DNA from: Paramoeba atlantica
Lineage: Eukaryota; Protista; Discosea
Length of the DNA: 27,738 bases
Reading direction: 5' to 3'
Assembly (NCBI GenBank): GCA_977017575.1
Contig: CDRNVI010000202.1
Span: forward strand, 1 to 27,738
The first letter of the stretch is position 1. The number at the start of each line of letters is the position of its first letter. The translations under genes and the position numbers were made by a program. The notes below the pieces were generated by a model. That model was not told the DNA's origin. It saw only the letters and a program-made list of their open reading frames with translations, and searched no databases. Below, piece after piece: positions 1 to 27,738 of the stretch.

Positions 1-554
1 TTTTATATATTTATTTCCGTTAAATGTTTTAGTTACACAAGTAGGTAAAAGAGGTGAACCATATTTTGTTTATATAGCTAGCTTATTTTATTTTATATTA
101 ATAGCAAATTTTATTGGTTTAGTACCAAGTTCTTTTACTATTACAAGTCATATAATTTTAACATTTTTATTAGGATCAATTACTGTTATAGGGATTAACT
201 ATAATAGGTTTTTTAAAACAAAAATTACATTTTATACAGTTATTTATACCAAAAGGTGTTCCTAATATTTTATTACCTATGTTAATAGGTATCGAAGTTA
301 TTTCTTATATTGCAAGAGGTTTTAGTTTATCTATACGGTTATTTGCAAATTTAATGTCGGGACATTCATTAATACATATTTTATTATTTTTTATTGTAAA
401 AATATTAAAATTTAATTATATTATAGGTATTTTAGGAATATTATTAATAACTGTAATTTTTTTATTAGAGTTTGGTATTTCATTTTTACAAGCTTATGTA
501 TTTATTGTTTTAGTTTCTATTTATTTAAAAGATTCTTACGAAGCTGGACATTAA
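1..554 (+). CDS. atp6: Mitochondrial-type ATP synthase subunit a, 5'-truncated by window edge, one +1 frameshift at ~197
   Basis: Frame from nt 2 reads ...FILIANFIGLVPSSFTITSHIILTFLLGSITVIGI. Skipping one A at 197, it continues TIIGFLKQKLHFIQLFIPKGVPNILLPMLIGIEVISYIARGFSLSIRLFANLMSGH..., the hallmark subunit-a motif (SLSIRLFANLMSGH). TAA at 552-554. Confidence 0.95.
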
Positions 555-572
555 AAAACATTTATTTTAACA

Positions 573-892
573 ATGTTTAATATCTTAATTCCTTTGAAAC
601 ATTTATACCTATTTTAAGTTTTAGTTTATTTATTATAGGTATAGCGGGTATTTTTATTACACGTAGAAATATAATAATAATAATAATGTCTATAGAGTTA
701 ATTTTAGCATCTGTAAATTTATTATTTATTTTTTTATCAATATATTTAGATGATATATATGGTCAGATATTTGCTTTATATATATTAACTATAGCAGCTT
801 CTGAATCAGCTATTGGTTTAGGATTAATAGTTATTTATTATAGATTAAGAGGTATTATATCTATAGATTATATTAGTACTATAAAAGGTTAA
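573..892 (+). CDS. nad4L: Mitochondrial-type NADH dehydrogenase subunit 4L; probable 1-bp deletion near 587-590 separates ATG 573 from the main frame
   Basis: The frame of ORF 686-892 extends upstream as ...ILSFSLFIIGIAGIFITRRNIIIIIMSIELILASVN...AASESAIGLGLIVIYYRLRGIISIDYISTIKG*, with typical Nad4L motifs. ATG 573 lies in a different frame. Confidence 0.93.
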
Positions 893-911
893 ATTTTTTT
901 ATATACTTTTT

Positions 912-1403
912 ATGTATTTATTAGTATTATATTTACCATTAATAAGTTTTTAATTATAAGTTTTTTTGGGCGTTTATTAGGAAATAAAGGTAGTTTTATA
1001 ATTGCGAATTTTAATATGTTATTAACAGTGTTGTTATCATATTATATTTTTTATGAAACTGTATTAAAAGGTTCTGTATGTTTTTTAAAAATTATTTTCA
1101 TGATTTAATATAGGTTTATTTAATGTAACATGAGGATTTATTTTCGATCCTGTAACAGGTGTTATGTTAATTGTAGTAAATACAATATCTTTATTAGTTC
1201 ATTTTTATTCAATAGGTTATATGTATAATGATCCTTTTTCTTCTCGATTTGTATCTTATTTATCATTATTTACATGATTTATGTTAATGTTAGTTACAGC
1301 TGATAATATATTACAATTATTTTTAGGTTGAGAAGGTGTTGGTTTAGTATCTTATTTATTAATTAATTTTTGATTTACAATAGCAGATGCAAACAAAGCT
1401 GCC
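912..1403 (+). CDS. nad5: Mitochondrial-type NADH dehydrogenase subunit 5, N-terminal ~165 aa, cut off by the telomere array; two 1-bp frameshifts; TGA read as Trp
   Basis: [13 protein letters not shown] / one T missing in run 947-951 / ...VCFLK / extra A in run 1087-1091 / LFSWFNIG...[36 protein letters not shown]...[56 protein letters not shown] occupies conserved Trp sites (GWEG 1329-1331, NFWF 1371-1373). Confidence 0.95.
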
Positions 1404-2043
1404 TAAACCCTAAACCCTAAACCCTAAACCCTAAACCCTAAACCCTAAACCCTAAACCCTAAACCCTAAACCCTAAACCCTAAACCCTAAACCCTAAACC
1501 CTAAACCCTAAACCCTAAACCCTAAACCCTAAACCCTAAACCCTAAACCCTAAACCCTAAACCCTAAACCCTAAACCCTAAACCCTAAACCCTAAACCCT
1601 AAACCCTAAACCCTAAACCCTAAACCCTAAACCCTAAACCCTAAACCCTAAACCCTAAACCCTAAACCCTAAACCCTAAACCCTAAACCCTAAACCCTAA
1701 ACCCTAAACCCTAAACCCTAAACCCTAAACCCTAAACCCTAAACCCTAAACCCTAAACCCTAAACCCTAAACCCTAAACCCTAAACCCTAAACCCTAAAC
1801 CCTAAACCCTAAACCCTAAACCCTAAACCCTAAACCCTAAACCCTAAACCCTAAACCCTAAACCCTAAACCCTAAACCCTAAACCCTAAACCCTAAACCC
1901 TAAACCCTAAACCCTAAACCCTAAACCCTAAACCCTAAACCCTAAACCCTAAACCCTAAACCCTAAACCCTAAACCCTAAACCCTAAACCCTAAACCCTA
2001 AACCCTAAACCCTAAACCCTAAACCCTAAACCCTAAACCCTAA
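1402..2043 (+). repeat. Telomeric array (CCCTAAA)n, ~92 copies, C-strand on + (left-end orientation)
   Basis: Uninterrupted 7-mer repeat over 642 bp, no variant units seen; the reverse complement is TTTAGGG. Confidence 0.99.
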
Positions 2044-2189
2044 TTAGTCAATTTTTTCGTATCAATTAAAAAGCTCCAAATGATGAAAAATGAATGATGG
2101 AAGATAAATCCTATTCAATAAAGGTTTTTTTAAACATATTATCAACCTTAAATCAATTTTTTGATTTCTGACATGATTTTATTAACACA

Positions 2190-2920
2190 TTACAAAAAGT
2201 ATTTTCTCAAAAGTATGCTCACATAAAAGGTCTATAAAAATCTCTCAATATCAAAAAATGAAAAATGAAAATAATAAAGTAGTGTAAAAACATCAAATAA
2301 ATCTTAAAATAAAGAAAATCAATTTGAGATTTATTTATTTTGTTTTTATGTAGGGAGCAATAATATTATTTGTTATAATAGGGAAACAGAGTTAAAAGTT
2401 CCAAAAGTATGTTTACAAAAGGATGCTGTAAAAATCTCTCAATATTAAAAAATGAAAAATAAAAATAATAAGGTAGTGTAAAAACATGAAATTAATCTAT
2501 GTTTAAAGAAAACTTTGAAAAATTTTATATATTTCCCAATTATGTAGGTACCAATTCATTGATGTTTTTTTAAAGGTAAAATACATAGAAAAAATACTCA
2601 TATTTTTGGACTCTATAAAAATCTCTCAAAATGAAAAAATGAAAAATGAAAATGATAAAGTAGTGTAAAAACATGAAATTAATCTATATTTAAGGAAAAC
2701 CATGAAAAATTTTATATATGACCTGATAATGTAGGGAGGAGATTAAAATTATATGTTTGTATGTAAAAATCATATAAATGTTTTCTCAATTATTTTTGTT
2801 CTATGAGACAAAATCAAAAATCTGGCTGGTCCAAGTTTTAGAAAATAGTTTTTTTTATTATGTTATCAAAAAAAATTAGTCCCAGCTCACTTGTTTCCTC
2901 AATATGTAGGGTGCCACTTT
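2190..2920. repeat. Telomere-adjacent degenerate tandem repeat, ~190-bp period, 3-4 copies
   Basis: Motif (c)tataaaaatctctcaa...aaaatgaaaaat..aataataa.gtagtgtaaaaacat recurs at ~2231, ~2426, ~2612. atgtagg recurs at ~2348, ~2542, ~2729, ~2904. Confidence 0.8.
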
Positions 2921-3106
2921 AAAGTCCTATCATTATATGTGAATTTCATACATAAGACCTCTTCGTAAACTGCCTATAACTTTTTGTGACATATTCAGAT
3001 TTTAAAAAAAAATATGCCATTAGATAGACAAAAATGAGGCGCATCTTTCTACCAGTCTTGATTTTCCGGATTGTGAAAAAAAGTAGTTCAAAACGAAGTA
3101 ATTAGG

Positions 3107-3119
3107 CCCTAAACCCTAA
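3107..3119 (+). repeat. Two-copy telomere remnant CCCTAAACCCTAA at the exact left edge of duplication copy A
   Basis: ggCCCTAAACCCTAAt at 3105-3120, same orientation as the main array. Confidence 0.6.
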
Positions 3120-3258
3120 TTTCTCTCTTCTCTCTTCTCTCTCTCTTTCTTTCTCTTTTCTTTCTCTTTTCTTTCTCTTTTCTTTCTCTTTTCTTTCTCT
3201 TCCTCTCTCTCTTTCTCTCTTTCTCTCTCTCTTTTCTCTCTTTCTCTTTCTCATTCAA

Positions 3259-5075
3259 ATAAATAGAAAATCACCAAAAAAGAGAAATTCACATATGGAT
3301 ATGAGAGGAGGTTTCTTTTCTCTCTTCTCTTTCTCCCTTCTCTTTCTCTCTTCTCTTTCTCTTCTCTCTTCTCTCTTTCTCTCTTTCTCTCTTTCTCTCT
3401 TTCTTTCTTTCTTTCTTTCTCTTTTCTTTTCTCTCTCTCTCTTCTCTCTTTCTCTTTTTTCTTCTCAATAAAATTTTCTCTCCTCTTCTCCACTTCTCTC
3501 TTCTCTTCTCTCTTCTCTCTTCTCTCTTTCTTAGGAGCAAGGATGTCACGCCCAAAACAATCAACAAATACGAATGAAGCAAGAGAAAAGGTTTTCTCTC
3601 TCCACTTCTCTTTCTCTCTTTTCTTTTCGCTTCTCTCTTTATCTTTCTCTTCTTTTGCTTTCTCTCTTCTCTTTCTCCCTTCTCTTTCTCTCTTCTCTTT
3701 CTCTTTCTCTCTTTCTCTCTTTTCTTTCTCTTTTCTCTCTCTCTCTCTTTTTTCTCTCTCTTTTTTCTCTCTCTTTTTTCTCTCTCTTTTCTCTCTCTCT
3801 CTCTCTTTTCTCTCTCTCTTTTCTCTCTCTCTTCTTCTTTTTCTCTCTCTCTTCTTCTTTTTTTCTCTCTCTCTTTCTTTTCTCTCTCCTCTCTATTCCC
3901 TTTTTCTTTTTTTCTCTTCTCTCTTTCTTTTTCAAATAATAATTTTTCTTTCCTCCTTTTTTTTTCCTTTTTCTTTCCTTCTTCTCTTTCTTCTCTCTCT
4001 CTTTCTTCTCTCTTTCTTTCTTAATCCAGTTTTTTATTTTCAGATTTTTGTGAAAAGATGAGAGAATCTTGGTTCTGTTCAGAACGGCTGGATTTGGGGC
4101 AAGTCCAAGGAAGCAAACTCGATCATGTCAAGTTCAGACAAACAAAAAGTACTTTCTTCCATATTACTAGAATCAAAGTCTCAGTGACTGTCTCGAACAC
4201 CTGACATTTCAAATCTCGAAGCAATCATTACAATTCTCCTCACCAAACTTTTTCCTGATCTTCTCCAGGATCACATTTCCCGACATCCTCCTTCTTTGTT
4301 TTCAAAAGCACTCTTACTTAGTCTCTCTTATCCTTGATCACCTTCAGAGGGACTGTTTCAAGATTCGAAAGTTTTATTTTTTGGTTCACAACGTGCAATT
4401 CAGCCAGCAGAGCTTCCCACCCGACCATCAGAAGAATACAAGAAATTGGCCAAGAATGGAGGTTGTGGCCTTCATGTGGATGCAGAAGATCCAATTTACA
4501 ACTCAGGTTTATTGATGTATTATTCCTGTTTTGTTGAACCAAATGTTGAAGATTGTGATCATGATCATCCATTACCACAAAATGATTTGGTTTGTTTCCA
4601 ACATCAGAATGGTGGAAGGGGGGCACGAATTCAAACTATGCATCCTAACTTTCTATGTCTTGCATTCCACCAATCTCGGAAGTGCCACAGCACAGTTTTT
4701 CAAAAGAATGATGTTTTTCAAGAAGGTATCCATGGTTTCCGGGTGGTGACTTATCCAATCAAAGCAGTCGAAGATCTTGTTGAACATTGTCAAGATGAAG
4801 CCCCATTTCGGTCTGTCCTCCAACAATGGAAGACTGCCCTTCTAAATTCCTCTTCTCCAAAAAAAATTGCAATGTGGCCTTGATCGAATCTTCAACAAAA
4901 CCCTGCAGGAGGTTCTTTACTGATTCAAAAGCTCCTTTCTCAGGGATGCCAAATCAAACTCTCAACCCCCACTCCCTCAAGATGAGACTCCAGAAAAGGA
5001 GTCGAGAAGTCGAGACTTTGGAATAAAATAACCCTTTCCTTCTTTCAACTTCAACTACTTTCAAGGATGTGATAA
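3259..5075 (+). pseudogene. Spliced 2OG-Fe(II) dioxygenase (TET/JBP-like) pseudogene, copy A; lacks 5' exons, retains the catalytic domain
   Basis: Phase-compatible GT-AG introns 3311-3534 and 3591-4043 join ...KSPKKRNSHMDMRG|GARMSRPKQSTNTNEAREK|IFVK.... The frame of 4044-5075 contains 6 TGA and no TAA/TAG until 5073. Motifs: GLHVDAED (H 4473, D 4479), LAFHQSRKCHST (H 4686), FRVVTYP (R 4740). Confidence 0.65.
3591..4043 (+). repeat. Polypyrimidine (CT/CTT) low-complexity tract forming an intron; similar tracts at 3121-3250, 3311-3534 and 16100-16915
   Basis: Nearly pure C/T. Bounded by GT (3591) and CAG (4041-4043). Confidence 0.8.
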
Positions 5076-6749
5076 ATTTTTTTTGGCAACATGTCTTTCT
5101 CTTTCAAATAATTTGACTCAAAGCAAAAAACTACAAAAATAAATTTTCTTCACATTATTGGCAAACTTCAAGGAGAAATAGGGACTCCTGAAAACAAACT
5201 GTTTCATATAACAGTTATGCAATGATTGTGGTGGTGATTAATGTGGCAATCCCAACTTCAAACCCAAAGAGAGACCAAAAAAAAAGACAGCGAGAAAGGT
5301 GTCCTATCAGTGGGTCCCTTCTCAAACAAAGGACTGGAGAAAGAGAGAAAAAGAAAGAAAGGGGTTTAGTTGAATGGAGGGAAAAAAGAGAGGAGGGGTG
5401 AACACAAAGAAGGGGAGGGAGAATAAAAGAAAACAAATATCAAAAACAAACACTAAAACCAATGTGATTCGCAACAACAATGTGACGATGGTGTGGAGGC
5501 AGTGATAAAAGGTTTCAAATTGTTGATTAAATATGTCACCGATAATCTCAGCGAACTGAAGAAAGAAAAAAAAGAAAGGATTTTTTAGTTAAAAGGAGAG
5601 AGGGGAGAAAAGGAAACAAGGAGGAGGGAGGGGGGGGGAATACAAAAAAGGGGAGAATAAAAGAAAACAAGTATGTGAAAAACAAACACAAAACTGATGA
5701 TTCACAACAACAATGCGATGATGGTGGTAGTAGTAATCCATGGCATATTTGTAAAGCACTCTACTGATTTAACAAACAATCTTTCAATATTAATAAATCG
5801 ATGTCCATTCACCTTGTAATCTGACACACAATTACTTTTGCACAACAACATTCCAAGAGCTCTCTGCAACACAGTTGCTTGATCATCACTCTAATGTTGT
5901 TGTCATTTTGATTATCACATTGTGAAGAATCTTTTCTTCTGATACAAACCCTATATGCAAAAGTTTCAGAAGCTACTCTCTTTCCTTTAAAGAAATCACC
6001 ACCACCCGAACCTTCTTCCTTTGCTCCCCTCACCCTTCCCTCTCTTTTCTTCTAAAAAAACCAAAAAAAAAAAAAAAACCTCTTTGTGTGAAGAAGAAAT
6101 CAGCAACAAATACACTCAATATTCCCTCTCTCCTCCTTTGTTGGTGTTGGTTATTGAGTTGTTCTCATTGTTGTCTCACGTTTTATCGCGTCCTCTTTTT
6201 TTGTTGGAAAGAGAGAAAAAGAAAGAATTCCCAATTAAATAATCTTTTTTCTCTAGGCCAAATACACAAGTTTGCAAATCTCCGAAGGATTAGTGGCAAA
6301 TAAAAATTATCTCAATAAATTAATACCAAAAATAATTTTCTCATTACCAAGAATTTTCTTGATTTGCTACCAAACCCAAAGTACTGAAATTATTCAACAG
6401 AAAACACCCAATCTTTTGGTCGATTGAATGACTAAACTTTTTTCAGGAAACTGAAAAGGGAAAGAAAAGAAAAAAAAAAGGATTAATAATGTGTGTTACT
6501 ATGGAGGAGGGAAATACAAAGAAGGAAGAGAATAAAAGAAAACAAACAAAAAAAAGAAAACAAACACAAAACCCACCATAATTCACAATAACAATGATAA
6601 TTGGTAAAGGTGAAAAAATTATCACTTCAAACCTTATCAATTAAAACCCCAACAAACACACACACAGGCGAGAGAGAGAGAACTCTGGAGAAAGAGAAAA
6701 GAGAAAAAATTAGTGTTAAAAAAGGAAGGAAGGGGAGGAGGGAAAGGGG

Positions 6750-7095
6750 AGGGATAAAATGAATGTGGCAATCTTTATAATACATGCACACATCATTGAT
6801 ATTTGACAAACAACCTCTCAATAATTGATAAGGATTTAGGGTGTCCATTCACCTTGCAATCCAACACACACAAACACTTTCGTGCACAACACTCTCAACA
6901 CTCTCCAAGAGTGTGCTTTGAGAGAGCAAAACGTAGCCAGGACCAAAAAATGAAGCCCACACCAGCAAGTTAGAGAAAGGCACTGGTTTGTCAAAGTAAA
7001 ATCATGCACAGTTAATCCCAACTACTTCCAGGAGGAAACTCACGGGGGTTCCAGAGTTCCATCGAAAAATCCCAACTTCAAACCCAAAGAGAGAC
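6750..7095 (-). pseudogene. Decayed coding-like island of unknown function (copy ~20270-20600)
   Basis: Minus frame reads FEVGIFRWNSGTPVSFLLEVVGINCAxFYFDKPVPFSNLLVWASFFGPGYVLLSQSTLLESVESVVHESVCVCWIARxMDTLNPYQLLRGCLSNINDVCMYY with only 2 TGA. In copy B, CGA-TGG has become CAA-TAG. Confidence 0.35.
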
Positions 7096-7934
7096 AACCA
7101 AAAAAAAAAAAAACAGCGAAAAGGATGTCCCCCCCTTGGTGTGTCCCTTCTGAGAAAAACAGAAACTGACTGGAGAAAGAAAGGGGTTTCATTGAATGGA
7201 GGGGGAAATATGAGGGGAAAAACATAAAGAAAAAGAATCAAAGAAAACATATATGACCAAAAACAAACACTAAAACCTGATGAGATTCACAACAACAATA
7301 ACATGATGGTGGAAGTGGGGTGATAGAGCACAGAGCAAGGGGGGCATCCTCCAACAAACTCAACAATCAGACATTAACAAAAACAAACTCTCGGTTTAAG
7401 TTTTCCTTTTATATTAAGAATTCTATGAATTTCCAACAAACATCTTAACAACAAAGGAACAATACAACAGCAATTTGTGATGAAACACAAATAAAGACCA
7501 TCCAAAACGCTCCCTAAACCCTTTTGGGAAAACCCTTTTGGGAAAACCCAAAGGAAACACACAAAACAACACATCAAATCAGGAAGCATCTTTGTGAGTC
7601 GCAACACACACACACACTTTGATATTTTTAACAAACAATCTCTCAATATATTGATAAAGGGTTTAGGGTGTCCATTCACCTTACGATTGGTGGGGGGAGG
7701 GGAGGGGATGTGGCAGGAAGGAACTAGAAGGGAAAGAGAAAAGGAAAAGATTAGTGTTCAAAGGAATGAGGGAGGGAGAGAGGGGGGAAAAGAGGAAGAG
7801 AATAAAAGAAAACAAACATAACAGTTATGCAACGATGGTGGTGGAGATCAATGGCAATCTTTGTGACATATTTGATAAATAATCTCTCAATATATTGATA
7901 ATATTGGTGTCCATTCACTTTGCAATCCAATACA

Positions 7935-10185
7935 CAAACCTTTATCAATTAAAACACCTCACAAACCTAATGAGAACTGAAAGAGAAAAGAGAAAAGAGA
8001 AAGGAAGGATTTCGTTCAATTCAATGTAAGAGGGAACAGGGAAGAAATACAAAGCAAAACAAAAACAAAACAAAAACAAAAATAAAACCAATGAATTTTA
8101 CAACAATATATTATTATAGAAGTGGTGGATCAATCAAAACAAAAAAAAACAGAGAACTGCCAGTTCAAAAAACAGAAAAAGAGAGAGAGAAAACCAGATG
8201 ATTGTTTGGGGCTTTTGAAAAATTATTGTCAAATATTTTAGGAACAACACATGTCATGAAACAGTAGCACACTTCTGGAACATAAGAAGTCAAGAAATTA
8301 TCCAACAATAACAATGACATCTCTCTTTTTTTAAAAAAAAAAACATAATCAGGAAAAAAGAGAGAAAAGAGAGGGAAAAGAGAGGGAAAAGAGAGGGAAA
8401 AGAGGAAAAAAAAAGAAAACCAGAAAAGGAAAGTGAACACACAACAAAACCTTTGAAGAAGAGAAATATAATTCTTTTTTTTTAACAAATATATTTACTT
8501 ACTGATTACAAAACTCATCTCCCTTCGAAAAAAATCAGTTTGGAACGACAATTAAAAGAAAAGAAAAAGAAAGAGAAAGAGAAAAAAGAAGAAAAGAAAG
8601 AAAAGAAAAGAAAACCGAAAAAAACATTGTAAAAACTGTTCAAACTAAGGAAACAAAATTTTAAAATCTTATTTGGTGAGGAGAAAGAGAACAAAAAAGA
8701 CACCAAGAGGAGGGGGTAGGAGAAAACAAAAAGAAAACAGAAACAAAAAAGAAATGATCCATTAATCATCAAACAAATAGAGAGAAAAGATAGTCAAACC
8801 AAAAAAAATCAAAACAACCACCTTTTATCATGAAAAAGAGGGGGAAACACAAAAGGAGGAGAATAAAAGAAAACAAAAAAAAAAAAAACAAACACCAAAC
8901 ACCATGATTCACAATAATAATAATTGGTAATGGCGAGATATTGTCATTTCAAACTTTATCAATTAAAACCTCAACAAACACCCACAAGCAAGAGAGAGAA
9001 AGAACTCTGGAGAAAGAGAAAAGATTAGTGTTAAAAGGAATGAGGGGGAGAGAGGGAGGAAAAAGAGGAAGAGAATAAAAGAAAACAAACCCTTCATATA
9101 ACAATGCAACAATGATGGTGGATTAATGGTTTCTTTGTAACACACACACTACTGATATTTGACAAACAATCTCTCTTAATATTGATGCAATTCAACACAC
9201 AAACACTTTTGCACACAACAACAACACTCTCCAAGAGCTCTTTGCAACGCAACAGCAAAGTGTATTGCTTGATCATCACCCAAAACCCTTTCAATCAAAA
9301 CCCACATCTTGAATGTGGAAATAGCAGCAGTAGTAATAAGTGGTTTTAAAATCCTTATCAATTAAAACACCTCACAAACCCTGATGAGAACTGAAAGAGA
9401 AAAGAGAAAAGAGAAAAGAGAAAAGAGAAAAGAGAAAGGATTTCATTCAGTTCGATGGAAGAAATACAAAACAAAACAAAAACAAAACAAAAACAAAAAT
9501 AAAACCAATGAATTTTATAATAATATATTATTGAGGTGGTGGATCAATCAAAACAAAAAAAAAACAGAGAACTGCTAGTTCAAAAAACAGAAAAAAAGAG
9601 AAGAAAGAGAGAGAAAACCAGATGATTGTTTGAGGTTTTTGAAAAATTATTGTCGAATATTCAGAACAACACACGTCGTGAAACAGCAGCACACTTGCGT
9701 AACACAAGAAGTCAAAAAATCATCCATCAACAATGATGACATCTCTCTCTTTAAAAAAAAACATAATCAGGAAAAAAGAGATAAAAGGAAATAAATATTT
9801 GAAAAGAAATACGATTCTTTTTTTTTTAACAAATATATTTATTTCCTGATTACAAAACTCATTCTTTCTTTGAAAAAAATCAGTTTGGAATGACCAATTA
9901 AAAGAAAAGAAAAAAGAAAAGAGAAAAAAGAAGAAATGAAAGAAAAGAAAACCGGAAAAAAACTTAGTAAAAACTGTTCGAACCAAGAAAATAAAATTTC
10001 AGCATTTTATTTGGTGAGGAAAAAGAGAACAAAAAGTGCACCAAGAAGAGGGGGCAGGAGGAAACAAAAAGAAAACAGAAACAAAAAAGAAATGATTCAT
10101 TGTCGATCAAACAAACAGAGAGAAAAGAGAGAGAAAAGACAGTCAAACCAAAAAAAACAAAACGACCACTTTTTCACGTGAAAAA
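7935..10185 (+). repeat. Internal ~0.9-kb direct repeat (7935-8835 and 9352-10185), mirrored in copy B
   Basis: Both start ttatcaattaaaacacctcacaaacc..atgagaactgaaagag and end caaaccaaaaaaa.caaaac.accac.tttt..gaaaaag. Offset ~1.4 kb. Confidence 0.85.
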
Positions 10186-12159
10186 GCAATTCATCATTTA
10201 TTTTTAGCACTCTAAAATATACGTCAGCCTTTTTACTACCTTTTGACTTTGGAGTAGATGAATTTTTATATTTTATTTTTTATGTTTTTTTCAATAAAAC
10301 GAAAATAACAAAAATACTCACAAGAAAATCTGATTTAATATTTTGCTGCCCAAAAATCTTTTTTTTTTTGTTTTTTTTTTTGTTTTTTGCCTTGAAAAAC
10401 ATGCTGTTGCTTGTTCGGGGGGGATGGAGGGAGTTGCGGTCAGGGGAGCAAAGGGAAAAGACTTTTTTTGCTTCTTTCAAACAATTCTTTTTTTGTTTTC
10501 TTTGTGTGTGTAAAAAAAAGAGAAAAAGAGTTGATCTTGATGAGGTGAGAGATCGCTTCAAAAACCACATGCGGAGAGAGGAAGGAAGAATTGTGGTGTG
10601 GATTGCTCAGAATTCAGAACATTATCCCTCCCCTATGTGATCAGGTTTTCTTCTTTGTTTCCTCTCAGTGTTTTTTTTTTTTTTGTCTTTTCTCTCTTCT
10701 TTTCCCCCCTTTTTTTTTTGATTTTTGATCTCTTTTCCTTTTGTTTGTGTGTCTTTTGTTTGTGTGTCTTTTGTTCGCCACCCTAAACCCTTGTTTTTCA
10801 CACTTGTTTTCGTCATGTTTATTTTTCCTTTTTTGGGTATCATGATGGATGAGGTTTGAGATGTGGTTCTCTTCATCCTTTTGTTTGTCTTGTCTTTTTT
10901 ATTTGTTCTTCTTTTTTTGTTCTTTTGTTTGTTCTTTTCTTTATTGTCTTTTTGTGTCCTCTTTGCTCTTCCTTTTTCCCTTTTTCCCCTTTCCCTTTCC
11001 ACCTTATTCTGTATTTCAAACCTCTACCTTATTCTGTTGTCTTTTATTCATTTTGAAGTCTTTCTCACTGCTTTTTCCTGTCGAATCTCCCCCTGGTTGA
11101 TTCTCCCCTCTTTTGTTTTTCTCCTGTTTCCTTTCTTATCTTTTCCTCAAAAATTTGTATTTTCTTCTCACTTTGATTGTTCTTTCTTATTTGGAGTGTT
11201 TTCCTCTTTTGTGTTTTTCCCTCTCTTTTGTCTTTCGTTGGTGCTTTGTGCTCCTTCAACCCTGCCTGTTATGTTTTGATTCATCCTTTTGTTTTTTGCC
11301 ACATTTGATTTTTTTCTGTGTTTTCTCTCTTTGAATATTTTCTCTTTTGTTCAAAACCCTATTCTTTCTTTCTTTCTTTTGTTGTTCCTTTTATTTGATA
11401 TAAACCACACCTTCTGCTTTTTTTCAATTTGATCTTTGGATTGACTTTCATTTATTGTTTTGTTGTTTATTTTCTGTGGGGATCTCATCAATTCTCTGAC
11501 ATTTTCCCTTTCCCCCCCTCCTCTCCTCCCCCCCAAATCTTCACTTCTCCCCTCTTTTCCTTTTCTCTTTCATTGATATCTCCCCATCTTTACTCTAATA
11601 ACCTTATTCTCTCTCTTCTCTCTTTTTAAATCTTTTTTTCTTTCAATAGAGTGTAGTTGTGGGGTAGAGGAAGTTTTTCTCCCCAAATTTGTCGTCATTG
11701 CAATCTTTTTCTCTCTCTTTTTTTTCAATCTCTTTTGCAAGTACTTTTTTCTTTTTTTTTCATTTTCTTTTCTCTTTCTCTCTTTTAAAGAAATAAAATA
11801 AAATGACCAATTGCTGCTGCTGCTGTGTTGTTGTTGTGGTCAGATGTCAACTATCACCCCATTTGTCTCTCCCCGAACAAAAATATTATTGCTTTTTGGA
11901 GTCATTTTTGAGTGCTGCTAAATCAGATTTACTTCTTTTATGGTAATTAGTTGTTGTTGATTAATTATTTATTGTTTTTTGTTTGTTCTTTGTGTGAAAT
12001 TCTTATATATGAAAATTATTAATATTTTGGAGATGATTATTTATTGTTAATATTTAACATGTTATTTTTCTGTTGTATTATCAATCCATTTTTATTAAGG
12101 TTTTGCTTTCATATATTTGTTGCTCTTGAATAATATAACACCTCTCTTTGTTTTGGTTT

Positions 12160-13260
12160 GATTCCTAGTTGGTTCTTATTTTTTAATTTTTTATTTTTTT
12201 TTTGGGAGTCAAAATTCAGACTTTTGATCGATTTATTTTTGGGTTCAATTCTTCATTGGTTCATATTTTTTTTTTTAATTTTTTTGGGGAGTCAAAATCC
12301 TTCTGTGACGAGAATTTTGATCAATTTATTTTTGGGTTCAATTCTTCATTGATTCATATTTTTTTTTTAATTTTTTTGGAGAGTCAAAATCCTTCTGTGA
12401 CGAGAATTTTGATCGATTTATTTTTGGGTTCAATTCTTTATTGGTTTATATTTTTTTTTTTTAATTTTTTTGGGGAGTCAAAATCCTTCTGTGATGAGAA
12501 TTTTGATCAATTTATTTTTCGTTCAATTCTTAATTGGTTCATATTTTTTTTAATTTTTTTTTGGGGAATCAAAATCCTTCTGTGACGAGACTTTTAATCG
12601 ATTTATTTTCACACCAGGCTGGCTAAACCCTATGCACTTTGAGTTATGAATTTATCAATCATCCAAATCAACCCTGTTTATTCCTTTCAAACCTGCAAAA
12701 AAAATCATGTCTATATCAGTTTTTTTGGTTTTTTTTTTTGATTCACCACTCTTTTTTGTTTTTTTCTTGTGTTTTGAGTTTCAGAAAAGTTGAAAAATGA
12801 GAGAAAAACAAGATTTGTTCTTCTTTTTTTCAAGTTTTTTTTGTAAGCTTTGTTGTTTTTTTGGTTTGGGAGTCTTCTTGTATCTTCTTGTATTTTTTTC
12901 TTTCATTTTTTTATCTTTTCAAGAGAAAACAAAGTTTTTGTGTTTTTTGAAATTCTAAAAATGAATTTTTTTTTGTATTTGGCTGGATTCTGAGTATTTT
13001 ATTTTTTGGAATTCCGAAAAAGAAAGATTGTTTTTCAAAATTCTAATTTTCAAAGGTTTGTTCAAAATTGAGTTGGAACTGTTTATTTGCTAAAGTGGAA
13101 CTTTTTTTTTGAGGCCTTGAATGGAAGTGACAGGGTTAGTTTGGATGATTGATAAATTCACAACTCGAGGTGCATAGTTTAGCCAGCCTGGAGTGATGGG
13201 TTCAATTCTTGATTGGTTCATATTTTTTTTTTTTTTTTTGGAGAGATCAAAAATCCTTCA
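12160..13260. repeat. ~93-bp tandem repeat, ~5.5 copies, interrupted by a TIR element
   Basis: ga(g/a)tcaaaat at ~12206, 12289, 12381, 12475, 12566. Unit: gagtcaaaatccttctgtgacgagaattttgatcgatttatttttgggttcaattcttcattggttcata(t)n. The unit resumes at 13197 (tgggttcaattctt). Confidence 0.92.
12609..13196. mobile_element. Non-autonomous TIR element (MITE-like), ~590 bp with ~80-bp imperfect terminal inverted repeats
   Basis: Left end tcacaccaggctggctaaaccctatgcactttgagttatgaatttatcaatcatccaaatcaaccctg matches the reverse complement of right end cagggttagtttggatgattgataaattcacaactcgaggtgcatagtttagccagcctggagtga. The interior is AT-rich and non-coding, and the element splits one satellite unit. 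Confidence 0.85.
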
Positions 13261-14015
13261 TTTTTTTTCTTTTTTTTTTCTCATATGAATTATTGAGTGA
13301 ACTTTATAGATTTCACTTTTCTTCTTGTTATGTTAAGCTGTTTTGCTTTTTCTTCTATTGTATTAATTGAACTTTGTGTTGGTTACTATTATCAAAAGAA
13401 AGAGAAGAATAGATTAAAATCTTTTCTATTATATTATTTCCTTTTTTTTTATGTTTTTTGTTGACCTTTTTTTTGTTTGAATTTTTTTCTTCTTTCTTTT
13501 TTCTTTCTTTAAATCCTTTTTATTTCTCTTTCAACTTGTTTTCTATTTTTTTTTTTTCTTTTTAATTTTTTTCAATTGTTTTTTTTAAAAAAATAATAAA
13601 TAATTTTTCAAAATAAATTGAATGAATTTATTTTTTCAATTTTTTTAAGAAACCATTTTCTTTCTCTTACAACCATTTATTTTAAATAAAAATCTTTTCT
13701 TTAAAGAAAAATAAAAAAAAAGAAGAAATTCTAAGTTGCAGGAAAACCTAATGTTGCAAAAAGACTTTTAAAAAAAAATATTGATTTAAAAGGAGTAAAG
13801 AGCCTAAACCTATAAAATAATAGGTTGAACTGGGCAAGAGCTATAAACCCTTCTTTGTTGCTAGTAGCAGCAGCAGTTCGAATTGGAGGAGGGAATTAAG
13901 AGAAAATAGGAGGTGGAGTGGTGTGACTCCCAGCAGCAGCCACAGAGGATGTTGAGGATGACCCACCAACCACCACCACCATCACAACATTCAATTGGCA
14001 AAAATTTGTTCTTAA

Positions 14016-15070
14016 CTACCATTGCTTTTTTGGCTCCCATTTTAATCCAATTAGAGGCCAAGTCTCCAAAAGAAATTCTGAATAATGTTATATTTTAATA
14101 ATAAAGTTTTAAAAAAATTTTGTGTGAAACATGGAAAAAAATGGTTATTAGTTTTTTGACTTACTTGAAATCAGTTCTTTCTTCTTTCTTGAAATGTCCT
14201 CGAATATTTCCTTGACTGTTTTGAATTCATTGGAATCCTTGTATGAGTTATACATTCTATGGACGCTTCTGAAAGACACCAAAAAATTATTATTATCAGT
14301 AAAGAAGAAAAAATCATTTCAAAAAAAAAATCTTTCCTCCTCCTCCCCCCAACTCAACACTTTTTTTCTATTCCTCCCCTCCTTCCCTCCCCTCCTTTTC
14401 TTTCCTTTTTTCAAAAAAAATAATACCAATTCCTTGTTGAAGGGAACCAGCAAAACTGCTTCTTGTTACTGGCCTTGAATCCACTCTTCCTGCCAATATA
14501 CCACCACCACTGCCCATTGTCATATCATCCCATTCAGTCCACATCAATAACCAATTTTTTTCAGATGTTTTTTGGATTCCACTCACTTTCAATTTTGTCC
14601 AAGAAGCGTTTTAAAAGTCCCTTCCAAACGTTTTTTATTGGTTTCATTTTTGTGGTCTGGCAAATCGAAAGAAAAATCTCGAAAAATCTCGAAAAATCTG
14701 TTCCACCAACCAACCGATAGTTACCCCCCTTCCGTTCTCACTTTTCCGACACCTTTTTTCAATAATTCGAGACCTTCAATTTCAGTTCACTTTCCAGACA
14801 AATCTTGAGAAAATTATTGTGGTTCAAGGATCCTCAGCCTTCAAAGATGATTTGTAGAACTTCTGTTGCACCACTTGATATTTAGAAGTTGCCTATTGGC
14901 TTCCTATTACTTGATGTTTTTAATAAAAATATGTTCTCTATTATGGGTCAATGACCCTAACCCCCACCACCCCTGCTTACTTTTCCACCATTCCTTTTTC
15001 CTTCTCTCTTTGTCTAGCACGAACATATCATATCTTTCTCTGCCTGGCAGCTCTCTCTTTTCTTTTTTTT
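14016..15070 (-). pseudogene. Spliced gene of unknown function, decayed, divergent from the dioxygenase gene
   Basis: Minus-strand GT-AG introns 14980-14938 (gtaagc), 14426-14269 and 14164-14078 (gtaagt) are all phase-compatible. The joined product reads ...RYDMFVLDKERRKKEWWKKNIF...KNVWKGLLKRFLDKIESEWNPKNIxKKLVIDVDxMGxYDNGQWWWYIGRK...SVHRMYNSYKDSNEFKTVKEIFEDISRKKKELISKFLLETWPLIGLKWEPKKQW*. Interruptions are 7 TGA (x) and 1 TAA. The 5' boundary is approximate. Confidence 0.6.
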
Positions 15071-15741
15071 TTTATCTAGGTTTTTCCCCTTCCTCCTCTC
15101 CTTTACTCTCTTAAATCAAACAATCATTTCAAAGCAAACCTGTTGTTTATCTGTCATAAGTTCCTGCTGCTCACAAAAGCAAGTCGTTACTCACACACAC
15201 ACAACAGGGTCAAATTATCCCAAGACACAAGAATTGACCCTACTGTTATGTTGTGTTGTCCCCACACCAACCAAGCTTCTTCTGTAAAATATCTGCAATA
15301 AAACCTTGCTCAATCTTTGGGGATTCCTCTTCTTCTTTTGATCATCTCTTTGTTCTTCAGTTTTAAAATCATTCATCCCTCTCTTCTCCTATTTCATCAT
15401 CTCACAATTATCCACACCCTCAACACCCAACACATAACCACACAATACCCAATACAAAGGTGTACCCTTTCCCTCTCCCTCCTCTCTCTCCTTTCTTTTT
15501 TGTTTACAAACCTGTGCCAGTGTGATGTGTGATGTATGATTACATTCAGCAATTTGATTCTGCAGGAAAAAAAAACACCAAACAATGCAAAGGTGAATCT
15601 GTTTCAGAAAATAAGATATGAATAAAAATGACAAAAAGGAAAGAGAAAAAGAAAAAGAAAAGAAAAGAGAAAAAGAAAAAGAAAAGAAAAGAAAAAAAGA
15701 AAAAAAAAAAAAAGAAAAAAAAGAAAAAAAAAAAAGAAAAA

Positions 15742-16164
15742 ATGAGAGTTTTTTCAAACTCTTCTGACGTGATTTTCCAAAAAAAGAAACGTGAAAATCA
15801 CGTGAATTCTGTTTCTCTCTTTTTTCATTTTATCTTTCCAAGATCCAGAGACAAACTCGCAAGACTGACAGAAACTGAAAAACAAGAAAGGAAGGAAAGG
15901 CAATGCGTGTACCAAAAGCGTTGGTACAACAAAAAAAAAAACCAACCTCTCCCTTCTTTACCTCCCCAGAAGTCCTCAAGGTTACAACAACAACCCTCAT
16001 CATCTCAGGTTCTCTCTCTCTTGGCTTCTTTGTCTCATTACTTTTCTTTCAAACAGGCAATAAATAATGAGGAAAGTCACGACAAATTTGTTTGTTTTTT
16101 TTTTCTCTCTCTTCTCTCTTCTCTCTCTCTTTCTTTCTCTTTTCTTTCTCTTTTCTTTCTCTTC

Positions 16165-16196
<32 letters not shown>

Positions 16197-17422
16197 TCTC
16201 TCTTTCTCTTTCTCATTCAAATAAATAAAAAATCACCAAAAAAGAGAAATTCACATATGGATATGAGAGAAGATTTCTTTTCTCTCTTCTCTTTCTCCCT
16301 TCTCTCTTCTCTTTCTCCCTTCTCTTTCTCTCTTCTCTTTCTCTTCTCTCTTCTCTCTTTCTCTTTTTCCTTTTTAATAAAATTTTCTCTCCTCTTCTCC
16401 ACTTTTCTCTTCTCTTCTCTCTTCTCTCTCTCTCTCTTTCTTAGGAACAAGGATGTCACACCCAAAACAATCAACAAATATGAATGAAGTAAGAGAAAAG
16501 GTTTTCTCTCTCCACTTCTCTCTCTCTCTCTCTCTCTTTTCTTTTCGCTTCTCTCTTTCTCTTTTTCTTCTTTTGCTTTCTCTTTTCTTTTTCACTTTTT
16601 ATCAAATCAGCTTTTTGAAGAAGAATTTCCTGTGGAATCCAAAAAAAATTTTACTCTTTTTTTGGTTCTGGGACTCAAATTAATGGTTTTCTCTCTTTTC
16701 TTTCTCTTTTCTCTCTCTCTTTTCTCTCTCTCTTTTCTCTCTCTCTTCTTCTTTTTCTCTTTCTCTCTCTTTCTTTTCTCTCTCCTCTCTATTCTCTTTT
16801 TCTCTTTTTCTTTTCTCTCTTTCTTTTTCAAATAATAATTTTTCTTTCCTCCTTTTTCTTTCCTTTTTCTTTCCTTCTTCTCTTTCTTCTCTCTCTCTTT
16901 CTTCTCTCTTTCTTTCTTAATCCAGTTTTTTATTTTTGAATTTTTGTGAAAAAATGAGAAAATCTTGGTTCTGTTCAGAACAGTTGGATTTGGGGCAGGT
17001 CCAGGGAAGCAAACTTGATTATGTCAAGTTCAGACAAACAAAAAGTGCTTTCTTCCATATTACCAGAATCAAAGTTTCAGTGACTGTCTCGAACACCTGA
17101 CATTTCAAATTTCGAAGCAATCATTACAATTCGCCTTACCAAACTTTTTCCTGATCTTCTCCAGGATCACATTTCCTGACATTCTCCTTCTTTGTTTTCA
17201 AAAGCACTCTTACTTAGTCTCTCTTATCCTTGATCACCTTCAGAGGGACCGTTTCAAGATTCAAAAGTTTTATTTTTTGGTTCACAACATGCAATTCAGC
17301 CAGCAGAGCTTCCCACCTGACCATCAGAAGAATACAAGAAATTGGCTAAGAATGGAGGTTGTGGCTTTCATGTGGATGTAGAAGATCCAATTTACAACTT
17401 AGATTTATTGATGTATTATTCC
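15742..17422 (+). pseudogene. Same dioxygenase gene, copy B; carries the 5' exons but is truncated 15 codons after the HxD Asp
   Basis: ATG 15742 ...RDKLARLTETEKQERKERQCVYQKRWYNKKKNQ...SSSQ, a 48-nt GT-AG intron 16009-16056, exon AINNEESHDKF, then exons matching copy A. HVD is retained, there are extra TGA at 17177 and 17318, and some splice sites are lost by G>A. Homology stops at tattcc 17422. Confidence 0.6.
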
Positions 17423-20400
17423 AGAAAGAGGAAGAAGGAAAGTGAGAGAAGAGAGAAGGGGTGAGGCAAGAGGAAAAGGGAGAAAAAAAAAGAAGGGAAG
17501 AGAAGAAAGAAAAGAAGAGGAAAGAGAAAGATGAAGAAAAAATAGAGAAAATGTCAGTCAGGGAAAAAAGGGAGTTGGATCATTCAGTGGGAATGGATGT
17601 GTAAGAATGGCTCTAAAATGAATGAACAAAACAAGAACTGATAAAATCATAACAGGGAGGAAAGAAATAAAAGTTAAATCTTTAAAGAAAGAGAGAAAAA
17701 GAAGTTGAAGAAAGAGGAGGGTGGTCAGGATTTCTTTGGGTTCTTCTTTTGTAAACAAAAATGATAAGGGAATAAGTTGGTGGTTTGTTGTTGTTTGTTG
17801 TGATTTTTTGAAGTGAAAACTTTGTTGTTGTAGTTCATGTGGTTCAACATAAATAAAAGAAGGAGGAGAAGGACCTTCTCCTCCTTTTTTTTAAAGGATT
17901 TTGTTTCTTCTTTCTCTTTTGTGATGATGAAGATGAAGAGATGGCTGAAAAACATGATGATAATCATGAGCATAGCAGTGATGGTGGTGGCCCTCCCAGA
18001 TTTGAATCTCCTAAATTCAGAAATAAACTTCCAGTGGTGAGATAACAACACTGACAACCAAAATTGTGAGTAAAACGAAAAGAAAAAAAAGTCTCTAATT
18101 TCTTCTACATTCAAGAAGAGAGTCCCTTCTTCTTCTTCTGCCACCGCAACACTAACACCAACCAAACTTTATTTCTTTTTTATTCAACGAAACCCCTAAA
18201 CCTTTCGAAAAATAATAAAAAAAAATATTTCAACACAAAAAGAGATTCCGAAGTGTTCATGTTTCAAACACTTGGTGTTTGCAGTTCAACAGACTACCCA
18301 CACACATAGTTTTACTGCTGCTTTTTGATTTCATTGAATTGCTCAAAGAAAAAAGATATGCAAAGCAAATCCAAATATTACTTTAACCTCAAAGAGTTGA
18401 TTTTCTTTTTGGTTTTTAGTTTTTCAACGCATCGAGGTTTCGCCATGTTTTGTCGACAAATCCTCACAATATTCCTCTCTTGGCAATGACAAAAGACTTT
18501 GAATTGTTGATTAAATCATGAATAATCTCAGTGAACTGGAGAAAGAGAAAAGAAAAAAGAGAAAAGAGAAAAGGTTAGTATTAAAAGGAAGGAGGGAAAG
18601 GGGAGGGAAAGGAAGAAGGGAAAGGGGAGGGAAAGGGGAGGAAAGGGGAGGGAAAGAGGAGGAATTAGAGGAGGAATTAGGGGAAGAGAAAAGAAAACAA
18701 AACTCTGAAAACAAACTGTTTCATATAACAGTTATGCAATGATTGTGGTGGTGATTAATGTGGTAATTCCAATGAGAGACCAAAAAAAAAAAACAATGAA
18801 AAAGGTGTCCTATCAGTGGGTTCCTTCTCAAATGGAGAACTGAAGAAAGAGAGAAAAAGAAAGAAAGGGGTTTAGTTGAATGGAGGGAGAAAAAGGAGGA
18901 GGAGTAAACACAAAGAAGGAGAGGGAGAATAAAAGAAAACAAATATCAAAAACAAATACTAAAACCAATGTGATTCGCAACAACAATGTGATGATGGTGT
19001 GGAGGCAGTGATAAAAGGTTTCAAATTGTTGATTAAATATGTCACTGATAATCTCAGTGAACTGGAGAAAGAGAAAAAAGAAAGGATTTTTTAGTTAAAA
19101 GGAGAGAGGGGAGAAAAGGAAACAAGGAGGAGGGAGGGGGGGGGAACACAAAGAAGGGGAGGGAGAATAAAAGAAAACAAATATGTGAAAAACAAACACA
19201 AAACTGATGATTCACAACAACAATATGATGATGGTGGCAGTAGTAATCTATAGCATATTTGTAAAGCACTCTACTGATTTAACAAACAATCTCCTCTCGA
19301 TATTGATAAATTGATGTCCATTCACCTTGCAATCTGACACACAATCACTTTTGCGCAACAACATTCCAAGAGCTCTCTGCAACACAGTTGCTTGATTGTT
19401 ACTCTAATGTTATTGTCATTTCAGTTATCACATCGCAAAGAATCTTTTCTTCCAATACAAACCCTATATGCAAAAGTTTCAGAAGCTACTCTCTTTCTTT
19501 TAAAGAAATCACCACCACCTGAACCTTCTTTCTTTGCTCCCCTCACCCTAAACCCTCTCTTTTCTTCTAAAAAGATCAAAAAAAAAAAAAAAACCTCTTT
19601 GTGTGAAGAAGAAATCAACAACAAACACACTCAATATTCCCTCTCTCCTCCTTTGTTGGTGTTGGTTATTGAGTTGTTCTTATTGTTGTCACACGTTTTA
19701 TCGTGTCTTCTTTTTTTGTTGGAAAAAAAAAAAAAAAAAGAATTTTCAATTAAATAATCTTTTTCCTCTAGACCAAATACACAAGTTTGCAAATCTCCGA
19801 AGAATTAGTGGCAAATAAAAATTATCTCAATAAACATTAATACCAAAAATAATTTTCTCATTACCAAGAATTTTCTTGATTTGCTATTAGACCCAAAGTA
19901 CTGAAATTATTCAACAGAAAACATCCAATCTTTTGGTCGATTGAATGACTGAACTTTTTTCAAGAAACTGAAAAGGGAAAGAAAAGAAAAAAGAAAAGAT
20001 TAGTAATGTGTGTTACTATGGAGGAGGGAAATACAAAGAAGGAAGAGAATAAAAGAAAACAAACAAAAAAAAGAAAACAAATACAAAATCTACCATGATT
20101 TACAACAACAACGATAATTAGTAAAGGTGAAAAAATTATCGCTTCAAACCTTATCAATTAAAACCCCAACAAACACATACACAGGCGAGAGAGAGAGAAC
20201 TCTGGAGAAAGAGAAAAGAAAAAAGATTAGTGTTAAAAGGAAGGAAGGGGAGGAAGGAAAGGGGAGGGATAAAATGAATGTAGCAATCTTTATAATACAT
20301 GCACACATCATTGATATTTGACAAACAACCTCTCAATAATTGATAAGAATTTAGGGTGTCCATTCACCTTGCAATCCAACACACAAACACTTTCGTGCAC

Positions 20401-23400
20401 AACACTCTCAACACTCTCCAAGAGTGTGCTTTGGGAGAGCAAAACATAGCCAGGACCAAAAAATAGAGCTCACACCAGCAAGTTAGAGAAAAGCACTGGT
20501 TTGTCAAAGTAAAATCATGCACAGTTAATCCCAACTACTTCCAGGAGGAAACTCACGGGGGTTCCAGAGTTCTATTGAAAAATCCCAACTTCAAACCCAA
20601 AGAGACAACCAAAAAAAAAAACAGCAAAAAAGGTGTCCCTCAGTGTGTCCCTTCTGAGAAAAACAGAAACTGCCCAGAGAAAGAAAGGGGTTTCATTGAA
20701 TGGAAGGGGAAATATGAGGGAAAAACACAAAGAAAAAGAATCAAAGAAAACATATATGATCAAAAACAAACACTAAAACCTAATGAGATTCACAACAACA
20801 ACATAATGGTGGAAGTGGGGTGATAGAGCACAGAGCAGGGCATCCTCTGACAAACTCAACAATCAGACATTAACAAAAACAAACTCTCGGTTTAAGTTCT
20901 CCTTTTATATTAAGAATTCTATGAATTTCCAACAAACATCTTAACAACAAAGGAACAATACAACAGCAATTTGTGATGAAACACAAATAAAGACCATCCA
21001 AAATGCTCCCTAAACCCTTTTGGGAAAACCCGAAGAAAACACACAAAACAACACATCAAATCAGGAAGCATTTTTATGAATTACAACACACACACACTTT
21101 AATATTTTTAACAAACAATTTCTCAATATATTGATAAAGGGTTTAGGGTGTCCATTCACCTTACAATTGGTGGGGAGAAGGGATGCAGGAAGGAACTAAA
21201 AGGGAAAGAAAAAAAGAAAAGATTAGTGTTCAAAGGAATGAGGGAGGGAGAGAGGGGGGAAAAGAGGAAGAGAATAAAAGAAAACAAATATAACAGTTAT
21301 GCAATGATGGTGGTGGAGATTAATGGCAATCTTTGTGACATATTTGATAAACAATCTCTCGATATATTGATAATATTGGTGTCCATTCACTTTGCAATCC
21401 AATACACAAACCTTTATCAATTAAAACACCTCACAAACCTGATGAGAACTGAAAGAGAAAAGAGAAAAAAGAAAAAAGAAAAGAGAAAGGATTTTGTTCA
21501 ATTCAATGTAAGGGGAAACAGGGAAGAAATACAAAGCAAAACAAAAACAAAACAAAAACAAAAATAAAACCAATGAATTTTACAACAATATATTATTATA
21601 GAAGTGGTGGATCAATCAAAACAAAAAAAAACAGAGAATTACTAGTTCAAAAAATAAAAAAAGAGAGAGAGAAAACCAGATGATTGTTTGGGGCTTTTGA
21701 AAAATTATTGTTAAATATTTTAGGAACAACACATGTCATGAAACAGCAGCACACTCCTGGAACACAAAAAGTCAAGAAATTATCCAACAATAACAATGAC
21801 ATTTCTCTTTTTTTTAAAAAAACATAATCAGAAAAAAAGAGAGAAAAGAGAGGGAAAAGAGAGGGAAAAGAGAGGGAAAAGAGGAAAAAAAAAGAAAACC
21901 AGAAAAGAAGAGTGAACACACAACAAAGTCTTTGAAGAAGAGAAACATAATTCTTTTTTTTAACAAATATATTTACTTGCTGATTACAAAACTTATTTTC
22001 CTTCAAAAAAAAAAATCAGTTTGGAACAACAATTAAAAGAAAAGAAAAAGAAAGAGAAAGAGAAAAAAGAAGAAAAGAAAGAAAAGAAAAGAAAACCAAA
22101 AAAAACATTGTAAAAACTGTTCAAACTAAGGAAATAAAATTTTAGAATCTTATTTGGTGAGAAGAAAGAGAACAAAAAGAACACATCAAGAGGAGGGGGT
22201 AGGAGAAAACAAAAAGAAAACAGAAACAAAAAAGAAATGATCTATCAATCGTCAAACGAATAGAGAGAAAAAACAGTCAAACCAAAAAAAATCAAAACAA
22301 CCACCTTTTATTATGAAAAGGAGGGGGGAACACAAAAGGAGGAGAATAAAAGAAAATAAAAAGAAAAAAAAACAAACACCAAACACCATGATTTGCAATA
22401 ATAATAATTGGTAATGGCGAGATATTATCGCTTCAAACTTTATCAATTAAAACCCCAACAAACACTCACAAAGAAAGAGAGAAAACTCTGAAGAAAGAGA
22501 AAAGAGAAAAGATTAGTGTTAAAAGAAATGAGGGGGAGAGAGGGAGGAAAAAGAGGAAGAAAATAAAAGAAAACAAACCCTTCATATAACAATGCAACAA
22601 TGATGGTGGATCAATGGTTTCTTTGTGACACACACTACTGATATATTGACAAACAATCTCTCTTAATATTGAGGCAATTCAACACACAAACACTTTTGCA
22701 CGCAATAACAACACTCCCCAAAAGCTCTTTGCAACGCAACAGCAAAGTGTATTGCTTGATCATCACCCAAAACCCTTTCAATCAAGACCCACATCTTGAA
22801 TGTGGGAATAGCAGCAGCAGTAATAAGTGGTTTTAAAATCCTTATCAATTAAAACACCTCACAAACCCTGATGAAAACTGAAAGAGAAAAGAGAAAAGAG
22901 AAAAGAGAAAAGAGAAAAGAGAAAGGATTTCATTTAGTTCAACAGAAGAAATACAAAACAAAACAAAAACAAAACAAAAACAAAAATAAAACCAATGAAT
23001 TTTATAATAATATATTATTGAGGTGGTGGATCAATCAAAACAAAAAAAAAACAGAGAACTGCTAGTTCAAAAAACAGAAAAAGAGAGAAGAAAGAGAAAG
23101 AAAACCAGATGATTGTTTAGGGTTTTTGAAAAATTATTGTTGAATATTCGGAACAACACACGTCGTAAAACAGCAGCACACTTGTGTAACACAAGAAGTC
23201 AAAAAATCATCCATCAACAATGATGACATTCTCTCTTTTAAAAAAAACATAATCAGGAAAAAAGAGATAAAAGAGAGAAGGAGAGAGGAAAGATAAAAGA
23301 AAACCAGAAAAGGAGAGCGAACACACACAACAAAACCATTGAAGAAAAGAAATACGATTCTTTTTTTTTAACAAATATATTTATTTCCTGATTACAAAAC

Positions 23401-25452
23401 TCATTCTCCCTTTGAAAAAAAATCAGTTTGGAACAACCAATTAAAAGAAAAGAAAAAAGAAAAGAGAAAAAAGAAGAAATGAAAGAAAAGAAAAGAACAA
23501 AAAAAAATTTGGTAAAAACTGTTCAAACCAAGGAAACAAAATTTCAGAATCTTATTTGGTGAGGAAAAAGAGAACAAAAAGTGCACCAAGAGGAGGAGGC
23601 AGGAGGAAACAAAAAGAAAACAGAAATAAAAAAGAAATGATCCATTGTCGATCAAATGAATGGAGAGAAAAGAGAGAGAAAAGACAGTCAAACCAAAAAA
23701 AACAAAACAACCATCTTTTCACATGAAAAAGCAATTCATTGTTTATTTTTAGCACTCTAAAATATATGTCATCCTTTTTACTACCTTTCAGCTTTGGAGT
23801 AGATGAATTTTTATATTTTATTTTTTATATTTTTTTCAATAAAATAAAAATAATAAAAATACTCACAAGAAAATCTGATTCAATATTTTGCTATCCAAAA
23901 ATCTTTTATTTTTTGTTTTTTTTTTGTTTTTTGTCTTGAAAAACATGCTGTTGCTTCTTCGAGGGGGAGGGTGATGGAGGGAGTCGTGGTCAAGGGGGGC
24001 AAAGGGAAAAGGCTTTTTTTTGCTTTTTTCAAATAATTCTTTTTTTGTTTTCTTTGTGTGTGTAAAAAAAAGAGAAAAAGAGTTGATCTTGATGAAGCGT
24101 GAGATCGCTTCAAAGACCATACATGGAGAGAGGAAGGAAAAATTATGGTGTGGATTGCTAAGAACATTATCCCTCCCCTATGTGATTAGATTTTTCTTTT
24201 TTGTTTTCTCTCAATGTTTTTTTTTTTGTTTTGGTCCTTTCTCTTTTCTTCCTTTTTGTTTGTGTGTCTTTTATTTGTGTGTCTTTTGTTCGTTACTCTA
24301 AACTCTTGTTTGTCATACTTGTTTTCGTTATGTTTATTTTTTTTTTTTTGGGTATCATGATGGATGAGGTTTGAGATGTGGTTCTCTTTATCCTTTTGTT
24401 TGTTTTATTTTTTTTATTTGTTCTTTTTTCTTTGTTCTTTTGTTCGTTTTTTTTTTTGTTGTCTTTTTGTGTCCTCTTTGCTTTTCATTTTCCCTGTTTT
24501 TTTCCTTCCTTTTTATTTTCCCTTCCCTAAACCCTTTTATGTTGTGAACCCCTACCTTGTTCTGTTGTATTGTATTCATTTTGAAGTCTTTCTCACTGCT
24601 CTTTCCTGTCAAATCTTCCCCGTCGATTCTCCCCTCTTTTGTTTTTCTTCTGTCTCCTTTCTTACCTTTTCCTCAAAAATTTGTTTTCTCACTTTGATTG
24701 TTCTTTTTTATTTAGAGTGTTTTCCTTTTTTGTGTTTTTCCCTCTCTTTTGTCTTTCATTGGTGCTCTCTGTGCTTCTTCAACAACAACCCTGCCTGCTG
24801 TGTTTTGATTCATCCTTTTGTTTTTTGCTACATTTGATTTTTTTTCTGTGTTTTTTCTCTTTAAATATTTTCTCTTTTGTTCAAAACTATTCTTTCTTTC
24901 TTTTGTTATTGTTCCTTTTATTTAATATAAACCACACCTTCTGCTTTTTCAATTTGATCTTTAGATTGACTTTCGTTTATTGTTTTGTTGTTTTTCTGTG
25001 GAGATCTTATCAATTCTCTGACATTTTCTCTTTCCTCCCCCTCCTCCCCCCCCCAAATCTTCGCTTTCCCCCTCTTTTCCTTTTCTCTTTCATTGATATC
25101 TCCATCTTTACTCTAATAACCTTATTCTCTCTCTTCTCTCTAAACCTTTTTTTCTTTCAATAAAGTGTAGTTGTGGGGCAGAGGAAGTTTTTCTCCTAAT
25201 TTGTCGTTGTTGCAATCTTTTTCTCTTTCTTTTTTTTTCAATCTCTTTTGCAAATACTTTTTCTTTTTTTTTCATTTTCTCTTTCTCTTTTTCTTTCTCT
25301 CTTTTAAAGAAATAAAATAGAATGATCAATTGTTGCTGCTGTGTTGTTGTTGTAGTCTATTCCCCCCCAAAAAAAAATATTATTACTTTGTACAAATCAT
25401 TTGAGTGCTGCTATATTAGGTTTACTTCTTTTGTGGTAATTGTTGTTGTTGA
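16100..25452 (+). repeat. Segmental duplication copy B (~9.3 kb); 17423-18700 replaces A 4527-5187
   Basis: Same anchors as copy A. The offset changes from ~12.9 kb to ~13.5 kb across the swapped block. Confidence 0.95.
17423..18500. other. Block unique to copy B, with a purine tract and a decayed coding-like stretch
   Basis: No counterpart in copy A. A + frame near 17920-18090 reads CDDEDEEMAEKHDDNHEHSSDGGGPPRFESPKFRNKLPVVR*QH*QPKL*VKRKEKK. Confidence 0.5.
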
Positions 25453-25454
25453 CA

Positions 25455-25727
25455 GAGAAATGAATGATATATGATACTCTTATTAGTTGGATGAATTTTT
25501 ATTGGATATTTGGATAAAATGATGCTAATGAGATCTCTCCAACCCTAAACTCTCAACAAAAAGAAAATGGAAAGAACTATTATTTTGGTTTTTCTTTTTA
25601 TTTTTTGAAGCTTTTTTTTTGTCAAATCTCTCGATTTCTGAGAAGTCCATTTTTGTTTTGTTTATTTTTTTCCCTCTTTTTTGTTTATTTTTTTCCTCTT
25701 TTTTTTTTTTTCCTCTTTTTTTTTTCT

Positions 25728-25759
<32 letters not shown>

Positions 25760-27738
25760 CTTTTTTCTTTTTTCTTTTTTGAAAAGAAATTGTTAATTGA
25801 ACCAATTGTCAAAAGTTTTGTGTCCCCAAAGTTCCATTTTATTTTTTGAAGCTTTTTTTCTTTTCAAATTTCTCGTTTCGCAAGGATAATAGATTCTATT
25901 ATTTAGACACCTAAATTTTGGCTATTTTTTCATTTATTCCTCTTCATTTCACGAGAGGTCCATTTTTTTTTTGTTTATTTTTTTGTTTATTTTTTTGTTT
26001 ATTTTTTTCTTTTTTTTTTCTTTTTTTTTTCTTTTTTTTTTCTTTTTTTTTTTTTCTTTTTTTTTTTTTATTTTTTTTTGTTTCTTTTTATTTATTTTTT
26101 TTTTATTTATTTTTTATCAAAAGTTTCATGCCCCCAAAGTTCCATTTTATTTTTTTTTTTTTGTTTTTTGAGGCAGACTTTATTCAATTAGTAGTTCTTA
26201 ATCTAAGCCATTTGAATTACATTAAATTATGTTTATTTTTAATCTCTAACGAGAGGTGAAGTTTTAAACTTCAGCTTAGTTCAGTTAGTCTTTATGCTGA
26301 ACTTTAGAACTTCTGTAAGTTCAGGCTGGAGGATGCATATCAGAAGGGAGAATAATCCAAAGCTCCTTCCAAGGGAATTTATCCTCAACTTTTTAGCAGA
26401 CAGGGCTGAGATGTAACCTGTTCCGATTTTCACACTTCTTCAAGAGCTCCTCACTCCAATCAAATCACTCTACAGCACCAGAAAAATTTTCTCTAATATC
26501 GAAAAACTGGGATTTGAACTCGCCCCCCCGGGGTTGGACATAGTCGAATTTACAACTAAACTACGGGCACCAACCCAAGTTCCATTTTATTTCTTGAAGC
26601 TTTTTTTTTTTTCAAATTTTTCGTTTCGCAAGGAGTTTATTTTTTTTTGGGTAATAGATTCTATTATTTAGACATCTAAATTCTGGCTATTTTTTCGTTC
26701 GTCTTTTTCATTTCGCAAGGAGTTTATTTTATTTTGTTTATTTTTTTTCTTTCTTTTTGTCTATTTTTTTCTTTTTTTTTTGTTTCTTTTTTTCTTTTTT
26801 TTTTTTTTTTGTTTCTTTTTTTCTTTTTTCTTTTTTGTTTTCAAATTTTTCTTTTTTTTTTTGTTTCTTTTTTTCTTTTTTTTTTTTTGTTTTTTGTTTT
26901 TTTTTCTTTTTTCTTTTTTGTTTTCGAATTTTTATTTTTTGAAAAGAAATTATTGATTGAACCCCCCTTCTTTGCTGTATTATCAAATGGAAGAAAATAA
27001 ATTCATTTCTTTATTTTTCTTTATTTCTTTCTTTCTGATTTTCTTTCTTTCTCTCTTTATATTGTTTTTATTCTTATTGTTTTTTTTGTTCTTATTGTTC
27101 TTATTAATATTATTGTTCTTATTAATATTATTGGTGTTGTTTGTTATTTTATTTTGATTTCTAATATCTTATTTATTTTATTTTCAGAGAAATGAATGAT
27201 ATGCTTGTTAGTTGGATAAATCTTTATTGTATTTGGATAAAATAATGCTGATGAAATCTTTCCAATAAGTTAATAGAAAAAAGACTGAAAGAACTTTTAT
27301 TTTAGGTTTTTTTTTATTTTTTATTTATTTTTTTTTTATTTATTTTTTGTCAAAAATTTCATGTCTCCAAAGTTCCATTTTATTTCTTGAAGTTTTTTTT
27401 TTTTTCAAATTTCTTGTTTCATGAGGGGTCCATTTTTTTTGGGTAATAAATTCTATTATTTAGACACCTAAATTCTGGCTATTTTTTTGTTCATCTCTCT
27501 TGTTTCACAAGGAGTCCATTTTATTTTGTTTATTTTTTTCCTTTTTTTATCTATTTTTTTCTTTTTTTTTTGTTTCTTTTTTTCTTTTTTTTTTTTGTTT
27601 TGTTTCTTTTTTTCTTTTTTCTTTTTTGTTTTTGAATTTTTATTTTTTGAAAAGAAATTATTGATTGAACCTCCCTTCTTTGCTGTATTATCAAATGAAA
27701 AAAAATAGATTCATTTCTTTATTTTTCCCCATCTTTTT
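25455..27738. repeat. T-rich modular repeat family (several partial copies)
   Basis: gagaaatgaatgatat at ~25457 and ~27188. gaaaagaaatt.tt.attgaacc at 25781, 26941, ~27649. aagttccattttatt at ~25828, ~26137, ~26578, ~27370. ttctattatttagaca.ctaaatt.tggctattttt occurs three times. Confidence 0.85.
26500..26572 (-). ncRNA. tRNA-like Pol III remnant (tRNA pseudogene or SINE head)
   Basis: Minus strand GGTGCCCGTAGTTTAGTTGTAAATTCGACTATGTCCAACCCCGGGGGGCGAGTTCAAATCCCAGTTTTT has an A-box-like TAGTTTAGTTG (26563-26553), a B-box GTTCAAATCC (26519-26510), a D-stem GTTT/AAAT and a T5 run. The T-stem and acceptor stem do not pair properly. Confidence 0.4.

Follow-up and report, generated by a model that had tools for sequence, protein, structure and literature searches.

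Contig C202 opens inside a mitochondrial gene and, 1.4 kb further on, turns abruptly into a nuclear telomere, which raises the question of whether a chromosome end has captured organelle DNA or whether the two molecules were joined outside the cell. The window analysed here is this entire contig (27,738 bp), and we searched the assembly to which it belongs (45.7 Mb, 248 contigs) for related sequence. If the junction is real, then an intact telomere can join organelle DNA, which would provide a new route to NUMTs and to interstitial telomeres. As an artefact, its relevance is limited to curation. Judged from the sequence and its relatives in the assembly, the junction is very probably a library or assembly chimera formed outside the cell and no real genomic feature.

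The mitochondrial piece at the contig tip

The first 1401 bases of the window are AT-rich (∼20% GC), and their mitochondrial genes read with TGA as Trp. Present on the forward strand are the 3′ two-thirds of atp6 (1–554, with the stop codon at 552–554), a complete nad4L for NADH dehydrogenase chain 4L (573–892), and the first third of nad5 (912–1401, the start being approximate). All three are recognized by Pfam, with matches to ATP-synt_A (PF00119) at 2–262 (E = 7e-14) and 192–551 (E = 1e-24), to PF00420 at 581–889 (E = 5e-24), and to the chain 5 N-terminus (PF00662) at 1134–1274 (E = 4e-14). The earlier note had described an atp6–nad4L–nad5 fragment in which nad5 stops mid-gene at ANKAA, and both the Pfam matches and the intact copies bear this out: in the window nad5 ends ...ANKA(A) at base 1401, where the intact mitochondrial copy goes on ...AIKAIIMNRIGD. 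In the mitochondrial copy L002 atp6 forms an intact 256-codon frame and the nad4L ORF is intact as well, and the nad5 frame of the mitochondrial contigs is open throughout the stretch that is present in the window. Further downstream in the otherwise intact copy L002, ∼1.45 kb into the gene, nad5 passes from frame 3 to frame 2 (3839–3869), which may be a residual consensus indel in that contig or a real feature.

In the window itself the reading frames are broken. To locate the differences we aligned positions 1–1401 with seven mitochondrial contigs from the same assembly and found 0 substitutions and four one-base homopolymer indels, each of them private to the window: an extra G at 191 that shifts the frame of atp6, a run of T at 592 in nad4L that is one T short, and in nad5 the loss of a T at 946 and an additional A at 1087. 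The indel pattern that had been noted from the letters is therefore truly present, and these four indels account for all of the frameshifts in the window's atp6, nad4L and nad5. Among themselves the mitochondrial contigs show 0–3 gap columns and 0–2 mismatches per 4.4 kb, and the mitochondrial tip of C202 is roughly 6–10 times noisier than they are. Four indels in 1.4 kb is the look that would be expected of an overhang resting on one long read, and in a decaying nuclear copy of mtDNA substitutions would be expected too.

The mtDNA of the window also occurs on 16 other contigs at ∼100% identity. All but one of these continue through the breakpoint (15/16), the exception being C118, which is ended by its own contig end (query base 1060). 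A linear mitochondrial genome carrying telomeres of its own is ruled out by this continuity and by block offsets that map circular. With the atp6 and nad7 blocks as markers, the offsets give a mitochondrial unit that maps as a circle of ∼39.4 kb, compared with the 48.5 kb given for the host mitochondrial genome by Tanifuji et al. 2017 (PMC5601477), who also describe xenic mixtures of an amoeba, a Perkinsela-like kinetoplastid endosymbiont and bacteria. In total the assembly holds ∼30 redundant mtDNA contigs of read-like size (13–41 kb), and the mtDNA-bearing set comprises C95, C108, C112–C116, C118–C121, C123–C129, C131–C135, C221, C227, C229 and C232.

The breakpoint, the telomere array and the subtelomere

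Alignment with the seven mitochondrial contigs, together with a reading of the sequence, places the break between mtDNA and telomere at 1401/1402, with no linker and an overlap of at most 1 nt, the C at 1401 being the sole base attributable to both partners. The claim that nad5 directly abuts CCTAAA repeats is thus confirmed. These repeats belong to a 642-bp telomere array on the C-rich strand (1402–2043, forward strand), in which Tandem Repeats Finder detects a period of 7, 91.7 copies, 100% matches and no indels. The array leads into a 1,078-bp subtelomeric element (2044–3121, forward strand) that contains a 194-bp tandem repeat (2208–2746, Tandem Repeats Finder). Copies of the element, 96–97% identical, stand beside telomere arrays on C142, C212, C218, C231, C151, C195, C174 and C210.

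Because other contigs start with the same C-rich array and pass from it into the same subtelomeric element, the mtDNA of C202 lies beyond the physical tip of the left telomere, as had been proposed. The argument from polarity is also correct. The strand that follows nad5 is the C-rich one, leading into normal subtelomere, and telomerase healing of a broken mtDNA end is ruled out as this is the wrong strand.

To see whether the array itself is unusual we compared it with the free C-strand arrays at contig starts (n = 8), which measure 550–815 bp, a range that includes the 642 bp of C202. Seven of the eight free contig starts share one base of the 7-mer as their first, and the C202 array matches this register. 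The contigs with the shared start are C138, C142, C151, C206, C212, C218 and C231, and the array of C194 begins 2 nt further in; the common start base may represent a defined C-strand 5′ end in the organism, or uniform trimming. The C202 array looks like a native, full-length telomere end, and what is seen is what ligation to a natural DNA end, once repaired, would be expected to yield. On C231, C151 and C210 the array meets a truncated subtelomeric element, as if the ends had healed at differing points.

The earlier note had also asked what lies left of the window. There is nothing: base 1 of the contig already falls inside the mitochondrial atp6, so that the contig begins within mtDNA. Its remainder (3100–27738) consists entirely of subtelomeric repeat families, long TC/GA-rich low-complexity tracts and internal duplications, and, for example, the stretches 11000–13850 and 23500–25450 match one another as well as many other contigs at 85–96%. 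A search of the assembly with 2044–27738 found no second, free-telomere copy of this chromosome end. The best matches are members of the subtelomeric repeat families at 85–97% identity, and since the nuclear part matches others at this level only, the C202 chromosome end is represented once in the assembly. Four public runs from one study contain ∼0.55 of the words from positions 1–6000 of the window.

Other mitochondrial joins and the origin of the junction

Mitochondrial DNA is not joined to foreign sequence on C202 alone. In at least eight small contigs it abuts bacterial-type DNA, again with no linker and at differing mitochondrial positions, and at these breakpoints the GC content jumps abruptly from ∼10–25% to ∼40–48%. 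One of them, C229, served as a mitochondrial reference query, and its first 9,475 bases proved to be non-mitochondrial; this part (1–9475) encodes GlnE and RecJ. The non-mitochondrial part of C232 (1–8958) carries a gamma-glutamyltransferase (Ggt), a lipid A acyltransferase and a phosphoglucosamine mutase, and that of C128 (18350–24482) carries MurA, PmbA and a Nif3-family protein. The partner sequences of the remaining contigs include DsbA-like and UvrD genes (C116), a transketolase (C134), an amidohydrolase (C135), transposase and phage-tail fragments (C95) and a 987-aa NACHT-HEAT protein (C112). Frame errors interrupt several of the bacterial-type genes, which again indicates a consensus of low depth. 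No protist mitochondrial genome can be continuous with a bacterial chromosome at eight different places, and these joins are chimeric molecules or reads. Mitochondrial DNA recurs in them as the common partner because it is abundant.

If the assembler were at fault, two correct reads would have been linked in the assembly graph through a repeat that they share. Errors of this kind do gather at contig tips and on small contigs. However, joining by overlap requires kilobases of common sequence, and the mtDNA and the array have at most 1 nt in common where they meet; the other mtDNA joins are just as abrupt. With no shared repeat to act upon, we reject a mis-join in the graph, which we regard as extremely unlikely.

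Telomere tips elsewhere in the assembly carry tails as well. On the 13,403-bp contig C210 (12062–13403), subtelomere is followed by a 529-bp G-strand array and then, from a join at 12590/12591, by 0.8 kb of the mitochondrial nad7 region, which runs to the contig end. This tail is 100% identical to at least 13 mitochondrial contigs, and at the join 4 nt (TTAG) are common to array and mtDNA. On C195 (20850–21591) the 267 bp between a 475-bp telomere array and the contig end belong to a dispersed nuclear repeat, with the join at 21324/21325; copies of this repeat at 90–95% occur on many contigs, and the structure represents a further chimera or else a telomere tract that is truly internal. Altogether, 3 of the 12 telomere-bearing contig ends that we examined (C202, C210 and C195, all small contigs) have foreign DNA beyond the tip.

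That telomere and mtDNA meet at two separate junctions, one showing a 4-nt overlap, is also open to interpretation as a biological process that recurs. In such a model chromosome ends would repeatedly capture mtDNA onto full-length telomeres in vivo, on C202 as on C210, and a form of telomere-tip NUMT formation that is not known to have been described would be at work; we hold this to be quite improbable. The recurrence on C210 with its 4-nt overlap is the only hint that favours a real capture, and in vivo capture as a whole, whether heritable or confined to a few cells, appears unlikely.

If the capture were heritable, an uncapped telomere would have been end-joined to mtDNA, leaving a telomere-tip NUMT and an interstitialised telomere on a chromosome that was re-capped further out. 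A clean junction with 0–1 nt of overlap is what classical end joining produces, a second junction of telomere and mtDNA with a 4-nt overlap is at hand on C210, and the assembly is without an alternative, free-ended copy of the C202 end. This model nevertheless has to accommodate an array that is full length and perfect, not eroded, and a contig that starts in mtDNA and displays neither a distal cap nor any further sequence. It also has to accommodate a mitochondrial piece with zero substitutions and homopolymer indels only. Finally, junctions of this type attach mtDNA to genes of bacterial chromosomes on at least eight occasions in the assembly, and no nuclear process could account for that. 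A heritable capture is the less credible of the two in vivo readings, with a probability that we put very low.

A rare somatic fusion is the other of these two readings. Here a chromosome end would have acquired an mtDNA fragment in one cell of the culture, or a handful of them, and a single long read would have caught the product. Damaged or dying cells do bring free mtDNA fragments into contact with chromosome ends, the 4-nt overlap on C210 is of the type seen in microhomology-mediated joining, and sequence alone cannot separate such a fusion from ligation in vitro. On the other hand the telomere is full length, and the joins of mtDNA to bacterial DNA reveal an active chimera process of non-cellular origin that is sufficient for the junction. 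We therefore consider a somatic fusion very unlikely.

We favour a chimera formed outside the cell because mtDNA is also linked to bacterial genes on eight or more other small contigs of the assembly, because the mitochondrial piece has 0 substitutions and only private homopolymer indels, and because the array has the length and register of a free telomere. The tails that C210 and C195 too carry beyond their telomere tips, and the start of C202 inside mtDNA with nothing to its left, point the same way. The earlier note had left two readings standing, a real capture by end joining and a chimera of the library or the assembly, and had called the artefact at least as likely. Of these the chimera receives strong support, from the recurrent joins of mtDNA to bacterial DNA, the errors of sequencing type, the full-length telomere and the contig start within mtDNA, and the real capture gains nothing. 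Besides the second junction on C210, two further points count against the chimera. The C202 end is represented once, so that no alternative contig displays it free, and a real insert longer than a read would likewise break the assembly inside high-copy mtDNA.

The chimera would have arisen when a 1.4-kb fragment of the very abundant mtDNA was joined to the natural end of a ∼26-kb terminal chromosome fragment. Ligation during long-read library preparation is the likeliest step; a switch of template in the course of amplification could also have produced it, as could the reading of two molecules as a single one. What was probably one chimeric read may then have been retained by the assembler to form the extreme end of the contig. 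An internal chimeric read would be outvoted by normal reads, but past the end of a chromosome no rival path exists that would lead to its pruning, and telomere tips would for this reason gather such tails. This is in line with the report that chimeric reads give rise to errors mainly at contig ends (PMC10359078). A tip that stems from one chimeric read would also leave the mitochondrial overhang at read-level quality, with private homopolymer indels.

For users of the assembly we advise trimming C202:1–1401, the distal tail of C210 and perhaps the tail of C195. Calling of NUMTs, horizontal transfers or symbiont links should wait until the ∼30 redundant mitochondrial contigs, among them the eight or more with bacterial DNA attached, have been taken out or divided.

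Comparison with known systems

Four known systems resemble C202 in part. In de novo telomere addition, as on C202, non-telomeric sequence stands directly against a telomere array. Healing adds the G-rich strand to a 3′ end, and 3′ of the broken mtDNA on C202 it is not the G-rich strand that is found. Unlike a healed end, C202 has the C-rich strand after nad5, continuing into normal subtelomere, and the polarity is thus wrong.

Telomere fusions and interstitial telomeres share with C202 the presence of telomere repeats internal to other DNA. Fusions of dysfunctional or uncapped telomeres, however, usually have a second chromosome end as partner and arrays that are short or eroded. The array on C202 differs in that its 642 bp are free of imperfections and match the usual length of telomeres in this genome. 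Rather than being short, eroded or degenerate, it holds 91.7 perfect copies and falls within the 550–815 bp range.

Capture of mtDNA at double-strand breaks, known in the form of NUMTs, was reportedly described in yeast break repair by Ricchetti and by Yu and Gabriel in 1999. In captures of this kind, as on C202, microhomology at the join between mtDNA and nuclear DNA is slight or absent. The sequence on C202 is clearly derived from the organelle, as it is identical to the seven aligned mitochondrial contigs bar the four indels and holds atp6, nad4L and nad5 as identified by Pfam. Known captures of mtDNA lie at internal breaks and have a nuclear flank on each side. On C202, by contrast, nuclear DNA is found on the right side only and the contig starts in atp6, the one nuclear flank consists of a telomere that is intact and of full length, and the mitochondrial piece is undiverged from the organelle genome.

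Chimeric long reads at contig ends, which stem from library ligation or amplification, are the remaining comparison. Such chimeras, like C202, have an abrupt, linker-free join at the tip of a small contig, with each side matching its own source perfectly. Both partners on C202 are undiverged copies of sequence that is intact elsewhere in the sample, the mtDNA having 0 substitutions and the telomere and subtelomere being of the normal type. The join sits at the tip of a contig of read-like size (27.7 kb) in an overhang of poorer quality, with 4 indels per 1.4 kb against 0–3 per 4.4 kb, and read-level indels in the overhang are likewise a mark of chimeric reads. Further joins that are not biological occur on C229, C232, C128, C116, C134, C135, C95 and C112, in keeping with the way in which chimeric reads recur in an assembly with many partners, including the DNA of other organisms.

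Follow-up and report, generated by a model that had tools for sequence, protein, structure and literature searches.

The feature at positions 3259-5075 of the window, the complete 27.7-kb contig C202 of a 45.7-Mb Paramoeba atlantica assembly, is probably a dead, 5'-truncated relic of an Fe(II)/2-oxoglutarate (2OG) dioxygenase gene whose predicted fold lies nearest to that of the TET/JBP enzymes. A first-pass annotation of the sequence had proposed a cryptic functional gene at this place. DNA, protein and profile searches across the whole 45.7-Mb assembly instead find eight copies, each of them truncated or interrupted by stops, and no intact paralogue. The relic is a patchwork of coding segments that stand in more than one frame, and its parts, its surroundings and its second copy in the window are arranged as follows.

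1402-2043, plus strand: telomere array, (CCCTAAA)x92, with 100% matches by Tandem Repeats Finder; the subtelomeric marker of the block
3593-4022, no strand: CT-rich microsatellite that abuts the relic upstream; family homology stops short of passing through it
4078-4200, plus strand: first surviving coding segment, in the phase of 4021; recovered by tblastn with residues 102-170 of family member P0005, while profile positions 3-61 match 4081-4290
4197-4221, plus strand: frame change; family homology is in the phase of 4021 before it and in that of 4044 after it
4200-4858, plus strand: main segment, the double-stranded beta-helix core, in the phase of 4044, with HVD, the distal His and the Arg; profile match at 4197-4835, E 9e-67
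4859-4866, plus strand: run of eight A (A8), which is A7 in C206, C142 and C159; the extra A puts the C-terminal tail out of frame
4867-5031, plus strand: putative C-terminal tail, in the phase of 4021, with TGA at 4921-4923 and TAA at 5029-5031; weak homology
16940-17422, plus strand: the other relic copy of the window (copy B), lying in the second unit of the tandem; 95% identical, ending 14 codons past HVD, with three TGA

The frame 4044-5075 does hold the 344 codons that had been described as a terminal exon, and all five of its internal stops are TGA, but a single frame is right only for about 4200-4858. Within that frame the first-pass annotation placed the motif residues correctly: H-V-D is encoded by CAT GTG GAT (4473-4481), the distal His by CAC (4686-4688) and the Arg by CGG (4740-4742), the last standing 18 codons past the His. 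They prove to be the family's invariant positions. No ORF of the window without low complexity is longer than the open piece 4338-4880 (181 codons), which has non-self homologues at E values from 5e-17 to 1e-12; its coding signal lies far beyond chance, and on the strength of this homology the piece is taken as real former coding sequence.

The segment at 4078-4200 translates as VGFGAGPGKQTR...PYY-stop-NQSLSD, and its TAG at 4168-4170 is CGG, TGG or CAG in other copies. The frame change near 4200 is visible both as two tblastn pieces that overlap at P0005 residues 166-170 and as two profile matches in different frames. It is common to all genomic copies, including copy B and C159, and a frameshift carried by every copy argues that the break preceded the amplification of the fragment. 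Past the run of A, the A7 frame (SSPKKLQCGLDRIFNK...) matches the relative P0002 (SSPENLRYGRDQIL...), and the window tail holds 113 nt (4902-5014) that are deleted in C206, C142 and C159. At the other end, family homology begins only at about 4078: the N-terminal 100-112 residues of the family have no match in the window by tblastn or in searches of the genome, the missing part corresponding to the first ~100 residues of the module (HPxTGDP...VVW...ASGxY).

The protein family to which these segments belong was defined with the sister-copy piece L002:1799-2365 as HMMER query against 1.84 billion representative proteins, an exhaustive search that returned 43 proteins at E<=1e-3, 13 of them at E<=1e-10. 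Besides near-identical ORFs of the same repeat, the matches are 25-40% identical and 180-1060 aa long, and they derive from ENA and Logan metagenomes, MMETSP transcriptomes and Prymnesium parvum, whose member (KAL1506953.1) is labelled 'hypothetical protein'. In the family alignment the first His and the Asp are each present in 37/37 members, the distal His in 42/42 and a basic R/K in 41/41, and the window keeps all four; the trait that marks the Fe(II)/2OG dioxygenase superfamily, an HxD...H triad with a basic residue after the distal His for the 2OG C5 carboxylate, is thus present in the family and in the window alike (4473-4481, 4686, 4740). A Tyr follows four residues past the R/K in 39 of 41 members, and S-x-LHVDxxD, DLxVF...GGRGxRIxTM and LHGxVFP are further family signatures. 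Intact members have a catalytic module of ~400 residues, a double-stranded beta-helix with the R/K about 18-27 residues past the distal His, and with a helical tail after the beta-helix.

Existing libraries contain almost nothing that corresponds to this module. One of the 48 alignment members matches the Pfam profile 2OG-FeII_Oxy_3 (PF13640, E 4.9e-4) and the window piece has no such match; besides this generic hit no Pfam domain was found on the family core in the 48 members or in two sets of ten homologues. Likewise, PHROGs gave no match, no chain among the PDB sequences was found by phmmer or by the family profile, and no published description of the family was found in the literature searched.

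A relative, 53-66% identical, lies on ENA contig ctg2986l (8001-10657; L028) and carries an intact-looking gene of the same family with a clear 228-nt GT-AG, T/C-rich intron. Its second exon stays open in a single ORF across a linker rich in Asn and Asp and on into a DOT1-like region of SAM methyltransferase type (Pfam DOT1 at a sub-threshold E of 0.005), making a dioxygenase-methyltransferase fusion possible. Neither this intron nor the DOT1-like region is present in the window, and no DOT1-like domain was found in this genome with the sequence of the relative as query. Another member carries a weak PHD finger. Such a context hints at a chromatin- or DNA-directed enzyme, and it fits a DNA and a protein substrate alike.

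The fold of the family is judged from predicted models, the principal one being that of a homologue only about 28% identical to the window piece. For P0012:155-610, AlphaFold2 gave a model with pLDDT 89.6 and pTM 0.91 (44-sequence alignment), in which a beta-rich core, a double-stranded beta-helix, lies between helices and is followed by a C-terminal helical bundle. The window piece 4338-4880 was itself modelled at pLDDT 84.4 and on its own found generic cupin/double-stranded beta-helix matches only. Compared with the PDB by Foldseek, the P0012 model has FTO as its first match (E 1.5e-5), then CcTet, CMD1, TET2, ALKBH1 and NgTet1, so that the top matches are nucleic-acid 2OG oxygenases only; in a structure ranking of 48,161 chains TET2, NgTet1 and CMD1 occupy places one to three and CcTet place five. 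The nearest entry in the ESM Atlas is a phage Tet_JBP (PF12851) cluster (TM 0.47/0.67 with an alignment of 256 residues), the alignment to a fungal 'Tet-like' PF20515 cluster extends over 288 residues, and the best named match in BFVD is a phage protein called 'JBP1/TET oxygenase domain'; the Atlas feature search, with scores of at most 0.83, was uninformative. The double-stranded beta-helix that the first-pass annotation had expected is accordingly what the models predict, and the best matches are not prolyl hydroxylases.

Sequence comparison gives a different answer. Neither PF12851 nor PF20515 matches at E<=10 in the five window pieces, the three sister-copy pieces or the 48 members. Aligned by hhalign with a 25-sequence PF12851-type alignment, seeded from the canonical Tet_JBP genes of this very genome, the family reaches 2% probability over the HxDxxD-x5-G motif only, and against single canonical Tet_JBP proteins it aligns, not significantly, over the HxD motif only. 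The label TET/JBP-like can therefore be kept for the fold, which is nearest to TET/JBP, but finds no counterpart in Pfam or in profile-profile comparison. The family is filed here as TET/JBP-like through predicted fold and motif logic and not as a member by sequence. The canonical genes, four intact ORFs of 893-1048 codons, are a different family from the relic; their PF12851 matches lie elsewhere in the genome.

C3:218187-218660: PF12851 match in a canonical Tet_JBP ORF
C30:803409-803882: PF12851 match in a canonical Tet_JBP ORF
C39:574702-575160: PF12851 match in a canonical Tet_JBP ORF
C40:275206-275664: PF12851 match in a canonical Tet_JBP ORF

With the characterized enzymes (human TET2, Naegleria NgTet1, Chlamydomonas CMD1 and Coprinopsis CcTet; PF12851, PF20515) the family shares a double-stranded beta-helix with an N-terminal extension, the HxD...H iron triad, a basic 2OG-binding residue on a late strand with an aromatic residue after it, the HxDxxD-x5-G motif as found in the genome's own Tet_JBP proteins, and its best structural matches in the PDB, the ESM Atlas and BFVD. 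Unlike them, it has no HMM or profile-profile similarity to TET/JBP, its 2OG-binding strand reads [RK]-x-V-x-Y with the Tyr at +4 instead of +6 (RLSCVFY/RLSLVAY in the canonical proteins of this genome), the GGRG-x-RI-x-TM and LHG-x-VFP signatures are its own, and a long helical bundle (model residues ~385-455) closes the C terminus; the window copy, moreover, is a truncated pseudogene. Because the predicted fold lies nearest to the TET/JBP DNA-base oxidases, the ancestral enzyme would most likely have oxidised a nucleic-acid base, such as 5-methylcytosine or thymine.

The strongest competitor to this assignment, unlikely though deserving of serious weight, is that the ancestral family comprised 2OG dioxygenases without DNA-base activity, whether AlkB-like enzymes of repair or RNA demethylation or hydroxylases of chromatin proteins, and that the likeness to TET/JBP is mere common double-stranded beta-helix plus an N-terminal extension. 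FTO does top the Foldseek matches, the sole Pfam match of any member is to a generic 2OG profile, the hhalign comparison with Tet_JBP is not significant, and the Tyr stands four residues past the Arg and not six as in the RxSxVxY strand of TET. Similarly, a chromatin protein would serve equally well as the substrate of an enzyme with a DOT1-like region in one relative and a weak PHD finger elsewhere, and in the structure ranking the AlkB-family structures fall only 1-2 Z below TET/JBP, which is near the tie range of the tool. Against this, all four solved TET/JBP representatives stand within the top five of the 48,161 chains and align over greater lengths (215-249 residues, versus 179-189 for AlkB), the best matches in the Atlas and BFVD are Tet_JBP proteins, and the one stretch that aligns with the genome's canonical Tet_JBP proteins is HxDxxD-x5-G. 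The AlkB reading in particular suffers from differences with the AlkB/ALKBH/FTO demethylases (PF13532), which align over those shorter cores, give no HMM match to the family, and have an RxNxTxR motif that is absent from it. A TET/JBP-like base oxidase thus remains the preferred ancestor.

The subtelomeric setting described in the first-pass annotation is confirmed by the (CCCTAAA)92 array at 1402-2043 and by telomere arrays on all other copy-bearing contigs. After the array in the window come two tandem units of a 13-15 kb block. The eight relic copies of the assembly are divided between the window, which has two, and C206, C142, C159, C143, C144 and C164 with one each, C163 holding an additional 3' scrap; arrays are terminal on each of these six single-copy contigs too. 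Every copy-bearing contig has its telomere array at the start or the end, and the copies lie ~1-24 kb from it. The block has been carried to at least seven chromosome ends.

From C206, C142 and C159 the ancestral unit can be read as the relic with a 1.25-kb segment after it. Relative to this unit the two tandem units of the window have suffered reciprocal deletions, at 5188/5189 and 17422/17423: copy A, in the first unit, is without the 1.25-kb segment equal to 17423-18675, and copy B is without the 3' half of the gene that C206 and C142 retain. Around the relics the window has long CT-rich microsatellites that surround short unique islands (3100-4022 and 16000-16930), with an interstitial CCCTAAACCCTAA at about 3107 in the CT-rich stretch 3100-4022; these microsatellites resemble the T/C-rich intron of L028. 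Outside the telomere array, positions 1-1400 are mitochondrial-type DNA of ~20% GC, with the C-terminal ORF of atp6 at 279-554 and nad4L at 686-892 (PF00420 homologues; best named match Paramoeba aparasomata, 73% identity), which is either a mitochondrial insertion capping the chromosome tip or an assembly chimera.

How the fragment reached so many chromosome ends bears on a second alternative, in which the relic is the cargo of a mobile element, either an anti-silencing gene carried by a DNA transposon or a processed retrocopy inserted into subtelomeric DNA. 5' truncation and absence of introns are features of retrocopies. The fragment is truncated in this manner and has no GT-AG intron such as interrupts the same codon region in L028, and the L028 gene itself adjoins a Ty3-type retroelement. 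Yet the 3' end bears no poly-A tail, and the gain of an intron in the relative would explain its absence here equally well. Nor is there a vehicle: the ORF listing of the 27.7-kb window contains no transposase, no reverse transcriptase and no ORF above 200 aa, and its repeat listing no inverted repeats of 200 nt or longer. The copies all sit at chromosome ends in one large shared block, which fits segmental spread, and the intact member P0044 is located among ordinary host genes. Carriage by an element is consequently quite improbable. Given that the window has neither a transposase-like ORF nor long inverted repeats, we read the spread as segmental exchange among chromosome ends rather than as transposition.

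The comparison with known repeat-borne genes leads in the same direction. The transposon-borne TET/JBP genes of fungal KDZ elements resemble the locus as dioxygenase-type genes within repeated DNA, but the relic belongs to another protein family (the PF12851 matches are on C3, C30, C39 and C40, not at the relic locus), is without a transposase, lies in a subtelomeric segmental block and is dead in every copy. Neither a working counter-silencing system nor carriage by a transposon is shown by anything at this locus. Closer are subtelomeric pseudogene families such as the yeast Y' elements and the human subtelomeric blocks, in which a multi-kilobase block also occupies many chromosome ends in tandem units and embedded gene fragments decay neutrally with some transcription; the present case differs in its amoeba host, with TTTAGGG telomeres, and in embedding the relic of a TET-like dioxygenase.

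The case for a relic, as opposed to a gene, is made by the differences among the copies. At 4335-4337 the window has TGA where C142 and C159 have CGA; at 4281 it has CGA where C206 and copy B have TGA. Stops of the TAA and TAG types occur in other copies too. Because TGA and CGA alternate between copies and TAA and TAG stand in others, the TGA stops are best regarded as ordinary C-to-T nonsense mutations and not as a variant code, and the notion of TGA as a sense codon is ruled out. This genome's canonical ORFs of 893-1048 codons read with the standard code, and two of the five TGA noted by the first-pass annotation (4059 and 4185) fall where family homology runs in another frame. The spliced model was rejected as well: the AG at 4042-4043 that was to be its acceptor is replaced by CGG in C206, C142 and C159 and by TGA in copy B, and is hence absent from all four other copies aligned, and the upstream islands that were to be its exons have no homology. 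Variants among the copies fall on codon positions 1, 2 and 3 in the numbers 35/30/22, and nonsynonymous changes stand to synonymous ones as 56:11, with four new stops; by these counts, the copies evolve without coding constraint.

Two longer sequences from metagenomes do not alter this picture. The ORFs P0001 and P0052 extend for 280 aa, open through a +1 T near 4308 that compensates an upstream shift, and 37 of their residues, between the two compensating shifts, are off the family frame. The MMETSP ORF P0048 (131 aa) corresponds to a copy of the C206 type that has gathered fewer mutations than any in the assembly, which indicates transcription of at least one copy in a related strain. A live cryptic gene, whether its product came from splicing of mini-exons upstream, from an amino acid inserted at TGA or from programmed frameshifting, is so improbable as to be nearly negligible, for the exclusive use of TGA in the five internal stops of frame 4044-5075, the GT/AG-bounded islands in the upstream CT-rich DNA, the MMETSP transcript over a sister copy and the 280 open codons of P0001 and P0052 are set against stops that alternate with CGA or are TAA and TAG elsewhere, two TGA in a stretch of another homologous frame, an acceptor restricted to the window copy, the genome-wide absence of the N-terminal third of the domain, the 56:11 ratio, the standard code of the long canonical ORFs and the 37 residues out of frame in those same metagenome sequences.

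Copies of 4021-5200 (L002-L008) differ nearly only by transitions, 96 against 17 transversions, and majority rule assigns 75 of the transitions to GC-to-AT and 21 to AT-to-GC. CpG context accounts for only a quarter of them; the observed/expected ratio of CpG lies at 0.19-0.47. The bias of the subtelomeric repeats is strong, and it is deamination-like or RIP-like.

The relic is best explained in the following way. Its source would be a gene of the unannotated dioxygenase family of marine protists that is represented in this amoeba, a close relative, the haptophyte Prymnesium and MMETSP transcriptomes. A fragment of that gene, 5'-truncated and already frameshifted, would have been captured in the 13-15 kb subtelomeric block, which presumably underwent tandem duplication and reached at least seven chromosome ends. 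Neutral drift would then have altered the copies, mostly by GC-to-AT transitions, with CGA turning into TGA stops, and no copy seen could yield an enzyme.

For the locus the result is deflationary. The place that had been put forward as the best candidate for an undescribed system holds a dead gene fragment carried along in a subtelomeric duplication block. The eight copies nevertheless provide a dated set of neutrally evolving sequences from chromosome ends, from which both the strong GC-to-AT transition bias of this amoeba and the exchange dynamics of its subtelomeres can be measured. Further, the genome keeps canonical Tet_JBP genes, and a six-frame search of it found no PF00145 cytosine-5 DNA methyltransferase, so that base modifications of another kind than 5mC, perhaps 5hmU, could be involved.

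More broadly, the relic pointed to an unannotated family of TET-like dioxygenases, well conserved and modelled with confidence, that current domain libraries miss. Its intact members P0012 and P0044 (638-652 aa), P0011 (342 aa) and Prymnesium KAL1506953.1 could serve in tests of DNA- or RNA-base oxidation. It is possible, if still doubtful, that these intact relatives constitute an undescribed clade of TET/JBP-like base dioxygenases in marine protists (amoebae, haptophytes and others), missed by Pfam and sometimes joined to a DOT1-like methyltransferase or a PHD finger, in which case the relics at the chromosome ends of this amoeba would be the trace of a clade enzyme that it has lost.
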